A stretch of DNA of 64,000 nt. Source: Candidatus Gottesmanbacteria bacterium (GTDB lineage: Bacteria; Patescibacteriota; Microgenomatia; JACOXO01). Where the stretch lies: positions 2,294 through 66,293 of the forward strand of contig JACOXO010000014.1 of the NCBI GenBank assembly GCA_016182365.1. Reading direction: 5' to 3'. This document shows, piece by piece, positions 1 to 64,000 of this stretch. The notes under the pieces were generated by a model. The model worked only from the letters and a program-made list of their open reading frames with translations. It ran no database searches and was not told the DNA's origin. A program made the translations under genes and the position numbers. Numbering within the stretch: position 1 is the first letter of the stretch; each line of letters opens with the position of its first letter.

Positions 1-867
1 ATGACCGGAATTAGGTTGGAAGTAGATACACACCTTATTACCGTTGGTTTAACCGGTAGAAGAAATTTAGAAAAATGTATCACTGAAGTTGGCGTTGAGG
101 TTTTAGGTTTTGTTTTTGGAGGACTTGCATCTTCTGAAGCAGTATTAACAGAAACTGAAAAAGAGCTAGGGATAGTTCTTGTTGATATTGGTGCAGGGAC
201 AACTGATATTTGCGTGTATGTTGAGGGTGCACTGGCTTATTCTTCTGTATTGCCTATTGGTGCTAAAAACATTACCAATGATATCGCAATAGGTTTAAGG
301 GTTTCTTTAGAGAGTGCTGAAAAAATAAAATTATTCTTAAGCAAAAATATTAAATCAACCACGCCAGTTGAAATTATTGAGAAGAAAGATGGGAAAAAAC
401 AGAATCTTGATGAGATTGATTTAACTGTTCTTAAGTTACCTGAAGATCTTAACAAAACAACCAGAAGGACACTTATCGAAGGAATAATAAAACCAAGACT
501 TAACGAAATATTTTCGATGGTTGGGCTTGAGATTAAAAAAAGCGGATTTGCAGGACTTACTCCTGCTGGTGTTGTTTTAACCGGAGGTGGAGCAGAAACA
601 GTTAGTATTATTGAGGCGGCAAAAAGAAATCTAGCCATGCCGGTTCGCGTTGGTCTTCCTGGAGAGAAAGTAACAGGACTTATTGATGAAATTTTATCAC
701 CTTCTTATGCAACTAGTATTGGACTTGTAATTTACGGTTCTAAATTTGAAGCTGTATCTCCTTCCGGCCCATTCAGTTTTAAAGGTTTTAGTAAAATCAC
801 TCAAAATGTTCCAATTAAAGGAGCAGCTGGTAAAGTCGTGGACTTGATTAAATCATTCTTACCCTAA
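1..867 (+). CDS. ftsA: Cell division protein FtsA, C-terminal part (gene starts upstream of the window)
   Basis: Actin-like ATPase C-terminal region (DIGAGTTD motif), followed directly by ftsZ in the conserved dcw order; ORF open at window start. Confidence 0.85.
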   Translation: MTGIRLEVDTHLITVGLTGRRNLEKCITEVGVEVLGFVFGGLASSEAVLTETEKELGIVLVDIGAGTTDICVYVEGALAYSSVLPIGAKNITNDIAIGLRVSLESAEKIKLFLSKNIKSTTPVEIIEKKDGKKQNLDEIDLTVLKLPEDLNKTTRRTLIEGIIKPRLNEIFSMVGLEIKKSGFAGLTPAGVVLTGGGAETVSIIEAAKRNLAMPVRVGLPGEKVTGLIDEILSPSYATSIGLVIYGSKFEAVSPSGPFSFKGFSKITQNVPIKGAAGKVVDLIKSFLP

Positions 868-868
868 C

Positions 869-885
869 CCCGACGTAACGTCGGG
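869..885. repeat. 17-bp perfect palindrome CCCGACG-TAA-CGTCGGG in the ftsA-ftsZ spacer; member of the CCCGAC/GTCGGG hairpin family
   Basis: Read directly: 7-bp GC-rich stem, 3-nt loop, in an otherwise AT-rich spacer; the same arms recur at 8131-8197, 8480-8518, 25954-25981 and 42130-42171. Confidence 0.6.
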
Positions 886-906
886 ACTGCCTAGAAAGGA
901 AACAGC

Positions 907-2034
907 ATGTTAGTTAAACCTGATATAGCCAGGTTCGCCAAAATTAAAGTGATGGGAATTGGAGGCGGAGGAAGTAATACCGTCAATTCAATGGTGGTTA
1001 CAAATAAAATAACGGGTGTTGATTTTATTACTGTAAACACTGACGCCCAAGCATTACTTGTAACTCAAGCCCCAATCAAACTTCAGATTGGTGATAATTT
1101 AACACGAGGTCTAGGGTCAGGCGGCAATCCTGATATAGGTAAACAGGCAGCTGAGGAATCCAGAGAAAAACTAAAGGATTTGTTAACTGATTCTGATATG
1201 GTTTTCTTAACTTGCGGTATGGGCGGAGGAACAGGTACCGGAGCTACACCAATTGCTGCTGAGGTGGCCAAGGAGTTAGGAATTCTAACAGTTGCCGTAG
1301 TGACCAAACCTTTTCATTTTGAAGGCTCAAGACGGATGTCACAGGCAGAACAGGGAATCATGGAGCTTAGGGATAAAGTCGATACTTTAATTGTCATTCC
1401 CAATCAAAGGCTTTTAGAGATAGTTGATAAAAAAATGACTTTTCTGGAAGCTTTTAAAGTGGTTGATAGCGTTTTAGCTCAGGCTGTTGCAGGAATTTCT
1501 GATCTAATTACTACCCCAGGTCTTATTAACGTTGATTTTGCAGATGTAAAGACAATAATGACTGATGCAGGATCAGCCCTAATGGGTATTGGAACGGGGG
1601 TAGGTGAGAATAGGGCGGTGACAGCAGCCAGGACGGCAATTTCATCTCCGCTTCTTGAAATGTCTATAGATGGAGCTAAAGGTGTGTTATTTAATATTAT
1701 TGGTGGGCCTGACATGACCATGAGTGAGGTAGATGAGGCTGCAAAGCTAATTTCGGAAGCTGTTGATCCGGATGCGAATATTATTTTTGGAACAACAATT
1801 GATGAAAAGCGTGTTGATGAAATTCAAATTACAGTTATCGCAACTGGTTTTAATGAGACCAGAAGAAGACTGGATAGGTTAAGTTCACCAACTGTAACTA
1901 CTTTTGAACATGATACAATAAAACAAACTAAACCGCCGCAAGCGATTTCTGTTACTAACCCTAATGAAAATGAACAGGAAACAGCATCTGACGATGAATG
2001 GGATGTTCCTACTTTCTTGCGGCAGGGAAGATAA
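907..2034 (+). CDS. ftsZ: Cell division GTPase FtsZ
   Basis: Tubulin signature GGGTGTG, N-terminal MGIGGGGSN, 375 aa, downstream of ftsA. Confidence 0.95.
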
Positions 2035-2039
2035 TATTT

Positions 2040-4982
2040 ATGTTTAAAAAAACTTCAGCTACTGTCAATTTTCCCGATCTTGAGAAGAAAATACAGGAAT
2101 ATTGGGACTTAAATAATATTTTAAAAAAATATCTTCATAAAAACGATAAATCTTCGCAAATATTCTCATTTATGGATGGTCCGATTACAGCAAATAATCC
2201 AATGGGTGTTCATCATGCTTGGGGGAGAACTTATAAAGATTTATGGCAGAAATTTAATAATATGAGAGGAAAAAAACAGAGGTTTCAAAATGGTTTTGAC
2301 TGTCAGGGGCTATGGGTTGAAGTAGAAGTGGAAAAAGAATTGGGGATTAAAAATAAAAGAGATATAGAAAATTTAATACCGGGTAATAAACAAGAAAGCA
2401 TAGCTAAATTTGTAAATCTTTGTAAAGAAAGAGTTGTTAAGTTTTCAAAAATACAGACACAACAAAGTATACGTTTAGGTTATTTCATGGATTGGGATCA
2501 TTCATATTACACCATGAGTAATGAGAATAATTATATGATATGGCATTTTCTTAAAGTATGTTTTGATAAGGGGTGGATTTATAAAGGTAAAGACTCAGTT
2601 CCCTGGTGTCCTAGGTGTCAAACAGCAATATCACAGCATGAAATGTTGACAGAAGATTATAAGGAGATTACTCACGAAACTATTTTTTTTAAGCTTCCTG
2701 TTGTAGGTCGTGATTTTAATCTTCTTGCCTGGACAACTACTCCCTGGACGATACCAGCAAATGTATCATTGGCCGTAAATCCGGATTTTAATTACAGAGA
2801 ATGGGAAAATACAAAAACCGGAGAAAAAATTATTTTTATTCGGGAAGATTCATTACCTAAAACAGAAAATATGGACGATTATAACAATAACATGAAATTT
2901 ATAAGCTCCATACTTGAAAAGGCGAGTGAATGGAAAGGTGTCAAAGATTTTAAGGGATCCGAATTAGTTGGTTTGCAATATACTGCTCCATTTGACCATC
3001 TACCAGCTGTAAAAAAGGCAAAAGACTCAAATCCTAGTAAGTTTCATACAGTGGTTCCGGCGCCCGATCTTGTTGTTGCCACAAAAGGTACTGGTATATT
3101 ACACGTGGCAACCGGCGCAGGCCAGGAAGATTTTAGGCTAGGGAGTGAATTGGGTCTTCCTATTATCAATGTTATTGATGATGAAGCAATTTATCTACCA
3201 CAAATGGGTGAGTTTACAGGTAAAAATGCAAAAAAACACCCCGAACTTATAGTCGATTTTCTTAAAACAAAAGATAGTGGTAAATATCTATACAAAACAA
3301 TGAAATTCAAACATAGATACCCGGCTTGTTGGAGGTGTAAGACTGAACTAGTTTGGAAGGTTGCTGATGAATGGTATATAGCGATGGATAAAAAATCAAA
3401 TAACACAACATTTAGACAAAGCATGATAGAAGTTGCTAAAAAAATTAATTGGACTCCATCATTTGGTTTAGATAGGGAATTAGATTGGCTTAAGAATATG
3501 CACGATTGGCTGATAAGTAAAAAAAACAGATACTGGGGTTTGGCTTTACCAATCTATGAATGTAAAAAATGTAATTCTTTTGAAGTTATTGGAAGTTTTG
3601 AAGAGTTAAAAAAAAGAGCAGTATCAGGTTGGGATCAACTTGAAGGTAAGTCTCCTCATAAACCATGGATTGATGAAGTCAAGATTAAATGCGCCAAATG
3701 CCAAAATATAGTTTTGCGAATTGGTGATGTAGGGAATCCCTGGCTTGATGCCGGAATTGTGCCCTTTTCAACTATTGCAAATGACAACCAAGGTAAACCA
3801 TTGTACTTAACTGACAGAAAAGAGTGGCAAAAGTGGTTTCCTGCTGATTTTATAACAGAGTCATTTCCCGGTCAGTTTAAAAACTGGTTTTATTCCCTTA
3901 TAGCTATGTCTGCAGCCTTAGAAAATACGCAGTCTTTTAAAAATGTATTAGGATTTGCAACACTTCTTGCTGATAATGGAAAACCAATGCATAAGTCCAG
4001 TGGCAATATGATCGAATTTAATACCGGAGCGCAGACGATTGGTGTTGATGTTATGCGTTGGATGTATCTAAGGCAAAACCCTGCCGCAAACTTACTTTTT
4101 GGGTATTCTACATCAGATGAAGTTAGGAGAAAATTTCATTTGATACTTTGGAATATATATAACTTTTTCGCAACATATGCTCTTGCTTATAATCTTAAAC
4201 AAGAGGACTTTAATCTTAAGTCAGATAATGTATTGGACAAATGGATTAAATTTAGATTAACAGAGACTGTCATAGGAGTTACTAAAAATCTTGAAAATTA
4301 TAATGCACATTTGGCAGCTTTAGATATTGAAAAATTCGTTACCGATTTATCTACCTGGTATATCAGAAGAAGCAGAAATAGAGTAAAGGACTGTCTTCCC
4401 TGTCTTCATTCTATTTTAGTTACTTTATCAAAGCTTCTTGCGCCCTTTATTCCTTTTGTATCAGAGGAAATCTATACAAACTTAACTGGTAATAAGTCTG
4501 TCCATCTAGAAACTTGGCCGCAGTTTAATAAAGATGAAATTGATAAGGAACTTATAGATAATATGAAGCGTGTCAGAATATTGGTTGAACAATTTCACTC
4601 ACTTCGAAAACAAAATAATATTAAATTAAAAATTCCTTTAATAAACGTCAAATATAAGTCATCAGCAAAAATTCCTGATGAATTGGAAACTGTCTTAAGA
4701 GATGAGATAAATGTAAAAAATATCATTGCGGTTATTGATAGTAAAACTAAGGAGGATAAGTGGAGCGCTGATTTTAGCAAAGACAATTTGTTGATAAGTG
4801 AAGGAGAGGCAAGAGATATTGTAAGAACTATTCAAAAAATGAGAAAAGAGGTCGGTCTGGCTCTCACTCAAGTTATTGATATAGAACTTCCTTCCTGGCC
4901 TAAAGATTATGAAGAATATATAAAGCAAAAAACTCTAACAAAATCAATGAAGAAAGGTGACAAGATCCGTATTCTTCTATGA
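2040..4982 (+). CDS. ileS: Isoleucine--tRNA ligase with non-canonical class I motifs
   Basis: FMDGP...ANN N-terminus and the IleRS-specific WTTTPWTIPAN editing-domain motif; about 980 aa. HIGH region reads GVHHAWG, WCHG reads FDCQG, KMSKS reads PMHKSSGN. Start moved to the in-frame ATG at 2040, just after the ftsZ stop. Confidence 0.85.
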   Translation: MFKKTSATVNFPDLEKKIQEYWDLNNILKKYLHKNDKSSQIFSFMDGPITANNPMGVHHAWGRTYKDLWQKFNNMRGKKQRFQNGFDCQGLWVEVEVEKELGIKNKRDIENLIPGNKQESIAKFVNLCKERVVKFSKIQTQQSIRLGYFMDWDHSYYTMSNENNYMIWHFLKVCFDKGWIYKGKDSVPWCPRCQTAISQHEMLTEDYKEITHETIFFKLPVVGRDFNLLAWTTTPWTIPANVSLAVNPDFNYREWENTKTGEKIIFIREDSLPKTENMDDYNNNMKFISSILEKASEWKGVKDFKGSELVGLQYTAPFDHLPAVKKAKDSNPSKFHTVVPAPDLVVATKGTGILHVATGAGQEDFRLGSELGLPIINVIDDEAIYLPQMGEFTGKNAKKHPELIVDFLKTKDSGKYLYKTMKFKHRYPACWRCKTELVWKVADEWYIAMDKKSNNTTFRQSMIEVAKKINWTPSFGLDRELDWLKNMHDWLISKKNRYWGLALPIYECKKCNSFEVIGSFEELKKRAVSGWDQLEGKSPHKPWIDEVKIKCAKCQNIVLRIGDVGNPWLDAGIVPFSTIANDNQGKPLYLTDRKEWQKWFPADFITESFPGQFKNWFYSLIAMSAALENTQSFKNVLGFATLLADNGKPMHKSSGNMIEFNTGAQTIGVDVMRWMYLRQNPAANLLFGYSTSDEVRRKFHLILWNIYNFFATYALAYNLKQEDFNLKSDNVLDKWIKFRLTETVIGVTKNLENYNAHLAALDIEKFVTDLSTWYIRRSRNRVKDCLPCLHSILVTLSKLLAPFIPFVSEEIYTNLTGNKSVHLETWPQFNKDEIDKELIDNMKRVRILVEQFHSLRKQNNIKLKIPLINVKYKSSAKIPDELETVLRDEINVKNIIAVIDSKTKEDKWSADFSKDNLLISEGEARDIVRTIQKMRKEVGLALTQVIDIELPSWPKDYEEYIKQKTLTKSMKKGDKIRILL

Positions 4983-6043
4983 GGCAACCTCGTATTGAGT
5001 GGGATATTCTTATATTATTGCTTTGTATGTTTGGCTTCTCTCTTGCAATAATTTGGAGCGTAAATCCAACTTATTTTACTTCGCAACTGGCTTTTTTTCT
5101 AACAGGTATTATTATTTTTTTTATATTTCGCGCTATAAGAGCAGACATTTATCAAAAGGTGGGTATATTATTTTATGCAATTTCAGTAATCCTTCTTATT
5201 ATCACACTCTTAAGTCCTGATGTTAGGGGAAGTTCACGGTGGATATTTTTTGGGGATTATCGTATTCAACCGTCCGAGATTATAAAGCCCTTTCTTATAG
5301 TAAGTTATGCTTCTTTTTTAGTTAATAAAAAAAGCGGTGTCTTAAATTCCTTTGCAATTTTTTTATTGCTCCTGATTCCACTTATACTAATATTTCTTCA
5401 ACCTGATTTGGGAAGCGCAATCATATACTTCGCTTTTTCCTTTGCTATGATTTTTGCAAATGGGTTGCCTTTATCGGCGATTGCAGTGAGTGTGGTATTT
5501 GGACTTATAGGAAGTCCTTTTATATGGCATATTTTAAAAGATTACCAAAGACAAAGAATTTTAAATTTTTTAAGCCCAAATTCTGATCCTCAGGGTGCAG
5601 GTTATAATGCCATTCAAGCAATGATAGCAGTTGGAAGCGGTAAATTATTTGGTCAGGGTTTAGGTAGGGGATCGCAAAGCCATTTAAGATTTCTTCCAGA
5701 AAATCATACCGATTTTGTATTTGCCTCTCTTGTTGAGGAGTTTGGTTTTCTTGGTTCTACACTGGTTCTTGTATTTTATTCATACCTTTTTTACAGGCTT
5801 CTGAGATTAATGATTCAAACTCAAGATAGATTTACCTACCTCGTGATTGTGGGTGTGTTTATGCAGATATTTACCCAATTTTTTGTGAATATTGCTATGA
5901 ATATTGGACTTATACCGATAACCGGAGTTACACTCCCTTTGATATCAGCAGGTGGAAGCTCGATTATAGCTACTTTAATCTCCTTAGGAATAGTTTTTTC
6001 ATTATCTAAAAACAAGAAACATACACCGCTTGTTATCGGATAA
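4979..6043 (+). CDS. ftsW: SEDS-family peptidoglycan glycosyltransferase (FtsW/RodA)
   Basis: About 10 TM segments; conserved GQGLGRGSQ...LPENHTDFVFA block typical of FtsW/RodA. Confidence 0.85.
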   Translation: MRQPRIEWDILILLLCMFGFSLAIIWSVNPTYFTSQLAFFLTGIIIFFIFRAIRADIYQKVGILFYAISVILLIITLLSPDVRGSSRWIFFGDYRIQPSEIIKPFLIVSYASFLVNKKSGVLNSFAIFLLLLIPLILIFLQPDLGSAIIYFAFSFAMIFANGLPLSAIAVSVVFGLIGSPFIWHILKDYQRQRILNFLSPNSDPQGAGYNAIQAMIAVGSGKLFGQGLGRGSQSHLRFLPENHTDFVFASLVEEFGFLGSTLVLVFYSYLFYRLLRLMIQTQDRFTYLVIVGVFMQIFTQFFVNIAMNIGLIPITGVTLPLISAGGSSIIATLISLGIVFSLSKNKKHTPLVIG

Positions 6044-6066
6044 TAAATTCGCTATAATTAGCTCTT

Positions 6067-6381
6067 ATGTACGCGATTATCCAAAAAGGGTCACATCAGT
6101 ATAAGGTAACTGCCGGAATGGAGTTTGATATTTACAATATTGACGCTCAAGCTGGAGATAAATTGACAGTTAAAGAAGTTTTAATGATTGTTGACGATAC
6201 TGGTGAAATTAAAGTGGGTCAACCATATATTGAAAAGGCTAGTGTTGATTTGAAAATTAACGGGAGTAAAAAGGGAAAGAAAGTTAATGTAATGCGTTTT
6301 AAAGCTAAAAGTAGATATACTAAAAGAAGAGGTTTTAGAGAAGATTTAACAGTTGTTTCCGTTGAATCTATTAATGTCTAG
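6067..6381 (+). CDS. rplU: 50S ribosomal protein L21
   Basis: MYAIIQKGSHQYKV N-terminus typical of bL21; 104 aa; followed by L27. Confidence 0.9.
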   Translation: MYAIIQKGSHQYKVTAGMEFDIYNIDAQAGDKLTVKEVLMIVDDTGEIKVGQPYIEKASVDLKINGSKKGKKVNVMRFKAKSRYTKRRGFREDLTVVSVESINV

Positions 6382-6387
6382 ACCCCG

Positions 6388-6415
6388 TTGACAGATTTTA
6401 GAAATTACCTATAAT
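6388..6415 (+). promoter_or_regulatory. Sigma-70-like promoter TTGACA-N16-TATAAT upstream of rpmA
   Basis: Consensus hexamers read directly in the rplU-rpmA spacer, about 23 nt upstream of the rpmA ATG. Confidence 0.5.
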
Positions 6416-6438
6416 ATTTGTTAATAGGATAAAAAAAT

Positions 6439-6687
6439 ATGGCACATACAAAAACAGGAGCATCAGTAAAAGGAAGTAGAGATTCCATTGCAAAAAGGCT
6501 TGGAGTAAAAAAGTACGGAGGTCAAACAGTTATTCCAGGAAATATTATTGTCCGTCAAAGAGGTAGCAAAGTCCACCCGGGTAGGGGTGTAATTATGGGT
6601 AGAGACTATACAATTATGGCAGTTAAAGAAGGTTTAGTTAATTTTTCAAGACAATACGGGAAAACAATCGTTAACGTTTCAAAATAA
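6439..6687 (+). CDS. rpmA: 50S ribosomal protein L27
   Basis: MAHTKTGASVKGSRDSIAKRLGVKKYGGQ N-terminus typical of bL27; 82 aa. Confidence 0.9.
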   Translation: MAHTKTGASVKGSRDSIAKRLGVKKYGGQTVIPGNIIVRQRGSKVHPGRGVIMGRDYTIMAVKEGLVNFSRQYGKTIVNVSK

Positions 6688-6695
6688 TATATATT

Positions 6696-7523
6696 ATGGC
6701 TGACGAACTGACGTATATAGAAATATCGCAGTTACAACCAAACCCTCTTCAGTCTCGTGGTGTTATTTCACAGAGTTCCCTAAATGATTTAGTTGAGTCT
6801 GTAAAAGAACATGGTGTTTTGGAGCCTTTGATTATTGCCAAAACTCCAGCAGGATTTCAAATAATTGCAGGTGAAAGAAGATGGCGAGCTGCCAAAATTG
6901 CCGGTGTTACTAAAGTTCCCGCAGTTATTAAAGAAACTTCAAGCAGGGGCATGTTGGAACTGGCAATTGTTGAGAACGTCCAAAGAGAAGACCTAAATCC
7001 AATTGAAAGAGCCCAGGCATTCAGAAGACTTATGGAGGAGTTTGGTCTTCAAATATCTACAATAGCCAAAAGGGTAGGAAAGAGTGATGGTTACGTATCC
7101 AATACTTTAAGACTTCTATCTCTTCCTGATGCTATCAAAGACGGGATTATTTCAGGGGTGACAACTGAAGGTCATGCAAGAGCTCTTGCTGGTATCGGCG
7201 ATACCAAGCTGATGATCGAGGCTTATAAGATTCTTCTTGCTGAGAATGCTTCTGTCAGAAGGGCTGAAGACTTGGCTAGAAAAATGAAGAATAGAAATAG
7301 TACTCAGGTCAGATCCAGAACTGAATGGATTGATAGCCCCAGAATTGACACTATCTCTAAAAAATTTGAAAATATATTTTTCGGTAGAGTCAAGATGAAT
7401 CAATCAAACAGTTATACCAGAATGACAATTGTTATCAAAGGCGAACCGGAATCCGTTGCCCAGAAACTTGAGGTATTAACTTCTAAATTAGCATCAGAAT
7501 TACCAGAAACTCCGAAAAGTTAA
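6696..7523 (+). CDS. parB: ParB/Spo0J-like partition / nucleoid-occlusion protein (no parA adjacent)
   Basis: ParB N-terminal box with GERRWRAAKIAG and an HTH region; 275 aa. Confidence 0.8.
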   Translation: MADELTYIEISQLQPNPLQSRGVISQSSLNDLVESVKEHGVLEPLIIAKTPAGFQIIAGERRWRAAKIAGVTKVPAVIKETSSRGMLELAIVENVQREDLNPIERAQAFRRLMEEFGLQISTIAKRVGKSDGYVSNTLRLLSLPDAIKDGIISGVTTEGHARALAGIGDTKLMIEAYKILLAENASVRRAEDLARKMKNRNSTQVRSRTEWIDSPRIDTISKKFENIFFGRVKMNQSNSYTRMTIVIKGEPESVAQKLEVLTSKLASELPETPKS

Positions 7524-7524
7524 A

Positions 7525-8094
7525 TTAATTATTAAACTCAATGGGTTTTTGTATTAAACCAAAATGATTCACAGGCCAGTATCTAAAGAATACTCTTCCA
7601 ATAATATCATTCTTAGGAACCATTCCCCATTGTCTTGAATCTGCGCTATGACTTCTATTGTCACCAAGAACGAAGTATTCGTCTTGACCTACAGTAATTT
7701 GTTCACCTTCCTTAATATATTGACCTGGAAGCAATATTGTGTCTGTTTGTATGTATTCATCAGGTAATGGTTGGCCGTTTACCAGAACTTTTCCATCGGA
7801 GATTGTTATTGTATCTCCGGGAAGACCAATTATTCTTTTTATATAATCAAAATCAGGATTCATCGGCGCTTTAAATACCACAACATCACCACGCTTCGGT
7901 GCATTTAATCTATAAGAAATTTTATCTGTTAATATGTATTGTCCGTCATGGAAAGTAGGATCCATAGACGCTCCTTTTATCTCATGAGGTTGTACAAGAA
8001 AGAGATATATAACCACAAAAATTGACAACGCAACCACTACTGATTCAATCAGATCAAAAAATATAGAAATAGCACGACGAAATATGTCTTGCAT
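7525..8094 (-). CDS. lepB: Signal peptidase I
   Basis: S26 family motifs (GASMDPTF with catalytic Ser, GDNRSHSADSRQWG box), N-terminal TM. Start placed at the internal Met (MQDIFRR...) because the longer ORF to 8166 would translate through the intergenic GC palindromes; a TTGACA-N17-TACACT promoter lies immediately upstream of 8094 on the minus strand. Confidence 0.8.
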   Translation of the reverse strand: MQDIFRRAISIFFDLIESVVVALSIFVVIYLFLVQPHEIKGASMDPTFHDGQYILTDKISYRLNAPKRGDVVVFKAPMNPDFDYIKRIIGLPGDTITISDGKVLVNGQPLPDEYIQTDTILLPGQYIKEGEQITVGQDEYFVLGDNRSHSADSRQWGMVPKNDIIGRVFFRYWPVNHFGLIQKPIEFNN

Positions 8095-8130
8095 GGATAA
8101 CAGTGTAGGCAATTTGCTATAATCTGTCAA

Positions 8131-8197
8131 TGCCGACGCCACGACAAAAGCGTCGGGGGTCGGCATCCCGACTTAAGTCTAAGACTTAACGTCGGGA
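8131..8197. repeat. Cluster of nested/tandem GC-rich palindromes (TGCCGAC...GTCGGCA enclosing CCGACGC...GCGTCGG; then TCCCGAC-TTAAGTC-TAA-GACTTAA-C-GTCGGGA)
   Basis: Inverted repeats read directly; CCCGAC/GTCGGG arm family; lies between lepB and the GIY-YIG pseudogene. Confidence 0.6.
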
Positions 8198-8216
8198 TCC
8201 CTATATAATTGGGTAG

Positions 8217-8479
8217 ATGGCTTTTGTTTATATTTTAAAAAGTTTTAAAAAAGAAAAGTATTATATTGGTACTACTGAAAATTATGAAAGACGCGTTAGG
8301 GAACATAATAGTGGTAGAGTGAGATCAACTAAATATATCAGACCTCTTAATTTAGTTCTTGTCAGCATTATAATAGTTTAAGTAAAGCTAGAAAAATAGA
8401 ATATAGATTAAAAGCATTAAAGAGAAGAGATTATTTAGAAAAGATTGTTAGAGACGGTAAAATAAAGATGACCGTTTAG
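8217..8479 (+). pseudogene. GIY-YIG nuclease-domain gene, disrupted by a frameshift/small deletion
   Basis: Frame 1 from 8217 encodes MAFVYILKSFKKEKYYIGTTENYERRVREHNSGRVRSTKYIRPLNLVLV, then stops at 8379-8381. The C-terminal half (KARKIEYRLKALKRRDYLEKIVRDGKI) continues in the +2 frame to TAG at 8477-8479. Compare the intact paralog at 25669-25941. Confidence 0.6.
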
Positions 8480-8518
8480 TCCCGACGCAAGGTCGGGATG
8501 CCAACTATAACGTCGGCA
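8480..8518. repeat. Two adjacent hairpins (TCCCGAC-GCAAG-GTCGGGA; TGCCAAC-TATAAC-GTCGGCA) immediately after the GIY-YIG pseudogene stop
   Basis: Same arm family as 8131-8197; begins at the base after the stop codon. Confidence 0.55.
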
Positions 8519-8560
8519 CTCAACGGCAGAGTGCTTCGTTCACACCTGCCCGCCGCAGAT

Positions 8561-8632
8561 GGATCCGTAGCTCAGCGGTAGAGCGTTCGGTTCACATCCG
8601 AAAGGTCAGAGGTTCGATACCTCTCGGATCCA
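8561..8632 (+). tRNA. tRNA-Val (anticodon CAC), CCA not encoded
   Basis: Manual cloverleaf: acceptor GGATCCG/CGGATCC, D-arm GCTC-AGCGGTA-GAGC, anticodon arm TTCGG-TTCACAT-CCGAA, T-arm AGAGG-TTCGATA-CCTCT, discriminator A. Confidence 0.85.
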
Positions 8633-8696
8633 CAGCTTTGGCAAGCGGGTCGAAGAGGTTGGTGGTTCGACGCTTTAGGTAGGACTCCAATGGTTA

Positions 8697-9332
8697 CTAA
8701 AACTGGGTAGATTCTCCAGCTTCTAGAGGAATAAACTTAGATCCAAAATCCCCTAGCACTTTTTCCGGAAGAAAATGAACTGGTCCTAGAAACTTCAACA
8801 TACCATCATGTACCGGAAAACACTTTTTAGGTTTTATTCTCTTGGAATAATCAATTGCTTGACCTAAAGTTAACCATGGTCCAGCAACAGGTAGAGCAAG
8901 AATTTCTACCTTTTTTCCTGGATCTGTCAAAGCATCACCTGGGTAAAAGAGTTTGTTTGCAATAAAATATCCTGTATTTTCAACTCTGGGTACAGTGGAG
9001 TATATATCTGCGTGTAACTTTCCAAATCCTTCGATGAGAACATTCTTGAATTTTTTCTTTTTGTTATGGCCAAGAAGATCATATTTGATATTTTTCTGTA
9101 ATAAGATTTTACCAACTGCATTGTTTGTAATAATTGTTGAGCGCGGATTTTTTACAAGAACTTTTTTAAGCGATTCAATATGTAGATGATCAAGATGTTC
9201 GTGAGTAATAGCTATAACATCAATTTTTTGAATCTGGTTTTGTTTGTCAGTATAAGCACCTGGATCTGTTAAAATACGGAGACCATCAACATCTATTACC
9301 AAACAGCAGTGTCCGATTTTATGAACTTTCAT
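8697..9332 (-). CDS. MBL-fold metallo-hydrolase
   Basis: HxHxDH motif (ITHEHLDHLH) and beta-lactamase-fold layout; 211 aa. Confidence 0.75.
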   Translation of the reverse strand: MKVHKIGHCCLVIDVDGLRILTDPGAYTDKQNQIQKIDVIAITHEHLDHLHIESLKKVLVKNPRSTIITNNAVGKILLQKNIKYDLLGHNKKKKFKNVLIEGFGKLHADIYSTVPRVENTGYFIANKLFYPGDALTDPGKKVEILALPVAGPWLTLGQAIDYSKRIKPKKCFPVHDGMLKFLGPVHFLPEKVLGDFGSKFIPLEAGESTQF

Positions 9333-9382
9333 CTCATTGTAATTATAACATTCATCGTGTAATACTGATAATATAATAAATT

Positions 9383-9985
9383 ATGGACAATAATTTTGTG
9401 ATGCAGGGTTATGACAAAGTGGCGGAGAAATATCTTAAGAACAGAGATCAATTTAAGAGCATTAAATATTTAGATATCCTAATAAAAAGACTAAAACCTG
9501 GTGCTAAAATTATTGATCTTGGATGTGGAGTCGGAATTCCACTCGATAGATACCTAATAGACAAAGGATTTAAAGTAACAGGTATTGATATATCCACAAA
9601 ACAAATAGAATTAGCACGTCGAAATTGTCCCCAAGCTACATTTATAGTTAAAGATATGTCACAAATTAAAAATGGAGAATATCAGGTTGATGCCGTGATA
9701 TCTTTTTATGCGATATTTCATATTCAAAGAGAAAGTCATATTGAGATTTTTAAGAAAATAAATAGTTTTTTATCTTTAGGTGGTTTAATATTAATAACCA
9801 TGGGTTCTACGGAGTGGGAAGGTACGGAAACAAATTTTCATGGTACTTCAATGTACTGGAGCCACTACGATTCAAAGAAGAACAGAGAAATAATTGAAAG
9901 ATCTGGTTTCGATATTATTTTAGATGGAATTGATATATCAGGTGGTGAGAGGCATCAAGTTATACTTGCTAGAAAAATAAAATAA
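9383..9985 (+). CDS. Class I SAM-dependent methyltransferase
   Basis: Motif I DLGCGVGIP; 200 aa; substrate unknown. Confidence 0.75.
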   Translation: MDNNFVMQGYDKVAEKYLKNRDQFKSIKYLDILIKRLKPGAKIIDLGCGVGIPLDRYLIDKGFKVTGIDISTKQIELARRNCPQATFIVKDMSQIKNGEYQVDAVISFYAIFHIQRESHIEIFKKINSFLSLGGLILITMGSTEWEGTETNFHGTSMYWSHYDSKKNREIIERSGFDIILDGIDISGGERHQVILARKIK

Positions 9986-9991
9986 AACGGA

Positions 9992-12691
9992 TTAGATTTC
10001 GGAAAGCAACTCTTTTATTATAAATATTTTTATCTCTGCTGCAAAGTAATTTTTATTTTGAATATCTATTTTCGCTTCATTTAAAAGTGAATTTGCTTTT
10101 AAGAAGGAATCAGCTTTTAATTCATTACCTTTAATTTTGAGTTTTACTTCAGCAGCTTTTATCAATCCCTCCAAACCTAGCAATTCTCCCTGAATACGGA
10201 CATTATTTGGGATTTCTTTAGAAAGTTTTTTAAATGTTTCATAAGCATTAGATAAATTAGTAATAGCTTCGTATGCTGTGTTTCTTGGGTAGGCAGTGGA
10301 TTGCTTTTTTGCAAAAGAGATAATGTGTTTAATAGCTGTAGGAATGGATTGCGCTGATTTTTTGTAATTGTTTTTATTTAAATTATTTTGTGATGATTTT
10401 ATTGAATGTGACGCTAATGTCAGTGACCAATGAGGATAATTGATTTTCAGTTTTTCGATAATCTCATACGCCTGATCTAAGTAAAAGCTTCCGTTTGTAT
10501 CAATTATGTAGCTTGTATTTAGTGTATTTGTATTTACAATAAGATTATAATTATCTGTTTGCCCGTTTTGGGTTGTATTTATTATCATTTTCCAGAAACT
10601 ATCAGTGTCAGTTGTGATGCCAGAATATAGTGTGTATATACCAGATCCTGTACCATTTACCTTTATAGAATAATTTCCTCCTATTACATTAGGAACAAAT
10701 ATATAGCCATCAGTGCTCGAAAAATTACCTGAAGGTCCGCTTATACTAAATTCTGCAGGAGATTGAATGGCCATAAATAAAGAAGGGAAAATATCCGCAG
10801 TTGGTTCGGGAGTAATAATCTCGTTAACATCAATATCAAGTTTATCAATAATTTCACCAATACCATCTTCTGTTGTTATTAATTCTCTGTGGTTTGCGTT
10901 TTCAATAACTGATGATGGATCAGCACTTCTTGTAGCGCTTTTGGCAAGCACAGTCTCATCGCCAAAATCCGAAAAGACTGTATTTGTTGGTTTGCCATCC
11001 TGCCATAAACCTAAAATATTTTCTATAAAATCGGGATTAGTAATTTCAAAGCCTTCTGGAGTTTCATTTTTGTGTCCGTATATTGCATAAAATTTATCAT
11101 AAATGTTAGGGAATCCATTTTCTTGTTGAGCAAGATAAGTATTTTGCTGAATAAGAGACGTTGCCGGAATTAGAAAATTTTGATTATTTCTTAAAAAATC
11201 GAAAGTAGGCAAAATATCTTGAGTTGATGGAACGATTTCTCTTATGACGTCTTTATCTGTTAAGTGTCCATTTCTATTTAGGTTGATGATTATATCAAGA
11301 GCAAGTCTTTCCCAAAAATTATTATTTTCTACAACCCCGCCTTCCCAAGCTTTATACGCCTGCACAGCTCCACTGTGTGGGCTTCCAACAGCAATGACCT
11401 CTTCTATATCATCTGTTGGGTAATTCTGAGTGTATGTTCTTGCTATGAGTCCTCCCAGGCTATGTCCTACCAATTTTATGTTCCCGTCAGGGTTTTTAGG
11501 GAGGACAGTATTCTGAATAAAGTTATTTAATTCTGATGAAGTATCCTCAATTCTATCTCGCCAGTCGTAGTTGAATATAAATAAGTTTTCTCCATTTATG
11601 TAACCAGCAGATTCCAGTGTGTCAATAAGTCCTTGGTAGTCGTTAATGAAAAGTGTCATTATCCATTCACTCTGAGGAGGATTTTCTCCGTGAATAATCG
11701 CATCACTATTCCAAGACCCAAATAAACCAGGAAGGAGGATAATTGGTTTAAGCGGCTCCTTTATTTCCCCACTCGTCGCCAAACCAATAGACCAGTCTGT
11801 ACCATTATTGCCTGTATAAAAAAGATAATCATTTAATAAATTATCAGAGTAAACTATTGAAGGTGATAAAACTCTTTGTGAATCAAACTTTCCAACCTCT
11901 GCAGTGATAATTAAATTATCTTCCGTTTTATTCCACTCTATGCCGTCACCTGATGTAGCATAGCCAATTGAGGGTGGGTCCCCAGCATGGTAGTAAATTT
12001 CGTATACGTTGTCTCGAAAGATTACTTTGCCAGATCCTAGGTTAGTACCTTCCCAAGGCTTCGTGGATTCTAAAACGGGGTTTGCATAATTTGTCCAGTC
12101 TGTTCCGTTTTCCGAGGTTGCGTAACCAATTTTCCATACTCCGTTTTGTTGTGCAGAGTACCACATTAAATAATTATCTCCTAATTTTATAACTGATGGT
12201 TGGACAAAAGTTCCTGAGGATTGCCATGTTTGATTAATATTAATTTCAATAGGATTAGTCCAACTAATCTCATCAACTGAATTACTAATTTTTATCACGT
12301 ATGACCCATCATTTTTTTGGACTGTAAGCCACATAATATAACCGCTATCGTTATGGATGACTGATGGATCTGAATAATGTATTTCTGTTGTTAAATTTGG
12401 ACTAAGAACAGGATTATTTTCATCATAAGCCCATGTAATGCCATCATCTGACCATGCGTATCCTATTCTTGTTGTGAAACCGTCAAAACCAGAGTACCAA
12501 AGTTTAAATTTACCTTCGTCATAAATTGCAAATGGTAAAAGAATTCCTTCACTATCCCATTCTCCAGAGGAACTTGAATATAATACAGGGTTATTTTCAT
12601 ATTTTTCCCAAGCTGCATAAACATTGTTTGGAATTAGATAAAAAAAGACACTAAAAAATAATAGTGAGAGTATAATACTATACTTTTTCAT
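9992..12691 (-). CDS. Secreted 899-aa multidomain protein: N-terminal BNR/Asp-box beta-propeller, central alpha/beta-hydrolase (lipase-like GHSLGG), C-terminal beta-rich domain
   Basis: Signal peptide MKKYSIILSLLFFSVFFYLIPNNVYA; repeated S-x-D-x-G-x-T-W Asp-box motifs (AWSDDGITW, ATSENGTDW, ATSGDGIEW); nucleophile-elbow GHSLGGLIART in the middle. Confidence 0.7.
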   Translation of the reverse strand: MKKYSIILSLLFFSVFFYLIPNNVYAAWEKYENNPVLYSSSSGEWDSEGILLPFAIYDEGKFKLWYSGFDGFTTRIGYAWSDDGITWAYDENNPVLSPNLTTEIHYSDPSVIHNDSGYIMWLTVQKNDGSYVIKISNSVDEISWTNPIEININQTWQSSGTFVQPSVIKLGDNYLMWYSAQQNGVWKIGYATSENGTDWTNYANPVLESTKPWEGTNLGSGKVIFRDNVYEIYYHAGDPPSIGYATSGDGIEWNKTEDNLIITAEVGKFDSQRVLSPSIVYSDNLLNDYLFYTGNNGTDWSIGLATSGEIKEPLKPIILLPGLFGSWNSDAIIHGENPPQSEWIMTLFINDYQGLIDTLESAGYINGENLFIFNYDWRDRIEDTSSELNNFIQNTVLPKNPDGNIKLVGHSLGGLIARTYTQNYPTDDIEEVIAVGSPHSGAVQAYKAWEGGVVENNNFWERLALDIIINLNRNGHLTDKDVIREIVPSTQDILPTFDFLRNNQNFLIPATSLIQQNTYLAQQENGFPNIYDKFYAIYGHKNETPEGFEITNPDFIENILGLWQDGKPTNTVFSDFGDETVLAKSATRSADPSSVIENANHRELITTEDGIGEIIDKLDIDVNEIITPEPTADIFPSLFMAIQSPAEFSISGPSGNFSSTDGYIFVPNVIGGNYSIKVNGTGSGIYTLYSGITTDTDSFWKMIINTTQNGQTDNYNLIVNTNTLNTSYIIDTNGSFYLDQAYEIIEKLKINYPHWSLTLASHSIKSSQNNLNKNNYKKSAQSIPTAIKHIISFAKKQSTAYPRNTAYEAITNLSNAYETFKKLSKEIPNNVRIQGELLGLEGLIKAAEVKLKIKGNELKADSFLKANSLLNEAKIDIQNKNYFAAEIKIFIIKELLSEI

Positions 12692-12734
12692 GTATTTGGG
12701 TAAAGCATATTAAAGTTAGAATAATTGTCAATAG

Positions 12735-13682
12735 ATGCAAATGGTGTTAAACTGCATCAGTTTTTGTTTATTTTTTTACATGAATAACATATCTGTAGTA
12801 ATCCATACTTATAATTCTGCGAGTACATTAAGAAATTGCTTAAATTCAGTTAAATGGACGAATGAAATTATTATTATTGATATGGGTTCAGTAGATGAGA
12901 CATTAAAAATAGCAAAAAAATATAAATCAAAAATATACTTTTTTAAATATACCGGTTACGTTGAGCCAGCTAGAAATTTTGGGATATCTAAAGTCAAAAA
13001 TAAATGGGTTTTAATATTAGATTCAGATGAAACTATTTCTGTTAAATTAAAGTCCAAATTAATTGAGATTTCTAAACAAGATCGAATTGATTTTGTATTA
13101 ATTCCTAGAAAAAATATTATTTTTAATAAATGGATTAAGTATACAGGATGGTGGCCAGATCATAAAATAAGATTTTTTAAAAAAAGTTCTGTAAGGTGGA
13201 CTAGACAAATTCATGATGTACCATCTACGATTGGTAAGAGTCTTCTCCTTCCACCTCATGAGGCATATTCAATTCATCACGAAAATTATCAATCTATCTC
13301 GCAATTTATTGAAAGGTTAAATCGTTATACAAATATTGAGTCAAGGAAAATACTAAAAAATGGTGAAAATGTAGACACGTATACTCCTTTCAGAAAAGCT
13401 AGTAAAGAATTTATTCAAAGGTTTTATATGAGTGAGGGTTATAAAGATGGCTTTATAGGATTATTATTAAGTGTTTTAATGTCATTTTATCAATTTATAG
13501 CATATGCAAAGGTTCTCGAAAATAAAAAAAGGTTAAATGAACAGTCTAATTCTTTAAATTTAATTATTAATGTAATAATATTAGAAGGGTTAAGAGTTGT
13601 TTCTTGGAATTTTATAAATTTACCTTTATTAAAACTTGCAAGGACATTTAAAAGAAAAATAAAACAGTATGGATATATATAA
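12735..13682 (+). CDS. Glycosyltransferase family 2
   Basis: GT-A N-terminus ISVVIHTYNSASTL...DMGSVDET, DxD-type motif; true start may be the downstream Met near 12780. Confidence 0.8.
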   Translation: MQMVLNCISFCLFFYMNNISVVIHTYNSASTLRNCLNSVKWTNEIIIIDMGSVDETLKIAKKYKSKIYFFKYTGYVEPARNFGISKVKNKWVLILDSDETISVKLKSKLIEISKQDRIDFVLIPRKNIIFNKWIKYTGWWPDHKIRFFKKSSVRWTRQIHDVPSTIGKSLLLPPHEAYSIHHENYQSISQFIERLNRYTNIESRKILKNGENVDTYTPFRKASKEFIQRFYMSEGYKDGFIGLLLSVLMSFYQFIAYAKVLENKKRLNEQSNSLNLIINVIILEGLRVVSWNFINLPLLKLARTFKRKIKQYGYI

Positions 13683-14136
13683 AAATAAGATTAAAGATTT
13701 AATCATAAACCCTCTTACAACTAGAGTAGACGATCGGGGGTATTTGATAGAAATAATTCGGGCGACCGACCCTTTTCTTAAAAAATTTGGTCAGGTTTAT
13801 GTTGTTGGAAGTACTTCAAAAGGTACTATCCGTGCTTTCCATAAACATAAAAAATTATGGGATTATTTTTATATTACTCAAGGCAGCGCAAAATACGCTT
13901 TTTATGATGACAGAAAAAATAGTAAGACTTACAAAAAAATGGAAACTTTTATTTTAACGCAAAGAAACCCGTCTTTAATTATAGTACCACCTGGAGTTTA
14001 TCATGGTTGGATGGCTCTTGAAGACAATACAATATTGATTTCAACTGCTTCAGAAGTATACAACCGAGAAAAACCTGATGAGGTACGCGTACCATATAAT
14101 TCTTTTGGGTACGACTGGAGTATTAAATTCAAATAG
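13669..14136 (+). CDS. Cupin-fold sugar-nucleotide epimerase/isomerase (RmlC / WxcM / FdtA-like)
   Basis: 155 aa; double-stranded beta-helix type motifs (FHKHKK...PPGVYHGW) typical of dTDP-sugar 3,5-epimerase / 3,4-ketoisomerase families; sits in the sugar cluster. Confidence 0.5.
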   Translation: MDIYKNKIKDLIINPLTTRVDDRGYLIEIIRATDPFLKKFGQVYVVGSTSKGTIRAFHKHKKLWDYFYITQGSAKYAFYDDRKNSKTYKKMETFILTQRNPSLIIVPPGVYHGWMALEDNTILISTASEVYNREKPDEVRVPYNSFGYDWSIKFK

Positions 14137-14138
14137 TC

Positions 14139-14188
14139 CACCTCGGAGGAGTCCCCGCCCGAGGCGGGGCCACCGTCCGAGGTGTTTT
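14139..14188 (+). terminator. Long nested GC-rich hairpin followed by TTTTG, between the cupin gene and the SDR epimerase
   Basis: Outer 9-bp stem CACCTCGGA/TCCGAGGTG enclosing inner CCCCGCC-CGA-GGCGGGG; U-run after it; read directly. Confidence 0.5.
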
Positions 14189-14198
14189 GAAAATTCAG

Positions 14199-15200
14199 AT
14201 GATACTTATTACAGGTGGAGCTGGTTATATTGGTTCTGTTTTAGTTAAACATCTCCTTAACCAAAATTATAAAGTAAGAGTTATTGACAGCTTTTGGTTT
14301 GGAAAAGAATCTCTTGCGGAATATAAAAATAAAATTGAGATAGTTGAGGGAGATATAAGAAATCCTCCGAAAGATATTTTTAAAAACATCGATTCTGTTA
14401 TCCATCTTGCTGGTTTTTCCAACGACCCTACAGCAAATTTTGACACGAAAACTAATTTTGAAATTAACACATACGCTACCTTATCTTTTGCAAAACAAGC
14501 AAAAAGTAAAGGAGTTAAACAATTTATTTTTGGTTCATCTTGCTCAATTTATGATCAGGGATTTACAAGTAAAATCAAAACACTCAGAGAAAGTGATAAA
14601 GTTTTTCCGAAATCTGCCTACTCACTTTCCAAATATCAAGCAGAACAAGGATTACTTGATTTGGCTAGTAATAAATTCTGTGTTGTTGTGGTTAGAAAGG
14701 GGACAGTTTATGGTTATAGCAGTAGAATGAGATATGATCTTGTAATCAATACAATGGTTAAAGATGCTTTGTCATATGGCAAAATTAACGTTTTAGCAGG
14801 TGGTGTACAATTCAGACCATTAATATCTGTTGACGATGTGGCCAGAGGTTACATTTTATTCTTAAAGCAAAACAGCTCAAAATTAAACAAGAATATTTTT
14901 AATCTTCTTTCCAATAATTTCAGAATTATTGATGTGGCTAAGATAGTCAAAAAAAGCTTAAAAAAGTATAGGAACGTTAGTATTAGCGTATCTGATGTTT
15001 TTATTGAAACCAGAAACTATAAAGTGTCGAATAAAAAAATTAAAAAATATTTAAATTTCAAACCAGTTGACAACATAGAGTCGATTGCAAAAGATATGAT
15101 TAAGAAAATTTATAAATTCAAAAAGACTGATTTTGATAACTTTAACTATTATAATATTGAATGGATGAAAAGAATGTATGAAAAACAACAAAGGCTTTAA
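14199..15200 (+). CDS. NAD-dependent sugar epimerase/dehydratase (SDR family)
   Basis: Rossmann motif ILITGGAGYIGS, YxxxK active-site region; ATG at 14199 preferred over the TTG at 14187. Confidence 0.85.
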   Translation: MILITGGAGYIGSVLVKHLLNQNYKVRVIDSFWFGKESLAEYKNKIEIVEGDIRNPPKDIFKNIDSVIHLAGFSNDPTANFDTKTNFEINTYATLSFAKQAKSKGVKQFIFGSSCSIYDQGFTSKIKTLRESDKVFPKSAYSLSKYQAEQGLLDLASNKFCVVVVRKGTVYGYSSRMRYDLVINTMVKDALSYGKINVLAGGVQFRPLISVDDVARGYILFLKQNSSKLNKNIFNLLSNNFRIIDVAKIVKKSLKKYRNVSISVSDVFIETRNYKVSNKKIKKYLNFKPVDNIESIAKDMIKKIYKFKKTDFDNFNYYNIEWMKRMYEKQQRL

Positions 15201-16041
15201 ATCAAAACCTGTTGTATCAATTATTATTTTAACCTGCAACTCATATATATTAGCAAATCAATGCATTGATCTCGTTAAAAAACTAACTTCAAAAAATTAC
15301 CACAAAAATATAATTGTTGTTGATAATGGATCTAAGGGAGACATAGTCAAAAAACTGGCACAAGAATATCCGGAAATAATGATTGTTGACAACAAAGTTA
15401 ACTATGGTTTTTCAAAAGGTATAAACTATGGGATAAAACTTGCACTTGATTTAAAATCAAATTATATTTTTTTACTCAACGACGACACGATATTCGACAG
15501 TTTTTTAATGGATAGGCTTATAGAAAAAGCAGAAAATAATAAATACCTAATATGTGGACCTCAAGTACTAACAAAAGAAGGTTTTGTTTGGTCTAATGGG
15601 GGGATGATAGATAAAAAACGTTTTAGTGGTTCATTAGTAGATTACGGAGAAAAGCCGTCCAGCGACAATAAAGAAAAAACAGTTAATTTTATTTCAGGTA
15701 CGGCAATGTTAGTCAAAACTTCCGTTTTTAATAAAATTGGTTTTTTGGATGAAGATTATTTTTTATATTACGACGACGCTGATTTTTGTTTTAGAGCCCA
15801 AAAAGCAGGAATACAATCAATAATCATTCCATCTATAAAATTAATTCATTTAGAGACGGTTACAATTGGGAAAAATTCGCCATCACACTATTATCACGCT
15901 GCAAAAAGCAGATTAATATTCTTATTTAAACATGCTCCATATTGGCTAAAAATAAGAGAGATTATGAGATTGCCAAAATCTATTTTAGAGTCGAGAAAAC
16001 CTGAATTGCAAGCTTATTTTGATTTCTTTTTTAAATTATGA
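15178..16041 (+). CDS. Glycosyltransferase family 2
   Basis: VSIIILTCNS...VVDNGS N-terminus, DDD motif (LLNDDT), 287 aa. Confidence 0.8.
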   Translation: MKNNKGFKSKPVVSIIILTCNSYILANQCIDLVKKLTSKNYHKNIIVVDNGSKGDIVKKLAQEYPEIMIVDNKVNYGFSKGINYGIKLALDLKSNYIFLLNDDTIFDSFLMDRLIEKAENNKYLICGPQVLTKEGFVWSNGGMIDKKRFSGSLVDYGEKPSSDNKEKTVNFISGTAMLVKTSVFNKIGFLDEDYFLYYDDADFCFRAQKAGIQSIIIPSIKLIHLETVTIGKNSPSHYYHAAKSRLIFLFKHAPYWLKIREIMRLPKSILESRKPELQAYFDFFFKL

Positions 16042-17150
16042 AAATTGGTGTTGATGCAGGTTGTTTGGGAATACCAGATGAGCGGCTTAAAGTAGGTGTA
16101 TATCAAATGGCTGTTGGACTTCTTAGGGCGTTGGGAAAAATTGACAAAAAGAACAATTATATTTTATATAGCTTTATTCCAATTAATAAGTATCTTTTAA
16201 AATCATTTGGTAACAATTTCTACAATAAGGTAATTAAACCATCATTTCTCTGGTCATCTATCTGGTTGCCTTTAGCGGTCAATCTTGACAACCTAGACGT
16301 CTTTATAGGTTTATCTCAAAATTTACCTATGTTATCTCAGAGTACTAAAAGTTTTGTTATAGTACATGATCTTACTTTTGAAAAATACCCTTCATTTTTT
16401 CCCGATTCCTATAACCAGTTGCATAGAATTACCCAATATTCTATAAAATCAGCCGATAAAGTAATAGCAGTGTCAAATGCAACAAAGACAGATATCGTCA
16501 AATATTATCCAAATGCAATTAATAAAACACAAGTAATTTATTCCGGCTTTGAAGACCGTTTTAATGCTAAAGGCGTTAATATAAGTAAAGAATTGCTAAA
16601 AATGAGAATAAATAAACCATTTTTTCTTTTTGTTGGAACTTATAAACAAAGCAAGAACATTCCTAACTTAATAAAGGCATTCACGCTCTTTTCAAGTAAA
16701 GATAATAAATATAATTTAGTAATTGTTGGCAGTAACTTTTGGATGGATAAATCTATTTTAAAAGCAATTGACGAATCTAGTTATAAAAAAAGAATAAAAA
16801 TGTTAGGCTTTGTATCTGACAAAGATTTACACACACTTTATAAAAGCGCTGCAGCATTTGTTTCTCCAGCGTTTAACGAAGGTTTTGGTCTGACTTATTT
16901 AGAGGCAGCTTTATTCAAGCTGCCAATAATAGCTTCAAAAACAGGTTCGATATTTGAAATATTTCAAAATTCCGTTCTTTACAGCCAGCCTTCAAATATA
17001 AAATCTATAGCTAGTGCAATGGATAAAATCGCAAAAGATAAGATTTTGAGAAAGAAACTTGCAGGGAGTGCTTATATAAAAAGCAAATCCTTCAGATGGG
17101 AAAAGAGTGCCAGAGAATTATTAAAAGTTATTTCAACTAGTGAGCAATAA
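16038..17150 (+). CDS. Glycosyltransferase family 1 (GT4-like)
   Basis: C-terminal EGFGLTYLEAALFKLPIIASKTG motif of GT-B retaining transferases; 370 aa. Confidence 0.8.
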   Translation: MKIGVDAGCLGIPDERLKVGVYQMAVGLLRALGKIDKKNNYILYSFIPINKYLLKSFGNNFYNKVIKPSFLWSSIWLPLAVNLDNLDVFIGLSQNLPMLSQSTKSFVIVHDLTFEKYPSFFPDSYNQLHRITQYSIKSADKVIAVSNATKTDIVKYYPNAINKTQVIYSGFEDRFNAKGVNISKELLKMRINKPFFLFVGTYKQSKNIPNLIKAFTLFSSKDNKYNLVIVGSNFWMDKSILKAIDESSYKKRIKMLGFVSDKDLHTLYKSAAAFVSPAFNEGFGLTYLEAALFKLPIIASKTGSIFEIFQNSVLYSQPSNIKSIASAMDKIAKDKILRKKLAGSAYIKSKSFRWEKSARELLKVISTSEQ

Positions 17151-17835
17151 ATATCCATACACTAATTTTAATAATGACCCTTATCATACGCATCAAAAAC
17201 TTCTTGAAAAAGTTCGTCATGGATCAAAAGTACTTGAAATAGGTTGTGCAACTGGCTACTTTACTAGTGAGCTTCTTAGAAAGGGCTGCATTGTAACCCC
17301 AGTTGAAATTAATAAGGATTATGCCAGAATTGCCCAAGAACAGACTGGTATCAAAGTAATATCTGCTGACGTTTTGAAAATTGACAAATATATAAACGTA
17401 AGAAATAAGTATGATTATATTTTGTTGGCTGATGTATTAGAACATACCAGCGATCCATTTTTAGCATTGACTAAACTGGCAAATTATCTTGGTAAACAAG
17501 GTAAATTTATTATTTCAATACCAAATATTGCTAACTTTTCAATCAGATTAATGCTTCTTTTTGGCCATTTCGATTACCAGGATTGGGGGATTATGGATAG
17601 AACACACAAATATTTCTTTACCCATGCCTCAGCTAAAAAGCTGTTTGACATGGCACAACTTTCAGTATCTGATTTCGATGTTGTATCTGGGTTTGAAACA
17701 TCAAAATTGTATAAGAAAACCATTGGCCCAATTATTTTCAGAATAAACATCCTTAGAAATTTAGAATACTTAATTGCAAAGTCATTTCCAAATCTCTATG
17801 CCCTGGAGTTTATTTATGAACTTTCTAAGAAATAA
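17140..17835 (+). CDS. Class I SAM-dependent methyltransferase
   Basis: Motif I VLEIGCATGYFT; 231 aa; inside the glycan cluster. Confidence 0.75.
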   Translation: MSNKYPYTNFNNDPYHTHQKLLEKVRHGSKVLEIGCATGYFTSELLRKGCIVTPVEINKDYARIAQEQTGIKVISADVLKIDKYINVRNKYDYILLADVLEHTSDPFLALTKLANYLGKQGKFIISIPNIANFSIRLMLLFGHFDYQDWGIMDRTHKYFFTHASAKKLFDMAQLSVSDFDVVSGFETSKLYKKTIGPIIFRINILRNLEYLIAKSFPNLYALEFIYELSKK

Positions 17836-19393
17836 AATATTTATTATTTTTATTCTTGCCTCTATCGGTTTATGGTTTATAGGTATCAATGATCCATTTG
17901 TGGGGGCATATAGTGCAAATCTTAATTATTTTACATTGGCAGCTAAAAACTTTGCTAGGATTGGATATTTGAAACTCGGTTTTGTGCCTACTTACTATGC
18001 CGGAGAAGTAAGTGAATACGTCAGTCAACCATATCTTCATCATCCTGTATCGTATTTTACACTAGTATCGATTCCGTTTTTAATATTCGGATTTCACAAC
18101 TGGATTGCTTCAATTACACCTGTAATTTTTTCCCTTTTTAGTCTTATATTTTTATATAAAATTTGCAAAACTTTGTGGAATGAAAAAACTGCATTACTGG
18201 CTGTTTTTCTATTCTCAGTTTTTCCTATGTCTGCCGTTTTTAATAAGCAGACAATATTTGAACCAGCTGTTACGGCTGTGCTATTAAGTTCGTATTATTT
18301 CTACATTAAATATTTAAAAAGCGGACGATGGAGAAATCTAATTTTATTCTTTCTATCTAGTTTATTGTCTATTTTAATTGATTGGGGAGGAGTTTACTTT
18401 ATTTTTCCATTAGTTATTTTATTCCCATTTCTTAACCCTAATAATAGATCTGCAAAAGCTGTAAAAATCTATGTTTTAGCAGCGTGTTTAGGAATAATGG
18501 TATTTATTTTGCAAGTTTTATACTGGAGGGGTGGGTTTGAAGATTTAATTTCGGCGGTTTGGGTGAGACAAGTTGATAGTGAATTATTTTCAGGGGAATA
18601 TCCAATACTTAGATACATTTTGACTGTAGTTTTTAGAATTTTGATATATTTTACTCCGTTTTCAATTTTGGTGTTAGTCTTATTAAAGCAACATATTCAA
18701 GAGTTTTTTAAAAAAAAGGAGCTGTCATTACAATCATATACAATTTTCTTCTTTTTAATTTTTGGACTGGTTAATTTTATTATTCTTCCAACAGCTACGT
18801 TTGGGCACATTTATTTTCTTATTTATCTGACTCCATTTTTCTCTATCTCACTAAGTTTAATTCTACTTACCAGGTTTGGAAAATCAGATACTTTAATTTA
18901 CTTTATAATGACACTAATCCTTATTCTAAGCAGTGTAGTTGTTTATAGTAAGTGGCAGCAGGTGAATAAGCAGATATATAAATATGATGCTGGCCTAAAA
19001 ATAAATCAGCAACTTAAGCCTTTCCAAACTGTTGCAGTATATGAGTACCCGGGAGATATGTTGGAGCAATATTTTTTTCATCCCACAGTAAATATGACCA
19101 GTTTTATTGACCTTATTGATTATCTTGATGAGGACTTGGAAAAGGATAGGGTTGCGATTTATTCCTGTTGGGGCACGTGTTCTTCTGAGGAAATGGAATT
19201 TATTTCCAACATTCACTATCATAAAATCCAATTTGCTAAAGATATTTGGCTGATAACTAGCGATATTCAAGATGTTAGTTTATATGATTCCCAAAATAAA
19301 GCAGCTATTGAAGAAAATAGTTTGGAATCAGCGACTAGTTTTATAAACTATTATAGGTATATTAGAGATTTTCTTAGGGTAGGGCAGTTATGA
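17816..19393 (+). CDS. Polytopic membrane protein, GT-C-like (ArnT/PMT/GT39-type) putative glycosyltransferase
   Basis: More than 10 predicted TM helices, large loops, located among GT genes; the family call is a weak inference from topology and context. Start moved to the ATG at 17816. Confidence 0.45.
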   Translation: MNFLRNKIFIIFILASIGLWFIGINDPFVGAYSANLNYFTLAAKNFARIGYLKLGFVPTYYAGEVSEYVSQPYLHHPVSYFTLVSIPFLIFGFHNWIASITPVIFSLFSLIFLYKICKTLWNEKTALLAVFLFSVFPMSAVFNKQTIFEPAVTAVLLSSYYFYIKYLKSGRWRNLILFFLSSLLSILIDWGGVYFIFPLVILFPFLNPNNRSAKAVKIYVLAACLGIMVFILQVLYWRGGFEDLISAVWVRQVDSELFSGEYPILRYILTVVFRILIYFTPFSILVLVLLKQHIQEFFKKKELSLQSYTIFFFLIFGLVNFIILPTATFGHIYFLIYLTPFFSISLSLILLTRFGKSDTLIYFIMTLILILSSVVVYSKWQQVNKQIYKYDAGLKINQQLKPFQTVAVYEYPGDMLEQYFFHPTVNMTSFIDLIDYLDEDLEKDRVAIYSCWGTCSSEEMEFISNIHYHKIQFAKDIWLITSDIQDVSLYDSQNKAAIEENSLESATSFINYYRYIRDFLRVGQL

Positions 19394-20514
19394 AAACCAA
19401 AATTGCAATTGTAAGAGGAAAATTCTTAAATAAATTCGAGTTGCAATTCTTTGAGCCACTTGTAAGTAAATACCAACTTTTAGGAGTTGGCAGTAAGAGT
19501 GCTTTTGCCCATAAATACAAACTTCCAGTGGTTAAACTAGTATCGCCTGTTGATTTACCAGATTTTCCAGGGAAAATGCCAATTTTAAATAGATTATTTG
19601 TTGACGCCAACTATTTATATGGATTGGAAAAAGCAATAGAAGGCTATGATATTGCTCACTGTGCTGAGAGTTATTATCATTTTACCATTCAGTGTCTTAA
19701 TGCTAAGAAAAAAGGTTTAGTTAAAAAAGTAGTTGTAAGTATATATGAGAATATTCCTTTTGCAGCTGAGGGAATTTGGGGAAGAAAATCATTTAAAAAA
19801 AGAGTTTACAAAGAGTCAGATCATATAATTGCAGTTTCAAACAAAACTAAAAGCGCTCTTATAAAAGAAGGAGTAAGCAGTAAAAAAATTTCAGTTATTA
19901 CACAACATATTAATACCAATATATTTTATCCGGTCTCAAAAAAACGGAACAATATAACTATACTTTTTACTGGAAGACTAGAGATTTACAAAGGTGTGTT
20001 TGATTTTATGAATGCCGCAAATATATTAATAAAAGATAAAAATTTAAAAGATCATAAACTAACATTTATGATGGTAGGGCAGGGAAGTCAGAAGAATAAT
20101 TTAATTAAACTTCAAAAAAAACTTGGAATTGAAAAGTTTTTTTCTATGACTGCTATTCCTTACGAAAATATGCCAGCTGTCTATCAGGATGCTGATATTT
20201 TTATAGCTCCATCTAGAACCACAAAGCACTGGCAAGAACAGTTTTCAACTGTACTTCTAGAAGCTAAAGCTTCAGGTTTGGCAATCATCTCAACAAGAAC
20301 AGGTGGAATTCCGGAAAATGTAGGAACAGCCGGGATTTTGGTCAAAGAAGGGGATTATAGAGAAATTGCGAGAAATGCCAAAAAATTAATATTAGATAGC
20401 GACTATAGGGTTAAATTAGGTAAAATGGCGCGTAATAATGCAATTAGTAGATTTACAATTAACAAAGGCGCACAAAAGTTAGATAATATTTATGAAGCGG
20501 TTTTAGTGAGTTAA
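19390..20514 (+). CDS. Glycosyltransferase family 1 (GT4-like)
   Basis: GT-B C-terminal motif EAKASGLAIISTRTGGIPE; 374 aa. Confidence 0.8.
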   Translation: MKTKIAIVRGKFLNKFELQFFEPLVSKYQLLGVGSKSAFAHKYKLPVVKLVSPVDLPDFPGKMPILNRLFVDANYLYGLEKAIEGYDIAHCAESYYHFTIQCLNAKKKGLVKKVVVSIYENIPFAAEGIWGRKSFKKRVYKESDHIIAVSNKTKSALIKEGVSSKKISVITQHINTNIFYPVSKKRNNITILFTGRLEIYKGVFDFMNAANILIKDKNLKDHKLTFMMVGQGSQKNNLIKLQKKLGIEKFFSMTAIPYENMPAVYQDADIFIAPSRTTKHWQEQFSTVLLEAKASGLAIISTRTGGIPENVGTAGILVKEGDYREIARNAKKLILDSDYRVKLGKMARNNAISRFTINKGAQKLDNIYEAVLVS

Positions 20515-21696
20515 CAAATAAATAATGATAAAAATTATATTAACAGTTGCGGAAACGAAGATTACCTGATGAGGATTTAAATTAATATATTTTTTCCACT
20601 TTTCTCTTTTAAAAATTTCTGCAAAGCCGAAACTTATCATAGGCAGGCAACTTATTAGCATTCTAATTCCAAATGATCCACCTTGGTCCCAGCTACTCCA
20701 GGATGAAATAAAATAAAACATTATAAGAATTGTGACAATAAATATTTTGATAAATTTCTCTTTAACTTTAAAAAGTCCTAAAAATCCCAAAAAAACAAAA
20801 GGTGTCCATAAAAGAAGACCGGTATTTTGGTTCAGAAGCAGTCGTGAGAGCTGAGGATTAAAAAAGGAAAAACCTTCATTTCCGTCCAGATAAGGACTCA
20901 AGAATGTGCCGTAAATAGTTAACCAAAAAATGATTTGTATTGTAAAAATGGATACAAATCCAGTGGTAAATAAAATACCTTTTCTCATCCTGTCATTTTC
21001 TTGCATAAAGAAATAAACAGCAGGAATAATCAGTAACCCATCTATCGTTCTGGAAATTGCTATCCATCCCAAGGAAATCCCGGCAAATAACCATTTAATT
21101 AGGTTTTGCTTTTGAGTCAAAAGAATGAAAAATAAAACACTTGCAAAAAAAAATGATGCAGCGTGTGAATTCACAGGATCAAATGATGTGTAAAAAAATA
21201 GATTTGTTGCAAAGAGCGTAAATAACGTTGCTGATCGGGCGACTTTACTTGAGTAGTATTTAGCTAAGGTGCAATAGAGAAAATACAAACCTGCAAATAC
21301 CACAACAATATTTATAATTCCTGAAAATATCTGGTAAATTTGTAATTCACCAAGTTGATTGCATGTAAAAGTAGTTTCTAATGCGCAGTGAAAAACCCCA
21401 GTTACAAACAAGAAAGGGAGCAATATTAGTGCAGGCCCTGGAGGGTATTTGTTTACCAAAAGTCCTGTATTTGAAGTCCATTCATTAATTGAAAATAACT
21501 CAAATTCGTTTTCAAAGTTAAAATCCTGATCAAATGCTAAGGATTTAGCAATCGAGTAATAGTATCTTCCATCTCCCCATACAACCGATCCCACAATTTT
21601 GATATGAACAAGGAAAATTATTAAACAGATTATAAAAGAAATTAGAAAAATCCTTTTATCCATGCTGTAATTGTATCGTTTTGGTACAATGGCCAC
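20503..21696 (-). CDS. Polytopic membrane protein, possibly GT-C mannosyl/glucosyltransferase-like
   Basis: About 11 TM helices, N-terminal loop YPPGPALILLPF; only minus-strand gene inside the glycan cluster; function inferred from context. Confidence 0.4.
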   Translation of the reverse strand: MAIVPKRYNYSMDKRIFLISFIICLIIFLVHIKIVGSVVWGDGRYYYSIAKSLAFDQDFNFENEFELFSINEWTSNTGLLVNKYPPGPALILLPFLFVTGVFHCALETTFTCNQLGELQIYQIFSGIINIVVVFAGLYFLYCTLAKYYSSKVARSATLFTLFATNLFFYTSFDPVNSHAASFFFASVLFFILLTQKQNLIKWLFAGISLGWIAISRTIDGLLIIPAVYFFMQENDRMRKGILFTTGFVSIFTIQIIFWLTIYGTFLSPYLDGNEGFSFFNPQLSRLLLNQNTGLLLWTPFVFLGFLGLFKVKEKFIKIFIVTILIMFYFISSWSSWDQGGSFGIRMLISCLPMISFGFAEIFKREKWKKYINLNPHQVIFVSATVNIIFIIIYLLTH

Positions 21697-22439
21697 AAAT
21701 GATTTCAGCAGTTGTTATTACAAAAAACGAACAGGAAATAATTAGCAGGTGTTTAAGTAAACTTAAATTTTGCAATGAAATAATAATTGTTGATGATTTT
21801 TCAACTGATAATACATTAAAAATTGCCAAAAAGTATACATCAAAAATATTCAAACATCATCTTTCTGACAATTTTTCTGACCAGAGAAATTTTGGACTTA
21901 GGAAAGCTAAAAACAACTGGGTTCTATTTGTTGACAGTGATGAAATAATTACATTCTCTTTAGCTAAAGAAATTACTAGTAAAATAAACAATTCTTCAAA
22001 TGATGCATATTATATTAAAAGAATAGATTACTTTTTTGGGAAAAGAATGAACTGGGGAGAATTTTTGAACAAAAAGTTTATAAGACTGATTAAAAAAAAT
22101 AAGGGGAAGTGGGTACGTCCAGTACATGAATACTGGTTTACAAAGGGAAAAGTGGGAATTCTTAATAATCACATAAAGCATTATTCCCATTCATCAATTA
22201 GTGTGCTTATTAATAAAATAAACTATTACTCGGGTATCAATGCAAATTATCTTTATTATCAGAAAGAGCGAGGAAGTATGTTTGAAGTATTTTTTTACCC
22301 GAGTATAAAATTTATTCATAATTATATACTCAAACTTGGATTTTTAGATGGTTTTTACGGTCTAATATTTTCCATGTTTATGTCTTTACACTCGTTTCTA
22401 TCCCGATTAAAACTTTATTTTCTTTGGTATGGTCGCTAG
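21681..22439 (+). CDS. Glycosyltransferase family 2
   Basis: ISAVVITKNEQEII...VDDFSTD N-terminus, DSDE motif; 252 aa. Confidence 0.8.
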   Translation: MVQWPQMISAVVITKNEQEIISRCLSKLKFCNEIIIVDDFSTDNTLKIAKKYTSKIFKHHLSDNFSDQRNFGLRKAKNNWVLFVDSDEIITFSLAKEITSKINNSSNDAYYIKRIDYFFGKRMNWGEFLNKKFIRLIKKNKGKWVRPVHEYWFTKGKVGILNNHIKHYSHSSISVLINKINYYSGINANYLYYQKERGSMFEVFFYPSIKFIHNYILKLGFLDGFYGLIFSMFMSLHSFLSRLKLYFLWYGR

Positions 22440-23535
22440 ATTTTTATTCTACTCGATATTTGCCGTATACCCTTTGGGTTTAATAGTTTATTTTCCAATA
22501 GCTAGCCAGGGTAAAATACCGTTTTTAGATATTATTACTTGTTTATTTATAATTTCAACTTTATTTGTAAGAAATCCGGTCAAAAAAATATTTCTTAAAA
22601 AACAAATTCTTATTTTTTTATTTGTTTCTCTACTAGCTATTGCAATAAATATGATTTTAAAAAATCACTATTCAATATCAGATCTATTTTATTTTATCAG
22701 AATATCATTTTATTTTTTGTTTTACATCAGAATATTTTTTGTGTTTAATAAGTCAAACGCATTCAGGATTAATTGGATACTTTTAATATCAGGATTTGTA
22801 TTTTCTGCCTTCGGGCTTTTACAATATCTTTTATACCCGGACCTTAGAAATTTAATGTATTTAGGATGGGATCCTCACTACTTTAGGTTATTTTCAACAG
22901 TTTTTGATCCTAATTTTGCAGGAATAATCATTGTCTTAACTTTTTTCCAACTAATATTCATAATGTGGTTAGATAAAAAGAGTGTCTATCGTTTTCTCTA
23001 TCCACTGCTGATTATAATTCTTCTAGTTGCGATATACTTAACTCGGTCAAGAAGCGCTTATTTATCATTTATCTCGGGTATGATAGTTTTAATATTTTTC
23101 AAAAAATATATAAACAAAATGCTTATTGGAGTTACAGCAATCGTTATTTTGCTATCAAGTTTTATTCCTAAACCAGCATTTAATGTATTAGATACTTTTA
23201 GGGTTTCCTCATCTATAAGCAGAGTCAATAATTGGTTGATTGCTTTAAAACTTGGGTTTGCAAATATTTTAACCGGAGTTGGTTATTCTGAGGCTAGTTT
23301 TTCAGATTCTTCGTTATTGTATATCTTCGGCGCAACTGGAATTTTGTCTTTAGCAGCTCTTTTTAATGTTCTATTTAAAATATTTCGATTTTCCCTAAAG
23401 AAAGACAAAGAATTATTTGTTATCACTGTTGTAGTTATTGTGAGTAGTTTTTTCAACAATACGCTTTTCTATCCCTTCGTAGCAGTATGGTTTTTTGCTT
23501 TTTTGGCGTCTTCTGTTATCCGTTATTCCTCATAA
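22429..23535 (+). CDS. O-antigen ligase / polymerase-like (Wzy/WaaL family) membrane protein
   Basis: About 10-12 TM helices with a large periplasmic loop near the C-terminal third, in a GT cluster; assignment by topology and context only. Confidence 0.45.
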   Translation: MVARFLFYSIFAVYPLGLIVYFPIASQGKIPFLDIITCLFIISTLFVRNPVKKIFLKKQILIFLFVSLLAIAINMILKNHYSISDLFYFIRISFYFLFYIRIFFVFNKSNAFRINWILLISGFVFSAFGLLQYLLYPDLRNLMYLGWDPHYFRLFSTVFDPNFAGIIIVLTFFQLIFIMWLDKKSVYRFLYPLLIIILLVAIYLTRSRSAYLSFISGMIVLIFFKKYINKMLIGVTAIVILLSSFIPKPAFNVLDTFRVSSSISRVNNWLIALKLGFANILTGVGYSEASFSDSSLLYIFGATGILSLAALFNVLFKIFRFSLKKDKELFVITVVVIVSSFFNNTLFYPFVAVWFFAFLASSVIRYSS

Positions 23536-24230
23536 ATGATTTTTAATTCTTTTTGGCTGGTATTGCCGGCTATATCTATTGCTTTGATAATAATATTATT
23601 TTCGCCGGTTGATAAGGTAAAGTTAATATTAAAGTTGCCGTTTGGGTCTGTATATACAAATCTGTCATTTACGGTAATATCTGTATTTTTATCTGTTTTT
23701 CCTTCGATTGTAAGCTGCTTGTCTCGTGTTGTTGTGTTAGTTTGCGGTTTTGTAATTTCCAACTGTGGTGGAACATTTAAATAAGATACTGTAAAAGTAC
23801 TTGAGGGTTGACTTTGTAAGTTGTTGATTTTAGATATGGTGTAAATTTCATTATCTCCTGATTGAAGGCGGGCCTTATTAAAAATAAATGTTCCTTCTTT
23901 GCCAACTAACACTTCGTCCTGCTTTGAGCCATTAACATATAAAAGTACAGATGAACCTGATGTAGAAGAACCTGTAATAGAAATAGTTGCGGTATTTGTT
24001 GCAGTAACTGGAGGATCGAGAATTGGTTCTAATACAATTGTCTCATCATTAGCGATATTAACATTGTCCTTTTTAAATCCGCCAATAAAGCTTCCAATTG
24101 ATGATAGCGCAGGTATACCACCAACTATAAAAAGTATAAGAAGAACAATAATTGCAATGATAGTTATTGCAGTAAACTGCATATTTTTTTTATCCTGTGA
24201 ATAGCGTCTTCGTAGTGGATTATGTCTCAT
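23523..24230 (-). CDS. Membrane-anchored protein with Ser/Thr-rich linker and Ig-like beta-sandwich domains
   Basis: N-terminal TM (FTAITIIAIIVLLILFIVGG), low-complexity ITGSSTSGSS, beta-rich remainder; no catalytic motif recognised. Confidence 0.45.
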   Translation of the reverse strand: MRHNPLRRRYSQDKKNMQFTAITIIAIIVLLILFIVGGIPALSSIGSFIGGFKKDNVNIANDETIVLEPILDPPVTATNTATISITGSSTSGSSVLLYVNGSKQDEVLVGKEGTFIFNKARLQSGDNEIYTISKINNLQSQPSSTFTVSYLNVPPQLEITKPQTNTTTRDKQLTIEGKTDKNTDITVNDRFVYTDPNGNFNINFTLSTGENNIIIKAIDIAGNTSQKELKIIYEE

Positions 24231-24327
24231 AATGTTTTTTTATTATATACCTTTGAGCCTAAGGTCCCGCAGTATGCGGGACAACCTACGCTTTACGAAA
24301 GCGCCGCCCCGCCTGCCAAAGCCTTTG

Positions 24328-24399
24328 AGCCAACGGTGAGAGTCGAACTCACGACCTGCTGTTTACGAAACAGCTGCTCTACCACTAAGCTACGTTGGC
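24328..24399 (-). tRNA. tRNA-Thr (anticodon CGT), CCA not encoded
   Basis: Reverse complement folds: acceptor GCCAACG/CGTTGGC, D-arm GCTT-AGTGGTA-GAGC, anticodon arm GCTGT-TTCGTAA-ACAGC, T-arm GTGAG-TTCGACT-CTCAC, discriminator T. Confidence 0.85.
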
Positions 24400-24432
24400 A
24401 AATGGCGGGCAGGTCTACCAACTGAGCTAAGA
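24400..24432 (-). other. tRNA 5'-fragment-like sequence (GCCGTCTTAGCTCAGTTGGTAGA...) abutting tRNA-Thr
   Basis: Reverse complement reads like a canonical tRNA acceptor plus D-arm but then diverges and cannot complete a cloverleaf; possible remnant. Confidence 0.3.
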
Positions 24433-24463
24433 CGGCTTAAATCTAGGGATTTTTTTACCATTT

Positions 24464-24871
24464 TTAACTTTCATATTCCCAAGGAAATTTTACCACTTCA
24501 TTGATTTTTCTTAAATAATAGTCAGGTTTTATTTCAGATTTATTGGTAATATATAGACAAGCTGTTTTTACTATTGCGCCTTCATTTTCTAGGTATTGTT
24601 TTGCAGTAATTAAACTTCTACCAGTTTCTAGTATATCCTCAACAAGCAATACTTTTTTGTTATTGATATCTTCATTAATTATTGACGTAATTCTTCTATT
24701 ATTGCCAATTTTTTTCACAGTCAAACAATACATATCACCAACTTTAAGTAAACTGGATAAAATCCGCGCAGGTACAATACCACCTCTAACTATTCCTACA
24801 AGAATATCAGGCGAATAGTCAATCTTCTTGCTTAAATCTATAATTTCCTTCTGAAACCCCACCCAATTCAT
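24464..24871 (-). CDS. Type I phosphoribosyltransferase-domain protein (purine PRTase-like)
   Basis: PRPP-binding motif VLLVEDILETGRSL; 135 aa. Confidence 0.7.
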   Translation of the reverse strand: MNWVGFQKEIIDLSKKIDYSPDILVGIVRGGIVPARILSSLLKVGDMYCLTVKKIGNNRRITSIINEDINNKKVLLVEDILETGRSLITAKQYLENEGAIVKTACLYITNKSEIKPDYYLRKINEVVKFPWEYES

Positions 24872-25656
24872 AATTTCTGTTTCTTAAATATAACTAGATG
24901 CCACAAAGTAACATTTTCCATTTTTTTAAATCTTGGATACTGTTCCATCCACTCTATAGTTGGAATCATAGATTTATTTTCAACCAATTTTAAATCATAT
25001 TTTTCTCCAGCCGTTTGATAAATTGATACTTTTCTAACCAAATCTGCCAGTGTTCCGAAATCCGGCCTTGTTACCATGCAGGCAAATTCTTTTGAAGATA
25101 TTTTTTCAAATTTAATATTGTAACCATGGCGTTTACGATTAAAATAATCATAGTCGGGAATTATTGTTTGAAGTTTTCCGGTATTTTTTAAAAGCGATGA
25201 CAGTTTTTTAAATGCAAAGTCAATATTCAATACATGGTTTAAGGACATTATCGCGGTTATATAATCAAATTTCTTTTTTGAAACAAAGGATTCCAACATC
25301 GTCTTTTCCATTTTGATTTTTGGGAAATATTTTTTTGCTATTTCAATATTTCTTTTTGCCGGCTCTAAACCAATTGCTGATTTTACACCTAATTTATAAG
25401 CTTCATTTAACATCCACCCAGTTCCGGCACCAACATCTAGAAGATCTTTATTTTTCCATTCAGATGTGTATGGCAATAAATATTCCCAAAATACTCTAGT
25501 TAGAGGGGAATCTAATCCTACGCCATGGTAAGGCCAGCCTGTATCCGGTAAATCATACTGGTGAGGATTAATAGCTCTATTTAATACATTGCCCATATAG
25601 TTAGTGAGCGGGCGATGGGAATTGGACCCACTGTCTTCTCCTTGGGAAGGAGACAT
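24868..25656 (-). CDS. Class I SAM-dependent methyltransferase
   Basis: Motif I LLDVGAGTGWM; 262 aa; substrate unknown. Confidence 0.7.
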   Translation of the reverse strand: MSPSQGEDSGSNSHRPLTNYMGNVLNRAINPHQYDLPDTGWPYHGVGLDSPLTRVFWEYLLPYTSEWKNKDLLDVGAGTGWMLNEAYKLGVKSAIGLEPAKRNIEIAKKYFPKIKMEKTMLESFVSKKKFDYITAIMSLNHVLNIDFAFKKLSSLLKNTGKLQTIIPDYDYFNRKRHGYNIKFEKISSKEFACMVTRPDFGTLADLVRKVSIYQTAGEKYDLKLVENKSMIPTIEWMEQYPRFKKMENVTLWHLVIFKKQKL

Positions 25657-25668
25657 TTTACCGGTAAA

Positions 25669-25941
25669 CTACGCCCGCTTAGTTAAATAATTTAATAATC
25701 TTCGTTTAATATAACCTCTTCCAAATCCAGTTTTCAATTGTTTCTCTCTTACCAGTGCGTCCTTTTTATTAAGACAAGCTTCATAATAAACTAGCTTTAT
25801 TTTATCAAAACTTTTTGTAGTTTCGTTACTCTTTGTTAAATGTCCATCAACTCTATTCTTAAGGTTTTCAGATGAACCAATATAAAATTTATTTCTACCT
25901 CGTTTAGTATCAATACATTGAAGTACGTATGTATAAAACAT
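25669..25941 (-). CDS. Stand-alone GIY-YIG nuclease-domain protein (90 aa)
   Basis: YVL...FYIGSSENLKNRVDGH...KLVYYE...REKQLK motifs of the GIY-YIG fold; intact paralog of the pseudogene at 8217-8479. Confidence 0.8.
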   Translation of the reverse strand: MFYTYVLQCIDTKRGRNKFYIGSSENLKNRVDGHLTKSNETTKSFDKIKLVYYEACLNKKDALVREKQLKTGFGRGYIKRRLLNYLTKRA

Positions 25942-25953
25942 ATTTTATCCTTG

Positions 25954-26009
25954 CCCGACCAAAGCTTCGCATTGTGTCGGGTCCGCCAAATTGCGTTGCT
26001 TTTGGCGGA
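25954..26009. repeat. Two GC-rich hairpins (CCCGAC-N16-GTCGGG; TCCGCCAAA-N10-TTTGGCGGA) in the 5' leader of the GIY-YIG gene
   Basis: Inverted repeats read directly; first shares the CCCGAC/GTCGGG arms of the repeat family. Confidence 0.5.
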
Positions 26010-26111
26010 GGAAGGAAGCATTCTACCGTTGAATTACCACCGCTTCTGGGCTAATTTTATCAGAAATACATAAATTTTGTATGTATGTTATGATCAAAAT
26101 ATAATCTAACT

Positions 26112-26372
26112 ATGTCTATTGTAGCTCCAACCGCACCAATTTTGACTACGCAAGATAAGATTCTAAGCCTTTTAGTTTTTATTATTATATTAATTCTGGG
26201 TTGGGCATCAATAGAAGTATTTGTTGGTATGCTTCAATTACTTTTCGCTCCAAAACAATCAACAGTCAAAATAAATGCACCAAAACGTATAAAAATAGGA
26301 TGTCTTACGCTTTTTATAGCTGTATTAATATTCTTTTTGCTTGGATCTCTTATTCGCGCTATGGGAGGATGA
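26112..26372 (+). CDS. Small hypothetical membrane protein (2 TM)
   Basis: 86 aa, two hydrophobic helices; no homolog recognised; could be non-coding. Confidence 0.35.
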   Translation: MSIVAPTAPILTTQDKILSLLVFIIILILGWASIEVFVGMLQLLFAPKQSTVKINAPKRIKIGCLTLFIAVLIFFLLGSLIRAMGG

Positions 26373-26961
26373 GAACATTGCCGGCGTGAATTATATCAGG
26401 GTTGGCGAGATTATTAGCTCTTGCAATCTCAACCCATTTGTAGCCATCATTATAATGCGCTACAGCTATTTTCCATAGGCTATCTCCATGAACAACTGTA
26501 TAGTTAGAACTTGAAATCTCTTCACCTTTTATTTGCGGCGTATCGATTTGCTGTGATGCGGTTGGTTCTTCAACTAAAGTAGGTTCCGGACTAGGAGAAA
26601 CCGCATTTTGTGCAACTAATATCGGCGTTACATTAGGAATAATTAATTGTTGCCCAACTTCTAAGGATTCCTGACCTGACAAATTATTAGATTCAGCTAT
26701 ATCTTTCCAGTTATAACCGCTCTGGAAATATTTTTCAGATACCGACCATAATGTTTCTCCTTCAATAACAGTATGAGTTATTGGAAAATCAACTTGACCG
26801 ATTTCTTCTGTCTGTTGTCCTTCCTCAGTAATTTCTGGTTCGCTTTTAGAAGAAAAATAATTAAACAAAAGAACGCCGACGATTAAAACTACTAAAAGTC
26901 CAAGACCCATAGATATATATGAATCGGATAGATCTAATTCTTTCATTAAACGTTTCCACAT
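26359..26961 (-). CDS. Membrane-anchored protein with two LysM peptidoglycan-binding domains
   Basis: N-terminal TM; two LysM repeats (HTVIEGETLWSVSEKY...GQQLIIP and YTVVHGDSLWKIAVAHY...GNVLILP). Confidence 0.8.
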   Translation of the reverse strand: MWKRLMKELDLSDSYISMGLGLLVVLIVGVLLFNYFSSKSEPEITEEGQQTEEIGQVDFPITHTVIEGETLWSVSEKYFQSGYNWKDIAESNNLSGQESLEVGQQLIIPNVTPILVAQNAVSPSPEPTLVEEPTASQQIDTPQIKGEEISSSNYTVVHGDSLWKIAVAHYNDGYKWVEIARANNLANPDIIHAGNVLILP

Positions 26962-27058
26962 AGTTAATTACCTTTCAAATATTAATATTTTTACGAATAA
27001 TAAAATTTTCTCTAGGATTGTAAGAAATGATTTCAAAAAATGCAAGGGGGCAAATATA

Positions 27059-27135
27059 TGGCGGGATCGACGGGATTCGAACCCGCGGCCTTTTCCTTGA
27101 CAGGGAAACGCTCTAACCAGTTGAGCTACGACCCC
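27059..27135 (-). tRNA. tRNA-Asp (anticodon GTC), CCA encoded
   Basis: Reverse complement: acceptor GGGGTCG/CGATCCC, D-arm GCTC-AACTGGTTA-GAGC, anticodon arm TTTCC-CTGTCAA-GGAAA, T-arm GCGGG-TTCGAAT-CCCGT, discriminator G then CCA. Confidence 0.85.
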
Positions 27136-27218
27136 TTGAATTTATTGTTAAATTTATATTCGGATAATAACAGATTGTTGTAATGAGGTCAACGAATCTG
27201 GTAGTATTAGCGTGTATG

Positions 27219-28991
27219 ACAAACAAAGAAGTGGCCGTAATGCTTCGCGAAGTTGCAGCAGCCTTTGTAATCAAAAATGAAAACCGTTTTAGAATCATAG
27301 CTTATGAAAGAGCTGCTGATAGTATTGAACATCAAACTCAAAGTGTTGAGGAACTGTGGAAAGAAGGAAAAATAAAGGAAATTCCAGGTATTGGACCAAA
27401 TATTGCTCAACATTTGGGTGAATTATTCACAAAAGGCAAGGTAGCACATTTTGAAAATGAAAAAAAAGGACTTCCTAAAGCTATGTTTTCACTTCTGAAC
27501 TTACCAGGTTTTGGAGCTAAAAAAGCTTTTAAATTAACTAGAGAACTCAATATTAAAGATTCAGACGACCCTTTTAAAAAACTCAAGGAAGCTGCTCAGG
27601 CTAATAAAATAGCCTCAATTGAGGGATTTGGGGAGAAGTCAGAACAGGACATTCTTACTTCTTTAGAATCTTTTCAGAAAAAAGAGGCAAAACTTTCAAG
27701 AATGTTACTACCTATTGCTTACGATATTGCTACCAGAGTAATCAATTACCTGAAGAAGTCAAATAGTGTTATAGAAATTTATCCTTTAGGAAGCCTGCGA
27801 AGAATGGTTGCAACTGTAGGTGATATTGATATAGCAATTTCATCAAATCAAGCAGAAAAAGTAATAGAATATTTTTTAAAATTCCCGGAAGTTGGGAAAA
27901 TAATTGATAAAGGCAAAGAAACCACCTCAGTTGTCCTAAAAAACGGCGTACAGGTAGATATAATGGTTCAACCGGAAATTGCATTCGGAGCTCTCCTGCA
28001 GCATTTTACAGGTTCAAAACACCACAATATTGCGCTTCGTGAGTATGCTTTAAAAAAAGATCTATCATTATCAGAGCACGGAATTAAAGATCTCAAAAGA
28101 GCAAAAGAGCAAAAGAGCAAAGAATTTAGCAATGAGGAAGTTTTTTATAATTTCCTCGGTCTTGATTGGATTCCACCAGAATTAAGAGAGGATACAGGTG
28201 AAATTGAAGCTGCTCAGAAACATAATCTACCTAATTTAGTTGAACTTTCCGATATTAAAGGTGACCTGCATTTACATTCCAACTATGATTTAAAACCATC
28301 TCATGATTTAGGACATAATTCATTTTTAGAAATTCTTAATAAAGCAACAGAATTAAAATATGAATATATTGCATTTTCCGAGCATAACCCTAAACAATCC
28401 GGACATAATATATCAGATATTATTGATATAATTAAAAGAAGAAAACAAACTATTGATAAAATTAATTACTCATTAAAAAGTGATCGAGTACATTTTTTTA
28501 ACATGATGGAGACAGATATACTTCCAAATGGCTATCTAGCGCTCCCTAAACAGACTTTTGAGTATATTGATGCTACAATTATTTCAATACATTCCTCATT
28601 CGACCAATCCAGTTCTGATATGACAAAAAGAATACTCAAGGCGTTATCATATTCTAAAGTTAAAATCTTTGGTCATCCAACAGGAAGACTTATTGAGAGA
28701 AGAGAAGGTGTTAATGCCAATTGGTTTGAAATTTTTAACTTTTGTAAAGCGAAAAATATTGCTCTTGAAATAAACGCAAATCCAAACAGACTTGATCTTC
28801 CTGATATGTTAGTAAGAGAGGCAGTGAAAAACGGCAACAAATTTGTTATTGATACAGATGCTCATCAAATTAATGAAATGAATCTTATGCGTTTTGGTGT
28901 ATCAGTTGCAAGGCGTGGTTGGTTGGAGAAAAATGATATACTTAATACTCTGCCATATAGTGAATTTAAAAAGTGGTTATTAAATTTATAG
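27219..28991 (+). CDS. polX: DNA polymerase X family protein with C-terminal PHP phosphoesterase domain
   Basis: HhH motifs (IPGIGPNIAQHL, LPGFGAKKA), Pol-beta nucleotidyltransferase motif GSLRRMVATVGDIDIAIS, PHP His cluster (GDLHLHS...FSEHN). Start moved to the in-frame Met after the tRNA. Contains a (CAAAAGAG)x3 tandem repeat at 28095-28118. Confidence 0.85.
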   Translation, partial: TNKEVAVMLREVAAAFVIKNENRFRIIAYERAADSIEHQTQSVEELWKEGKIKEIPGIGPNIAQHLGELFTKGKVAHFENEKKGLPKAMFSLLNLPGFGAKKAFKLTRELNIKDSDDPFKKLKEAAQANKIASIEGFGEKSEQDILTSLESFQKKEAKLSRMLLPIAYDIATRVINYLKKSNSVIEIYPLGSLRRMVATVGDIDIAISSNQAEKVIEYFLKFPEVGKIIDKGKETTSVVLKNGVQVDIMVQPEIAFGALLQHFTGSKHHNIALREYALKKDLSLSEHGIKDLKRAKEQKSKEFSNEEVFYNFLGLDWIPPELREDTGEIEAAQKHNLPNLVELSDIKGDLHLHSNYDLKPSHDLGHNSFLEILNKATELKYEYIAFSEHNPKQSGHNISDIIDIIKRRKQTIDKINYSLKSDRVHFFNMMETDILPNGYLALPKQTFEYIDATIISIHSSFDQSSSDMTKRILKALSYSKVKIFGHPTGRLIERREGVNANWFEIFNFCKAKNIALEINANPNRLDLPDMLVREAVKNGNKFVIDTDAHQINEMNLMRFGVSVARRGWLEKNDILNTLPYSEFKKWLLNL

Positions 28992-29014
28992 ATCGGGGGT
29001 GAATTTTTATCAAT

Positions 29015-29569
29015 ATGAACTCTTTATTATTTATCGTAATTATATTAGTTGTAATTGGCGGATATTTCTTGATGATATATAACGGTTTAGTAAAAGGGAA
29101 AATGCAGGTTAAGGAAGCGTGGAGCGGAATTGATGTACAGCTTAAAAGAAGAGCTGATTTAATTCCGAATCTTGTTGAAACAGTAAAAGGCTATGCAAAA
29201 CATGAAAAAACTGTTTTTGAAAATGTAACAAAAGCAAGAAGTGCATTGCTTGGAGCCAAAAACCCGCAAGAAGCTGAGAAGGCAAACAATATGTTAACAG
29301 ATGCATTAAAAACTATCTTTGCAATTGCAGAAAATTATCCAAAGCTTGAAGCAAATCAGAATTTTAAAGAATTGCAAAGACAGCTTGAGGATACTGAGGA
29401 TAAAGTTGCATATGCACGCCAGTTCTATAACTCAAATACACTGGACTACAATACCAAAACTCAGGTTTTTCCAAGTAGTATTGTAGCCGGGATGTTCGGG
29501 TTTACACAAGAGCAATTTTTTGGTGCTACAGATGAAGATAAGAAGCCGGTAAAAGTTTCATTTAACTAA
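29015..29569 (+). CDS. lemA: LemA family protein
   Basis: N-terminal TM plus the conserved LemA block ([29 protein letters not shown]); classic partner of HtpX. Confidence 0.85.
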
Positions 29570-30459
29570 TGAACTTGCATTCTTACATATCATCAAATAA
29601 ACGTAAGACCTATTTAATTATGGGTTTCTTCGTATTGTTTATTTGCATGGTTGGATACATCTTTGGTGAAGCTCAAGGAGGATATGGTGGTAATTTCTTA
29701 TTCTTCGCACTTATTTTTTCTCTTCTCACGAGTTTTGGTAGTTATTTTTACGGAGACAAACTGATACTAAGTTTAAGCGGAGCAAGACCTGCTGACAAGA
29801 AAAAAGACTTTAATTTCTATACAGTTTGTGAAAACTTATCTATTGCTTCCGGTTTGCCAATGCCAAAACTTTATGTAATTGAAAGTAACGCTATGAATGC
29901 TTTTGCAACTGGCAGGGATCCCAAACATGCGACAATATGCGCAACATCTGGTCTTCTTGAGAGACTAGACAGGAGTGATATTGAGGGAGTAATTGCCCAC
30001 GAATTGTCTCATGTTAAAAACTACGATATCCGCTTAATGCTGATCGTTTCTGTTATGGTTGGCTCAATTGCAGTATTAGCTGATTTTTTTATGAGGTCTT
30101 TATGGTGGGGAAGGGGAAGGGATAGGGACAGGTCAAACGGTTTATTTGTTGCTTTTGCAATTATAGCTGCAATCCTTGCACCACTGGCTGCAACTCTTAT
30201 TCAACTCGCAATCTCGAGAAGAAGAGAATACTTGGCTGACGCATCCGGTGTAATGTTAACCAGAAATCCAGAAGGTCTAGCTGATGCCCTTGAGAAGATA
30301 GCTGGCGATAGATATCAGTTGGAAAACGCAAACCATGGTACCGCCCATCTTTTTATTTCCGATCCGTTTAAAGGAAAAGATGTTAAAGGTTTTATTTCAA
30401 ATTTATTTCAAACCCACCCACCGATTGAGGAGAGAATAAAAATTCTTAGATCAATGTAA
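29569..30459 (+). CDS. htpX: Zinc metalloprotease HtpX (M48 family)
   Basis: HEXXH motif HELSHVKNYD, multiple TM segments, 296 aa. Confidence 0.85.
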   Translation: MNLHSYISSNKRKTYLIMGFFVLFICMVGYIFGEAQGGYGGNFLFFALIFSLLTSFGSYFYGDKLILSLSGARPADKKKDFNFYTVCENLSIASGLPMPKLYVIESNAMNAFATGRDPKHATICATSGLLERLDRSDIEGVIAHELSHVKNYDIRLMLIVSVMVGSIAVLADFFMRSLWWGRGRDRDRSNGLFVAFAIIAAILAPLAATLIQLAISRRREYLADASGVMLTRNPEGLADALEKIAGDRYQLENANHGTAHLFISDPFKGKDVKGFISNLFQTHPPIEERIKILRSM

Positions 30460-31062
30460 TGAATTACTGGGAACAATTAAAGGAGATATATAATAAAGTG
30501 GATATCTTCTATCAAGACTCATTCCTAGATAAATTGCTCCGTCTCTTCCCATAGAAAGATGCGCAATTTTGTCACCTTCATCAGTTGTAGTTGAGGTACG
30601 AATTATTCGTCCATCAACTAGATTTTGATTAGTCTCAAGATAATATTGCAACGCTAGTTCTGCATAATCAGCCGCATTACCAATTACTGCCTTTGCTCCG
30701 ATAATATTATGAGATTTTAGTATTGAATTTACTTCAGAAAGCATTTCTATTTGCTCAACTAAACTTTTGTTATCACTTCCTTTCAAAATATGTTTTGGAC
30801 ATGCGGCAACCTGCGAAGTTCTTGAACGACTATGCTCAAGTTCTGAGTAAGGTGTAAATGGTTCGCCAGCGCGTATACTTCTTCCTGAATTTATAGGATA
30901 CCCTAAGTTTACTAATTCTTCTATAGAAAAACCATTTAAATTGAAAAAGCGAATATAATTTAATCTTGACAAGCCTTCGAATGCTTCATCAGTGAAATAT
31001 TCCAGTTGGAGATTTAAACTAGTTTGTTTTCTCTCTCGGGCAATTACCTCAATTTGATTCAT
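30451..31062 (-). CDS. Hypothetical protein, 203 aa, no recognisable domain
   Basis: Long ORF on the opposite strand between htpX and clpB with a plausible RBS; soluble, no motif recognised by eye. Confidence 0.45.
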   Translation of the reverse strand: MNQIEVIARERKQTSLNLQLEYFTDEAFEGLSRLNYIRFFNLNGFSIEELVNLGYPINSGRSIRAGEPFTPYSELEHSRSRTSQVAACPKHILKGSDNKSLVEQIEMLSEVNSILKSHNIIGAKAVIGNAADYAELALQYYLETNQNLVDGRIIRTSTTTDEGDKIAHLSMGRDGAIYLGMSLDRRYPLYYISPLIVPSNSLH

Positions 31063-31103
31063 AGGTTATTAATATACCACAGGCTAGAAAATTTAAGCTA
31101 GTT

Positions 31104-31130
31104 TTAGCAGACTGGACAAGAGAGTGCTAG
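31104..31130 (+). promoter_or_regulatory. CIRCE-like HrcA operator (TTAGCAGAC-N9-GAGTGCTAG) upstream of clpB
   Basis: Matches CIRCE consensus TTAGCACTC-N9-GAGTGCTAA at 15/18 positions with the correct 9-nt spacer; 19 nt upstream of the clpB ATG. Confidence 0.5.
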
Positions 31131-31148
31131 TTGTGATATATTGCTTTT

Positions 31149-33725
31149 ATGGACCCCAATAAATTTACATATAATACCCAAGAGACAATAGCAAAAACTT
31201 TAGAGATTGCTCGCAATAATAACAATCCGCAATTATCACCCTGGCATCTATTTTATTCTTTAGTTTCATCAACTGATGGAGTGATATATGAAATTCTCAA
31301 AAAATTGGATATAAACAAAGAAAAAATGTTGACAGCAACTCAACTCAAAATTGACAATTTGCCAGAAGTTCAGGTGGAATATTCACAACCAACAATTTCC
31401 CCCGAGTTATTAAGCGTTTTTCAGAAAGCTGACAAAATTGCAAAAGAAATGGGTGATCAATTTATATCCCGTGAGCATTTATTACTGTCTCTTTTGGACT
31501 GGTCTGAAGTCTCACAGCTTGCTAAAGAGTTTAATTTTGATATAACCAAAGTTAGGGAGATTCTTATGAATCTGCGCGGCAGTCAAAAAGTAACTGACCA
31601 GAGTCCCGAAGGGAAATATAACGTACTTGAAAAATACACCATAAATTTTACAAACCTTGCCAGAAGCGGGAAACTTGATCCTGTAATTGGAAGAGATAGT
31701 GAGGTTAGAAGAGTGATGCAGGTAATATCGCGAAGAACTAAAAATAACCCTGTACTTTTGGGCGATCCGGGTGTTGGAAAAACTGCAATAGTTGAAGGAC
31801 TTGCTCAAAGAATTATTGCAGGAGATGTTCCTGAAACATTAAAAGGAAAAGATTTATTAGCTCTTGATTTAGCTTCAATTCTGGCAGGGTCTAAGTTTAG
31901 GGGAGAATTTGAAGAGAGGTTAAAAGCACTACTTTCTGAGATTGAAAAAAATCCTGACAAATATATTTTATTCATGGACGAATTACATACCTTGGTTGGG
32001 GCAGGTAGCGCAGAAGGTGCAGTTGATGCATCCAATATGTTAAAACCGGCTTTGGCAAGAGGAACATTGCATGCAATTGGAGCAACTACCGTTGGCGAAT
32101 ACAGACAACATATTGAAAAAGATCCGGCTTTAGAGCGAAGATTTCAACCGGTTTATGTAGATGAACCAACGCTTTACGATACGATTGCTATTCTTCGTGG
32201 ACTTAAAGAAAAATACGAAGCGCATCATGGCATAAAAATATCTGATGATGCGGCAATTGCCGCAGCAACTCTTTCCCAAAGATATATAACAGACAGGTTT
32301 TTACCTGATAAAGCAATCGATCTAATTGATGAAGCTGCAGCTGGAATAAAAATTGAGACTGAAAGCATGCCATATGATTTGGATATGCTTAAGAGAAAAA
32401 TAATCCAGGAAGAAATTGAACTTGCAGCCTTAAAAAAGGACAAAGATCCTAAAGCAAGCGTGAGAAAAAAAGAGTTGGAAAAAGCAGTTGCTGAAAAAAA
32501 AGATAAACAAAAAGAGCTAATGTTAGTTTGGCAAAATCAAAAAGATATTATTGGGAAAATTCAATCGCTTAGAAATCAGCTTGATAAGTTAAGACTAGAT
32601 TTAGAATCTGCCGAGAGGAATGTTGAACTTGAGAGGGCAGCCGAGATTAAATATGGTTCTATTCCAAAAGTGGAAAAAGAAATAAAAGAGCTTGAGAAAA
32701 AATGGAATGAAATTCCTGAGTTTAAAAGGTTGTTAAGACAAGTAGTTACCGAAGAAGATATTGCCCGGGTTGTGGGAAAATGGACAGGTATTCCTGTTTC
32801 AAAGCTTATAAAATCTGAGGGAGAAAAATTATCAACTTTGGAAGATGAACTAAAGAAACGAGTTGTTGGTCAAGATGATGCATTAATTTCAATTGCAAAG
32901 GCAGTTCGAAGAAATAGGGCTGGTTTATCTGAAGGCAAAAAACCAATCGGAACTTTCCTATTCTTAGGCCCAACAGGAGTAGGGAAAACAGAGACAGCAA
33001 AGGCATTAGCTCAATCACTATTTAATAGTGAGGATGCGCTAATTAGAATTGATATGACTGAGTATCAGGAAGCGCATAGTGTGGCAAGACTTATAGGAGC
33101 ACCACCTGGATATGTTGGATACGATGAAGGCGGTCAATTAACAGAGGCAGTTAGGAGAAAACCATATAGCGTGATTCTTTTTGACGAAATAGAAAAAGCA
33201 AACCTACAAATATTTAATCTGTTTCTGCAGATCTTTGATGATGGAAGGTTAACGGATGGGAGGGGAAGAACAGTTAATTTTAGAAATACAATTATTATTA
33301 TGACTTCTAATTTAGGAAGTGAAATTATTTCAGAGTATGAGGATAAACCGGATGAGTTGCAAAGAAAAATGTGGGAGGTTTTACGGGCAAAATTCAGACC
33401 GGAATTTTTAAATAGAATAGATCAGATTGTTATATTTAATAGTTTAAGTGATAAGTTAATAAGGGAAATAGTTGATATTGCCCTTTCTAGATTTGCCCAA
33501 ACTCTAGCCAAAAAAGATATTAAGATTTCGTTTAGCAAAGATCTTACTAATTATTTAGCAAAAACCGGATTTGATAAAACCTATGGAGCGCGACCGCTTC
33601 AAAGGCTTATTACCTCAACAATTGAAGACGAACTTGCAAGTTTGATTGTTGATAATAAACTAGGGCAGGGAGATGAAGTTATTGCAGATTATAAAAACGG
33701 AAAAATAACTGTTTCAAAAAAATAA
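31149..33725 (+). CDS. clpB: ATP-dependent chaperone ClpB
   Basis: Clp N-domain, two AAA+ modules (Walker A GDPGVGKT and GPTGVGKT), long coiled-coil middle domain; 858 aa. Confidence 0.95.
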
Positions 33726-35015
33726 ATGCCACTAATCATAACTTCTTTAATTAGTAAAGCGGTTTCCATAGCGAGCCGCTTTTTTGGTATTGGAGCCGGT
33801 GTTACCTGGGCAGGTGAGATAGGTTTAACTTTAGATCCTAAGATTATAAACAAACTAATTCCCCAGGTGAAAAAAGGTGTAATTGTAATTGCAGGAACTA
33901 ACGGGAAAACTACAACTTCGGCAATGGTTAAGCATATTTTAAACGAAAGTGATTATAAAGTAATTCATAATAAGACTGGCGCGAATCTAGAAAATGGTAT
34001 TGCAGGCACTTTACTATTAAATACAAATTTTTTGGGGAAGTTATCCATAGACTTTGCTATTTTTGAACTGGATGAAGGAGCTTTTCCTAAAGTAATTACA
34101 AAACTTAATCCAAAAATAATAGTTCTATTAAATCTTTTTAGGGACCAGTTGGATAGGTATGGAGAAGTTGATTCTATTGCTCAAAAGTGGATGATAGGAT
34201 TAAAAGGAGTGTCAGATAAAACTACTTTAGTTTGCAATGCTGATGATCCATTAATCTCTGAAATAGGAAATAAATTTAAAGGTAAAGTTGTCTATTTTGG
34301 TTTAAATGATAGTTCAAAAACAATTTCCAAACTTCCACATGCGGTTGATTCAACCTACTGTTTGAACTGCGGCAATAAATTAAGCTATAAAAAAGTTTTT
34401 CTTTCGCATTTTGGTGACTGGTACTGCACGAACTGTCATTTAAAACGACCAAAGCTTACTCTTAATAAAATAAACTCTCCTCTTATTGGAGTTTATAACG
34501 AATATAATAGTTTAGCCTCAAGCCTTACCTGTCAGGTTTTAGGAATATCAAAAAATGAAGCACAACAAAAAATATTGACTTTTACACCAGCTTTTGGAAG
34601 ACAGGAGGAGTTTAACGTGAATAGTAAAAAAATAAAAATATTTCTTTCCAAAAATCCGGCAGGTTTCAATGAGAGTTTAAGAACAGTTCTTACTCAAAAA
34701 GATTTTTCAACAATAATATTTGCATTAAATGACAGAATAGCAGATGGAACAGATGTTTCTTGGATTTGGGATGTTGACTTTGATGAAATAGTTAGTAAAA
34801 CTAACAACATTCTATGTACAGGAGACAGAGCTAATGATATGGCCATTCGTATTAAGTATGCAGGTGATAAGGATATTAAACCAATTTTTGATCTTAATAA
34901 AGCAATAGAAAAAGGATTAGAAAATACTAGAGAAAATGAAACTTTGTATATTTTACCAACATATACAGCAATGCTTGATATAAGAAAAATACTGACAGGT
35001 AAAAAAATATCATGA
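33726..35015 (+). CDS. murT: Lipid II isoglutaminyl synthase, Mur-ligase-like subunit MurT
   Basis: Mur ligase P-loop (AGTNGKTTT), Cys4 ribbon (CLNCGNK...CTNCH) characteristic of MurT, C-terminal DUF1727-like region; followed by gatD. Confidence 0.8.
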   Translation: MPLIITSLISKAVSIASRFFGIGAGVTWAGEIGLTLDPKIINKLIPQVKKGVIVIAGTNGKTTTSAMVKHILNESDYKVIHNKTGANLENGIAGTLLLNTNFLGKLSIDFAIFELDEGAFPKVITKLNPKIIVLLNLFRDQLDRYGEVDSIAQKWMIGLKGVSDKTTLVCNADDPLISEIGNKFKGKVVYFGLNDSSKTISKLPHAVDSTYCLNCGNKLSYKKVFLSHFGDWYCTNCHLKRPKLTLNKINSPLIGVYNEYNSLASSLTCQVLGISKNEAQQKILTFTPAFGRQEEFNVNSKKIKIFLSKNPAGFNESLRTVLTQKDFSTIIFALNDRIADGTDVSWIWDVDFDEIVSKTNNILCTGDRANDMAIRIKYAGDKDIKPIFDLNKAIEKGLENTRENETLYILPTYTAMLDIRKILTGKKIS

Positions 35016-35731
35016 ATAAGCTAAGTTTAACAATTTTGTGGATGTATCCTGATTTAATGAGTACATATGGTGATCGAGGAAATATAATTGTACTCACAAA
35101 AAGGAGCCAGTGGCGCGGTATTGTTGTAAATATAATAGAAAATGGCATCGAAAAGGCAGATTTAATATTTATGGGTGGAGCTCAAGATAGACAGCAGAAG
35201 ATTGTCAGCCGAGATTTGTTTTCAAAAAAGGGAGAAATTCTAAGACAGAAAATCGAAGAAGGTGTACCTGGATTATTTATCTGCGGAGCTTACCAGTTCT
35301 TAGGACATTATTATTTACCCGCAGAGGGTGATAAAATTCCAGGTCTTTCAATATTTGATGCTTATACAAGGCATTATGGTTTACAAAAGCCAAGGGCAAT
35401 TGGAAATATTGTAATTGACTGGAATGGAAAGAAACTTGTTGGTTTTGAAAATCATGGCGGAAGGACATATTTAGGTAAAAAGGTCAGACCTTTTGGCCTC
35501 GTTTTGAAGGGGTATGGGAATAATGGAGAGGATAAAACAGAAGGTGCGGTTTATAAAAATGCTTATGGGACATATCTTCATGGACCGATCCTTCCTAAAA
35601 ACCCCGAATTCGCCGATTTCCTGATCCAAAAAGCACTGGAGGTTAAATATAAAAAAGAAATTAAACTAAAATCTCTTGACAATTCTTTGGAACAACAAGC
35701 GAAAAAATCAATTCTTCAAAAAATAGTTTAA
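35012..35731 (+). CDS. gatD: Lipid II isoglutaminyl synthase, glutaminase subunit GatD (CobB/CobQ-like GATase)
   Basis: Catalytic Cys in LFICGAYQ, His in YLHGPILPKNPEFADFL; 239 aa; translationally coupled to murT. Confidence 0.8.
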   Translation: MNKLSLTILWMYPDLMSTYGDRGNIIVLTKRSQWRGIVVNIIENGIEKADLIFMGGAQDRQQKIVSRDLFSKKGEILRQKIEEGVPGLFICGAYQFLGHYYLPAEGDKIPGLSIFDAYTRHYGLQKPRAIGNIVIDWNGKKLVGFENHGGRTYLGKKVRPFGLVLKGYGNNGEDKTEGAVYKNAYGTYLHGPILPKNPEFADFLIQKALEVKYKKEIKLKSLDNSLEQQAKKSILQKIV

Positions 35732-35859
35732 GCTAATAACAAATTTAACCTTATTTATGCTAGTGTTGATTTTAGGTTAATCATGTAAAAATAGAACCAG
35801 TCTAATGATTCGAATAATCGATCTAGATATTTTCCATAACAGGATGTAGAATACTGCGT

Positions 35860-36165
35860 ATGAGTGAAAACTCCCTTACTAAAGACGAAGTTAAGCATAT
35901 TGCAAAGCTTGCGAATCTTCCTGTAACTGAAGAGGAAATTATTAAGTTTCAAAAACAGTTATCAGAAACTGTGGATTATATTAAAACTTTATCATCAGTT
36001 GCGACTCAAGGTGTTGAACCCACAAGTCAAGTGACAGGGTTAAAAAATGTAACAAGAACTGACGAACCAGCTCCATCGCAAACTCAGGAAGAAGCTTTAT
36101 CAAATGCAAAAAATACCCATAACGGTTTTATAAAAGTTAAAGCAATTTTTAATGAACAAACTTAA
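35860..36165 (+). CDS. gatC: Asp/Glu-tRNA(Asn/Gln) amidotransferase subunit C
   Basis: LTKDEVKHIAKLANLPVTEEEI GatC N-terminus; 101 aa; precedes gatA-gatB. Confidence 0.85.
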   Translation: MSENSLTKDEVKHIAKLANLPVTEEEIIKFQKQLSETVDYIKTLSSVATQGVEPTSQVTGLKNVTRTDEPAPSQTQEEALSNAKNTHNGFIKVKAIFNEQT

Positions 36166-37564
36166 TCAGTTAACAATCAAACAAGCCAAAGACGGATTAA
36201 AAGAAAAAAAATTTTCCTCAGTTGAGTTAACTCAAGCTTGCCTTGATGAAATTGAAAGAGTTGATAAGACTATTAATGCTTTTATTACAGTTACTAAAGA
36301 TTATGCTTTAACAAAAGCAAAAGAAGCTGACCAACTTTTAGCTCAAGGTGCGATAAAACCACTTCTTGGTATTCCGATTGCATTTAAAGATCTTTATTTG
36401 ACTAGGGGAATTAGGACAACAGCAGCGTCAAGAGTTTTAAAAGACTATATACCTCAATATTCATCAACTGTAGTTGAAAAGATTGAAAATGCAGGAGCAG
36501 TTATTATCGGGAAAACAAATTCAGATGCATGGGCTCATGGTTCATCTGGTGAAAACTCTGATTTTGGGTCTACCAAAAATCCTTGGAATATTCATAAAAT
36601 TCCAGGAGGCTCTTCCAGTGGGTCAGCAACTGCAGTTTCTGCTTCATGTTCTCCGGCTGCAATGGGAACAGATACTGGTGGTTCAATACGACTGCCAGCT
36701 TCATTTACAAATACCGTTGGGTTAAAACCAACATACGGTAGAGTAAGTAGATATGGTGTTGTTGCGATGGCTTCATCGCTTGATACAATGGGACATTTTA
36801 CAAAAACAGTTGAAGACTCCGCTTTATTGCTATCTGTAACTGCAGGAAAAGATAAACAAGATGCAACTTCACTAGATGTACCTGTTCCCGATTATGCTAA
36901 TGAATTAATTAAAAATCGAATAGTAACTATTGGTTTAGCAAAAGAATATTTTTCTGAAGGTATTAATGAAGAAATTAAAAGCAGTTTAGAACAGGCAGTA
37001 AACAAACTAAAATCTAAAGGATTTGAAATTAAAGAAATAGGTTTACCTCATACAAAAGCTGCACTGGCAGCATACTACATTATCGTGTTTTCAGAAGTAT
37101 CTTCAAATCTAAGTAGATACGATGGTATTAGATACGGTAATGATAGAAGTTATTTTGGTGACGAAGCAAAAAGAAGAATAATGTTAGGAACTTATTCGCT
37201 TTCTGCCGGTTATTATGACGCTTATTATTTGAAAGCTTCAAAAGTTCAAACGTTAGTAAAACAAGACTTTGAGAATGCTTTTAAACAAGTTGATGTTCTA
37301 ATTGGTCCAGTTTCACCTACATTACCTTTTAATCTTGGTGAAAAAGTAAATGATCCATTGTCTATGTATTTGAGTGATGTTTTGACAGTGCCTATTAATC
37401 TTGCAGGAGTGCCTTCGTTATCAGTTCCCTGCGGTTTTTCTGATAACAACCTACCAATTGGTTTTCAAATAATCGGTCCTCAATTATCAGAAGGTTTATT
37501 ATTTTCAATCGGACATAAATATCAATCATTAACCGATTTTCATACAAAAACAGCAAATATATGA
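36152..37564 (+). CDS. gatA: Asp/Glu-tRNA(Asn/Gln) amidotransferase subunit A
   Basis: Amidase signature [13 protein letters not shown], Ser-cisSer-Lys triad region; 470 aa. Confidence 0.95.
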
Positions 37565-38859
37565 AAACTTACGAACCAATTATCGGGATGGAAATACATG
37601 TTGAATTAAAAACCAGATCAAAGATGTTTTGTTCTTGTAGTGCAGATTGGTTTGGTAAGAAGCCGAATACTCACACTTGTCCTGTTTGTTTAGGTTTGCC
37701 TGGAGCATTGCCGGTTCCCAACAAAATTGCAATAGAATGGTCTATAAAACTAGGTTTAGCTTTAAACTGTAAAATTCCGTCTTTTTCTAAATTTGACAGG
37801 AAAAATTACTTTTATCCAGATCTGCCAAAAGGTTATCAAATAAGCCAGTATGATCAGCCATTTGCAATCAACGGAAATCTTAAAAAAGTGGGTATAAGAA
37901 GAGTGCATTTGGAAGAGGACACCGGAAAGCTTATTCATCAGGGAGATTCTACTCTAATTGATTTTAATAGAAGTGGAGTACCACTAGTTGAAATAGTTAC
38001 CGAGCCAGACATTCATTCTTCAGAGGATGCCAAAGCATTTCTCCAGGAGCTTCATAGAATAATAAGGTATTTGGATATTTCTGATGCGGACATGGAGAAG
38101 GGAAGTATGAGATTGGAGCCCAATATTTCTGTTGGAACTGGTGAGGTGCCTGACTACAAGGTTGAGGTAAAAAATATTAACTCGTTTAATTTTGTCAAAA
38201 AAGCTATAGATTATGAGATTGCAAGGCATAAGGAAATTCTTGAGAAAGGGCAAGTTCCAGTTCAAGAAACTAGAGGTTGGGATGAAAAAAAAGCCATAAC
38301 ATATAGTCAAAGACTTAAAGAAAAAGCACATGATTACAGGTATTTTCCAGAACCTGATATACCGCCGTTAATATTCAAAGAGAAAGAGATCAAAAGAGCA
38401 AAAGATCAACTGCCAAAACTTCCTGGTGATAAAAGGAGAGAACTTAAAGAGCTTGGTTTGAAAGATGATGATATAGAAATAATAATTGATGATATTGCTA
38501 CACTTAACTTCTTCGAACAGGCTCTTAATGTTGTGCGACTATCGGGGAATAGGGAGATATCAGCTCAAGAAATAGCAAATTGGTTGGTTAACAAAAAAAT
38601 AAATATTGATAAACAAAATCCCAAAGATTTAATTATGGCCATAATTGCAAAAAAACAAAATTCCCAAATTTCATCTGATATAGTTAGTAAAGCTATAGAT
38701 AAGGTAATATCAGCAAATCAAAAAGCGATAGACGATTATAATGGTGGAAAAACGGGGGTTATTATGTTTCTGGTCGGTCAGGTTATGGGTGCAACTAAAG
38801 GCAAGGGAGATGCTCAGGAAATTAGAAAACTATTAGAAAAAAAGTTGACCTATGGCTGA
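37561..38859 (+). CDS. gatB: Asp/Glu-tRNA(Asn/Gln) amidotransferase subunit B
   Basis: N-terminus [23 protein letters not shown] and GatB/YqeY C-terminal domain; 432 aa. Confidence 0.9.
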
Positions 38860-41800
38860 TTTTGTTCATCTTCATGTTCACAGTGAATATTCACTTCTAG
38901 ATGGTCTAGTTAAAATTCCCGATCTTATTAAGAGAGTTAAAGAATACCAAATGGATTCTATTGCTATTACCGATCACGGTGCTATGTATGGCGCTTTCAA
39001 ATTTTATCTAAAAGCAAAAGAAATGGGTGTTAAGCCAATTATAGGAATGGAAGCTTATGTTGCTAAAAGGTCCCGTTTTGATAAGGAAACAAATGTTGAT
39101 AATGATAGATATCATTTGCTTTTACTTGCCAAAAACAATATAGGGTATAAAAATTTGATGAAATTAACCACAAAATCTCATTTGGAGGGTTTTTATTATA
39201 AGCCAAGAGTTGATGATCAGATTTTGCAGGAATACCACGAGGGAATAATTGCCCTTTCAGGTTGTCTGCAGGGAGAGATCCCATCGTTACTAGCGAATGC
39301 AGAGGATGAAAAAGCACGGGAAAAAGCAATAAAATATTTAAGATTATTCGGTGAAGGCAATTTTTATATCGAAATCCAAAACCATCCGCAAATTCCAAAA
39401 ATTGAGGAAGTTAGCAAAAAACTGGTTAAGCTCTCAAGAGATTTAGGAATCCCTTTAGTTGCCACCAATGATGTTCATTATCTTAATAAAGATGATGCGG
39501 AAGCACAGGAAATTTTACTTTGTGTACAGACCCAAAGAACCATTCTAGAAAACAATAGACCACTTTCCATGATAAGTTCCCCTGATTTTTATTTAAGAAG
39601 CCCTGATGAAATGAAAAAACTTTTTGCTCAGTATCCTGAGGCTATTAAAAATACAGTTGAGATAGCCAAAAAATGTGATGTATCAATTCCCTACGGTCAG
39701 TGGATACTTCCAATATTTCCGGTACCCGTAGGATTTACAGGTGAAACATACTTGCGCAAAATGGTTGAGGATAGGGTAGCTGACAGGTTCGAAACAATAA
39801 CGCCTGAAATTAGAAAACGGATTGAATATGAACTTGACATTATTTGTAAAAAAGGTTTTGCAACATACTTTTTGATTGTCCAGGATTTTGTAAATTGGGC
39901 AAAACAGCAAGGGATAAGAGTTGGTCCGGGTAGGGGCAGTGTTGCTGGAAGCATGGTTGCATATATTTTAAGAATAACTTCCCTTAATCCTATGGTTCAT
40001 GGTCTTCCTTTTGAAAGGTTTTTAAATCCAGACAGGCCATCTCCGCCTGACATTGACTTGGATTTTGCCGATGACAGAAGAGATGAAGTTATAGCCTATG
40101 TTACCAAAAAATATGGTGTTGAAAAGGTTGCCCAAATTATTACTTTTGGAACAATGGAAGCCAGGGCCGCTGTAAGAGATGCCGGAAGGGCTCTTGGTAT
40201 GCCCTATTCCGCTCCAGATAGAATTGCCAAACTTATTCCTCCTGGGGCGCAGGGTTTCCCGATGTCAATTGAAAAAGCCCTGACAATAGTTGCCGAACTT
40301 AAAAGCGCGTATGATAATGAACCAGAAACCAAAAGACTTCTGGATCTGGCCCGCAAACTTGAAAAAATTTCCCGCCATGCATCCACCCATGCTGCAGGTG
40401 TAGTTATTTCGGACCGGGATCTTACAGATTATACTCCGCTTCAAAGGGAGGTAAAAGGAGACAGAATTGTTACCCAATATGATATGTATTCATTGGATGT
40501 TAATGCAGCTTCGGAGGGTAAAGCTATAGGCCTTCTTAAAATGGATTTTTTGGGACTTAGGAACTTAACTATCCTTCAAAATGCCATCAATTTTGTCAAA
40601 GTTAACAGAGGACTGGATATTGATTTATCCTCAGTTACTTTAGATGACAAGGCAGCATATAAAGTCATTCAGGATGGAAATACAACAGGAGTTTTCCAAC
40701 TTGAGTCTGGAGGTATGCGAAGGCTGGCCCAAGATCTAAAACCAAATAAATTCTCAGACATCTCAGCTATGGTTGCTTTATTTAGACCAGGCCCTATGGA
40801 TTGGATTCCAGATTTTATTGCCGCCAAAGAAAATCCCAGAAAGATAAAATATCCTCATCCGGCTTTAAAACCGATTCTTGCCGAAACCTACGGTATCGCC
40901 GTTTATCAGGAGCAGTGTATGCAAATAGCTAACTCGATGGCAGGTTTTACTATGGCTGAGGCAGATGGACTTCGGAAGGCCATAGGTAAGAAAAAACCGG
41001 AGTTAATGAAAAAAGAGCGGGAAAAGTTTATTAAGGGATGTATTAAACAAGGATATTCTAAAGAAATTGCCGAAAAAGTATTTTCGCTTATTGAACAATT
41101 TGTTGGATACGGATTTAATAAGGCACATTCGGCCTCCTATGCTTTAGTTGCTTATCAGACTGCCTACATGAAAGCAAATTATCCGGTTGAATTTATGACA
41201 GCTGTTTTAACTGCTGAGTCTCACGGAAGTTCAGGTCCAATTCGTGAAGAAAAGCTAGCCCAAGCTGTTGATGAGTGTAGGAGGATGAATATAATTTTAT
41301 TACCAGCAGATATTAATAAGTCGCAAGTTGATTTTGCAATTGAAAAATACCAGGGGCGCGATACGATAAGACTAGGGCTATCTGCTATTAAAAACGTAGG
41401 TACTGCGGCAATAACATCAATTCTTGAGGCAAGGGAAAATGGAGCATTTACATCACTTTCCGAGTTCTGCAAAAGAGTAGACACACAAAAAGTAAATAAA
41501 AAAGTTTTGGAAAGTCTTATTAAAGTTGGGGCGCTTGATAATTTTGGTAATAGAGCCAGCCAACTATCTGCGTTGCCTGAAATTTTATCAACAGCCCAAA
41601 AGGAAAAAAAGAAACTAGAAACAGGGCAGTTCTCGTTATTTTCTGAAAACGATAATGAAAATGGGGGAGCCAGTACCTTGCCTAGTTTTGATGAGTTTAG
41701 CCAAAAAGAAAAATTAAGATTTGAAAAAGAACTTTTAGGTTTTTATTTCTCTGCTCATCCCCTAACCCCTGTCCTTAAGATTATTGATAAGAAAGCAACT

Positions 41801-42082
41801 CATAAGCTAAAAGATTTAGATACAGCAATTCTAAAACCAGTGATTGTGGGAGGGATTATTACAAGAGTTAAAAAAATAATGACCAAAAAAAGCAATCAGG
41901 AAATGGCATTTGTAAAAATCGAAGACATTTCCGGATCAGCTGAATTGGTTGTATTTCCAAAATTCTTTTCCCGCACAAGGCATATCTGGATAACTGACCA
42001 AGCAGTATTGGTTGCGGGAAAACTTGACTCACGAGGTGATAGGACTAGTCTCATTGTTGAAAAAGCCTCGCTCTTGACGTAA
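38852..42082 (+). CDS. dnaE: DNA polymerase III alpha subunit
   Basis: N-terminal PHP domain [15 protein letters not shown], polymerase core, C-terminal OB fold; 1076 aa. Confidence 0.95.
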
Positions 42083-42102
42083 GTAACGTTAGATCTTACA
42101 AT
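42074..42102 (+). promoter_or_regulatory. Candidate atp operon promoter TTGACG-N17-TACAAT overlapping the dnaE 3' end
   Basis: Hexamers with 17-nt spacer read directly. Confidence 0.4.
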
Positions 42103-42129
42103 ATGAGTGTGGATGACCGCTGAGAAAAC

Positions 42130-42171
42130 TCCCGACGTAAAAGTCGGGATCCCGACACAAAGTCGTCGGGA
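42130..42171. repeat. Two tandem hairpins TCCCGAC-N6-GTCGGGA and TCCCGAC-N8-GTCGGGA in the atp operon leader
   Basis: Perfect 7-bp arms, same family as 869-885, 8166-8197 and 8480-8498; followed by an A8 run. Confidence 0.6.
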
Positions 42172-42187
42172 TAAAAAAAATGAATCG

Positions 42188-42385
42188 ATGTTTTTATCGG
42201 TTCTTGCTGTTGGTTCGCAGTTGGGTTTCACAATAAGTTTTCCAATTGCGGGAGGAGTTTTATTAGGAGTATTTCTCGATAAGAAATTAGGTACCGCGCC
42301 TAGCTTAACACTTTTATTATTGGGATTAGGAGTGGTTGTTAGTTTTATAACATTATTTAGGATATTAAAAGAATTTAATAAATAG
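42188..42385 (+). CDS. Small 2-TM protein preceding atpB (AtpI/AtpZ-like)
   Basis: 66 aa, two hydrophobic helices, position typical of atpI/atpZ. Start taken at the Met downstream of the hairpins. Confidence 0.45.
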   Translation: MFLSVLAVGSQLGFTISFPIAGGVLLGVFLDKKLGTAPSLTLLLLGLGVVVSFITLFRILKEFNK

Positions 42386-42391
42386 TATTAC

Positions 42392-43123
42392 ATGCCGCAT
42401 ATATCTATAACAGCAGAGCCTATTGGCAAGATATTTGGTTTAACCATAACCAACTCCATCCTTACAACTTGGGTAGTGATGCTTCTTCTTATTATCCTAG
42501 GGGTTTTAGTCTCCACATCATTTAAAACAATTCCTGGTAATTTTCAAAGTGTAGGAGAATTAGTCATTACTGGTCTTCACAATCTTTTCAAGAGCATAAT
42601 AGGTGAGGATAAAATAAATAAATTCTTCCCGCTTCTTGCAACATTTTTCCTTTTTATAATTGCAGCAAACTGGATAGGGCTTCTTCCTGGTGTAGGAACT
42701 ATAGGAGTTAAAGAAGAAGAAAAACTGATTCCCTTGTTTCGTGGTCCTACTGCTGATTTAAATACCACACTTGCTCTTGCCTTAATCGCTGTGTTTGTTG
42801 TCCAATATTACGGAATAAAATCAGTTGGTTCTAAAATTTATCTTTCAAAGTTTTTAAACTTTAAAAACCCAATTCTTTTTTTCGTTGGTATTCTTGAATT
42901 TATTTCCGAGGTTGCTCGAATACTATCATTTGCTTTCCGACTATTTGGAAACATATTTGCAGGAGAAGTACTGCTTGCAGTTATCGCATTTTTGATACCA
43001 CTTATAGTACCATTGCCTTTCTTAGGACTTGAAGTTTTTGTCGGATTTATTCAAGCTTTGGTGTTTGCTATGTTAACTGCAGTATTTTTGGCTGTTGCTA
43101 CAAGTGAACACGCCGAACATTAA
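42392..43123 (+). CDS. atpB: F0F1 ATP synthase subunit a
   Basis: 5-6 TM helices with conserved Arg in ...LSFAFRLFGNIFAGE...; 243 aa. Confidence 0.9.
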   Translation: MPHISITAEPIGKIFGLTITNSILTTWVVMLLLIILGVLVSTSFKTIPGNFQSVGELVITGLHNLFKSIIGEDKINKFFPLLATFFLFIIAANWIGLLPGVGTIGVKEEEKLIPLFRGPTADLNTTLALALIAVFVVQYYGIKSVGSKIYLSKFLNFKNPILFFVGILEFISEVARILSFAFRLFGNIFAGEVLLAVIAFLIPLIVPLPFLGLEVFVGFIQALVFAMLTAVFLAVATSEHAEH

Positions 43124-43154
43124 ATATTAATTTTAATAAAGGGGGTGACTTTAA

Positions 43155-43376
<222 letters not shown>

Positions 43377-43392
43377 CTAGTTTTAAATTGTT

Positions 43393-43887
43393 ATGGACAA
43401 ACTTGGAATAAATCCAACATACTTACTAACACAGATAATAAACTTTGTCATATTACTTGTGATTTTGACAAAGCTTGTTTATAAGCCAATGTTGACTTCA
43501 CTTGAGAAAAGAAGAAAAAAGATTGAAGAGGGTTTGGCTCTTACCCAGAGAATGAATGAGGAAAAAGAAGTCTTGGAATCAAAAAAGAAAAAAATCGTAC
43601 TTGAGGCTCAAAAGGAGGCAAGAGATATTATCGAAAAAGCCCGGGAGGCCGGGAAAAAGGAAGAACAGGAAATTATTGCTGAGGCGAATCAAAAAGCACA
43701 AGGTGTAATTGAAAAAACAAATAAAGAGCTTAAGGCAAAAGAAAAGGAGTTAGAAGCAAAAGTTTCGAGAGATGCAGTTGATATAGCAACCCAGCTGACT
43801 TTAAGGTTAATTGGTGAAGTTTTAGACAAAAACAAACAGGAAGCTCTTTTGAAAAAAAGGCTTTCCCAATTTATTAACAAAAAATAA
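43393..43887 (+). CDS. atpF: F0F1 ATP synthase subunit b
   Basis: N-terminal TM then long charged coiled coil (KKEEQEIIAEANQKAQ); 164 aa. Confidence 0.85.
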   Translation: MDKLGINPTYLLTQIINFVILLVILTKLVYKPMLTSLEKRRKKIEEGLALTQRMNEEKEVLESKKKKIVLEAQKEARDIIEKAREAGKKEEQEIIAEANQKAQGVIEKTNKELKAKEKELEAKVSRDAVDIATQLTLRLIGEVLDKNKQEALLKKRLSQFINKK

Positions 43888-43900
43888 TTCTGATCTAAAA

Positions 43901-44245
43901 ATGGCACGTCTACCTAAAAATGAAATAGTATCTGGAGTTATAGATTTTATAAAAGACACAAATGATTTAACTGTGGCTAGGGAGGTTGTTGAAAAATTAG
44001 AGGCGCATCAGTCAAGTAAATCAAAAGAAGCTGTTGTGATAAGTTCATCTGAAATAGACATCGTGGGTAAACAAAAGCTGGAGAAAAAACTAAAAAAGGA
44101 TTTTGGGGATAAGATAACAATTGTATATAAAGTCGAAAGCAAAATCCTGGGGGGAATTATTATACAGGTTGGCGATTGGGTATACGATAATTCTGTATCC
44201 GGTCAATTAGAAAATTTTAAACAAACTTTGTATGGCACAATCTAA
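43901..44245 (+). CDS. atpH: F0F1 ATP synthase subunit delta, short form (C-terminal domain only, 114 aa)
   Basis: C-terminal OSCP/delta block ...[36 protein letters not shown]; lacks the usual N-terminal ~60 aa helical bundle. Confidence 0.7.
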
Positions 44246-45767
44246 AAATATTACTTCTTATATTCTTGAAAGCATCAAGAAGTATCAACCCAGCTCAACT
44301 ACAAAAAGAGTTGGACAGGTTATTGCAGTTAGCGACGGTGTTGCCTATGCGTCAGGTCTTCACGAAGTAGCTTATTCAGAACTGGTTAAATTCCAGAATG
44401 GAGTATACGGAGTCACCTTAAATCTTGAAAAAACCAAAGTTGGAGTTATTATTTTGGGTGAATGGACAGGTATTTCAGAGGGAACGGAAGTAGAAGCAAC
44501 TGGCAAACTTCTTTCAGTTCCTGTTGGCGATGAGCTAATCGGCCGGGTTGTTGATCCGCTTGGGAGAGCAATTGACGGCAAAGGCCGCCTGAACCTTAAA
44601 AAATTTAATCCAATTGAGAAAATTGCTCCTGATGTTACCAAAAGATATCCTGTTACAACTCCGGTTCAGACAGGTATTATGGCAATTGACGGCATGATTC
44701 CGGTAGGCCGTGGACAAAGAGAACTTATTATTGGGGACAGGGGGGTAGGTAAAACAGCAATTGTTCTGGATACTATTATAAATCAGAAAAAGCAAAACCT
44801 TGTTTGTATTTATGTTGCCATTGGCCAAAAAACTTCCCGTATTGCCCAAGTCGTTGACAGTCTAAATAAGTATGGTGCCATGGATTACACAATTGTAGTT
44901 TCGGCCTCAGCTGCAGACCCGGCAAGTTATCAGTACCTGGCTCCCTACACAGGATGCGCAATTGGAGAATACTTTTTGGATAAAGGCAAAGATGCTTTGG
45001 TTATTTATGATGATTTATCAAAACATGCTTGGGCATACAGGCAAATCTCCCTTATATTACGCCGTCCATCAGGAAGAGAAGCATATCCTGGTGACATATT
45101 TTATCTCCATTCCAGGTTACTTGAAAGGGCATGCCGACTTGATCAGAAATACGGTGGTGGATCACTCACAGCTTTGCCAATTATTGAAACCCAGGCTGGA
45201 GATGTGTCGGCATATATTCCTACAAACGTCATTTCCATAACAGATGGGCAGATTTTTTTAGAGGGCGATCTGTTTTATGCAGGAATTAGACCTGCAATTA
45301 ATGTTGGTATTTCAGTCTCTCGTGTGGGTGGAAATGCCCAAATTAAAGCTATGAAGCAAGTAGCTGGATCGATGAGACTTGATCTTGCCCAGTATAGAGC
45401 CTTAGCGTCATTCTCCCAGTTTGCTTCAGATTTAGATCCTAAAACCAGAGCTCAACTTGATCGGGGTATCAGGATGCAGGAGTTATTAAAGCAGCCGCAG
45501 TATGAGCCCACCCCCGTTAATATTCAGGTAGCTATTATTTATGCTGCCAATAAAGGAATGTTTGATTTAGTTTCTGTTGATAAAGTCGCTAAGTTAAAAG
45601 AAGAATTCATAAGCTTTATTAAAACAGAAAACAAAATTCTAAAAGCAATTATTAATGAACAGAAAGTGTCATCAGACATCGAAAAAAGTCTGGATAATGC
45701 AATTGATAAATTCCAAAAGCAATACATGCCAATAGAACAAGAGATCAAAAGAACAAAAGAACAATAA
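44232..45767 (+). CDS. atpA: F0F1 ATP synthase subunit alpha
   Basis: Walker A GDRGVGKT, alpha-specific C-terminal region; 511 aa. Confidence 0.95.
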
Positions 45768-45770
45768 AAA

Positions 45771-45810
45771 TTATTATTTTTGATCAATTGATCCTATGAT
45801 CTTTTGATCT
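45771..45810. repeat. Degenerate 8-bp tandem repeat (TGATCNNN)x4-5 giving four GATC sites at exact 8-bp spacing, directly upstream of atpG
   Basis: Read directly: tgatcaat tgatccta tgatcttt tgatctta tgaacata. Confidence 0.5.
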
Positions 45811-45819
45811 TATGAACAT

Positions 45820-48481
<2,662 letters not shown>

Positions 48482-48580
48482 AAAAGAATTCACAAGAATT
48501 CACACCCCACGAGTGTGATTGAGGATACACCTTCGGAAGAAAGATTGTTCTAATGTTTCGAAACATAGAAACAATAACGA

Positions 48581-48620
48581 GAAAAGAAAAACCCGCTGCA
48601 GACGGGCGGGTATTTCTTTA
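48581..48620. terminator. Bidirectional rho-independent terminator (ACCCGC-N9-GCGGGT flanked by A-run and T-run)
   Basis: 6-bp GC stem at 48591-48611 with U-rich tracts on both strands, between convergent atpC and the 48639-50249 gene. Confidence 0.6.
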
Positions 48621-48638
48621 CTATTCCTACGCACCTCA

Positions 48639-50249
48639 TTATTTAGGAGGCGGTGGAACTAGACATGTTATATTTCCTGATTGATTTCCAGCCAAATCCA
48701 CTCCATAGACAAGCGCATCACTATTAAGCGTAATGTGAGCAACGATTGCTCCAGCTTGTCCATTGGTACTTCCCATCGGTTTTGAAGATGGTGTTGTTCC
48801 AGGAGCTTCAGTAATTTTCACCTTATCAAGGCTTGAAAATGGTCCAAAAGGACCACTTCCTAAGGCATCAGTGATAAAGATACTGACTAAGCCGGGAATA
48901 TTATCCCGTCCAAAAAGCTCGTAGAAACCATCCTCGTTTTGTCCACCTCTTGATCCTGGTAATGTTGTACTACCAGCTGGTGGAACATTCTTTCCGTGCG
49001 GATTAACTGTCTCTGTACAGCTTACTTTTGGTGGTGTAGTATCAATCCACTCTTTTTCTGCTCTGGCACAATGTTCTACTCCAGCCTCATCGGTAAAGCA
49101 GGCCTGAATAACATCAGTTCCTACTGAACCATTGCTTTGATATGTCCACGACACCTGGCCGCTTCCATCAGTTGTACAATCGGCATTTACACTACAGGTT
49201 CCAGTTGCTCCAGTGTTTGGTCCTGAAGTTACACTAAAGTTAACCAAAACGTTGGGAACCGGATTTCCTCCAGCTGTAACTGTGGCAGTAACTGTATGTT
49301 CAGTTCCTGCTGGGTTGGTGTCAGTTGGCGGGTCTAAGGTGATCCCTGGTTGACTAACTGTTGGCTCACCAAAAATAGCAAGACCTGCTAAACTTGGTCC
49401 AACAACTGCGGCAGTAAATACTGGTGCACCTGTTCCTAGTCCTGATGCAATATCTACTTTATAGATATTTCTAGTACTATATCCTCCAGTCCAGAAATGG
49501 GTACCGTTCGGATCCAAATTCATAGCAAATAAAAATTCCCCTCCGATTGGATATGTTTGCATCGGATTACCAGCCGCATCAAGTCTGTATGTTTGAGTAC
49601 TACAGGTAACCATTACTTCACTATTGCCCCGAATTCTAAGAGCAAAACAAGGACCTGTTAGACCGGTTGCAAAGTCTGGGTTCTGAGTATTGGTACAGAC
49701 GTCAAAACTATGAACTGTACTTCCTTCTGATGTATACAACATTGTACATTGATCAGCTGAAAGATCGATCCAGTCAACACCCCTAGGTCCAGTTGTTGGG
49801 GAAAAGCTTCCCAATGAGTTACCAGCTGAATCCCATTTTCTGATCTGTTCGGCACCATCAACTTCACCAGTATAGATGTTTCCTGCTCCATCGACTACAC
49901 AAGATTCTGGGCGTAGTCCAAATGGCCCTGCCCAAGGATGAGTAAGGACACCACCCATATTGTCAAATTTTGTCATGTTTTGAGCAGTAAAATTGGTGCT
50001 ATATAAGTTACTTGAAGCATCAAAGCACATTCCAGTTTGCTCACTACTTCCGCTTGTTGTATTCAGCACTTCAATCAAAGCCCCTGTTTGGTCATAACGA
50101 TAGATCTGACCACCTCCAACACCGGCAAATATATCACCTGTTGCATAAGGAATATGATTTGCTTGGGTTGTTTTAGGATGAACAGAAGATAAAATGACAG
50201 CCGCTATCAAGAACACTCCTAACCATATTGCTTTTTTTAACATTCTCAT
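48639..50249 (-). CDS. Secreted repeat protein, probable beta-propeller plus Ig-like C-terminal domain
   Basis: Signal peptide MRMLKKAIWLGVFLIAAVILSSVHPKTTQA, strong GGAGGAGGTG RBS; Gly/Thr/Asn-rich beta-strand repeats; family not assignable by eye. Confidence 0.5.
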   Translation of the reverse strand: MRMLKKAIWLGVFLIAAVILSSVHPKTTQANHIPYATGDIFAGVGGGQIYRYDQTGALIEVLNTTSGSSEQTGMCFDASSNLYSTNFTAQNMTKFDNMGGVLTHPWAGPFGLRPESCVVDGAGNIYTGEVDGAEQIRKWDSAGNSLGSFSPTTGPRGVDWIDLSADQCTMLYTSEGSTVHSFDVCTNTQNPDFATGLTGPCFALRIRGNSEVMVTCSTQTYRLDAAGNPMQTYPIGGEFLFAMNLDPNGTHFWTGGYSTRNIYKVDIASGLGTGAPVFTAAVVGPSLAGLAIFGEPTVSQPGITLDPPTDTNPAGTEHTVTATVTAGGNPVPNVLVNFSVTSGPNTGATGTCSVNADCTTDGSGQVSWTYQSNGSVGTDVIQACFTDEAGVEHCARAEKEWIDTTPPKVSCTETVNPHGKNVPPAGSTTLPGSRGGQNEDGFYELFGRDNIPGLVSIFITDALGSGPFGPFSSLDKVKITEAPGTTPSSKPMGSTNGQAGAIVAHITLNSDALVYGVDLAGNQSGNITCLVPPPPK

Positions 50250-50472
50250 GTATATTCACCTCCTCCTTTTTTAAAACCCACCTGTCTGCTAAGGTGGGTT
50301 CATTACTCAAATATAAAGATATGTTTTCTCCAGTAGGGCATACAACGTAATATAGATCACATATTATACTTTGTCAATAAAATTAATAACCCCCAAATTC
50401 AAACCAGAGGTGCCACCTCAATTCCACCTCTAAGGTGGAATAGATTCGCCACCTTGGGTAAATTTACTTAGC

Positions 50473-50501
50473 TTGACACAAATTACAAATGAGAATAGTA
50501 T
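50473..50501 (+). promoter_or_regulatory. Promoter TTGACA-N17-TAGTAT for the CBS-domain gene
   Basis: Consensus -35 with 17-nt spacer, about 18 nt upstream of the ATG at 50520. Confidence 0.5.
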
Positions 50502-50519
50502 AGCGTAGGGGTTTATAGC

Positions 50520-50969
50520 ATGAAAGTTTGGCAGGTGATGCAGAAAAATCCGCTAGTTATTACTCCTGACACAAATTTTTCTCAGGCCTGGGACTTACTT
50601 TTCCAAAAACATAAACATTCACTGCCTGTAGTTGATAAAAAAAATAAATTGGTTGGGATTGTGGCAATAGAGGATGTAGTAAAACAGCTTTACCCCAGTT
50701 ATTCAGATACGCTGGAGGAATTCTTGCAAGAATCAACTTTTGATGATTTAGAGGATAAAATTGATGATATTAAATACAAAAAAGTTGAGAAATTTATGAA
50801 TAAACTTGTTGTTTGTACTTTCAAAGATGACCCGGCCTTAAAAGCATTATCTAAAATGGTTGTAAAAAGGGTTAGACAACTTCCGGTTATTGATTACGAT
50901 GAAACATTACTTGGCATTGTCTCAAAAAGGGATATTTTTGATAAGTTGTTCAGGTCCAAAAAAAGCTAA
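50520..50969 (+). CDS. Tandem CBS-domain protein
   Basis: Two CBS repeats (LPVVDKKNKLVGIVAIEDVV and LPVIDYDETLLGIVSKRDIF); 149 aa. Confidence 0.8.
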   Translation: MKVWQVMQKNPLVITPDTNFSQAWDLLFQKHKHSLPVVDKKNKLVGIVAIEDVVKQLYPSYSDTLEEFLQESTFDDLEDKIDDIKYKKVEKFMNKLVVCTFKDDPALKALSKMVVKRVRQLPVIDYDETLLGIVSKRDIFDKLFRSKKS

Positions 50970-50985
50970 TTTTGCAATTTCCCTG

Positions 50986-51014
50986 TTGACAAGAGGGGGG
51001 CTTGTTGATAATAT
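50986..51014 (+). promoter_or_regulatory. Promoter TTGACA-N17-TAATAT at the head of the pyrG leader
   Basis: Read directly; about 170 nt upstream of the pyrG ATG. Confidence 0.5.
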
Positions 51015-51019
51015 AAAAT

Positions 51020-51169
51020 CCCGAAAGCATAAAGCGATCGGGCTTTTTGTTGCAAGAGTTAACGAGCCGCCAGCCGGCGGAGAGTTTTACTTTTGCAACA
51101 TCCTCCTAAAATCGCACCGTGAGCCGTGTTCGAATGAACTGAAAAGGCGAACGGGAAGATTAGGAGGAT
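51020..51169 (+). promoter_or_regulatory. Structured pyrG leader: 5' hairpin CCCGA-N13-TCGGG+CTTTTT, second hairpin CCGCC-AGCC-GGCGG+T-rich, and a 10-nt anti-SD AUCCUCCUAA exactly complementary to the pyrG RBS UUAGGAGGAU
   Basis: All elements read directly (51020-51048, 51067-51095, 51100-51109 versus 51160-51169). Confidence 0.5.
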
Positions 51170-51182
51170 AACATAAAAACAC

Positions 51183-52913
51183 ATGACAACAAAGTATATT
51201 TTTGTATCGGGTGGAGTAATATCTGGCCTTGGTAAAGGAATTTCTGCTGCCTCTATAGCCTTTCTTCTTAAAAACAGCGGTTTTAGAGTAGTTCCCATAA
51301 AATTCGAAAATTATCTCAATCTTGACGCCGGGATTATAAATCCAATTGAACACGGTGATCCGTTTTTATGCGAGGACGGTACTGAAGCAGACATGGATCT
51401 GGGAACTTATGAGAAATTTTTAGATCAGAATATGACCAGAAAGAACTTTGTCACTATGGGCCTTATTTACAAAACCGTAATTGAAAAAGAAAGGGCATTT
51501 GAATACAAAGGAGAAGATGTTGAGGCAATACCCCATATTACAGATGAAATATTTAGAAGAATTGAGATAGCCAGAAGAGACAATAACGCAGAAATAGTCA
51601 TAGTTGAGTTAGGCGGAACTGCAGGAGAATATCAAAACATTCTGTATTACGAAGCATCTCGTCTTCTTGCACTTAGAAATCCTGGATCAGTAGTGCATGT
51701 TCATGTGTCATACCTTCCCACCCCTCCGCATTTAGGGGAGCCGAAGACAAAACCAACACAGTTATCAGTTAAGTTTTTAAACACCATGGGAATTCAGCCG
51801 GATTTTATTGTTGCTAGAGCCGAAAAACCATTAGATAAGAGAAGAAGAGAAAGGTTTGCCCTGTTTTGTAATTTAAATGCCGACCATATTATTTCAAGCC
51901 CTGACGTATCACATGTTTATGAGGTACCTCTGCAATACTTAGAGCAGGATTTTCATAAAAAAATAATGAAGGCTCTTGGTCTTCCACAAAAATCACCTGA
52001 CCTTTCAAATTGGAAAAAACTGGTTGAGAGGATTAAATCCAAAAAAGACAAAGTTATTGAAATTGCAATTGTCGGCAAGTACTTCAAAACAGGCGAGTAT
52101 CAGCTAAGAGATTCATACGCAGCACTATTTGACGCTTTAGATCATGCTGCTTGGGCAAATAATGTCGCTATACAAACTAGATGGATCGATGCGGAAAAAG
52201 TAGAGTCCGCCGTCGCTAAAGCTATGGCGGATAAAAAAGATTTAAGTTATGCAATTACCGAATTAATCGGTAAACCCGAGGGGATTATTGTTCCTATCGG
52301 TTGGGGTCCAAGAGGTGCAGAGGGGATGATTATGGCTGCAAGTTACGGGCGAAAAAAACAGATTCCCTATTTAGGTTTATGTTATGGAATGCAGCTTGCA
52401 GCAGTTGCCTTTGCCAGAGATATTTTGGGATTACCTAAGGCCAATACTACTGAAAATGCAAAGAATACTCCTGATCCTATTATTCAGCTGATGCCGGCTC
52501 AGAAAGATATTATGAAAAGAAGAGCTTACGGAGGGACGATGAGACTAGGCAGCTGGGATGCCATTGTCAAAAAAGGAACAATAGCGTACACTGCTTATGA
52601 AAAGAATGGTAAATTTATTGACAAGAATAAAGGGTTAACAAGCGAAAGACACAGACATAGATATGAATTTAATGATAAATATGCTCATGATTTTGAGAAA
52701 AACGGTATGACAATTTCTGCCCGATCAGTAGTTGAAAAACTTGCCGAAATAATTGAATTGCCTCGCAATTCCCACCCTTTCTATCTAGGTACCCAGGGTC
52801 ATCCAGAGTATAAATCTAGACCACTAGATCCACACCCTTTATTTATTGAATTTATTGCGGCTTGCAAGGGCAATAAATCCAGCACCTCTGCAGCTAAGGT
52901 GCTGGATAAATAA
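51183..52913 (+). CDS. pyrG: CTP synthase
   Basis: N-terminal synthetase domain (IFVSGGVISGLGKG), C-terminal GATase (GLCYGMQ with catalytic Cys, GTQGHPEY); 576 aa. Confidence 0.95.
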   Translation: MTTKYIFVSGGVISGLGKGISAASIAFLLKNSGFRVVPIKFENYLNLDAGIINPIEHGDPFLCEDGTEADMDLGTYEKFLDQNMTRKNFVTMGLIYKTVIEKERAFEYKGEDVEAIPHITDEIFRRIEIARRDNNAEIVIVELGGTAGEYQNILYYEASRLLALRNPGSVVHVHVSYLPTPPHLGEPKTKPTQLSVKFLNTMGIQPDFIVARAEKPLDKRRRERFALFCNLNADHIISSPDVSHVYEVPLQYLEQDFHKKIMKALGLPQKSPDLSNWKKLVERIKSKKDKVIEIAIVGKYFKTGEYQLRDSYAALFDALDHAAWANNVAIQTRWIDAEKVESAVAKAMADKKDLSYAITELIGKPEGIIVPIGWGPRGAEGMIMAASYGRKKQIPYLGLCYGMQLAAVAFARDILGLPKANTTENAKNTPDPIIQLMPAQKDIMKRRAYGGTMRLGSWDAIVKKGTIAYTAYEKNGKFIDKNKGLTSERHRHRYEFNDKYAHDFEKNGMTISARSVVEKLAEIIELPRNSHPFYLGTQGHPEYKSRPLDPHPLFIEFIAACKGNKSSTSAAKVLDK

Positions 52914-52915
52914 CT

Positions 52916-54421
52916 ATGTTGTACGAAAAGTGCGGTATTGTAGGTATTTATAGTCCTACATTATTTCATATGCTACCACATGCCTTGACTGCAGCTGGAG
53001 GAGTACAGCATAGGGGTCAACAGGGTACAGGTATAGCAATTAAAACCAAAGAAAAAATAATCACCTACAAAAGCAACGGCCTTATTAAGCAGGTTTTTTC
53101 AACCAATATCATCAATAGACTAGATAAGCCAGCAGATTGGGTTTTGGTCCATTGCCGCTATGGCACTTACGGCAACTACGCCCGGGCAAATCTCCAGCCA
53201 TGTATCGTAAAAACAAAAGACAACGACACTCTGGCTGTCATCCACAACGGTGAGTTTGCGGCAACCAACGATTTTATCTCAGTTCTCAAGAATAAAACAA
53301 AAAAAAGACTTAAAAAAGGATTAAGTGATACCTATTTATTTAGTTTAGTTCTGGGTTTATCACAAGGAGTGAATTGGGATGAAAAAATAATAAATTGCCT
53401 AAAAAATGTCAAAGGTGCTTACAGTTTAATTATTGGAGTTAACGGAAGCATTTATCTGGCCAGGGACAAATTTGGCATTAGGCCGTTAATATTTGGGAAA
53501 ATAAAAGATGGGTATCTTGCGGCATCTGAAACGCATGCATTTTCAAAAATCGGCGCAACAGTGACAAGAGAAGTGGGGAAAGGCGAGATTGTAAGAATAG
53601 ATAAAAGAGGTCCGGTTAGCATCCAAAAAGAATCCGGCAGAAAATCTCATTTTTGCGATTTTGAATGGGCATATTTTAGCAGGCCGGAATCTCGCTATCC
53701 AACAACTGGTCAACAGAATAATAAAAAACCATCTGAGTGGTTATCAGTTAGCTTATTTAGGGAAAGAAGTGGTGCAATTTTAGCTAGTGAACATCCCTTT
53801 CCTGAAGCTTCTTTTGTTGTTGGTATTCCTGATTCAGGAATATCTTTGGGTACCGGATACGCAAATACACTAAGACTTCCCTACCGTCAAGCAGTTGTCA
53901 GGGATCATTTTGACAGAAATGGTCAGGACAGGTTATTTATGAGAGATGATGAAATGAGAAAAATCAGCAAAAAAGTACTTGGTAAACTATCACTTATAAT
54001 TGACGCCCGAATCTGGAAAGAGGCAGTTGTAGTCGTTGCCGACGATTCAATTGTCAGAGGTAATGTATCCTCAGAAGTAACCAGAGCAATTTTTTCCATG
54101 GGAGCCAAAGAAGTCCACTGGATAATTGGTTTTCCCGCAATTGCGCACAAATGTCATCTTGGGGTAAGTATCAGAAGCGGGGAGGAGTTAATTGCCACAA
54201 GACATAAGTCAGATCCAGTTAAAATTGCCAAAGAACTTGGAGCAACCAGCATTTACTATATTAGCAATATCGGGTTTATAAAAGCCAGGCTTTTGGGAAA
54301 GAAGTTTGTAAATACTACTGATCCAAAAAAAGCTTTTCTGGAAAATGGTGGATGCGGAGGCTGTATTACCGGATTATATCCAGTTACTCAAGATGGAGTA
54401 GAGTATGAAAAAAGCTCTTAG
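52916..54421 (+). CDS. purF: Amidophosphoribosyltransferase
   Basis: Ntn-hydrolase start MLYEKCGIVGIY (Cys immediately after processed Met region), PRTase domain with DDSIVRGN; 501 aa. Confidence 0.9.
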   Translation: MLYEKCGIVGIYSPTLFHMLPHALTAAGGVQHRGQQGTGIAIKTKEKIITYKSNGLIKQVFSTNIINRLDKPADWVLVHCRYGTYGNYARANLQPCIVKTKDNDTLAVIHNGEFAATNDFISVLKNKTKKRLKKGLSDTYLFSLVLGLSQGVNWDEKIINCLKNVKGAYSLIIGVNGSIYLARDKFGIRPLIFGKIKDGYLAASETHAFSKIGATVTREVGKGEIVRIDKRGPVSIQKESGRKSHFCDFEWAYFSRPESRYPTTGQQNNKKPSEWLSVSLFRERSGAILASEHPFPEASFVVGIPDSGISLGTGYANTLRLPYRQAVVRDHFDRNGQDRLFMRDDEMRKISKKVLGKLSLIIDARIWKEAVVVVADDSIVRGNVSSEVTRAIFSMGAKEVHWIIGFPAIAHKCHLGVSIRSGEELIATRHKSDPVKIAKELGATSIYYISNIGFIKARLLGKKFVNTTDPKKAFLENGGCGGCITGLYPVTQDGVEYEKSS

Positions 54422-56321
54422 ACTGGCAATATTAATATCAGGCAGCGGCACAACAATGGAAGCGATTATTAAAGCTTGTAAATTTGGCAAGCTTAAAGAA
54501 AAAATCGATCCAGTTGTTGTTATATCAAGTAATTCTGCAGCTTTAGGTATTGAAAAAGCAAAGAAACTGGGAATAAAAGTTGAGGTTGTTAAAAATAGGA
54601 AAAATCTTCTAAAGACTTTAAAAAAATACAAACCTGATATTGTTTCTCAAAATGGCTGGCTGCCGCTTACTCCCATAGATGTTATCAGGGCTTATAAAAA
54701 TAGGATTTATAATCAGCACCCTGCTCCTTTAGATCCTAAAAATCATTTACATTTCGGAGGTAAAGGTATGTATGGACTGGCAGTGCATGCGAAAATATTG
54801 GATTTTCAAAAAAGGGCTGGCAGAAATTTTCCAACAGAGGCTACAATCCACAGAGTATCTAAGGAATTTGATACCGGAGAGGTCATTGCACGAAAGCAAG
54901 TACCTGTTTATATGTCTGATACACCAGAGATTCTGGCAAAAAGAGTTTTGCCCATTGAACATAAACTTTTTATCGATTTTCTTGATAGAGAGTACAAAGG
55001 ATTAAATAAAGTACAAACAAGAAAATCAACTCTTATAAAAAAAGGTGAGGAAGAATTTCTATATCCCCATAAAGTTCTAATTCTTGGAACTGGCGGTAGA
55101 GAAGACGCGCTGCGGTGGAAATTAAAACAATCACCATATATTGATAAAGTATATATTTCCAAAGACTTAGAGGTTGATATAAATAATCCCAAAAGCGTTT
55201 TGAAAACCTGTGGCGAATTAGGAATAACTTTTGTTGTTGTAGGGAGTGATGAACCAGCTCAGCATGGAGTAGTTGACTATCTTATAAAAGAAAAAATAGA
55301 GGTATTTGGTCCAACTAAAAAAGCAGCAATTATCGAAGGAAGTAAGGTTTTTTCTGATAAGTTTGTCAAAAGACACAAAATTCCCCATCCTTCCTCAAAA
55401 ACTTTTTCGTCCTATAAGAGTGCTTTAAAGTTTTTAAACAGTGATATTGCTTGGATTAAAAATGGGGTGGTTATAAAAGCAGATGGATTGGCTCTTGGTA
55501 AAGGAGCAGTTGTTTGTGATACAACCTCTAAGGCCAAAGAGGTTCTTAAAAATATAATGGTTGATAAACAATTCGCCAATGCTGGTTCTAAGGTGGTTAT
55601 TCAGCAAAAACTAAAGGGATTTGAGGTCTCAGTTACAGTAATTTCTGATGGTAAAAATTACTTAGTTCTACCATTTACTGAAGATCACAAACAGGCATAC
55701 GACCGTGATTTAGGCCCAAATACAGGCGGAATGGGTGTGGTTGCACCCCATCCCTTGGTAAATAAAAAACTGGCAGATAAAATAATTAAAAAAATAGTTA
55801 AACCAACAATTAACGGACTTAGGAGAGAAGGCAGAGAATTTAAAGGAGTGTTATACCCTGGTCTTATGATAGTTGATGGGAATCCTTATGTATTGGAATA
55901 CAACGCCAGATTCGGCGATCCCGAAACAGAAGCTCTTGTTCCACTAATAGATAATATTGATTTTTTCAAACTACTTCAGTCTGCATCAGCTGGCAGGTTG
56001 ATAAAAACTGGATTGTTGAATGTAAACAAAGCCAGTGTTGTAGTGACTTTGGCCTCAAAAGGCTACCCGGGTTCTTATACTAAAGGTATCACTATTTTTG
56101 GGTTGGATTCTCTCCTTGCCAATGATGTTCATATATTTAAAGCTGGAGTTAAAAAAACAGATAAAGGATATCAGACCTCAGGCGGAAGGGTATTAATGGT
56201 ATGTGTGGTGTCTAATTCCCTGGATAATGCACGCAAAAAAGTGTATAAGTTCATAACGAATAAAGGTGTATATTTTTCCGGTATGGAATATCGAACTGAC
56301 ATAGGAGGGAGGATAAGATGA
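54405..56321 (+). CDS. purN-purD: Bifunctional fusion: GAR formyltransferase (PurN, N-terminal ~200 aa) fused to phosphoribosylamine--glycine ligase (PurD, C-terminal ~430 aa)
   Basis: N-terminal LAILISGSGTTMEAII...YNQHPAPL (PurN motifs); C-terminal KVLILGTGGREDALRWKL and ATP-grasp region (PurD motifs); single 638-aa ORF with no stop between. Confidence 0.8.
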   Translation: MKKALRLAILISGSGTTMEAIIKACKFGKLKEKIDPVVVISSNSAALGIEKAKKLGIKVEVVKNRKNLLKTLKKYKPDIVSQNGWLPLTPIDVIRAYKNRIYNQHPAPLDPKNHLHFGGKGMYGLAVHAKILDFQKRAGRNFPTEATIHRVSKEFDTGEVIARKQVPVYMSDTPEILAKRVLPIEHKLFIDFLDREYKGLNKVQTRKSTLIKKGEEEFLYPHKVLILGTGGREDALRWKLKQSPYIDKVYISKDLEVDINNPKSVLKTCGELGITFVVVGSDEPAQHGVVDYLIKEKIEVFGPTKKAAIIEGSKVFSDKFVKRHKIPHPSSKTFSSYKSALKFLNSDIAWIKNGVVIKADGLALGKGAVVCDTTSKAKEVLKNIMVDKQFANAGSKVVIQQKLKGFEVSVTVISDGKNYLVLPFTEDHKQAYDRDLGPNTGGMGVVAPHPLVNKKLADKIIKKIVKPTINGLRREGREFKGVLYPGLMIVDGNPYVLEYNARFGDPETEALVPLIDNIDFFKLLQSASAGRLIKTGLLNVNKASVVVTLASKGYPGSYTKGITIFGLDSLLANDVHIFKAGVKKTDKGYQTSGGRVLMVCVVSNSLDNARKKVYKFITNKGVYFSGMEYRTDIGGRIR

Positions 56322-59158
56322 TAACCAGAATTGAAATTTCGTCTATCGACTCTGATTTTATAACCGTTTATACAATTGATAAAAAACTCTCTTCACAGCA
56401 AATATCTCAAATTGCTGATATTTTAACAAATCCTGTTAGCCAAAAAGCTAGTATCAATAAACAATCAAAGACAAATAAGTTTTTGTATGCTTATGAAATA
56501 GGTTTTTTGCCTGGAGTAACTGACAATATTGCCAATACCAGCAAAGAAATAATTGAAGATAAGTTAAAAAACAAATTCCGTCCAGGTGAAGGAGTATATA
56601 GTTCAAAATTATTTTTCGCAACTAGTAAACCTGACTCTTCAAAACTAATCAATCCGCTTATTCAAAGAATCCACATTAAATCCAAAAAAGATTATTTAAA
56701 AAATAAAGGGATGGATAAAATTGTCCCCAAAGTCAATCTTTCTGGCAAACTAAAAGTAGATTTAGTTGATTTGAATGTTTCTGATGAGGAGCTAACAGAA
56801 ATTGGAAAGTCGGGAATTAAAGACAAGAATGGTACACGAAGAGGGCCTTTGGCTTTGGATTTGACATATATGAAAACTATTGCCAAATATTTTAAAAAGC
56901 ATAAAAGAAAACCGACAGATGTTGAGTTAGAATCAATAGCTCAGACGTGGTCGGAGCACTGTAAACATACAATATTTGCTGATCCTATTGATGAAATTAA
57001 AGAAGGACTATTTAAAACCTATATTAAGGGAGCCACGGTTAAGATTAATAAACCATTTTGCGTTTCAGTGTTTACAGACAATTCTGGCGCAATTGAATTT
57101 GATAAAGATTATTTAATTACCCACAAAGTTGAGACCCACAACAGCCCTTCAGCTCTGGACCCATTTGGCGGAGCAATTACAGGAATTGTTGGAGTTAACA
57201 GGGATGCTATTGGTTTTGGATTAGGCGCAAAACCAATTGTTAATACCTATGGTTTTTGTTTTGCTCCGCCTGCTTTGGATAAGAAAGTAATTTTGTATAA
57301 AGATAAAAATCTTTCAAATAAAATGCTTCCTCCATTAAAAATTTTGCAAGGTGTTGTTGATGGAGTTAATAGTGGTGGAAACTGTTCAGGTATCCCAACA
57401 ACTCAAGGATTTTTAGTTTTTGATAATAGATTTGCTGGAAAACCATTAGTATTTGTTGGAACCGTGGGGCTTATACCCAAAAATGCTTACCGTAAAAAAG
57501 CGCAAAAAGGAGATTATATTGTAATGGTTGGAGGAAGAGTAGGGCAGGACGGGATTCATGGCGCAACATTTTCCTCAGAAGCTTTAGACTCAGGGAGTCC
57601 GGCAACAGCAGTACAAATCGGTGACCCAATTACTCAGAAAAAATTATCAGACGCGTTAATTAAAGAGGCAAGAAAACTTAATTTATATAACTCAATTACA
57701 GATAATGGTGCTGGGGGACTTTCCTGTAGTGTTGCTGAGATGGCTAAAGAATGCGGCGGTTGTATAGTTGAGTTAGACAAAGTACCTCTTAAATATCCTG
57801 GTCTTGAGCCTTGGAAAATCTGGATATCTGAATCTCAGGAGAGAATGACCTTGGCAGTACCAGCCAAAGAATGGAAAAAGTTTTATAATCTTATGAGAAA
57901 ACGGGGCGTTGAAGCAACAGTAATTGGTGAATTTAACGATTCAGGTAGATGTGTTGTTGATTATAAGGGAAAGCGGGTTATGGATATTGATATGCAGTTT
58001 TTGCATTATGGTCTTCCGAAAAGGCCAATGAAAACAGTTAAGGATGATGTGGTTCTGAAAGAACCAAAACTGGCAAAAGTAAATAATCTTACTAGTGTCC
58101 TTAACAATATGCTATCAAGGTTAAATATCTGCGGTTATGAATTTATTTCCAAACAATATGACCACGAAGTTCAGGCATCCTCGGTTTTAAAACCGCTTGC
58201 AGGCAAAAGGAGAATAAATACTGAAGTTACAGCTGTAAGACCAAGATTAGATTCCAATAAAGCTGTTATTTTGTCTCAAGGGATACTGCCATTTTATAGT
58301 GATATCGATACCTATCATATGGCATCCTCATCAATTGATACGGCAATAAGAAATGTTGTTGCAGCAGGAGGAGATCCCAATACTATTGCTCTTCTTGATA
58401 ATTTTTGCTGGTGCAGTTCCAATGATTCATATAGACTTTATCAGTTAAAGCAGGCTGCAAAGGCCTGCAGCGATTATTCGCTCCTGTATAAAACGCCGTT
58501 TATTTCAGGTAAAGATAGCATGTTTAATGATTTTAAAGGTTATGATAAACAGGGTAAACCGATAAAAATATCAATTCCCCCGACGCTTCTTATATCCTCA
58601 ATCTGCGTTATTGATAATTATTTAAAAGTTGTATCGATAGATGTTAAGTTTCCCGGAGATCTAGTTTATATTCTCGGCGATACTTATAACGAATTAGGCG
58701 CATCAGAATATTTTTCAATGCTGGGATATATTGGCAATTGCGTTCCTAAAATAGATGCGATTAAAAACAGAAAATTATATAACCAGTTTTACAAAGCTGT
58801 AAAAAATAATTTAGTGGCATCAGCTATCAGCGTTGGAAGGGGAGGATTTGGAGTAGCTTTAGCTAAAACAGCAATGTCTGGTAATTTAGGCATGGATATC
58901 TCTTTGGGTAAACTTCCGGGTAAATTTACAAGAGATGAGTTTGCATTATTTTCTGAATCACAAGGAAGGACTATTGCAACAGTTGCACCTCAAAATAAAA
59001 AAATGTTTGAGAAATTATTTAAAGGATTAAGTATTGCGCTTATTGGGAAAGTTACCTCTAATAAAAATATCATAATAAATGTTGGTAAGAAAAAAATTGT
59101 CGATCTGTCTTTACAAACAGCTTTAAAATCATATAAATCCAATTTTAAAAATTTGTGA
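56318..59158 (+). CDS. purL: FGAM synthase PurL with ~180-aa N-terminal extension (possibly PurS-like)
   Basis: WSEHCKHTIF motif appears at about residue 212, versus about residue 35 in small PurL; two PurM-like repeats follow; separate purQ downstream; 946 aa. Confidence 0.8.
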   Translation: MITRIEISSIDSDFITVYTIDKKLSSQQISQIADILTNPVSQKASINKQSKTNKFLYAYEIGFLPGVTDNIANTSKEIIEDKLKNKFRPGEGVYSSKLFFATSKPDSSKLINPLIQRIHIKSKKDYLKNKGMDKIVPKVNLSGKLKVDLVDLNVSDEELTEIGKSGIKDKNGTRRGPLALDLTYMKTIAKYFKKHKRKPTDVELESIAQTWSEHCKHTIFADPIDEIKEGLFKTYIKGATVKINKPFCVSVFTDNSGAIEFDKDYLITHKVETHNSPSALDPFGGAITGIVGVNRDAIGFGLGAKPIVNTYGFCFAPPALDKKVILYKDKNLSNKMLPPLKILQGVVDGVNSGGNCSGIPTTQGFLVFDNRFAGKPLVFVGTVGLIPKNAYRKKAQKGDYIVMVGGRVGQDGIHGATFSSEALDSGSPATAVQIGDPITQKKLSDALIKEARKLNLYNSITDNGAGGLSCSVAEMAKECGGCIVELDKVPLKYPGLEPWKIWISESQERMTLAVPAKEWKKFYNLMRKRGVEATVIGEFNDSGRCVVDYKGKRVMDIDMQFLHYGLPKRPMKTVKDDVVLKEPKLAKVNNLTSVLNNMLSRLNICGYEFISKQYDHEVQASSVLKPLAGKRRINTEVTAVRPRLDSNKAVILSQGILPFYSDIDTYHMASSSIDTAIRNVVAAGGDPNTIALLDNFCWCSSNDSYRLYQLKQAAKACSDYSLLYKTPFISGKDSMFNDFKGYDKQGKPIKISIPPTLLISSICVIDNYLKVVSIDVKFPGDLVYILGDTYNELGASEYFSMLGYIGNCVPKIDAIKNRKLYNQFYKAVKNNLVASAISVGRGGFGVALAKTAMSGNLGMDISLGKLPGKFTRDEFALFSESQGRTIATVAPQNKKMFEKLFKGLSIALIGKVTSNKNIIINVGKKKIVDLSLQTALKSYKSNFKNL

Positions 59159-59928
59159 GAAAGCCAAAGGTTATTGTACTTTCTGGATACGGTTTAAATT
59201 GTGAAGAGGAAACTAAATTTGCTTTTGATATAGCAGGTGCAAAAACTGATATTGTTCACATTAATGATCTTATTGACAAAACATATTCTTTAAAGAATTA
59301 TCAGGTTATCGCAATTCCGGGAGGTTTTTCTTACGGAGACGATACAGGGAGCGGCAATGCCTACGCTCTTAAGTTAAAAAACCATCTCTGGGAAGATATT
59401 TTAAATTTTATAGAAAAAGACACTCTTGTAATTGGGATTTGCAACGGTTTTCAGATTTTAGTAAGACTGGGTATTTTCGCTAATGTTGCACTGACACATA
59501 ACACTAAACCGAGGTATTTAAACAGGTGGGTGGATTTAGAAATAACAAATGATTCTCCATGGCTTAGTCGTATTGATAAGCTTTCTCTCCCAATTGCCCA
59601 CGGAGAGGGTAGATTTTATGCATCAAAACAGGTTTTGGATAAACTAACAACAAAAAAAATGATAGCTTTAGAATATGTTAAAGGCGAAATGTGTCAGTAT
59701 CAAAATTTGCAAGCTAACCCTAATGGTTCAATGAGAAATATTGCCGGAATTACAGATGAGACGGGAAGAATTTTAGGTTTAATGCCCCATCCGGAAAGAG
59801 GTATGTTTTTTAGTCAAAGACCAGATTTTCCCTTGCTTAAAGAAAAATATTTACGGGAAAGAAGAAAACTTCCAGAGACGGTTGATGGAATTAAAATTTT
59901 TCAAAACGCTGTAAACTACTTCAGATAA
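59155..59928 (+). CDS. purQ: FGAM synthase glutaminase subunit PurQ
   Basis: Class I GATase with GICNGFQIL catalytic Cys and HGEGRF His; 257 aa. Confidence 0.9.
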   Translation: MRKPKVIVLSGYGLNCEEETKFAFDIAGAKTDIVHINDLIDKTYSLKNYQVIAIPGGFSYGDDTGSGNAYALKLKNHLWEDILNFIEKDTLVIGICNGFQILVRLGIFANVALTHNTKPRYLNRWVDLEITNDSPWLSRIDKLSLPIAHGEGRFYASKQVLDKLTTKKMIALEYVKGEMCQYQNLQANPNGSMRNIAGITDETGRILGLMPHPERGMFFSQRPDFPLLKEKYLRERRKLPETVDGIKIFQNAVNYFR

Positions 59929-59929
59929 T

Positions 59930-61309
59930 ATGATAGACTTTTCAAATTATCAGTCAGTTTTCTCCTGGAGATATGGGTCCAGTGAAATGCGCAAACTTTT
60001 AAGCCTTGAGCACAGGTTTAAAACCTGGAGAAAAATATGGGTTGGTCTTGCCAAAGCCCAATGGGAGAAGGGGATTATCAAAAAAAGTGAGTATGAAGAT
60101 TTAAAAAAACAGCAGAATAATATTGATTTAGAAAAAATATTTGAAATTGAAAAAATAACAAAACATGACGTTGTTGCAGCAATAAGAGAGTTTGCAGGTA
60201 AGGCAAAAAAAAGTGGAGGAAAAATTCATTTAGGTTTAACTAGCATGGATGTTGTTGATAATGGTGATGTATTAATTGCCAAACAAGCACTTTCAATCAT
60301 TCAGGATAAAATAATCAGTTTATTAAAAGAGTTTAATAAGCAGATTAAAAAATATCATGATTTTGTCTGTATTGGCTTTACCCATCTTCAGCCGGCAGAG
60401 CCAACAACTGTTGGCTATAGAATCAGTTTTTACGCCCAGGATTTACTGATAGATTTAGAGTTTTTAAATTTTATAAAAATTATTTATAAAGGTAAGGGAA
60501 TAAAGGGGGCTGTAGGCACTGGCGCTAGTTTTAAAAGATTAACAACTGATTCAATATCACTTGAAAGCAAGGTTATGAAACAGTTGGGGATAGATTCAGT
60601 TGATGTTTCAAGTCAGGTGGTAACTAGAAAATTTGATTTTCTAATATTGACTTTTTTAGCCTCAGTTTCCTCGTCAGTTTCTAAGTTTGCTGAAGATCTT
60701 AGAATTCTCCAATCCCCTACCATAGGGGAGTGGAGTGAGCCTTTTGGGAAAACTCAGGTAGGATCATCAGCCATGCCATTTAAGAAAAATCCAGTAAATA
60801 GTGAGAAAATTTGTTCACTAGCAAGATACGTCGCACAATTACCAAACGTTGTTTTACAAAATGCAACGCTTTCTCATTTAGAAAGGACTCTTGATGATTC
60901 AGCCAATAGAAGGATAGTTGTCCCTGAGTCCTTCCTGGCAGTTGATGAAATTTTAGATACGGCAATTAAAATCGCTTCGGGAATGATTATAAACACAAAA
61001 AATATACAGAAGAATTTAAATACCTATGCTCCGTTTTCAGCTATAGAAATAATTATTGCCGAGGTTGTTAAAAAAGGGGCAGATAGACAAAAGGTGCATG
61101 AGGAAATAAGGGTAATATCCATGCAAGCGTGGGATGCAATAAATCAGGGTAGGGACAATCCAATCAAAATGTTAATTGAAGAGAATAAGTATATAAGGAA
61201 GTATTTAAAAAAGGAGGAGATTAGAAAGCTTAATGATGTAAAGGGGCATATTGGTGATGTTTCAGTTAGATCCTTAAGGATTGCAAATAAAATTGACAAG
61301 TTAACATGA
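59930..61309 (+). CDS. purB: Adenylosuccinate lyase
   Basis: Fumarate-lyase signature GSSAMPFKKNPVNSE; 459 aa. Confidence 0.9.
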   Translation: MIDFSNYQSVFSWRYGSSEMRKLLSLEHRFKTWRKIWVGLAKAQWEKGIIKKSEYEDLKKQQNNIDLEKIFEIEKITKHDVVAAIREFAGKAKKSGGKIHLGLTSMDVVDNGDVLIAKQALSIIQDKIISLLKEFNKQIKKYHDFVCIGFTHLQPAEPTTVGYRISFYAQDLLIDLEFLNFIKIIYKGKGIKGAVGTGASFKRLTTDSISLESKVMKQLGIDSVDVSSQVVTRKFDFLILTFLASVSSSVSKFAEDLRILQSPTIGEWSEPFGKTQVGSSAMPFKKNPVNSEKICSLARYVAQLPNVVLQNATLSHLERTLDDSANRRIVVPESFLAVDEILDTAIKIASGMIINTKNIQKNLNTYAPFSAIEIIIAEVVKKGADRQKVHEEIRVISMQAWDAINQGRDNPIKMLIEENKYIRKYLKKEEIRKLNDVKGHIGDVSVRSLRIANKIDKLT

Positions 61310-62430
61310 AAAAAATTGGAATTGTTGGTGGTGGGCAGCTGGGAAAAATGATCACTCAGGAAGCTAAAAAAATGGGGATGAGTGTGTATGTTATTGACCC
61401 TACAGAAAAATCACCAGCTGGGCAAATAGCTGATTATCAGATTGTTGCAGATTACAAAGATGAAAAGGCAATTAAAAAGTTAGGGTCAATGGTTGACGTT
61501 TTGACATTTGAAATTGAGCTGGCAAATAGCAAAGTTCTGGAAGATTTGCAAAAAAAAGGAGTTTCAGTGCACCCCTCCCCAAAGACTCTGGATATTATTA
61601 AAGATAAGTTAAAGCAAAAACAATTTTTAAGAAAAGCCGGGATTCCTGTTGCTGATTTTGTACAAGTTGAAAGTGAGAAAGATATTTTAAATGTAGTTAA
61701 AAAGTTTAAATATCCAGTTCTTTTAAAAGCCAGGTTTGATGCTTACGACGGTAGAGGAAATGCAGTTATATATAATCAAAGGGATATTAAAAAGGGTTTA
61801 ACAAAGCTGAAAGGGAGAAAATTATATATTGAAAAGTTTGTTCCTTTTAAAAAGGAACTAGCTGTAATGGTTGTCAGAAGCACTAAAGGAGAAATTGCAG
61901 TCTATCCGGTTGTTGAGACGATTCATAGAGATAATATTTGTCATATCGTAAAAGTACCTGCTCCAGTTCCTAGCGAGGTATCTAAAAAAGCGCAAAGACT
62001 CGCACAAAAAACAATGAAATACTTAAGAGGAGCAGGAGTTTTTGGAATTGAAATGTTCTATAGCCAAAAAGGCGAAGTTTTTATAAATGAAATTGCTCCT
62101 CGTGTGCATAACTCCGGACATTATTCAATCGAAGCTTCAATTACTTCTCAATTTGAGCAGCACCTGCGGGCAATTACCGGTCTTCCGTTAGGATCGACCA
62201 AATTAAAAGTTCCAGCCTCAGTTATGATCAATATTTTAGGCAATAGACAGGGAGAGGCAAAAGTAAATGGACTTGAAAAGGCTTTAAAAATTGAAGGAGT
62301 ATCTGTACATATTTATGGAAAAAAAGAAACCCGCCCCGAGCGTAAAATGGGCCATATCACTGTCATTGATGAAACAATCGATAAAGCCTATAAAAAAGCA
62401 ATTGCCGCGAGAAGGTATATATCAATATGA
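61306..62430 (+). CDS. purK: N5-carboxyaminoimidazole ribonucleotide synthase (ATP-grasp)
   Basis: MKKIGIVGGGQLGKM N-terminus and ATP-grasp layout; 374 aa; precedes purE-type mutase at window end. Confidence 0.8.
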   Translation: MKKIGIVGGGQLGKMITQEAKKMGMSVYVIDPTEKSPAGQIADYQIVADYKDEKAIKKLGSMVDVLTFEIELANSKVLEDLQKKGVSVHPSPKTLDIIKDKLKQKQFLRKAGIPVADFVQVESEKDILNVVKKFKYPVLLKARFDAYDGRGNAVIYNQRDIKKGLTKLKGRKLYIEKFVPFKKELAVMVVRSTKGEIAVYPVVETIHRDNICHIVKVPAPVPSEVSKKAQRLAQKTMKYLRGAGVFGIEMFYSQKGEVFINEIAPRVHNSGHYSIEASITSQFEQHLRAITGLPLGSTKLKVPASVMINILGNRQGEAKVNGLEKALKIEGVSVHIYGKKETRPERKMGHITVIDETIDKAYKKAIAARRYISI

Positions 62431-63533
62431 AAAAAAATAAAATTACCTATAAATCTTCTGGTGTTAATTATTCAGTTATAGATCCTCTAAAAATAATCGC
62501 TCAAAAACAAGCTCAAGTGACAGCGAGAAAATTTCAAGAGCCATTTTTGACACCATATGAGAAAAGTAGGGGTGAATCAGCTTACTTGATGGAATATAAA
62601 GACTGTTATATAGCTACAGTAATTGAATGTTTAGGAACTAAAAATCTGATTGCTGAAGAAATGAGAAAAATTACTGGTAAAACGTATTATGACAGTATTG
62701 CTCAAGATGCAGTTGCAATGATAGTTAACGATCTCATAACAACCGGTGCACAACCATTTGTTGTTAATGCCTATTGGTCAGTTGGAAATTCAGATTGGTT
62801 TTCAGATTCAGATAGAATGAAAGACTTAACAAAGGGTTGGGCTGATGCCTGTATGAAATCTGGAGCGGTTTGGGGTGGAGGTGAGACACCAACGCTTTCA
62901 GGTATTAATATGGAAAATACTATTAATTTAGCAGGTAGTGGAGTAGGTATAATTAAACCCAAACAAAAATTGGTTGATGCAGACAATCTTCAAGAGAATG
63001 ATGCAATAATACTTTTAGAAAGCAGCGGTGTTCACGCTAATGGTATAAGTTTGACAAGAAAATTAGCTAAAAAACTTAAAAAAGGTTATAAAACTAAATT
63101 ACCCAGTAATAGAATGTACGGAGAAGCTCTATTAACTCCAACAACTTTATATGTGGAGTGTATAAAAAAACTTTTAGAAATGGTAAAGATACATTATTTA
63201 GTTAATATTACTGGACATGGATTTAAAAAATTAATGAGGGCTAAACCCAAATTTAGTTATATAATTACTTCTCTATCTAAAACTCCAGAAGTCTTTACTT
63301 TTATTCAAAATAATTCCGGTCTTTTAGACAAAGAAATGTATGAAACTTTTAATATGGGAGCTGGATTTGCTGTATATGTTTCTAAAAATGACGTAAAAAA
63401 AGTTATTACTATTGCCAAGTCGTGTAAAATACGAGCATGGGAGGCTGGATTTATAAAATCAGGTAAAAAACAGGTCGAAATAAAACCTAGAAATATTATT
63501 TTTGAGAGTGATTCATTAAAAGTCAGATTATGA
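62427..63533 (+). CDS. purM: AIR synthetase (phosphoribosylformylglycinamidine cyclo-ligase)
   Basis: PurM N-domain motif [17 protein letters not shown] and C-domain; 368 aa. Confidence 0.85.
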
Positions 63534-64000
63534 AAAATAAAAATCCACAAGTTGGGATAATTATGGGATCAGATTCTGATCTTCCTGTAATGCAGGATGC
63601 GGCAAAAGTGCTGGATGAGTTTAATGTTTCTTACGAACTGACAATTGTTTCGGCGCATAGAACACCGCAGCGGATGTTTGAGTACGCAAAAACTGCTCAT
63701 GGCAGGGGAATAAAAGTGATAATTGCTGGTGCAGGTGGAGCTGCTCATTTGCCGGGAATGACTGCTTCACTTACTCCACTTCCTGTTATTGGAGTTCCTA
63801 TAAAAACTTCAATACTATTAGGAGTTGATTCTCTTTATTCAATTGTACAAATGCCAAAAGGAGTGCCTGTTGCCACAGTTGCAATTAATAATGCAACCAA
63901 TGCAGCCCTTCTTGCTGTTAAAATTCTAGCCACATCAGATACAAAAATACTTGAGAATGTTAAAAAGTATCATAGAAAGACGCAGATAGAAGTTGAAAAA
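63530..64000 (+). CDS. purE: N5-CAIR mutase PurE (5' part; continues beyond window)
   Basis: [28 protein letters not shown]...[14 protein letters not shown]; ATG overlaps the purM stop (ATGA); ORF open at window end. Confidence 0.85.

What the first reader, a model, noticed from the sequence alone, without database searches (positions are those of the whole stretch)
8131..8518. Degraded GIY-YIG nuclease gene exactly bracketed by GC-rich hairpin repeats: a mini-cassette next to tRNA-Val
The roughly 260-bp GIY-YIG pseudogene (8217-8479) is bracketed on both sides by members of one palindrome family. It begins 19 nt after a perfect 14/15-bp hairpin (8166-8197) and its stop codon is followed at the next base by another hairpin pair (8480-8518). 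The whole unit sits between lepB and tRNA-Val. The intact GIY-YIG paralog (25669-25941) also has a CCCGAC/GTCGGG hairpin directly upstream of its RBS. Hairpin-nuclease-hairpin architecture is how IS200/IS605 and REP/RAYT elements are organised, but no GIY-YIG-based equivalent is established. This may be a small selfish element, or a nuclease that recognises these hairpins.
Basis: partly seen in the sequence, partly recalled or inferred. Interest (0 to 1): 0.6.

Follow-up and report, generated by a model that had tools for sequence, protein, structure and literature searches.

The report
Hairpin-guided GIY-YIG cassette in tRNA genes
This is a decayed copy of a small nuclease gene that travels with its own pair of DNA hairpins and lodges at the front of a tRNA gene; the same arrangement recurs in the 80 related genomes fetched (mostly ultra-small CPR bacteria), and I found no description of its link to tRNA genes.

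Summary
Window 8217-8479 is a GIY-YIG gene with one net frameshift. GC-rich CCGAC/GTCGG hairpin pairs sit on both sides of it, between lepB and tRNA-Val.

It is one copy of a widespread element. In 82 related loci, mostly Patescibacteria:
- 81 carry the same hairpins at the element.
- 75 of 83 loci have a same-strand tRNA just downstream of the ~88-aa ORF.
- In 34 loci the stop codon is the TAG at tRNA positions 8-10.
- 36 of 75 keep an exact 10-nt copy of the tRNA 5' end upstream, interrupted by the hairpin pair.

The hairpins form a fixed, mirror-symmetric double hairpin (CCGAC+G...GTCGG, 4 nt, CCGAC...C+GTCGG). A relative (L084) has the empty site, with promoter and tRNA-Val directly adjacent. 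A second GIY-YIG subfamily (window 25669-25941) has its own hairpin pair and sits at tRNA-Gly(CCC) in all sampled loci.

The closest known system is Ssn/NTS (Chenal 2025): a single-domain GIY-YIG ssDNA nuclease flanked by its cognate hairpin repeats. So a GIY-YIG analogue of REP/RAYT does exist. The tRNA-embedded architecture and this hairpin class are not in the literature I could search.

Verdict: a selfish, tRNA-resident nuclease-hairpin cassette, and a new variant of a known kind. The mechanism is inferred, not shown.

The parts
8115..8123 (+). Extended -10 promoter-like motif (TGcTATAAT) of the tRNA-Val transcription unit. It is conserved in the empty-site relative.
   Evidence: Sequence read. 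The same TTTGCTATAATCTGTCAAT is found in L084 (empty site), and TTTGTTATAATCTGTCAAT in L001. Promoter function is inferred.
8130..8198 (+). Upstream double hairpin element. H1 is 8130-8166 (CCGAC+G form, with a nested degenerate hairpin in its loop). H2 is 8165-8198 (C+GTCGG form).
   Evidence: DNA fold -25.4 kcal/mol, z -7.5. Same organisation as 52 pairs in related loci.
8217..8479 (+). GIY-YIG nuclease pseudogene (family 1) with one net -1 frameshift between about 8346 and 8362. The catalytic Tyr, Tyr, Arg, His and Glu codons are still present.
   Evidence: It is 63% identical to the intact 93-aa orthologue P0001 at the same locus in L001.
8470..8479 (+). Positions 1-10 of a decayed tRNA-Val copy (GACCGTTTAG). 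Its TAG is the stop codon of the GIY-YIG frame.
   Evidence: In L001 the ORF ends in the same way inside the functional tRNA-Val. Alignment.
8480..8518 (+). Second double hairpin element (H1 8480-8498, H2 8499-8518, the latter degenerate). It is inserted between positions 10 and 11 of the decayed tRNA-Val.
   Evidence: The same insertion position (..TAG | pair | CTCA..) is seen in many related loci.
8519..8544 (+). Decayed tRNA-Val, positions 11-37: D arm, 5' strand of the anticodon stem, and loop TTCACA.
   Evidence: Alignment of the spliced relic to the functional tRNA-Val and to the L001 tRNA-Val.
8545..8560 (+). Left flank (CCTGCCCGCC GCAGAT) of the functional tRNA-Val that is nested in the anticodon loop of the relic.
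   Evidence: The same 10-mer lies directly upstream of the nested tRNA-Thr at 24404-24413(-).
8561..8633 (+). Functional tRNA-Val(CAC).
   Evidence: ARAGORN. Rfam tRNA, 70.3 bits.
8634..8650 (+). Right flank (AGCTTTGGCAAGCGGGT) of the nested tRNA-Val. It is partly complementary to the left flank.
   Evidence: The homologous flank at the tRNA-Thr locus is CAAAGGCTTTGGCAGGCGGG.
8651..8697 (+). Decayed tRNA-Val 3' part. The anticodon-stem 3' strand CGAAG, the variable region and the start of the T arm are recognisable. The rest has degenerated, and the acceptor 3' strand is AATGGTT.
   Evidence: Alignment and negative ARAGORN call on the spliced relic. The fold pairs GACCGTT with AATGGTT.
25606..25678 (-). 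tRNA-Gly(CCC). Its first 10 nt are the last codons and the TAG stop of the family-2 GIY-YIG gene.
   Evidence: The same 10-nt overlap is seen in every family-2 locus that reaches the tRNA (11 of 14 fetched).
25669..25941 (-). Intact GIY-YIG gene, family 2 (90 aa).
   Evidence: Pfam GIY-YIG E 3.2e-13. 1088 homologues, the best 120 listed being 60-77% identical.
25949..26043 (-). Family-2 upstream module, read on the minus strand: tRNA-Gly 5' relic positions 1-35 (26043-26010), hairpin TCCGCC..GGCGGA (26009-25982), hairpin CCCGAC..GTCGGG (25981-25954), then CAAGG, which is tRNA positions 36-40 (25953-25949).
   Evidence: DNA fold z -4.9. The same module is seen in L093-L106.
42131..42172 (+). 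Solo canonical double hairpin element with no nuclease gene or tRNA. It lies between dnaE and the ATP synthase operon.
   Evidence: DNA fold z -5.4.
869..885 (+). Solo single hairpin of the family (CCCGACG TAA CGTCGGG) between ftsA and ftsZ.
   Evidence: DNA fold z -4.0.

Best explanation
The finding is a decaying copy of a selfish cassette that lives inside tRNA transcription units. The cassette has three linked parts:
1. A mirror-symmetric double hairpin element. This is two abutting 7-bp-stem hairpins with an invariant CCGAC/GTCGG core. The first has a G after its 5' arm and the second a C before its 3' arm, so the same asymmetric hairpin is presented once on each DNA strand.
2. A minimal, single-domain GIY-YIG nuclease of about 88 aa.
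3. A complete tRNA gene fused to the 3' end of the ORF.

Shown:
- The three parts co-occur almost without exception in the 82 related loci examined, drawn from very distant genomes.
- The hairpin pair sits inside a partial copy of the same tRNA.
- The cassette is present or absent between relatives and has moved among at least 22 tRNA types.

Inferred mechanism:
- The unit is transcribed from the tRNA promoter.
- The nuclease works like the Ssn enzymes. It binds its cognate hairpin when the DNA is single-stranded (replication, heavy tRNA transcription, cruciform extrusion) and nicks a few nucleotides 5' of it.
- Because the pair presents one site per strand, the two nicks bracket the pair and make a break in the tRNA copy.
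- Recombinational repair then copies or moves the hairpin pair, with or without the ORF and tRNA. It moves into other tRNA genes and into the loops of other hairpins.
- Insertion destroys an essential tRNA gene. So only cassettes that bring or duplicate an intact tRNA survive, and this leaves 5' and sometimes 3' tRNA relics.

In the window:
- The nuclease has lost its frame.
- The tRNA-Val copy fused to the ORF was itself hit by a second hairpin pair at position 10/11.
- A further nested tRNA-Val now supplies the function.
For: - Association with tRNA: 75 of 83 loci have a same-strand tRNA just downstream. 41 overlap the ORF, 34 of them by exactly 10 nt so that the stop is the TAG at tRNA positions 8-10, and 21 more have a gap of 0-30 nt. 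56 of 83 stops are TAG.
- Association with hairpins: 172 of 266 hairpins lie in the 200 nt before the ORF and 80 lie just after it. 71 of 82 loci have hairpins upstream and 81 of 82 have them in the element.
- Fixed geometry: in 52 pairs, H1 has G after CCGAC in 52 of 52, H2 has C before GTCGG in 51 of 52, and the spacing is 4 nt in 49 of 52. There are 27 nested hairpins.
- Both structure and sequence matter: the 5-bp core is the same in all copies, while the two outer stem pairs covary (88% and 80% Watson-Crick, three pair types).
- tRNA relics: 36 of 75 loci have an exact copy of tRNA positions 1-10 lying 50-135 nt before the ATG, against 2 of 1500 in controls. 3' relics with a second hairpin pair occur in 10-17 of 60 loci.
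- In L009 the outer relic halves pair with each other and differ from the inner tRNA.
- Mobility: L084 has the empty site, L001 is filled and intact, and the window is filled and degraded. Nucleases 70-76% identical sit at different isoacceptors.
- Co-variation of nuclease and hairpin type: family 2 has its own pair, at position 35/36 of tRNA-Gly.
- Protein: single GIY-YIG domain with conserved Tyr, Tyr, Arg, His and Glu. It is related to UPF0213, SLX1 and SsnA.
- Precedent: SsnA binds a hairpin repeat as ssDNA only, needs both its sequence and its structure, tolerates insertions in the loop, and cuts 5' of it (PMC11893778).
Against: - There is no biochemical evidence. Recognition of the hairpins by this nuclease rests on association and on analogy with Ssn.
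- The family is somewhat closer to UPF0213 (hhalign E 1e-17) than to gonococcal SsnA (E 5e-13). The published SRM motif does not match these hairpins.
- Only about a quarter of loci have hairpins on both sides, so a transposon-like 'two ends' model does not fit most copies.
- Family 2, as sampled, is fixed at one tRNA and often syntenic with a LysM gene. Its best 120 listed homologues are 60-77% identical. This looks more like long vertical residence, or domestication, than active spread.
- The invariance of the core partly reflects my search pattern.
- How the element enters an intact tRNA gene that has no hairpin is unexplained.
Confidence: 0.6

Rival explanations
1. This is a classical free-standing homing endonuclease. 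The nuclease recognises and cuts intact tRNA-gene duplex DNA (the conserved D-arm region), as T4 SegB does in the phage tRNA cluster. It spreads by break repair together with flanking tRNA sequence. The hairpin pair is not the nuclease's site. It protects the disrupted copy from re-cleavage, or it is an independent passenger repeat.
For: - The insertion points of the hairpin pair cluster in the most conserved tRNA segment (TAG|CTCA, CAG|TTGG). This would explain the use of at least 22 tRNA types.
- Partial target duplication with an intact downstream copy is typical of free-standing homing genes.
- Presence or absence between relatives.
- SegB precedent (PMC2330249).
Against: - The protein is only the ~88-aa catalytic domain with no DNA-binding domain. 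Characterised GIY-YIG homing enzymes need such a domain (PMC11893778).
- The intact downstream tRNA would remain a target.
- Hairpin type changes with nuclease subfamily. The hairpins have a conserved sequence core and a rigid two-fold geometry. Neither is expected of a mere passenger.
Confidence: 0.17
2. This is a domesticated host function. The nuclease and its hairpins are kept by the cell, for example to limit or steer recombination and DNA uptake at tRNA loci, as SsnA/NTS modulates transformation in Neisseria. Alternatively they help maintain tRNA gene copies. They are inherited mostly vertically.
For: - Family 2 sits at tRNA-Gly(CCC) in every sampled locus that reaches the tRNA, often with the same LysM and tRNA-Asp neighbours. 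Its best 120 listed homologues are 60-77% identical.
- Catalytic residues are conserved across hundreds of clusters.
- SsnA has a host-level effect on transformation (PMC11893778).
Against: - The window copy is frameshifted while the cell keeps a working tRNA-Val.
- The cassette is absent from the same site in a relative.
- Close nucleases sit at different tRNAs.
- The cassette leaves destroyed tRNA copies behind, which is a cost rather than a service.
Confidence: 0.13
3. The hairpins act in RNA. They would be processing, stability or translation-control signals in the precursor that carries both the nuclease mRNA and the tRNA. Their link to the nuclease would reflect expression needs, not DNA recognition.
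For: - The pair lies in the 5' leader of the ORF, 7-30 nt before the ATG in most loci, in a transcript that must also be cut by RNase P.
- The outer stem pairs covary.
Against: - The 5-bp core sequence is the same in all copies and does not covary.
- The pair is two-fold symmetric on the two DNA strands. That has meaning for DNA but not for a single RNA strand.
- The same pairs occur after tRNAs, nested in each other, and solo between unrelated genes.
- No Rfam family matches.
- SsnA does not bind RNA.
Confidence: 0.07
4. This is chance or an artefact. The hairpins are generic GC-rich terminator-like palindromes of an AT-rich genome that happen to flank a broken gene.
For: Hairpins of the family also occur next to unrelated genes in the window.
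Against: - 7 matches against 0.07 expected in the window.
- No T-runs after most of the hairpins.
- The same arrangement is found in 80 independent genomes.
Confidence: 0.01

Closest known systems
Ssn nucleases with NTS/SRM hairpin repeats (Chenal et al. 2025, Nat Commun 16:2388, PMC11893778)
   Same: - Single-domain GIY-YIG protein of about 90 aa, with the same spacing of the catalytic Tyr, Tyr and Glu.
- The gene is flanked by its own GC-rich hairpin repeat, which has an asymmetric extra G after the 5' arm (CCCGC-G..GCGGG against CCGAC-G..GTCGG).
- In N. gonorrhoeae the repeat begins 3 nt after the stop codon, as at window 8480.
- The repeats are also dispersed in the genome.
- Nuclease and repeat co-vary between lineages.
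- hhalign of family 1 against gonococcal SsnA: probability 97.9%, E 5e-13 over 83 columns.
   Different: - The published SRM consensus does not match (2 chance hits in 439 kb).
- The hairpins come as a rigid mirror-symmetric pair.
- The cassette is embedded in tRNA genes, with the ORF stop inside the tRNA, tRNA relics, and a replacement tRNA. The Ssn paper never mentions tRNA or Patescibacteria.
- The protein family is at least as close to UPF0213.
REP/RAYT and IS200/IS605 (own knowledge; also discussed in PMC11893778)
   Same: A small nuclease gene is bracketed by hairpin-forming repeats that it is thought to recognise as single-stranded DNA. The repeats also proliferate as solo and clustered copies.
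   Different: The enzyme there is an HUH/Y1 transposase, not a GIY-YIG nuclease. Those elements have no tRNA fusion and no two-fold symmetric pair.
Free-standing GIY-YIG homing endonucleases, e.g. T4 SegB in the phage tRNA gene cluster (PMC2330249)
   Same: A GIY-YIG gene sits among tRNA genes, is inherited preferentially with flanking tRNA sequence, and is present or absent between relatives.
   Different: SegB-type enzymes have DNA-binding domains and cut duplex DNA at a long site. They have no cognate hairpins, and the ORF is not fused to a tRNA.
UPF0213 (YhbQ, BH0048, EF2693) and SLX1 structure-specific nucleases
   Same: These are the closest solved structures by sequence (1zg2, E 2.8e-14; SLX1, E 2e-6). 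They are bare GIY-YIG domains. SLX1 cuts branched DNA.
   Different: No hairpin repeats or tRNA linkage are known for them (own knowledge). SLX1 needs SLX4 and has a RING domain.
[quoted passage not shown] 2026, PMC13011429)
   Same: The same phylum, with insertions that interrupt tRNA genes. These include position 35/36, where the family-2 hairpin pair sits.
   Different: There is no ribozyme here (Rfam negative). The inserts are 40-90 nt hairpin pairs. The interrupted tRNA is a relic and an intact copy follows, so nothing needs to be spliced.
Double-hairpin elements and GC clusters of fungal mitochondrial DNA; the mobile GIY-YIG ORF fused to a duplicated atp6 end in Allomyces (own knowledge: Paquin, Laforest and Lang, 1994 and 2000)
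   Same: Pairs of GC-rich hairpins spread in AT-rich genomes. A GIY-YIG gene inserts into an essential gene while carrying a replacement for the part it displaces.
   Different: Those are organellar, with different sequences. No fixed nuclease-hairpin-tRNA unit is described there.

Membership tests
GIY-YIG nuclease superfamily | Match to the GIY-YIG catalytic domain profile | tested here: met
   Pfam PF01541: E 1.9e-12 for the frame-corrected pseudogene and 3.2e-13 for the intact paralogue.
GIY-YIG nuclease superfamily | Conserved catalytic Tyr (GIY), Tyr (YIG), Arg, His/Tyr and Glu | tested here: met
   In 40 family members, Y11, Y22, H36 and E68 are invariant and R32 is conserved in at least 90%. 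All five are still encoded in the window pseudogene, across the two frames.
Ssn family (cd10448, Chenal 2025) | Single-domain protein of about 90-100 aa with no DNA-binding domain | tested here: met
   86-93 aa, with only PF01541.
Ssn family (cd10448, Chenal 2025) | Belongs to the SsnA clade rather than to other single-domain GIY-YIG families | tested here: inconclusive
   hhalign against gonococcal SsnA (L136 398..682): probability 97.9%, E 5e-13, 25% identity. Against UPF0213 BH0048: probability 98.9%, E 1e-17, 31% identity. No CDD model was available.
Ssn family (cd10448, Chenal 2025) | Gene flanked by 20-50 nt hairpin-forming repeats (at least one on each side within 500 bp) | tested here: met
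   Window: pairs at 8130-8198 and 8480-8518. Related loci: 71 of 82 upstream, and on both sides in 17 of 60 evaluable loci.
Ssn family (cd10448, Chenal 2025) | Repeats match the SRM consensus HGTCWYN(0-2)YYVSBRHN(0-5)WNVSBRGN(0-2)RNCYNB | tested here: not met
   2 chance-like hits in 439 kb, and none at the hairpins.
Ssn family (cd10448, Chenal 2025) | Cleaves only single-stranded DNA, a few nucleotides 5' of its hairpin | not testable with these tools
   Needs purified protein and oligonucleotides.
IS200/IS605 and REP/RAYT | HUH (Y1) transposase | tested here: not met
   The only ORF is a GIY-YIG domain.
Free-standing homing endonuclease gene | Presence or absence at the same site in relatives | tested here: met
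   L084 is empty, with 45 nt between the lepB start and tRNA-Val. L001 and the window are filled; the window has 466 nt there.
Free-standing homing endonuclease gene | Enzyme cuts the empty allele at a long duplex site, using a DNA-binding domain | tested here: not met
   There is no domain beyond the catalytic core. Cleavage itself could not be tested.
Group I intron in a tRNA gene | Ribozyme core, and a split tRNA that needs splicing | tested here: not met
   Rfam finds only the tRNAs, even at E up to 10. An intact tRNA follows each interrupted copy.
Intrinsic terminator | GC-rich hairpin followed by a T-run at a gene end | tested here: not met
   The hairpins lie inside tRNA relics and in the ORF leader. 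They are followed by tRNA sequence or by the ATG, not by T-runs.

The most novel reading that the evidence does not exclude
These cassettes may be a previously unrecognised class of mobile element. It would have three features. First, a minimal GIY-YIG nuclease is guided by a two-fold symmetric double hairpin presented on both DNA strands. Second, the element inserts specifically into tRNA genes. Third, it carries a replacement tRNA, so the host cannot lose the element without losing the tRNA. Placing the stop codon inside the tRNA (positions 8-10) would tie nuclease translation to tRNA 5' processing: RNase P cleavage would leave a stop-less message. On this reading the element would be a major shaper of tRNA gene content and turnover in Patescibacteria.
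Probability: 0.35. Interest if true: 0.85.

Novelty: new variant of a known kind. Interest (0 to 1): 0.72.

Why it matters
- It shows that the hairpin-plus-minimal-GIY-YIG logic found in Neisseria in 2025 has a distinct branch, common in candidate phyla radiation bacteria, that is welded to tRNA genes. There are at least 710 protein clusters at E below 1e-10. Almost every examined copy is fused to a tRNA.
- It explains a class of tRNA pseudogenes, split-looking tRNAs and 'GIY-YIG nuclease family protein' annotations in these genomes.
- It warns that tRNA finders will miss or mis-call hairpin-interrupted copies.
- It offers testable candidates for new site-specific single-stranded DNA nucleases with a defined, different recognition hairpin.
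- It raises a concrete question about selfish elements that make themselves indispensable by replacing the essential gene they destroy.

Tried and rejected
- **Rfam.** I searched the whole window at gathering thresholds and the two loci at E up to 10. Only tRNAs were found, so no intron, ribozyme or known cis element is present.
- **Split, permuted or intron-containing tRNA.** I considered this for the outer tRNA-Val. The spliced relic aligns with tRNA-Val, but its T arm and acceptor 3' strand are decayed and ARAGORN does not call it. It is a pseudogene.
- **Group I intron at position 35/36 for the family-2 module.** Rejected. The insert is a hairpin pair of about 57 nt and an intact tRNA-Gly follows.
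- **Published SRM consensus.** No match to these hairpins.
- **Word-index protein search with the frame-corrected pseudogene.** Only 3 hits, so I used the exhaustive HMMER search instead.
- **The search for related loci with the 40-sequence alignment.** It failed for lack of a conserved stretch. A 10-sequence alignment worked.
- **Viral contigs.** Only distant GIY-YIG relatives (38% identity or less), so there is no evidence that phages carry family 1.
- **tblastn of P0004 against plasmids.** One weak hit.
- **One NTS hit on a Sphingomonas plasmid.** No nuclease gene nearby.
- **Comparison of the tRNA-Val sequences of the window, L001, L084 and L085.** Too divergent to say whether the tRNA was imported with the cassette.
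- **Not run.** I did not run structure prediction, because sequence matches to solved GIY-YIG structures were already clear.
Full report
**What is in the window**

The window is about 35% G+C. It comes from a Candidatus Gottesmanbacteria contig: the 54-aa ORF at 8217-8381 is identical to an NCBI protein of that organism on a 67,159-nt contig.

The locus lies between lepB (minus strand, real start about 8094) and tRNA-Val(CAC) at 8561-8633. Reading left to right it contains:
- an extended -10 promoter-like motif, TGcTATAAT, at 8115-8123;
- a hairpin pair at 8130-8198;
- a GIY-YIG reading frame at 8217-8479, broken by one net -1 frameshift between about 8346 and 8362;
- a second hairpin pair at 8480-8518, starting at the base after the stop codon.

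The frame-corrected protein matches Pfam GIY-YIG at E 1.9e-12. CCGAC-N-GTCGG hairpins occur 7 times in the window against 0.07 expected. All hairpin blocks fold as single-stranded DNA far better than shuffles, with z-scores of -3.2 to -7.5.

**The tRNA is part of the unit**

A related genome (L001, GCA_964608865.1) has the same gene order: L27, ParB, lepB, hairpins, GIY-YIG, tRNA-Val. Its ORF is intact (93 aa, 63% identical). That ORF ends inside the tRNA: its TAG stop is tRNA positions 8-10.

In the window the pseudogene ends in the same way, in GACCGTTTAG. This is the start of a decayed tRNA-Val. Its remaining parts are:
- positions 11-37 at 8519-8544;
- from position 38 onward at 8651-8697.

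Spliced together, these pieces align with tRNA-Val through the start of the T loop. The 3' part has degenerated and ARAGORN does not call it.

This relic carries two insertions:
- the hairpin pair 8480-8518, between positions 10 and 11;
- between positions 37 and 38, the functional tRNA-Val with short, partly complementary flanks (CCTGCCCGCC... and ...GGCAAGCGGG).

**Comparative evidence**

An exhaustive HMMER search with the two closest intact homologues found 7,688 proteins at E below 1e-3 and 710 at E below 1e-10, counting one representative per 50%-identity cluster.

I fetched 80 loci, one per species. Most are Patescibacteria of many classes. A few are labelled Omnitrophota, Planctomycetes or Gammaproteobacteria by their depositors. 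Together with L001-L003 they show the following.

*The tRNA link:*
- 75 of 83 loci have a same-strand tRNA immediately downstream.
- 41 overlap the ORF, 34 of them by exactly 10 nt.
- 21 more have a gap of 0-30 nt.
- TAG is the stop in 56 of 83.
- At least 22 isoacceptors are used.

*The hairpin link:*
- 172 of 266 CCGAC..GTCGG hairpins in 374 kb lie in the 200 nt before the ORF, and 80 lie just after it.
- Only about 14 lie anywhere else.
- 71 of 82 loci have them upstream, and 81 of 82 have them somewhere in the element.

*The tRNA relics:*
- The upstream hairpins sit inside a partial copy of the tRNA.
- 36 of 75 loci have an exact copy of tRNA positions 1-10 lying 50-135 nt before the ATG, against 2 of 1,500 in shuffled pairings.
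- The hairpin pair follows either directly (..TAG | pair | CTCA..) or after the D-loop start (..GCTCAG | pair | TTGGTAGAG..).
- Rarer positions are 12/13, about 19/20 and 26/27.

**The hairpin pair is a defined element**

In 52 adjacent pairs:
- the first hairpin always has G after CCGAC (52 of 52);
- the second has C before GTCGG (51 of 52);
- the two are spaced by 4 nt in 49 of 52.

Each stem is therefore 7 bp, and the pair reads the same on both strands. The same asymmetric hairpin is presented once per strand.

The two base pairs outside the 5-bp core covary: they are Watson-Crick in 88% and 80% of copies, as CG, TA or GC. The third position outward is unpaired. Loops range from 5 to 48 nt and often hold further hairpins of the family (27 nested copies).

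Both window pairs fit this description. So does a solo pair at 42131-42172, between dnaE and the ATP synthase genes. A single hairpin lies at 869-885, between ftsA and ftsZ.

**Two-sided copies and foreign tRNAs**

In 17 of 60 evaluable loci a second hairpin pair lies within 350 nt after the tRNA. In 10 of these there is a clear 3' tRNA relic.

In L009 the outer 5' relic (GCGCCTG..) pairs with the outer 3' relic (..CAGGCGC). Both differ from the complete inner tRNA-Ile (GCGCGCG..). The nuclease gene plus its tRNA therefore sits inside a resident tRNA gene and is bounded by hairpin pairs. L036, L041, L049, L071 and L083 are similar. In L035 the tRNA fused to the ORF is itself interrupted at position 10/11 but otherwise perfect, as the window's relic once was.

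**Mobility**

The closest relative by LepB (L084, 71% identity) has the same promoter sequence, TTTGCTATAATCTGTCAAT. It is followed after 8 nt by tRNA-Val, with no nuclease gene and no hairpins. The distance from the lepB start to the tRNA is 45 nt there, against 466 nt in the window. This is an empty site.

Nucleases that are 70-76% identical sit at different tRNAs, such as Asn/Val, Asn/Phe and Val/Ile. Among pairs at least 65% identical, 35 share a tRNA type and 153 do not. Two copies at different tRNAs come from one assembly (L047 and L080).

**A second family with its own hairpins**

The intact paralogue at 25669-25941(-) is only 31% identical over 51 residues. It has 1,088 word-index homologues, the best 120 listed being 60-77% identical.

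I fetched 14 loci for this family. In all 11 that reach the tRNA:
- the ORF ends 10 nt inside tRNA-Gly(CCC);
- upstream there is a tRNA-Gly 5' relic up to position 35;
- then comes a different pair, TCCGCC..GGCGGA plus CCCGnC..GnCGGG;
- then CAAGG (positions 36-40) and the ATG.

L099 repeats the pair after the tRNA. The window copy has exactly this structure at 25949-26043. The hairpin type thus changes with the nuclease family while the overall plan stays the same.

**What is known**

The protein is a bare GIY-YIG domain. Its closest solved relatives are UPF0213 proteins (1zg2, E 2.8e-14), then SLX1.

Chenal et al. 2025 (PMC11893778) described the Ssn family. SsnA is a 94-aa single-domain GIY-YIG enzyme with these properties:
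- it binds a hairpin repeat (NTS, more generally SRM) only as single-stranded DNA;
- it needs both the sequence and the structure of the hairpin;
- it tolerates extensions in the loop;
- it cuts a few nucleotides 5' of the hairpin;
- its gene is typically flanked by the repeat (NTS-ssnA-NTS).

I recovered a real SsnA orthologue from a gonococcal chromosome that PLSDB lists as a plasmid (L136, 398..682). It is 94 aa with Y6, Y17 and E64. An NTS starts 3 nt after its stop codon, and an inverted one lies about 105 nt upstream.

Comparison of the family-1 profile gives:

| Compared with | Probability | E-value | Identity |
|---|---|---|---|
| Gonococcal SsnA (83 columns) | 97.9% | 5e-13 | 25% |
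| UPF0213 BH0048 | 98.9% | 1e-17 | 31% |

The published SRM consensus does not match the CCGAC hairpins. The Ssn paper does not mention tRNA or Patescibacteria.

Five full-text searches found no description of a GIY-YIG gene fused to tRNA genes with hairpin-interrupted tRNA relics. The paper on group I introns in Patescibacteria tRNA genes does not cover it.

**Interpretation**

The best reading is a selfish cassette resident in tRNA transcription units: double hairpin, minimal nuclease, tRNA.

Shown:
- the near-obligate three-way linkage;
- the geometry and covariation of the hairpins;
- the tRNA relics;
- the presence/absence polymorphism;
- the movement among tRNA types;
- the co-variation of hairpin type with nuclease family.

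Inferred by analogy with Ssn:
- the nuclease recognises the hairpin in single-stranded DNA and nicks 5' of it on each strand, so that a break brackets the pair;
- repair spreads the pair, and sometimes the whole cassette;
- cassettes persist because they supply the tRNA they displace.

The stop codon inside the tRNA suggests that RNase P processing would remove the stop from the nuclease message. This is a hypothesis only.

Points against, or still open:
- there is no biochemistry;
- most copies have hairpins on one side only;
- family 2 looks vertically stable at one tRNA;
- how a hairpin-free tRNA gene is first invaded is unexplained.

**Verdict**

The element works like Ssn/NTS, but membership of the Ssn family is not established. 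The tRNA-embedded architecture and the hairpin class appear to be new. I rate it a new variant of a known kind, with fairly high interest.

Noticed in passing
window 8545-8650 and 24257-24440 (minus strand): Functional tRNA-Val and tRNA-Thr(CGT) are each nested inside a decayed tRNA of the same type, at position 37/38 and in the D stem respectively. Both have homologous flanks: CCTGCCCGCC plus 4-6 nt on the left, and CA..GCTTTGGCA(A/G)GCGGG on the right. The flanks can pair with each other. The 10-mer occurs only at these two places in the window.
   Followed up: partly
window 25606-26043 (minus strand); loci L093-L106: A second GIY-YIG subfamily has its own double hairpin, inserted at anticodon position 35/36 of a tRNA-Gly relic. 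In every fetched locus that reaches the tRNA (11 of 14) the ORF ends 10 nt inside tRNA-Gly(CCC). It often has a LysM gene and tRNA-Asp upstream, as in the window.
   Followed up: yes
window 42131-42172 and 869-885: A solo double hairpin lies between dnaE and the ATP synthase operon, and a solo single hairpin lies between ftsA and ftsZ. Neither has a nuclease gene or a tRNA nearby, so the repeats also disperse on their own.
   Followed up: partly
window 14130-14195 and 24257-24300; L007 2360-2400; L046: There are other GC-rich palindromes built on CCCGC(C)..G(G)CGGG arms. The one in L007 (CATTCCCGCG...GCGGGAATCC) resembles the Neisseria NTS core. This may be a further hairpin family in these genomes.
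   Followed up: no
window 7525-8166 (minus) and 24868-25656 (minus): The mechanical ORFs for lepB and for the methyltransferase-like gene run upstream through the hairpin block and through tRNA-Gly respectively. The real starts are most likely 8094 and an internal Met. Many family-1 homologues in the databases are 20-60 aa too long at the N terminus, probably for the same reason.
   Followed up: no
L005 about 1490-1560; L035 2755-2900; L024 2760-2900: These are tRNA-like sequences that ARAGORN does not call because a hairpin or hairpin pair interrupts them. In L005 a single hairpin sits where the anticodon arm should be. Otherwise their arms are well preserved. tRNA finders will miss such copies.
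   Followed up: partly
L107 2300-2900 (IMG/VR contig): A distant GIY-YIG relative (38% identity) on a contig classed as viral lies next to an opposite-strand tRNA-Ala. It is followed by what looks like a tRNA-Ala 3' relic carrying short CCCGA(T/C) hairpins.
   Followed up: no
L136 (NZ_CP119140.1 1881878-1882941): PLSDB lists two 2.17-Mb Neisseria gonorrhoeae chromosomes as plasmids (NZ_CP119140.1 and NZ_CP119142.1). The ssnA gene there carries no annotation in the PLSDB table.
   Followed up: no

Follow-up and report, generated by a model that had tools for sequence, protein, structure and literature searches.

tRNA genes are classical integration sites. The locus described here, a tRNA-Thr gene within a 64-kb stretch of DNA from a Candidatus Gottesmanbacteria bacterium (hereafter the window), resembles those used by integrative elements such as prophages and islands in four respects: the target is a tRNA gene, the functional tRNA has a tRNA fragment next to it, the direct repeat takes in the tRNA 3′ end, and the site is a hotspot. 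Unlike those sites, it has both a 5′ and a 3′ fragment placed around a complete foreign tRNA, an insert of only ∼106 bp, no integrase, and a repeat that is not a crossover core.

In Caldiarchaeum subterraneum a tRNA-Thr(GGU) gene is disrupted by a recombinase-bearing element, and replacement via a mobile element has been proposed (Sugahara et al. 2012, PMC3293823). That case is similar to ours in that the tRNA-Thr locus is heterogeneous in the population and a 5′ fragment lies upstream of a second complete allele, but it differs in being archaeal, in having 1.8 kb of recombinase-encoding intervening DNA and bulge-helix-bulge (BHB) introns, and in containing neither a nested arm-tRNA-arm cassette nor a matching 3′ fragment (PMC3293823). 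tRNA genes of Patescibacteria are interrupted by group I introns, self-splicing ribozymes of more than 200 nt that restore the host tRNA (Nakagawa et al. 2026, PMC13011429). Our case shares with these introns the phylum, the interruption of tRNA genes and the use of position 35/36, here in the genome L021 (PMC13011429); in contrast, the cassette we describe has no ribozyme, carries a whole tRNA, is found at D-stem and T-loop positions as well, and sits in a host gene that decays.

Another comparable system is that of free-standing GIY-YIG homing endonucleases, such as T4 SegB in the tRNA cluster, and of collaborative homing (Edgell et al. 2010, PMC2988022). Shared with that system are a small GIY-YIG gene near tRNA genes, a conserved target that is interrupted, and alleles that are replaced among relatives; however, only some nests adjoin a GIY-YIG gene, the 81-90-aa proteins here are putative nucleases, and the cassette would restore function through the gene copy that it carries rather than by splicing. 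Integron cassettes and MITEs are comparable as short promoter-less units with inverted or complementary ends, an external promoter, and conserved ends around differing cargo (here Thr and Val). The present cassette differs from them in lacking the attC R/L-box consensus, an integron integrase and a target-site duplication, and its insertion has been seen only inside the cognate tRNA gene. Two copies are present in the 64-kb window, each within a cognate tRNA gene, and no transposase was identified. Our literature searches turned up no account of one tRNA gene nested in another of the same identity.

Taken as a whole, the locus probably reflects the replacement of a tRNA-Thr(CGU) gene from inside by a nested cassette. 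We have high confidence in the nested anatomy alone, and regard the mobility of the cassette as an even prospect at best.

Anatomy of the tRNA-Thr locus

The original prediction described an integration scar, in which a 10-bp direct repeat flanked a 62-bp GC-rich insert next to a tRNA 5′ fragment. The features on which it drew are present: the 10-mer CCTTTGAGCC has exact copies at 24250-24259 and 24322-24331 and no other exact copy in the window, the 62 bp between them (24260-24321) are 61% G+C against about 31% in the flanks, and this segment contains both of the hairpins that had been named (GTCCCGC-AGTAT-GCGGGAC at 24264-24282 and CGCTTT-ACG-AAAGCG at 24289-24303). The second copy overlaps the 3′ end of the tRNA-Thr gene (24328-24399, minus strand), and the piece resembling a tRNA acceptor and D arm is real, lying on the minus strand at 24414-24436, inside the predicted 24400-24432 apart from a few bases. 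The repeat has no significance by itself: the 64-kb window contains 20 exact 10-bp direct repeats spaced by at most 100 nt, compared with 18.5 ± 5.8 expected from Markov simulations, and two with at least five G/C compared with 1.5 expected. It is meaningful only because both copies consist of a tRNA-Thr-type 3′ acceptor end, discriminator and trailer. Rather than an att core or target-site duplication, the 10-mer represents homologous 3′ ends (GGC + T + CAAAGG) in a pair of tRNA-Thr genes, and rather than an insert the 62 bp are one cassette arm plus the displaced nt 24-73 of an older resident tRNA-Thr, so that the repeats do not bound an element distinct from tRNA sequence. The scar interpretation holds in so far as remnants of insertion and replacement are present.

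The true insert is a ∼106-bp arm-tRNA-arm cassette in the D stem of the old gene, at the 23/24 boundary. Read along the minus strand, which carries all features of the locus, nt 1-23 of the old tRNA-Thr(CGU) are followed by a C-rich arm, a 4-nt leader, a complete 72-nt tRNA-Thr(CGU), a 10-nt trailer, a G-rich arm and nt 24-73 of the old gene. The 5′ fragment (24414..24436) reads GCCGTCT TA GCTC AGTTGGTA GA. The relatives L027 and L029, whose tRNA-Thr is uninterrupted, have an identical D arm, and the acceptor strand GCCGTCT of the fragment exactly complements the 3′-terminal AGACGGC of the relative L026; ARAGORN calls a perfect tRNA-Thr(cgt) when the 5′ fragment and the anticodon-arm start of the window are joined to the L026 3′ end. 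The cassette 5′ arm CCTGCCCGCC (24404..24413) is an exact 10-mer with two occurrences in the window, both 4-6 nt upstream of a nested tRNA, and is separated from the inner gene by the leader ATTT (24400..24403).

The inner tRNA-Thr(CGU) (24328..24399) is complete, without an encoded CCA, and presumed functional; it is called as tRNA-Thr(cgt) by ARAGORN and scores 71.9 bits against RF00005 (gathering score 29). It is followed by the trailer CAAAGGCTTT (24318..24327) and by the cassette 3′ arm GGCAGGCGGG (24308..24317), which is complementary to the 5′ arm through eight Watson-Crick pairs, one G-U and one C-A. The motif GCTTTGGCA(R)GCGGG is common to this cassette and to that of a tRNA-Val gene described below. 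The 3′ fragment of the old gene (24256..24307) reads GC G GCGCT TTCGTAA AGCGT AGGTT, GTCCCGC-ATACT-GCGGGAC, CTTAGGC T, where the second block is a degenerate T arm and the inner tRNA shares the anticodon loop TTCGTAA. In the alignment, the fragment falls at the site orthologous to the one tRNA that relatives have there, and GTAAAGCGTAGGT within it is identical in L026. Its CTTAGGC pairs with the GCCGTCT of the 5′ fragment at only three of seven positions and its T loop lacks TTC. ARAGORN made no tRNA call on the spliced outer sequence of the window, and together these defects identify the outer gene as a pseudogene. The inner tRNA is 88% identical to a Saccharibacteria tRNA-Thr (L011) and only 68% identical to the spliced outer gene, which is closest to the Gottesmanbacteria resident type; by these identities the two genes are xenologous.

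The first repeat copy (GGCTCAAAGG on the minus strand, 24250..24259) is thus the 3′ end of the old gene with the trailer of the locus, where GGCTCAA(A/G)GGTATATAATA is conserved in L025-L029, and the second (24322..24331) is the 3′ end of the inner tRNA with its own trailer. Beyond lies a conserved, TATATAAT-containing leader or promoter region (24231..24249, by alignment of relatives), in which TATATAATA is invariant in five relatives, and then the gene for an Ig-like membrane protein (ORF 23523-24230, ATG at 24230). An Rfam search of 24100-24600, both at the gathering threshold and at E<=10, returned the inner tRNA only, with neither a pseudogene call for the 5′ piece nor a family for the 62-bp segment. 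A blastn search for a second copy of the locus in the window found no long one; the short matches at 8544-8554 and 8635-8649 are the arms of the tRNA-Val cassette.

This second nest, on the plus strand, has the same construction. The old tRNA-Val(CAC) 5′ fragment, from the D arm to nt 37 (8519..8544; 22/27 identical to the inner tRNA-Val), is followed by a 5′ arm identical to that of the Thr cassette (CCTGCCCGCC, 8545..8554), a complete inner tRNA-Val(CAC) called by ARAGORN (8561..8632; Rfam 70.3 bits), the 3′ arm GGCAAGCGGG (8640..8649) and the old 3′ fragment, from nt 38 to the T loop (8650..8670; 16/20 identical to the inner gene). Insertion was placed at 37/38 because the split loop TTCACA/T equals the inner loop TTCACAT. 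The outer Val gene has lost its T-stem 3′ strand and acceptor.

Empty sites, further nests and their arms

The nested arrangement is polymorphic in presence and absence among relatives. In four of them (L027, L028, L029 and L032) a single tRNA-Thr, without interruption, precedes the same TCAAGGGTATATAATA and downstream gene, and a fifth (L025), in which the neighbouring protein is 92% identical, has a different tRNA-Thr allele; these five empty sites lack the 62-bp segment and one repeat copy, as an integration scar had been predicted to show. Look-ups of the LysM neighbour (L033-L041) added one further empty-site relative (L033) and otherwise recombinase-containing loci, with no more nests. 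Among three genomes whose neighbouring protein is 87-92% identical, the tRNA-Thr alleles differ by at least 20%. The upstream PRTase gene served less well as a synteny marker, its homologues not being linked to tRNA-Thr. The junction itself is reproduced in two independent assemblies (L001, L002).

Nests recur in other genomes of ultra-small (CPR) bacteria, in the D stem, anticodon loop or T loop and with up to three layers; our sample comprises about seven nests from five distinct genomes. D-stem 23/24 nests with related arms occur in L010 (which is the same as L022 and L023) and in L021, where an additional, outermost tRNA-Thr is split at 35/36, and in L013 the outer tRNA-Thr is split in the T loop. 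When spliced by hand, the outer genes of L013 and L021 were called by ARAGORN as tRNA-Thr(cgt) with 7/7 paired acceptor stems, although their T loops are non-canonical (TGAAATC and ATTGAAT). With introns allowed, ARAGORN called no outer tRNA because it models anticodon-loop introns only. L021 differs from L010 by a deletion between repeated ...GGC(T/C)CCAAGG ends, and the 10-mer of the window could mediate a deletion of this kind.

The arms are confined to nested tRNAs among the 68 tRNAs that we examined. The duplex between the Thr flanks has an energy of -18.0 kcal/mol, compared with -10.4 ± 2.8 in shuffles (p about 0.012), and the minimum free energy fold pairs these flanks; such complementarity is significant in nests and absent from un-nested controls. 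CCTGCCCGCC ... GGCA(R)GCGGG bounds both the Thr and Val cassettes as conserved terminal inverted repeats, and related arms are found in L010, L021 and L007: at the 5′ arm position L010 has CCTGCCTGCC and L021 has CCTGTCCACC, and at the 3′ arm L007 has GGCAGGCGGG and L010 has GGCAAGCAGG. Because the arms are conserved in sequence and do not covary, they fit recognition by a protein and give no covariation support for an RNA helix. We also considered that the arms might be tRNA-Gly acceptor halves from a Gly-Thr tandem array, and rejected this since the L010 arms mismatch its tRNA-Gly and the Val cassette shares the arms.

Readings of the nested arrangement

An alternative that we regard as unlikely is that the 10-mer is the att core or target-site duplication of a prophage or island, integrated by an integrase at the tRNA 3′ end and later deleted. 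Anticodon-loop and T-loop sublocations were reportedly found typical of integration by K.P. Williams in 2002, and the nests of L021 and L013 lie at exactly these sublocations; palindromic att half-sites could also account for the inverted arms, and the variable cargo of the locus, discussed below, would be expected of an integration site. However, integration that restores a tRNA leaves a 3′ fragment only, and here the 5′ fragment ends where the 3′ fragment starts, with exact junctions at 23/24 (Thr), 37/38 (Val) and 35/36 (L021). The functional gene is a complete foreign tRNA and not a hybrid, no recombinase gene is present among the ORFs of 21000-28500, and the 10-mer is a statistically ordinary tRNA end with its trailer. 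Furthermore, in every nest the element would need to have been deleted to about 35 bp plus a tRNA with both arms preserved.

A true intron, in which the arm-tRNA-arm unit is spliced from the outer pre-tRNA to give two tRNAs per transcript and the arms act as the splicing signal, seems to us quite improbable. It would explain why the insert ends pair together right at the junction, why the insertion positions include 37/38 (Val) and 35/36 (L021), both of them known intron sites, and why the outer tRNAs of L013, L021 and L007 retain fully paired acceptor stems and an encoded CCA. The insert nevertheless contains no ribozyme, 72 of its about 106 nt being tRNA, and matched no Rfam intron at the gathering threshold or at E<=10; a group I core (P3-P8), for which RF00028 is the model, takes at least about 200 nt. 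The host is bacterial, and inspection revealed no BHB geometry. The BHB motif places two 3-nt bulges, 4 bp apart, where exon and intron meet; in the Thr, Val and L021 nests the intron ends pair with each other directly at the junction, and the 4 nt before the 3′ junctions cannot pair with the required exon nucleotides. Both outer genes in the window are defective (the Thr acceptor stem pairs at 3/7 and there is no T loop; the Val gene lacks the T-stem 3′ strand and the acceptor), and in L013 and L021 the outer T loops depart from the canonical form as noted above. Since its anticodon is the same as that of the inner gene, the outer gene is redundant.

There is a very slim chance that nothing was inserted at all, and that a tandem tRNA-Thr array decayed by deletions, with a middle copy left intact while the first was cut down to its 5′ part and the last to its 3′ part. 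Tandem duplication of tRNA genes with later loss happens often and would account for the shared trailer CAAAGG, but in at least four independent nests, each at a different position, the two fragments meet with neither gap nor overlap, and conserved complementary arms lie exactly at the breakpoints; in L013, L021 and L007 the outer acceptor halves match each other and not the inner gene, and inner and outer genes are too divergent for recent duplicates. A fortuitous repeat beside tRNA-like intergenic strings has a negligible probability: 10-mer repeats at such spacing are indeed as frequent as expected, yet the orthology of the outer pieces to the tRNAs of relatives, the ARAGORN call on the composite, the recurrence elsewhere and the second nest with identical arms refute it.

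Under the preferred reading of replacement from inside by a nested cassette, a promoter-less cassette would disrupt a cognate tRNA gene and substitute for it. Expression would come from read-through transcription from the upstream promoter or operon of the resident gene, and the inner tRNA would be released by RNase P and by RNase Z or exonucleases, while the arm helix may stop the inner cloverleaf from pairing wrongly with the outer halves, to which it is homologous. The cassettes may form a mobile or recombinationally spreading family whose members persist only where the cognate gene has been destroyed and the cassette has thereby become essential. Spread would probably occur through double-strand-break repair or recombination, with the split halves as homology arms, and later deletions between repeated tRNA ends, such as the 10-mer, would remove what is left of the old gene, so that one allele would have cleanly replaced another. 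Candidates for the first insertion include a recombinase, a structure-specific nuclease (for example the neighbouring small GIY-YIG proteins) or something else. No target-site duplication is seen at the junctions (GA/.../GC for Thr, ACA/.../TCG for Val), across which the spliced outer sequences read as exact tRNAs, and no free cassette was seen outside tRNA genes, so that we infer mobility rather than observe it. In addition, the mismatch between the outer acceptor strands of the window (GCCGTCT and CTTAGGC) requires extra events, for example recombination or further layers.

We tentatively suggest, as a possibility and not as the expected outcome, that CPR bacteria harbour a hitherto undescribed class of selfish cassettes that replace tRNA genes in a gene-in-gene manner, ∼100 bp in length, promoter-less, and bounded by the inverted arms CCYGCCYGCC ... 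GGCARGCRGG. Such a cassette might insert into tRNA genes after cleavage by a small GIY-YIG nuclease, and would survive only in the cognate gene because it carries a complete substitute copy, which would also make it addictive without splicing. Repeated rounds could build Russian-doll nests and make tRNA alleles turn over rapidly, perhaps as part of an arms race against toxins or nucleases that target tRNAs.

If the cassettes are mobile, they would represent a third way to tolerate insertion into an essential RNA gene, beside splicing (introns) and restoration of the gene end (integrase att sites), in that the insertion supplies a whole replacement gene. Mobility would also explain the very different tRNA-Thr alleles at one locus in close CPR genomes, the assembly breaks at nested tRNAs and the odd fragments that tRNA finders may report, and would offer a testable system for the horizontal replacement of core translation genes in minimal genomes. 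On a practical level, annotators should be aware that GC-rich “structured” segments beside tRNAs in CPR genomes can be the halves of dead tRNAs. When viral contigs were scanned for tRNAs flanked by arms, the matches were giant-virus tRNA arrays and 76 chance occurrences in GC-rich phages; only two matches had a tRNA anywhere near, and none had one between the arms.

Neighbouring GIY-YIG genes and cargo

Two small GIY-YIG nuclease genes (Pfam PF01541) lie beside tRNA genes in the window. One, which is truncated, is directly upstream of the tRNA-Val nest (8218..8381, plus strand; E=1.8e-9), and the other (25669..25941, minus strand; E=3.2e-13) abuts tRNA-Gly(CCC) at its 5′ end; this tRNA gene comes first in the ancestral Gly-Thr pair. 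A GIY-YIG gene is also directly upstream of the L007 Thr nest, so that two of about seven nests have one in this position; the nests of L010, L013, L021 and L024 have none. The proteins, of 81-90 aa, contain no recognizable DNA-binding domain. Based on their position, these genes are possible accessories of the nests.

The original prediction of a repeatedly used hotspot is borne out by the interval between tRNA-Gly and tRNA-Thr, in which the cargo genes differ between the window, L007 and L027, and by a large serine recombinase and an IS110 transposase at the equivalent locus, found only in the distant relatives L036-L041. A comparison with L003 revealed, in addition, a deleted DUF1653 gene.

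A tRNA-Thr gene nested within its cognate

On the basis of sequence comparison, we show here that the Thr locus of the window carries a complete cognate tRNA gene with complementary arms (together, the cassette) inside a resident tRNA gene whose outer halves are decaying, and that such nests are polymorphic and recurrent. The original prediction had read the locus as an integration scar, from a 10-bp repeat, a GC-rich 62-bp insert and a tRNA 5′ fragment, and its observations hold: the 10-mer CCTTTGAGCC occurs in exact copies at 24250-24259 and 24322-24331 (plus strand), the 62 bp separating them are 61% G+C in an AT-rich window (∼31-39% G+C) and contain both hairpins named, tRNA-Thr(CGT) occupies 24328-24399 on the minus strand (ARAGORN; Rfam 71.9 bits), and a tRNA 5′-like string lies just upstream of it on that strand. 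The repeat alone has no evidential value, as the window holds 20 exact 10-mer pairs ≤100 nt apart vs 18.5 ± 5.8 in simulations.

Read 5′ to 3′ along the minus (tRNA) strand, the nest opens with an outer 5′ piece (24436..24414; GCCGTCT TA GCTC AGTTGGTA GA) corresponding to tRNA nt 1-23, that is, the acceptor strand, U8-A9, D stem, D loop and half of the 3′ D-stem strand. There follow the 5′ arm CCTGCCCGCC, the leader ATTT, the complete inner tRNA-Thr (24399..24328), the trailer CAAAGGCTTT and the 3′ arm GGCAGGCGGG (24317..24308). The outer 3′ piece (24307..24256; GC G GCGCT TTCGTAA AGCGT AGGTT GTCCCGC-ATACT-GCGGGAC CTTAGGC T) opens with the GC missing from the D stem of the outer 5′ piece. Next comes a tRNA-Thr(CGU) anticodon arm, which has its loop TTCGTAA in common with the functional gene; a variable region leads on to a non-canonical hairpin where the T arm would be, and the acceptor 3′ strand and a discriminator T close the piece. 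Beyond it lie CAAAGG and TATATAATA, and there the next gene starts. The predicted CGCTTT-ACG-AAAGCG hairpin is therefore this anticodon arm, and the 10-mer repeat is GGC + T + CAAAGG, the terminus of both tRNA-type sequences. The two 10-nt GC-rich arms adjoining the break are complementary (duplex −18.0 kcal/mol vs −10.4 ± 2.8 when shuffled) and pair with each other in the MFE fold. The outer acceptor strands are mismatched (GCCGTCT vs CTTAGGC), and ARAGORN called no tRNA in the window's own spliced outer sequence.

The flanking proteins place the source genome in Candidatus Gottesmanbacteria (CPR/Patescibacteria). Since two independent Logan assemblies (L001 and L002) reproduce the junction between inner tRNA and 3′ fragment base for base, it is not an assembly artefact. 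With the downstream Ig-like membrane protein as synteny anchor, the empty site that had been proposed as a check was found in four relatives, L027, L028 and L029 (57-58% anchor protein identity to the window) and L032 (35%), where a single uninterrupted tRNA-Thr(CGT) directly precedes TCAAGGGTATATAATA and then the same Ig-like gene. Relative L025 (92%) carries a quite different tRNA-Thr allele, directly adjoining CAAAGGTATATAATA, and lacks the 62-bp segment, while L026 (87%) reads ...GTAAAGCGTAGGTC GTCGG TTCGATC CCGAC AGACGGC T CAAAGG. L026 and the window's 3′ fragment have identical anticodon-stem strands, the L026 acceptor strand AGACGGC complements the 5′ fragment GCCGTCT exactly, and a composite of the window 5′ fragment, the start of the window anticodon arm and the L026 3′ end is a perfect tRNA-Thr(cgt) to ARAGORN. 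This composite call, and the orthologous alignment of the 3′ fragment with the one tRNA of the relatives (alignment A1), show that the outer pieces are the old resident tRNA-Thr gene and that the functional tRNA with its arms is an insertion at 23/24.

The old gene's T arm (24264-24282, minus strand) has given way to a perfect 7-bp hairpin, GTC-CCGC-ATACT-GCGG-GAC. Its outer GTC/GAC matches the T stem of L026, and its inner CCGC...GCGG could have been left by a T-loop cassette that has since lost its interior. Among relatives, five independent short-read contigs (L001, L002, L025, L026 and L033) stop inside or exactly at tRNA-Thr, consistent with strain-level allele heterogeneity breaking assemblies at this locus.

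Nests in other genomes and at a valine locus

Scanning species-representative genomes, and then metagenomes, for the inner tRNA's D arm and anticodon loop brought the sample to about seven nests in five distinct genomes. A nest of Candidatus Woykebacteria (L010, recovered again as L022 and L023) is split at 23/24 as in the window and has related arms: GCAGATG TAGCTCAATGGCAGA, break, CCTGCCTGCC ACTG, tRNA-Thr, CCAAGCTGC GGCAAGCAGG, break, GC A GATGC TTCGCAA GCACT AGGTT .... L021 has three layers: an outermost tRNA-Thr(CGT) split at 35/36 (TTCG-TAA) encloses the 5′ fragment of a middle gene, broken at 23/24 and bearing the arm CCTGTCCACC, and within this lies the inner tRNA. In L013 (Saccharibacteria) the outer tRNA-Thr(CGT) is split in the T loop and the cassette flanks form a 12-bp helix (duplex p<0.002); in L007 the outer acceptor halves match (GCCGATG/CATCGGC-T-CCA) and the arm is GGCAGGCGGG; in L024 the 5′ fragment is the sole remnant of the outer gene. 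ARAGORN recognizes tRNA-Thr(cgt) in the spliced outers of both L013 and L021, MFE folds reproduce the nested cloverleaves, and flank complementarity is absent from the un-nested controls L011, L016 and L029. The nested tRNA-Thr genes of L007, L010, L013, L021 and L024 encode CCA and the tRNA-Thr genes of the Gottesmanbacteria lineage (window 24328-24399; L025-L029) do not (GGCT-CAA...), with discriminator U in all.

Compared with L010, L021 has lost the 3′ part of its middle gene by deletion between two ...GGC(T/C)CCAAGG ends, and in L010 the outermost acceptor strand is fused to the middle D arm. This comparison shows a route of remnant erosion, and the window's 10-mer repeat is exactly the kind of substrate whose deletion would leave a clean, L025-type allele.

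A survey of GC-rich hairpins in the window revealed a second nest (8519-8670, plus strand), in which an inner tRNA-Val(CAC) (8561-8632) sits between the two parts of an older tRNA-Val(CAC) gene. Its flanks are the arms of the Thr cassette again: CCTGCCCGCC at 8545-8554 and GGCAAGCGGG at 8640-8649, the latter preceded by GCTTTGGCA, which both cassettes share. Outside the arms, CTCAACGGCAGAGTGCTTCGTTCACA aligns to tRNA-Val(CAC) nt 11-37 and T CGAAG AGGTT GGTGG TTCGA to nt 38-58; the split loop TTCACA/T equals the inner loop TTCACAT, and therefore the insertion is at 37/38. Only two exact matches to CCTGCCCGCC occur in the window, each 4-6 nt upstream of a nested tRNA, and among 68 tRNAs in all DNA examined the arms are restricted to nested ones, the window's tRNA-Gly and tRNA-Asp having none. 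Since the Val nest has the Thr arms and un-nested tRNAs lack them, the arms are a portable module tied to nesting rather than a general tRNA processing signal, and nesting is not confined to threonine. In sequence the arms are conserved and do not covary.

The inner tRNA-Thr of the window shares 88% identity with a tRNA-Thr from Saccharibacteria and 68% with its own outer gene, which is nearest to the resident type of L027/L029; the L025 allele is nearest to the inner tRNA of L024. As tRNA-Thr alleles differ by at least 20% among three genomes with 87-92% identity in the neighbouring protein, these comparisons indicate repeated xenologous replacement of tRNA-Thr at a fixed locus.

Alternative explanations and a proposed mechanism

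The integration-scar model, in which integrases left these remnants, fits in part: it would account for the hotspot character of the locus and the use of loop positions, but is at odds with the complementary 5′ fragment, the complete foreign tRNA and the tiny insert, and no recombinase was found among the ORFs around the locus (21000-28500). A true intron in the outer gene is contradicted by the lack of a ribozyme (Rfam) or BHB motif (inspection) and, in this window, by the defective outer genes; for L013 and L021, whose spliced outers are still callable, it is a less remote possibility. Tandem duplication with later decay cannot account for fragments that abut exactly, at four different positions, or for the arms standing at the breakpoints. 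Orthology and recurrence rule out chance.

The closest precedents are tRNA-targeting integrative elements, the Caldiarchaeum tRNA-Thr disruption model (PMC3293823), group I introns in Patescibacteria tRNAs (PMC13011429) and free-standing homing endonucleases (PMC2988022). As each shares some features with the nest, which departs from each in at least one defining test, and as full-text literature searching found no report of a tRNA nested in a cognate tRNA gene or of such arms, we class the nests with mobile-element-associated disruption and replacement of tRNA genes; that they form a distinct class of replacement cassette seems to us a real possibility, though less likely than not.

With only 14-16 nt upstream of its tRNA, the cassette would have to be transcribed from outside. 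In L010 and L021, by reading, a promoter-like TTG-N-TATAAT immediately precedes the outermost 5′ end; a promoter scan in the window was uninformative. RNase P and 3′ processing would release the inner tRNA, with the arm helix isolating it from the homologous outer halves. A cassette in a cognate gene would become indispensable and persist, whereas one landing in a single-copy gene for a different tRNA would kill the cell, and one in silent DNA would be of no use. Nested alleles could then spread among relatives by recombination or break repair, with conserved outer halves as homology arms, which is our proposed explanation for the chimeric outers, and later deletions between repeated ends would erase the scars.

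Neighbouring genes and hairpins

The ancestral order PolX, tRNA-Asp, LysM, tRNA-Gly, tRNA-Thr, Ig-like, Wzy is unmodified in L032; the window adds a GIY-YIG gene, a methyltransferase, a phosphoribosyltransferase and a DUF1653 remnant. The remnant (ATGAAAGTTAAAAATGGTAAAAAAATCCCTAG; 24441-24474, minus strand) has an internal deletion (MKVK/NGKKIP), and the intact DUF1653 gene follows the phosphoribosyltransferase gene in relative L003. The spacing from tRNA-Gly(CCC) to tRNA-Thr(CGT) is 5 nt in L032 and <170 nt in other compact relatives. Elsewhere this interval holds methyltransferase and phosphoribosyltransferase genes (window 24464-25678), YaaC and DUF333 (L027 159-2867), GIY-YIG (L007 6645-7002), or a large serine recombinase and IS110 in varying arrangement (distant relatives L036-L041, from 5686), and is thus a second hotspot adjoining the nest. 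Directly 3′ of tRNA-Gly in L036-L041 (5690-5760) lie the GC-rich hairpins GGGCGGCGC-GTA-GCGCCGCCC and GCGCGCG-TCAC-CGCGCGC, and the 10-mer GGGGCGGCGC is common to this stretch and the window's junction of arm and 3′ fragment (24310..24301).

Small GIY-YIG genes immediately precede, in the same orientation, the Val nest (8218-8381, plus strand; truncated, 54 aa, in-frame stop), tRNA-Gly (25669-25941, minus strand; 90 aa, its ORF overlapping the first bases of that tRNA gene) and the L007 Thr nest (6706-6951; 81 aa). They recall SegB, a free-standing GIY-YIG endonuclease from the tRNA cluster of T4, and the concept of collaborative homing (PMC2988022). An adjoining GIY-YIG gene is absent from four other nests, and these small proteins lack a DNA-binding domain; as insertion agents such nucleases are a lead, not a finding. 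GC-rich intergenic hairpins of the form (T)CCCGAC-N3-9-GTCGGG(A) number four in the window (869-885, 8481-8497, 42131-42148 and 42151-42170; also 8152-8205) vs 0.01 expected. Two copies flank the GIY-YIG pseudogene on either side, another lies within the anticodon loop of the L007 outer pseudo-tRNA, and the family may represent REP-like or terminator elements.

Follow-up and report, generated by a model that had tools for sequence, protein, structure and literature searches.

The window, a 64-kb stretch of DNA from a Candidatus Gottesmanbacteria genome, contains five hairpin loci (5 per 64 kb) composed of short GC-rich palindromes, three of which adjoin two small GIY-YIG nuclease genes (GIY-YIG#1 and GIY-YIG#2), each located directly 5' of a tRNA gene. 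The features are as follows.

869-885, no strand: orphan single hairpin, CCCGACG-TAA-CGTCGGG, in the ftsA-ftsZ spacer, beginning directly after the ftsA stop codon
8131-8197, no strand: pair A, CCCGAC type, 8131-8165 abutting 8166-8197
~8217-8480, plus strand: GIY-YIG#1, pseudogene of a small stand-alone nuclease, with a frameshift near 8360-8366
8480-8518, no strand: pair B, CCCGAC type, 8480-8498 abutting 8499-8518
8519-8545, plus strand: tRNA-Val pseudogene fragment (approximately positions 11-38), 20 of 27 nt identical to the intact gene when compared by eye
8561-8633, plus strand: intact tRNA-Val(CAC), the tRNA partner of cassette 1
25606-25678, minus strand: intact tRNA-Gly(CCC), the tRNA partner of cassette 2
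25669-25941, minus strand: GIY-YIG#2, intact gene for a 90-aa stand-alone nuclease, UPF0213/Slx1-like
25954-26009, minus strand: CCGCC-type double hairpin, composed of hp1 (26009-25982) and hp2 (25981-25954)
26010-26043, minus strand: diverged second tRNA-Gly, 5' half only (positions 1-35; GCGGTGGTAATTCAACGGTAGAATGCTTCCTTCC), 26 of 34 nt identical to the intact tRNA-Gly
42130-42171, no strand: orphan double hairpin, CCCGAC type, 42130-42149 abutting 42150-42171, in the dnaE-atpI spacer

The hairpins belong to two related types, CCGCC (25954-26009) and CCCGAC (8131-8197, 8480-8518 and 42130-42171), and the single arm-pair at 869-885 is grouped with the CCCGAC type. The pattern CCCGAC-N(3-30)-GTCGGG matched six times in the 64-kb window, against a mean of 0.01 and a maximum of 1 in 100 dinucleotide-preserving shuffles, and of the window's eight CCCGAC hexamers six belong to these hairpins, the others being at 43269 (atpE coding sequence) and 58579. 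All copies listed by a first-pass annotation, which had described a repeat family whose arms are conserved and whose loops vary, are present at the coordinates given, and the family stands with two amendments: 25954-25981 is not single, being paired with 25982-26009 (TCCGCCAAA/TTTGGCGGA), and 51020-51042 (CCCGA...TCGGG, then CTTTTTTG) was dropped from the family and resembles an ordinary intrinsic terminator.

The orphan pair at 42130-42171 (TCCCGAC-GTAAAA-GTCGGGA and TCCCGAC-ACAAAGT-C-GTCGGGA, 42 nt) has the type I form seen in four other loci, lies about 20 nt 3' of a promoter-like site (42074-42102) and stops 9 nt short of the probable atpI ATG. In the longer atpI-like ORF, Pfam similarity begins only at residue 33, placing the true atpI start after the hairpins, in agreement with the earlier view that the longer lepB and atpI ORFs read through the palindromes. 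The orphan at 869-885 is without a nearby GIY-YIG gene or tRNA and is not terminator-like, and its 17-mer recurs identically in another Gottesmanbacteria genome (L014, 706-722) in a different context.

That the palindromes are independent intrinsic terminators, a reading already rejected by the first-pass annotation, or that they arose by chance is here refuted, with practically no probability left to it. The one point in its favor is a weak T-tail when 42149-42130 is read on the minus strand, on which no gene ends there; no family hairpin in the window has a T-tail in gene orientation, the matches far exceed the number expected, and the same sequences occur in unrelated genomes and contexts.

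Two nuclease-tRNA cassettes

In cassette 1, pair A consists of TGCCGAC-G...GTCGGCA (8131-8165) and TCCCGAC-TTAAGTCT-A-AGACTTAA-C-GTCGGGA (8166-8197), the latter with a bulged C on the 3' side, and is located 19 nt 5' of the start codon of GIY-YIG#1, a layout shared with two other loci, L194 and L099, in which a homologous GIY-YIG ORF is closely preceded by a pair. From a promoter-like site (8094-8123), transcription is predicted to start near the first base of pair A, and a second TATAAT (8204-8209) lies between pair A and the GIY-YIG#1 ATG; promoter-like sites put two of the window pairs at or in 5' leaders, as the first-pass annotation had proposed for several copies. The GIY-YIG#1 frameshift yields two tblastn HSPs in different frames, so the window copy is dead, and the repaired protein matches Pfam GIY-YIG (PF01541, E 1.9e-12). 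Its stop codon, TAG (8477-8479), matches positions 8-10 in a degenerate copy of tRNA-Val, and pair B (TCCCGAC-GCAAG-GTCGGGA and the imperfect TGCCAAC-TATAAC-GTCGGCA) is inserted in the D-arm of this copy at TAG^CTCA. The insertion point TAG^CTCAG recurs in eight other loci. The remaining tRNA-Val fragment (8519-8545) is separated by 15 nt from the intact tRNA-Val, and homologues of GIY-YIG#1 (33-66% identity) adjoin CCCGAC pairs in at least about 17 metagenome loci.

In cassette 2, the first 10 nt of tRNA-Gly(CCC) overlap the 3' end of the GIY-YIG#2 ORF, and the double hairpin, hp1 (TCCGCCAAA...TTTGGCGGA) followed by hp2 (CCCGAC-ACAATGCGAAGCTTTG-GTCGGG), is inserted between TTCC and CAAGG in the anticodon loop of a partial tRNA-Gly, 12 nt 5' of the GIY-YIG#2 start codon. 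With covariance model R1 the minus strand of 25954-26009 scores 70.5 bits and the plus strand 67.2. The tRNA-Gly half at 26010-26043 is preceded by a TAAAAT -10-like box and represents the displaced half of the resident gene.

Two other identities were considered for this region. An SRP RNA at 25980-26040, suspected from a GGAAGGAAGCA motif, gave no Rfam match at E<=1 and was rejected because the motif is the complement of the tRNA-Gly 5' half. Group I introns are known in tRNA genes of Patescibacteria (PMC13011429), but one carrying a GIY-YIG ORF does not fit here: the tRNA 5' half is separated from the ORF by just 56 nt of hairpins, leaving no room for a ribozyme core, the GIY-YIG#2 ORF abuts a complete tRNA, and Rfam returned no group I intron match.

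GIY-YIG proteins and cassettes in other genomes

GIY-YIG#2 matches Pfam GIY-YIG (PF01541, E 3.2e-13) and has 1,088 homologues that are 60-77% identical across Patescibacteria. In the family Y5, Y20, G22, R30 and E66 are invariant and H34 is conserved in at least 90%, and the window ORFs carry the superfamily signature (conserved Tyr, Tyr, Arg and Glu). At 87-91 aa these proteins are the catalytic domain alone. The best relative in a profile search of the PDB was UPF0213 (1zg2), and the AF2 model (pLDDT 88.5) gave 1zg2, At-HIGLE, Slx1 and the UvrC N-terminal domain as best folds, so that they resemble the minimal GIY-YIG domain of Slx1, HIGLE and UPF0213 proteins (PMC8287910, PMC4407285, PMC1564403). 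Slx1 is a structure-specific nuclease that cuts branched DNA, flaps and junctions (PMC8287910, PMC4407285). An I-TevI/Seg-type homing endonuclease (NCBIfam 'group I intron endonuclease') was rejected, TIGR01453 scoring 25.9 and 19.3 bits against a 56-bit cut-off. In the literature searched, no bacterial UPF0213 protein was connected with a mobile element or with tRNA genes.

Among 80 Patescibacteria loci with GIY-YIG#2 homologues, 75 are followed within 200 nt by a tRNA on the same strand (65 of the 75 within -6 to +27 nt), and upstream of these genes lies a partial copy of the same tRNA, broken by a double hairpin; partial tRNA and double hairpin occur together in 78 upstream copies in other genomes. 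Model R1 identified about 100 CCGCC-type sites in 1.11 Mb of Patescibacteria loci and its sites were used, as a regex, which found 62, was less sensitive. Of these sites, 78 precede the ORF by less than 200 nt, 14 closely follow the tRNA, 4 fall in the ORF-tRNA gap and 4 elsewhere, with tRNA positions 1-34 in the left flank and 35-73 in the right. Because the 80 genome loci were picked via the GIY-YIG gene and the metagenome loci via the hairpin arms, both hairpin-nuclease associations were measured on biased samples.

The same architecture is found with the CCCGAC type in L099 and L194 and with other GIY-YIG subfamilies. In its fullest form the order is resident tRNA 5' part, pair, GIY-YIG ORF, intact tRNA, pair, and resident tRNA 3' part, although the downstream pair is missing from most cassettes, and in L014 the inner tRNA-Gly is a different allele from the outer one. 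The fullest cassette thus reads, from its layout, as a hairpin-bounded unit with its own tRNA copy inside a split resident tRNA gene. The hairpins are tightly linked to these cassettes, in which a minimal stand-alone GIY-YIG gene is fused to the 5' end of a tRNA gene, and the first-pass statement that the window has no RAYT or other cognate transposase is not supported, given the two GIY-YIG nuclease genes.

Insertion sites and hairpin structure

The doublet TCCCGAC...GTCGGGA/TCCCGAC...GTCGGGA was found in more than 70 AT-rich metagenome contigs, at least, and the 25954-26009 type is conserved across Patescibacteria, so the family is not specific to one genome as had been supposed. No CCCGAC pair occurs in 1.11 Mb of other Patescibacteria loci; the CCCGAC family is lineage-enriched. 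Its pairs adjoin GIY-YIG/tRNA cassettes, interrupt tRNA D-arms, occupy spacers, and lie in-frame within gatB, uvrA and other genes. The description of the copies as always intergenic is true of the window, where all lie outside genes, but elsewhere about a quarter, among the matches listed, are in-frame in long ORFs. The lengths of 20 of 23 in-gene insertions, a kind absent from the window, are divisible by 3.

The double-hairpin elements are insertions. The in-frame inserts are missing from homologous UvrA and GatB proteins, the GatB insert is patchy among 120 GatB homologues, and gatB alleles with and without the element, when aligned, differ by an insertion of exactly 36 bp that leaves the target unduplicated, insertion polymorphism being seen for solo hairpins only. 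Neither direct repeats nor a target-site duplication was found in 72 flanks or in the gatB alleles. The flank consensus of the 72 pairs is W-G-T/CCCGAC..GTCGGG/A-C-W, with no extended conserved target beyond a weak WG^CW preference. Searches of viral contigs with both junction patterns gave chance matches only, all of GC 0.53-0.70 and without a nearby tRNA or GIY-YIG gene. The hairpins are small mobile palindromic elements of about 36-70 bp, two-fold-symmetric and widespread in ultra-small Patescibacteria.

The CCGCC-type structure was examined in 41 homologous modules, in which 97.4% of cells are paired. Changes on both sides occur in 18 of 22 pairs, one-sided change in only 3 of 899 cells and G-U pairs in 4 of 899 cells; none of 500 shuffles attained the observed covariation, and slid registers collapse. 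Watson-Crick compensatory change, scarce G-U and the like scores that model R1 gives to both strands point to DNA rather than RNA structure. It is accordingly improbable that the hairpins act as RNA in 5' leaders or pre-tRNAs, as 5'-end stabilizers, RNase III or processing sites, or insulators against partial-tRNA mispairing, and were retained for such a function rather than as mobile DNA. Promoter-like sites that put pairs at or near the 5' ends of transcripts, the -10 box ahead of the partial tRNA in most loci, and inner loops that are often of stable tri- or tetraloop types (e.g. GCGAAGC, CTTCGG) would suit an RNA role, but the changes are nearly always double, Rfam 15 returned no relevant match at the gathering threshold or at E<=10, and in-gene copies are kept in-frame and translated, and hence are not removed from RNA.

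The first-pass annotation called the hairpins REP-like or MITE-like, of which the small mobile element part is upheld by the 36-bp insertion that separates the gatB alleles. A MITE of a DDE transposon was rejected, there being no target-site duplication in those alleles or in the 72 flanks. Rickettsia palindromic elements (RPE; mentioned in PMC1779305) are about 100-150 bp long and we know of no nuclease gene associated with them, whereas the elements here are 36-70-bp double hairpins linked to a GIY-YIG/tRNA cassette. In-frame insertion in ORFs, length in multiples of 3 and absence from orthologues are traits of RPEs that the present elements display in other genomes.

REP/REPIN-RAYT systems also consist of short GC-rich palindromes with conserved stems, variable loops and doublets, dispersed, occasionally intragenic and without target duplication (PMC3733652), and in both systems a single-copy nuclease-type gene is flanked by repeats. 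Movement of the hairpins as classical REPs or REPINs by a RAYT (an IS200/IS605-like tyrosine transposase) encoded elsewhere in the genome would account for these likenesses, including copies within genes (PMC3733652), but is highly improbable. The hairpins have no unpaired GTAG/CGTC end tag, the CGTC of some copies being a bulged C plus paired stem bases, while the stems of CGTC-REPs start with A-T pairs (PMC3733652). The doublets abut directly without a spacer, with dyad symmetry and conserved bulges; they insert into tRNA fragments and are strongly linked to tRNA genes; and the flanking gene in the window, L099 and L194 encodes a GIY-YIG nuclease (90 aa in GIY-YIG#2) rather than an HUH/Y1 RAYT.

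Movement of the hairpins and related systems

The most probable reading, in our judgment, is that these are DNA-level mobile double hairpins linked to Slx1/UPF0213-like GIY-YIG nucleases, the link being one of adjacency and the role of the nuclease one that we infer. The nuclease would recognize or cut extruded hairpins (cruciforms) or their insertion sites, and its action would drive spread of the cassette through break repair. Solo pairs, such as those in the atp leader and the ftsA/ftsZ spacer, may be non-autonomous derivatives or landing pads. Window pairs at or near transcript starts may secondarily stabilize or modulate mRNAs, host function not being required. Simple sequence-specific homing fails to explain immunity, because the intact tRNA of the cassette carries the D-arm or anticodon-loop sequence of the presumed target. 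Strict pairing of hairpin type with nuclease subfamily was also rejected: L097 and L137 have a GIY-YIG#2-like ORF together with a CCCGAC pair in a pseudo-tRNA, an observation at odds with the nuclease model, against which the frameshift of GIY-YIG#1, the missing downstream pair of most cassettes and the immunity problem also count.

A rather unlikely alternative is that the hairpins are selfish palindromes moved by a host or unknown function (replication, repair), with the GIY-YIG/tRNA co-occurrence secondary; GIY-YIG homing would leave dead tRNA fragments, and the hairpins would prefer tRNA-like targets (TAG^CTCAG, anticodon loop) and survive only in dead copies. The loose tie between hairpin type and nuclease subfamily speaks for this, as do the many solo pairs far from GIY-YIG genes and inside ordinary genes, the varying position of the pair within the partial tRNA (with two pairs per fragment in two loci) and examples lacking an ORF, namely two other loci and the tRNA-Thr locus of the window. 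Against it, the CCGCC type is nearly confined to cassettes (96 of about 100 sites), pairs lie on both sides of the ORF and tRNA unit in L014, L099 and others, the distance from pair to ORF start is short and near-constant in most loci, and the TAG behind which CCCGAC pairs insert also serves as the stop codon of giy1-type ORFs.

Linkage to the nuclease, the preferred reading, can tentatively be extended to an undescribed class of mobile element, which we regard as a real possibility, though short of even. It would combine a minimal Slx1/UPF0213-like GIY-YIG nuclease with dyad-symmetric double-hairpin DNA ends or targets defined by their structure, in autonomous and non-autonomous forms. In its autonomous form the element would interrupt a resident tRNA gene, supply a replacement tRNA and borrow the tRNA promoter, and the 36-70-bp doublets would spread non-autonomously into spacers, tRNA debris and, in-frame, essential proteins across Patescibacteria. 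The literature searched, the coverage of which was incomplete so that an earlier description is possible, contained no GIY-YIG/tRNA/hairpin cassettes or palindromic insertions in Patescibacteria.

Three further systems offer partial parallels. SegB-type enzymes of phage T4, free-standing GIY-YIG homing endonucleases, have a DNA-binding domain, whereas the proteins here are bare UPF0213/Slx1-type catalytic domains, and neither hairpin elements nor half-tRNA duplications have been described for SegB. The T4 genes are likewise GIY-YIG genes embedded among tRNA genes, SegB cleavage in the tRNA-gene region drives co-inheritance of the nuclease gene and flanking tRNA DNA, and SegB can produce segmental amplification of tRNA loci (PMC2330249, PMC13096335). 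The GC clusters, double-hairpin elements and repetitive hairpin elements of mitochondria (yeast, Allomyces, sponges, Neurospora) are also GC-rich palindromes of small AT-rich genomes, occur as mobile single or double hairpins, and include gene insertions retained in transcripts; those of Allomyces are without flanking duplications (PMC4478555, PMC2800124). In Neurospora mitochondria such palindromes flank tRNA genes, according to the citation of Yin et al. 1981 in PMC2800124. Unlike the present elements they are organellar and without sequence relationship, and descriptions of them include neither a GIY-YIG-tRNA fusion cassette nor a split tRNA gene. Finally, integron attC sites and IS200/IS605 ends are recombination sites set by a folded hairpin and extrahelical bases rather than by sequence, and IS200/IS605 makes no target duplication. 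Hairpin-structure-defined sites with conserved extrahelical bases are common to both, but in those systems tyrosine recombinases or HUH transposases act on single strands of defined polarity, whereas the elements here are strand-symmetric and adjoin a GIY-YIG gene.

The double hairpins represent a selfish-DNA system that colonizes tRNA genes, leaders and conserved proteins (GatB, UvrA) of the tiny, streamlined genomes of Patescibacteria. They produce false long ORFs, split or duplicate tRNA genes and add inserts of 12-18 residues, which can confuse annotation and protein-family alignments in metagenome-assembled genomes. If the link to the GIY-YIG nucleases is true, it would give a concrete role to a large family of bacterial stand-alone UPF0213/Slx1-like nucleases of unknown function, would place a nuclease-plus-hairpin mobility mechanism beside RAYT/REP and IS200/IS605, and would provide, in bacteria, an equivalent of the mitochondrial GC clusters and double-hairpin elements, which have long gone unexplained.

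Palindromes of the window and their neighbours

At every position listed by the first-pass annotation for its CCCGAC palindromes, the sequence matches the description, and a perfect-stem scan of the window finds the same hairpins again. The pattern CCCGAC-N(3-30)-GTCGGG has 6 matches in the window versus a mean of 0.01 in 100 dinucleotide-preserving shuffles, and in this 35% GC sequence 6 of the 8 CCCGAC hexamers lie inside these hairpins, the other two being at 43269 (within atpE) and 58579. The scan also showed that the hairpin listed at 25954-25981 is present but not alone, a second one abutting it at 25982-26009. The supposed weak copy at 51020 (CCCGA...TCGGG, then a T-run) looks like an ordinary terminator. 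For the hairpins of the family a terminator reading is excluded, as the annotation had held. Pfam places two small stand-alone GIY-YIG nuclease genes in the window (here GIY-YIG#1 and GIY-YIG#2), and a nuclease gene and a tRNA adjoin three of the five hairpin loci.

Hairpin loci, nuclease genes and tRNA genes of the window
869-885, orphan CCCGAC copy, ftsA/ftsZ spacer, no adjoining nuclease gene or tRNA
8131-8197 and 8480-8518, CCCGAC double hairpins (two abutting hairpins each) bracketing GIY-YIG#1
8217-8479, plus strand, GIY-YIG#1 (Pfam), frameshift near 8363
From 8561, intact tRNA-Val, downstream of a degenerate tRNA-Val
24327-24399, minus strand, tRNA-Thr(CGT), within tRNA debris (24260-24440)
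25669-25941, minus strand, GIY-YIG#2 (Pfam), intact
26009-25954, CCGCC-type double hairpin, 12 nt upstream of the GIY-YIG#2 ATG
42130-42171, orphan CCCGAC pair, dnaE/atpI spacer, no adjoining nuclease gene or tRNA

The degenerate tRNA-Val consists of the GIY-YIG#1 stop codon TAG and the sequence beyond the second pair, which interrupts it at TAG^CTCA. The final codons of GIY-YIG#2 overlap an intact tRNA-Gly(CCC), and directly upstream of its hairpins a different tRNA-Gly is represented by its 5' half (positions 1-35), with a -10-like box in front. Three of the four window tRNA genes adjoin tRNA fragments with GC hairpins, and the flanks of the fourth, tRNA-Asp (27059-27135), are clean. The tRNA-Thr(CGT) has a 5' fragment (GCCGTCTTAGCTCAGTTGGTAGA) plus CCTGCCCGCC upstream; on its downstream side come GGCAGGCGGGGC, a second Thr-CGT anticodon arm, and, at 24264-24282, the hairpin GTCCCGCA-GTA-TGCGGGAC. 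This locus (24260-24440) is without a GIY-YIG ORF.

A TATAAT box (8204-8209) lies between pair and start codon, 7 nt ahead of the GIY-YIG#1 pseudogene ATG, which suggests a leaderless or near-leaderless mRNA; the metagenome locus L194 shares this placement. Directly after ORF 13669-14136, a nested GC-rich hairpin at 14139-14184 (CACCTCGGA...TCCGAGGTG around CCCCGCC-CGA-GGCGGGG, then TTTTG) is terminator-like and matches the double-hairpin model weakly (11 bits). A cluster with a different repeat motif, CCACCT/AGGTGG, occupies the divergent spacer upstream of a CBS-domain gene (50275-50455), with hairpins at 50275-50300, 50406-50431, 50421-50441 and 50432-50455.

The nuclease-tRNA cassette in Patescibacteria

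GIY-YIG#2 places the window in Candidatus Gottesmanbacteria. More than 1000 homologues of it (about 91 aa, 60-77% identity) occur throughout Patescibacteria, and 80 of their genomic loci, totalling 1.11 Mb, were fetched. A same-strand tRNA lies within 200 nt downstream in 75 of the 80, at -6 to +27 nt in 65 of these; it is mostly Gly(CCC), and beside more distant homologues Ile, Asn, Val, Asp, His, Arg, Glu or Ala. Nearly every ORF has upstream a partial copy of its own tRNA, broken by two abutting hairpins; this CCGCC-type double hairpin is a conserved component of the cassette. A covariance model of it finds about 100 sites in the 1.11 Mb: 78 just upstream of an ORF, 14 just downstream of a tRNA, 4 between ORF and tRNA and 4 elsewhere. 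Upstream copies have tRNA positions 1-34 or 1-12 as left flank, and in at least 11 loci the 1-34 flank matches the intact tRNA with 100% identity. Downstream copies have positions 35-73 as right flank. Locus L014 retains the order 5' half, pair, ORF, intact tRNA, pair, 3' half, its outer halves making up one tRNA-Gly allele and its inner gene being another. A hairpin-bounded unit with its own tRNA, once inserted into the anticodon loop of a resident tRNA gene, would leave such an arrangement; recombination between the two 3' halves would later have removed the downstream repeat from most loci.

A similar layout, built with different GC hairpins, is seen for other GIY-YIG subfamilies of the same loci, at tRNA-Glu, Leu, Gln, Ser and Thr. 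A further widespread hairpin type, CCCGCCTGCAACGC..GCGTAGCATTGCGGGCAGG, breaks partial tRNA-Leu, His and Thr beside such subfamilies, and suggests that several hairpin families share one lifestyle.

Sites of the CCCGCCTGCAACGC..GCGTAGCATTGCGGGCAGG hairpin in the fetched loci
L020, 3600-3760
L040, 5150-5260
L041, 16505-16579 and 19723-19790
L081, 9900-9990

At L049 (6330-6560, tRNA-Lys) and L047 (7060-7180, another tRNA), the tRNA is flanked by its own partial copies with a minimal hairpin TCCGCC-AACT-GGCGGA or a CCCGAC pair, and no nuclease gene lies between. Such ORF-less examples, the window's tRNA-Thr locus among them, and the imperfect match between hairpin type and nuclease subfamily would fit hairpins that move by other means and merely gather in tRNA debris left by GIY-YIG cassettes, a serious rival, though the less probable reading, to movement linked to the nuclease.

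The GIY-YIG ORFs (window 25669-25678; the fetched loci L003-L082 generally) terminate inside the tRNA gene, the stop codon (TAG or TAA) often being tRNA positions 8-10. RNase P processing would therefore cut the stop codon off the mRNA, with the consequence that a single transcript may serve either tRNA maturation or nuclease translation, not both.

CCCGAC pairs and insertion into genes

A metagenome scan for the tandem junction returned at least 120 loci. Among the matches listed, the full TCCCGAC..GTCGGGA/TCCCGAC..GTCGGGA occurs at about 74 loci on contigs of at most 52% GC; GC-rich matches and all viral matches look like chance. In Type I, to which all three window pairs belong, a G bulges out behind the first 5' arm and a C ahead of the last 3' arm. 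Type II measures 36 nt and has two 4-nt loops. Dyad symmetry is common to the two types. About 17 of the pairs listed adjoin GIY-YIG#1-type genes of 33-66% identity and usually precede the ORF by 9-120 nt; these ORFs abut tRNA-Val, Met, Gly, Thr, Ala, His, Glu, Phe or Trp. The complete cassette architecture recurs at a tRNA-Val in L099, and L194 has the pair-ORF-tRNA-Val order of the window, with the ORF ending on tRNA T8-A9-G10. The tRNA-fragment sequence TAG^CTCAG is the exact site of many CCCGAC pairs. As 1.11 Mb of other Patescibacteria loci contain no CCCGAC pair, versus three pairs and a single copy in the window, the type is lineage-enriched; the 17-mer at 869-885 has an identical copy in another Gottesmanbacteria genome.

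The CCCGAC type is a dispersed mobile element. Among the matches listed, half of the pairs lie in open frames, and in frames of at least 250 codons the length is divisible by 3 in 20 of 23 pairs (P = 1.6e-7 versus one third; P roughly 0.003, by hand calculation, versus 58% divisible in the rest). A CCGCC-type pair was also found in-frame, within a 699-codon frame (one case). Homologous UvrA and GatB, including the window's own gatB product, are without the 12-18 residues; the insert is present in about 10 of 120 close GatB homologues (named Portnoybacteria or Patescibacteria) and absent from the closest relative (83% identity). The filled gatB allele differs at the DNA level from the empty one by exactly 36 extra bp and lacks a target duplication; the insertion flanks show a WG^CW preference alone, and a weak one.

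The 12-residue GatB insert, VPTxVGIPTEVG, occupies the loop between the two Cys pairs (residues ~30-45; homologues P0121-P0240). Close relatives vary in having it, lacking it or keeping it in decayed form (VPTAIGIP, VPTAVPIKIGTEVG). At metagenome locus L193 the insert is offset by a few nucleotides from the L146 site and neighbouring bases are gone, a sign that the site may have taken more than one hit.

Structure, nuclease and relation to known elements

An alignment of 41 CCGCC-type modules was scored against the structure derived here: pairing holds in 97.4% of cells, compensatory changes occur at 18 of 22 pairs, none of 500 shuffles reaches the observed value and slid registers collapse. 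Hairpin 1 comprises 6 bp, a 3' bulge, 3 bp, an A·A mismatch and an inner helix, and hairpin 2 mirrors it with a 5' bulge and a T·T mismatch. The module therefore looks alike on both strands, as confirmed by covariance model scores of 70.5 and 67.2 bits for the window copy on its two strands. Because G-U pairs are nearly absent and one-sided changes rare (3 of 899 cells), we read selection as probably acting on a structure in DNA, or on the two strands alike, and not on RNA. Promoter-like sites put pairs at transcript starts, and an RNA role is possible as a side-effect; strand symmetry, the near absence of G-U pairs and in-frame retention point to DNA as the primary level. Rfam contains nothing resembling the double hairpin.

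The only match to the nuclease family profile is PDB 1zg2 (UPF0213 protein). Nearest to the confident AF2 model (pLDDT 88.5) are 1zg2, HIGLE (a plant junction resolvase), Slx1 and the N-terminal domain of UvrC; the protein is a bare catalytic domain and scores below the NCBIfam intron-endonuclease cut-off. Slx1-type enzymes recognise DNA structure (PMC8287910, PMC4407285), and members that stand alone in bacteria are taken to be the minimal form (PMC1564403). A nuclease of this kind may act on extruded hairpins.

The first-pass annotation had taken the palindromes for REP-like or MITE-like elements. The lack of an unpaired GTAG or CGTC tag and the partner gene beside the hairpins, GIY-YIG instead of RAYT, speak against REP/RAYT. 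Neither the cassettes nor palindromic insertions in Patescibacteria are described in the literature searched, nor does a recent survey of tRNA introns in Patescibacteria mention them. The nearest analogues are REP/RAYT, Rickettsia RPEs, mitochondrial GC clusters and double-hairpin elements, and T4 SegB. We count the hairpins among small palindromic mobile elements, a known kind, and the nuclease-hairpin-tRNA cassette stands a fair chance of being a new class.

Follow-up and report, generated by a model that had tools for sequence, protein, structure and literature searches.

A conserved hairpin at the probable transcription start of pyrG in Candidatus Gottesmanbacteria: a possible nucleotide-sensing attenuator followed by a genome-specific insertion

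Introduction

The CTP synthase gene (pyrG) of a Candidatus Gottesmanbacteria genome lies behind a highly structured leader and in front of a long row of purine genes. Does this leader control the synthesis of CTP, and with it the de novo synthesis of purines, and which of its parts could do so? CPR bacteria, to which this organism (Microgenomates) belongs, are mostly uncultured; their genomes are tiny, and few regulators can be recognised in them. To our knowledge, almost nothing is known about metabolic control in them.

The DNA analysed here, referred to as the window, is a stretch of 64 kb with a GC content of 35%. An earlier note on this DNA interpreted the pyrG leader as a classic attenuation and ribosome binding site (RBS) sequestration architecture, built of a promoter, two terminator-like hairpins and an anti-Shine-Dalgarno (anti-SD) sequence. 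For comparison 45 related loci were used, of which 12 were taken from genomes, 19 from metagenomes and 14 were obtained by exact-protein look-ups of the closest homologues. Individual loci are cited by their L numbers.

The pyrG-purine gene cluster

The pyrG gene (51183..52913, + strand) begins with the ATG at 51183 and encodes a CTP synthase of 576 aa with the Pfam domains CTP_synth_N and GATase; a protein with 100% identity to it is recorded for Candidatus Gottesmanbacteria. It is contiguous with purF, a purN-purD fusion, purL, purQ, purB, purK, purM and purE (52916..64000, + strand); purE runs off the end of the window. The Pfam assignments confirmed the gene identities that had been given in the earlier note. 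From pyrG to purE the genes lie head to tail, and are either separated by 1-2 nt or overlap by 4-17 nt. The gap between pyrG and purF is 2 nt. Directly upstream of the pyrG leader there is a CBS-pair gene, and atpD-atpC are located approximately 2.5 kb further upstream.

The linkage of pyrG to the purine genes, which had also been claimed, is real in the window and recurs in seven relatives (L033, L034, L036, L041 and L042-44). In relatives some of the pyrG-purF pairs are separated by a phosphoribosyltransferase gene or by a hairpin followed by a U-run. Coupling of pyrG to de novo purine genes is a trait of most, not all, close relatives sampled. The adjacency of pyrG and purF suggests joint expression of the CTP and de novo purine pathways in this clade.

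Promoter and probable transcription start region

A sigma-70-type promoter was found at 50986..51014 (+ strand). It comprises the -35 hexamer TTGACA (50986-50991), a spacer of 17 nt and the TG-extended -10 element TGA-TAATAT (51006-51014), whose TAATAT hexamer occupies positions 51009-51014. With the TG included, the promoter scan score was 10/12. A run of six guanines (50995-51000) falls within the spacer; this run is not conserved in the nearest relative, L045. The promoter layout (-35 element, spacer of 17-18 nt, TGn-TAnnAT) is kept before pyrG in L033-L036, L038-L041 and L045. The TTGACA-N17-TAATAT promoter proposed in the earlier note is present at the coordinates given there, and is conserved in more than 10 relatives.

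In distant relatives (approximately 60-70% aa identity) pyrG is leaderless: the start codon comes 5-8 nt after a promoter of the same type. Four of these loci (L001, L003, L013 and L014) have the arrangement TTGAC.-N17-TAATAT/TATTAT-AAATC-GTG, and two others (L006 and L007) have TATAAT-CNCCT-ATG. In all six the start codon is at about +6 counted from the -10 box, and these leaderless start codons calibrate the position of the transcription start site. By this comparison, the window promoter (TAATAT-AAAAT-CCCG) is homologous to the promoter of the leaderless relatives.

The sequence 3' of the -10 box in the window is AAAAUCCCGA. It contains the tetranucleotide CCCG (51020..51023, + strand), which occupies positions +6 to +9 from the -10 hexamer and is probably the transcription start region. 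The same four nucleotides form the start of the 5' arm of a hairpin, H1. In all 10 leaders that have H1, exactly 5 nt separate the -10 box from CCCG, the C residues occupying +6 to +8 and the G occupying +9. The five intervening nucleotides vary (AAAAT, AAAGT, GAAAA, GGAAT, GAAGG, AAAAA, AAAGA); their number is constant. The octamer CCCGnnAG is invariant in 10/10 leaders, including those of its bases that are not paired: the first C is kept in L036, L038, L040 and L045 although it has no pairing partner there, and in several leaders the AG lies in the loop. The earlier note had correctly located the promoter and the first hairpin, but missed that the CCCG of the hairpin's 5' arm coincides with the start of transcription suggested by this alignment.

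The first hairpin and its U-tract

H1 (51020..51049, + strand) has the shape of an intrinsic terminator. It consists of a stem-loop (51020-51042), in which CCCGA pairs with UCGGG, and of a C-U5-G tract. The element is conserved in 10 genomes: besides the window it was found in L033, L034, L035, L036, L038, L039, L040, L041 and L045, and these 10 leaders constitute the H1 set. The relatives with H1 have 75-84% aa identity. L045 is the nearest of them (82% aa identity for the CBS protein; approximately 88% nucleotide identity, by our own count, at the start of pyrG), and its H1 is almost identical to that of the window. Other relatives lack the complete element. In L042-44 there is no leader element before pyrG, and L037 has a hairpin without a U-tract, located further from the -10 box. 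L032 (84% aa identity) offers 19 nt upstream of pyrG for comparison, and these contain no SD sequence.

In close relatives the -10 box is followed by 5 nt, the CCCG hairpin, a run of 5-8 U residues and, mostly 4-15 nt further on, the AUG, with no SD sequence. The U-tract stays joined to the hairpin even where insertions shift the AUG by 50-130 nt, as in the window, L036 and L041.

On its + strand, the 64-kb window has no other hairpin followed by U5 outside coding regions than H1. In approximately 390 kb searched by regular expression and by a covariance model, the motif was located only before pyrG; the covariance model recovered just the 10 leaders with which it had been trained. Rfam families gave no match in nine related loci at E <= 1. 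The first hairpin and U-run, noticed earlier close behind the promoter, proved to be a conserved, pyrG-specific element, consistent with attenuation. A hairpin followed by a U-run is also found 5' of purF in L033, L036 and L042, with no promoter adjacent to it.

H1 is also present at loci where the upstream gene is divergent (L034 and L045), and at two loci (L038 and L040) where the gene downstream of pyrG is rplS and not a pur gene. H1 tracks pyrG, not the purine genes. Because it is kept both with a divergent upstream gene and with rplS downstream, H1 belongs to the pyrG promoter and transcript. The possibility that H1 serves solely as the terminator of the upstream CBS gene was rejected on the grounds of the two divergent-gene loci and the fixed distance from the -10 box.

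Base pairs of the H1 helix were listed by hand. The outer pair is A-U, U-A, G-C or G-U, the sixth pair is G-C or A-U, and the loops differ between leaders. The covariation score of the helix core was 0 for the 10 leaders, whose 3' arms were out of register in the model alignment. The zero score is explained in part by the invariance of the core, since only the flanking pairs vary.

The predicted stability of H1 depends on the 5' end of the RNA. For the window the energy was -10.0 kcal/mol with the 5' end at +6, -2.3 kcal/mol at +9 and -0.6 kcal/mol at +10. Across all 10 leaders, values of -6.0 to -11.8 kcal/mol predicted for a 5' end at +6 changed to -0.6 to -5.1 kcal/mol for a 5' end at +9. 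As a group the H1 hairpins are weak (-6 to -12.6 kcal/mol), and their loops are large (6-15 nt). With such weak stems and large loops termination may be inefficient.

The insertion between the U-tract and the start codon

RNAfold predicted that the leader folds into three independent hairpins, H1 (51020-42), H2 (51049-99) and H3 (51100-69). H2 (51049..51099, + strand) is a rod-like hairpin of 51 nt, with a lower stem formed by GUUGCAAGAGU and ACUUUUGCAAC and with the tip CCGCC-AGCC-GGCGG. The second GC-rich hairpin and the T-rich tract described in the earlier note are both present (51067-51080 and 51085-51095, respectively); the hairpin is the tip of the longer H2 fold, and the T-rich tract is paired within this fold.

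H3 (51100..51169, + strand) is a hairpin of 70 nt. It is closed by pairing between the anti-SD sequence AUCCUCCUAA (51100-09) and the SD-like sequence UUAGGAGGAU (51160-69). These two are exact reverse complements over 10 nt, and their coordinates are those reported before. H3 is followed by an A-rich single-stranded spacer, AACAUAAAAACAC (51170..51182, + strand), whose last five nucleotides, AACAC, are common to L045. In the predicted ensemble the SD sequence of H3 is 94% paired, and the 13-nt spacer together with the AUG is 83% unpaired.

The predicted energy of the whole leader is -69.1 kcal/mol (z = -7.9), and none of 200 shuffled sequences was as stable; for H3 alone the values are -30.9 kcal/mol and z = -6.5. 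In a sliding fold of the + strand of the window, the pyrG leader ranked in the top five for structure. By these folding models the structure of the leader is well beyond chance. An inverted repeat of 10 nt is by itself nothing unusual: with arms no more than 100 nt apart, the window contains 44 that are 10 nt or longer.

Does H3 sequester the RBS in a switchable manner, as the earlier note had suggested? Folds constrained to leave either the SD or the anti-SD sequence open were 13-14.5 kcal/mol worse than the unconstrained fold (14 kcal/mol for the best fold with a free SD), and the anti-SD had no stable alternative partner. Neither mutually exclusive terminator and antiterminator structures nor structures that would free the SD at a lower cost were found. 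An RNA thermometer was rejected for H3, whose predicted fold persisted at 70 C. The distance from the end of the GGAGG core to the pyrG AUG is 15 nt. In the window a 5-nt SD core is present 3-18 nt from the start in 4/51 ORFs, and many genes look leaderless.

No known regulatory family was recognised. Rfam 15, applied to the whole window at the gathering score, reported four tRNAs only, with no PyrR site, riboswitch, T-box or known leader, and the 50900-51300 segment gave nothing meaningful even at E <= 10.

Conservation of the anti-SD had been named beforehand as a test of its role. The anti-SD is missing from all relatives, and so are H2 and H3 as a whole: the segment of approximately 125 nt (51049-51174) is absent from L032-L045, including the nearest relative. 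In L045 H1 is followed by 26 U-rich nucleotides and then by AACAC-ATG, versus approximately 125 nt in the window. L036 and L041 carry other, unrelated insertions in the corresponding place. H2/H3 are probably a recent insertion. No second copy of the leader, H2 or H3 was found in the 64-kb window or in the 45 related loci, and searches with H2/H3 in phage and plasmid collections yielded no match. Two viral contigs matching the terminal-repeat pattern of H3 were rejected, because the similarity was due to unrelated head-to-head SD sequences.

An upstream ORF of 19 codons, which extends from a TTG at 51050 to a TAA at 51107-51109 and ends inside the anti-SD, was also considered. It was discarded as not significant: its start codon lies in a stem, and the ORF is not conserved. 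By a rough estimate the chance of such an upstream open frame is approximately 30%.

With no alternative structure and no conservation, two of the three observations that the earlier note had named as refuting its model, a riboswitch-like reading of the SD sequestration is unsupported. The classic attenuation and RBS-sequestration architecture of the earlier note dissolves into one conserved hairpin, H1, and two hairpins that belong to an insertion of a single genome, form no switch fold and match no Rfam family.

Interpretation of the leader

The observations (leader anatomy, conservation, spacing, computed fold stabilities and relatives that lack the insertion) suggested to us a leader made of two layers, a reading to which we give a probability of roughly 0.4. 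H1 would be a CTP/NTP-sensing attenuator acting through the choice of the start site, and H2/H3 would be a constitutive insertion.

In the first layer the terminator-shaped H1 comes immediately after a strong extended -10 promoter, and RNA polymerase would sense nucleotides at initiation. If CTP is plentiful, transcription would start at a C, the RNA would contain the full 5' arm, and the hairpin with its U-tract would form. Such a C-started transcript would stop after approximately 30 nt, or else the nearby SD-less start codon would be blocked. If CTP is scarce, transcription would start at G(+9) or A(+10); lacking the arm, the RNA would form no hairpin and pyrG would be expressed. The collapse of the predicted H1 energy on moving the 5' end from +6 to +9 or +10 is the reason for proposing that the initiating nucleotide decides whether the hairpin exists. 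The start sites, the termination and the response to nucleotides are what we infer. The logic would be that of start-site switching in E. coli pyrC and pyrD, joined to a terminator as in the pyrG leaders of Firmicutes. In a close variant of this mechanism CTP would cause non-productive stuttering on the CCC run. Stuttering on the A-run that precedes CCCG was rejected, the five nucleotides being non-homopolymeric in most relatives.

In the second layer an insertion of approximately 125 nt separates the U-tract from the AUG. It would fold into two static rod-like hairpins, the second of which locks AGGAGG. Its role, if any, is most likely constitutive, that of an RNA stabiliser or a translation damper, rather than that of a ligand-responsive or conditional switch. 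The A-rich 13 nt ahead of the AUG are predicted to be unpaired and probably still serve to initiate translation, as they would in a largely SD-less genome.

Two counterpoints to the sensor model deserve mention, besides the weak stems with their large loops, the zero covariation score of the core and the lack of the element in L037 and L042-44. As G starts are expected at high GTP and low CTP, abundant GTP would turn on the purine genes, which is physiologically odd. The U-rich tract after the hairpin could be a ribosome landing site of SD-less mRNAs.

The second of these points is part of the main alternative, that H1 is constitutive and not a sensor. H1 would then be a 5' hairpin protecting the RNA against 5'-end-dependent decay, an insulator against read-through, or both; the U-tract would be an S1-type ribosome landing pad, and CCCG would reflect a preference of the promoter or of the initially transcribed sequence. 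We regard this as a possible, though somewhat doubtful, explanation. The almost SD-free genome, and the U-rich, SD-less leaders that abut the AUG in relatives, agree with this alternative. A 5' hairpin retained without a U-tract in L037, the similar structures 5' of purF in L033, L036 and L042, the abundance of GC-rich CCCG... hairpins in the intergenic DNA of this genome and the lack of covariation in the core are likewise compatible with a function other than sensing. It is harder to reconcile with the U-tract staying on the hairpin after the AUG has moved away by 50-130 nt (window, L036 and L041), and with the retention of H1 without a co-directional upstream gene (L034 and L045). The exact 5-nt spacing and the invariant unpaired bases exceed what a stabiliser needs. 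Moreover, a strong promoter with an immediate hairpin of canonical terminator shape is a typical signature of attenuation.

For the second layer, H2/H3 could be a selfish or accidental insertion (MITE/REP-like, or arisen by local palindrome formation) that is tolerated and has no regulatory role. Occurrence in one genome only, the unrelated insertions at the corresponding spot of L036 and L041, and the perfect 10-bp terminal inverted repeat of H3 with AAC on both flanks fit this origin. We consider it unlikely, since the element is single-copy in the 64-kb window and has no match among phages and plasmids apart from the two unrelated viral pattern matches, and since AGGAGG would be expected by chance with a probability below 1% in the 25-30-nt upstream region of a gene in this few-SD genome (a rough value, 25-30 positions x 4^-6).

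The model of the earlier note, in which the three hairpins act as a switchable attenuator and SD-sequestering device (riboswitch, thermometer or protein-controlled) gating pyrG and the purine genes, is very improbable: it can draw on the non-random stability of the leader (z = -7.9), on the 94% paired SD, on symmetric internal loops, rich in purines, of H2 and H3 that could bind a protein or a ligand, and on a hairpin with a purine-rich 3' arm that L041 has independently 15 nt before the AUG, but it is contradicted by the absence of H2 and H3 from every relative, even from L045 with its near-identical H1 and approximately 88% nucleotide identity in pyrG, by the cost of freeing the SD, by the fold persisting up to 70 C in silico, by the lack of an Rfam family at E = 10 and by the 15 nt between SD and AUG, in a genome where SD sequences are scarce.

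Under the two-layer reading, with H1 as the sensor, this clade of Gottesmanbacteria-like Microgenomates would control pyrG and the linked purine operon without a repressor or an aptamer, the CCCG start being the 5' arm of a terminator that begins at +1. We put this broader claim forward tentatively, and would not be surprised if it failed. If true, it would describe a new device, which merges the start-site switch of pyrC with the attenuation of pyrG, and a first proposal of how nucleotide metabolism is regulated in these organisms, which are uncultured and poor in regulators. A terminator embedded in the promoter, which reads the nucleotide pools through RNA polymerase, would be economical and would suit such genomes. 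The locus also holds a caution: the eye-catching anti-SD/SD hairpin is an insertion of one genome, and not a conserved riboswitch-like device.

Comparison with known nucleotide-sensing leaders

Start-site switching is known from the pyrC and pyrD genes. When the CTP/GTP ratio is high, transcription starts at a C located 6-7 nt after the Pribnow box, and a hairpin is completed by the C residues thus added to the 5' end; when the ratio is low, the RNA begins with the G next to them and is unable to form this hairpin (PMC6524683). The leaders described here resemble those of E. coli and Salmonella pyrC/pyrD in several respects. All 10 have a run of C residues 6-8 nt after the -10 box, which is followed by G. 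The C residues start the hairpin, and its predicted stability collapses if the RNA starts from G. The target belongs to the pyrimidine pathway, and no repressor protein is needed. There are also differences. In pyrC/pyrD the hairpin hides the SD sequence and the control is translational, whereas H1 contains no SD and is followed by a U-tract and, in relatives, by an SD-less AUG. Switching of the start site is known for pyrC/pyrD, whereas here it is a candidate mechanism.

In B. subtilis and in streptococci pyrG is regulated by a terminator in the leader and by CTP-sensitive events at initiation (PMC7039003; PMC4448216). The attenuator of Firmicutes is defined by the initially transcribed 5'-GGGC (PMC7039003). 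The pyrG leaders studied here share with them the gene and a terminator-like hairpin in a short leader after a strong promoter, with termination being a prediction in our case. A further common point would be sensing within the initially transcribed sequence (PMC7039003; PMC4448216). They do not share the start: GGGC is absent, and the start region is CCCG. In Firmicutes a pyrimidine-rich 5' arm of the terminator is able to pair with a poly-G 5' extension, whereas the H1 arm is CCCGA(R)AG, has three pyrimidines and does not have an initial G-run. The Firmicute hairpin is located downstream, whereas H1 begins at about +1. A layout with GGGC and a C/U-rich arm is present in a distant relative, L026. 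Reiterative transcription of the B. subtilis type was rejected for the window, which lacks a GGGC start and whose G6 run falls in the promoter spacer and is not conserved in L045; on this point the earlier note, which held that the B. subtilis mechanism would not apply, was right.

H3 recalls the SD-sequestering hairpins of translational riboswitches and RNA thermometers in that a perfect 10-nt anti-SD pairs with an SD-like sequence. Unlike these switches, H3 has neither an aptamer family nor an alternative fold, it is not conserved, and its SD is 15 nt from the AUG; unlike RNA thermometers, it has a stem that is far too stable. By analogy with pyrC/pyrD and with the Firmicute pyrG leaders, the conserved part of the Gottesmanbacteria leader, H1 with its CCCG start, may be a new variation on the known repressor-free nucleotide-sensing leaders, with a mechanism that is inferred.

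Translation starts in the window and in related genomes

Shine-Dalgarno (SD) sequences are nearly missing from this genome: among the window ORFs of at least 120 aa, a 5-nt SD core lying 3-18 nt from the start was found in only 4 of 51. Many gene starts in the window are preceded, at a distance of 5-10 nt, by a -10-like box, which suggests that leaderless mRNAs are widespread in the genome. Example gene starts of this survey are those at 9383, 31149 and 42392, and at 31062 on the minus strand.

Judged by the DNA upstream of the pyrG match, pyrG itself appears to be leaderless in some 20 Microgenomates that are more distantly related. Leaderless-looking pyrG genes were seen in the related loci L001, L003, L006, L007, L013, L014, L019-L021, L023, L027, L028 and L030, where a -10 box is followed after 5-8 nt by GTG or ATG. 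An N-terminal extension of PyrG, MPQ(K/N), is conserved in several relatives of this type.

Hairpins and a short ORF in the window

A second SD-sequestering hairpin, CCACCUCGGAGG...CCGUCCGAGGUG, is located at 14139-14185 (plus strand), ahead of an NAD-dependent epimerase gene that begins with TTG at 14187. In this hairpin the 5′ arm resembles the 16S rRNA anti-SD, and the 3′ arm consists of an SD, GAGGUG, placed 4 nt ahead of the start. The folding energy of the 101 nt around this hairpin was -40.9 kcal/mol (z = -3.4).

In the pyrG leader of the window, a 19-codon ORF on the plus strand (51050-51109; TTG at 51050, TAA at 51107-51109) covers H2, one of the two hairpins found before pyrG only in the window. 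The stop codon falls within the anti-SD of the other, the SD-pairing hairpin H3, and a ribosome terminating there would therefore open H3. The ORF is probably a chance occurrence rather than a meaningful upstream ORF, as it is not conserved and its TTG start sits in a stem.

On the plus strand of the window, no 120-nt stretch is more structured than 57161-57280, a long, near-perfect hairpin inside the purL coding sequence (-48.2 kcal/mol, z = -5.5).

GC-rich hairpins of the type (C)CCCGAC-loop-GTCGGG(G) recur between the genes of this genome, whose GC content is 35%. They occur on the plus strand at 868-887, 42131-42148 and 42151-42171, on the minus strand at 8196-8167, 8158-8133 and 8497-8481, and in the related locus L037 at about 1270-1290. 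Mostly lacking a U-tract and at times arranged in tandem, they could be REP-like or serve as terminators of an atypical kind.

Purine genes

The purN-purD fusion of the window (54405-56321) encodes a single 638-aa protein, and the purD of L042 (7062-7677) carries a fused kinase domain of the PfkB family. Neither purC nor purH was seen within the window. Just 5′ of the purF start codon, L033 (5378-5402), L036 (4939-4964) and L042 (4670-4691) carry a hairpin followed by U6-7 with no adjacent promoter. This hairpin may be another attenuator, or a terminator between two cistrons of the nucleotide operon.

Other pyrG leaders

The insertion in the pyrG leader of the related locus L041, which is independent of the H2/H3 insertion of the window, forms a hairpin (1890-1943, CCUUCCGA-N17-UCGGAAGG) whose purine-rich 3′ arm, like the SD core in the window, stops 15 nt short of the AUG; it may parallel H3 by convergence. 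The L015 leader (2824-2890) opens with a leaderless upstream ORF of 7 codons (GTG ATG CCA CTT CGC TAT CAA TAA), contained in an imperfect hairpin before the pyrG ATG; the 75-nt segment of the leader folds at -20.1 kcal/mol. In L026, whose pyrG is distant (48% aa identity), the leader (925-1005) consists of TTGACA-N18-ATAAAG, 7 nt and the hairpin GGGCCCCUCG...CCGAGGGG-U5GU6 (-14.8 kcal/mol), and with its GGGC start and C/U-rich terminator arm it is built like the Bacillus subtilis pyrG attenuator.
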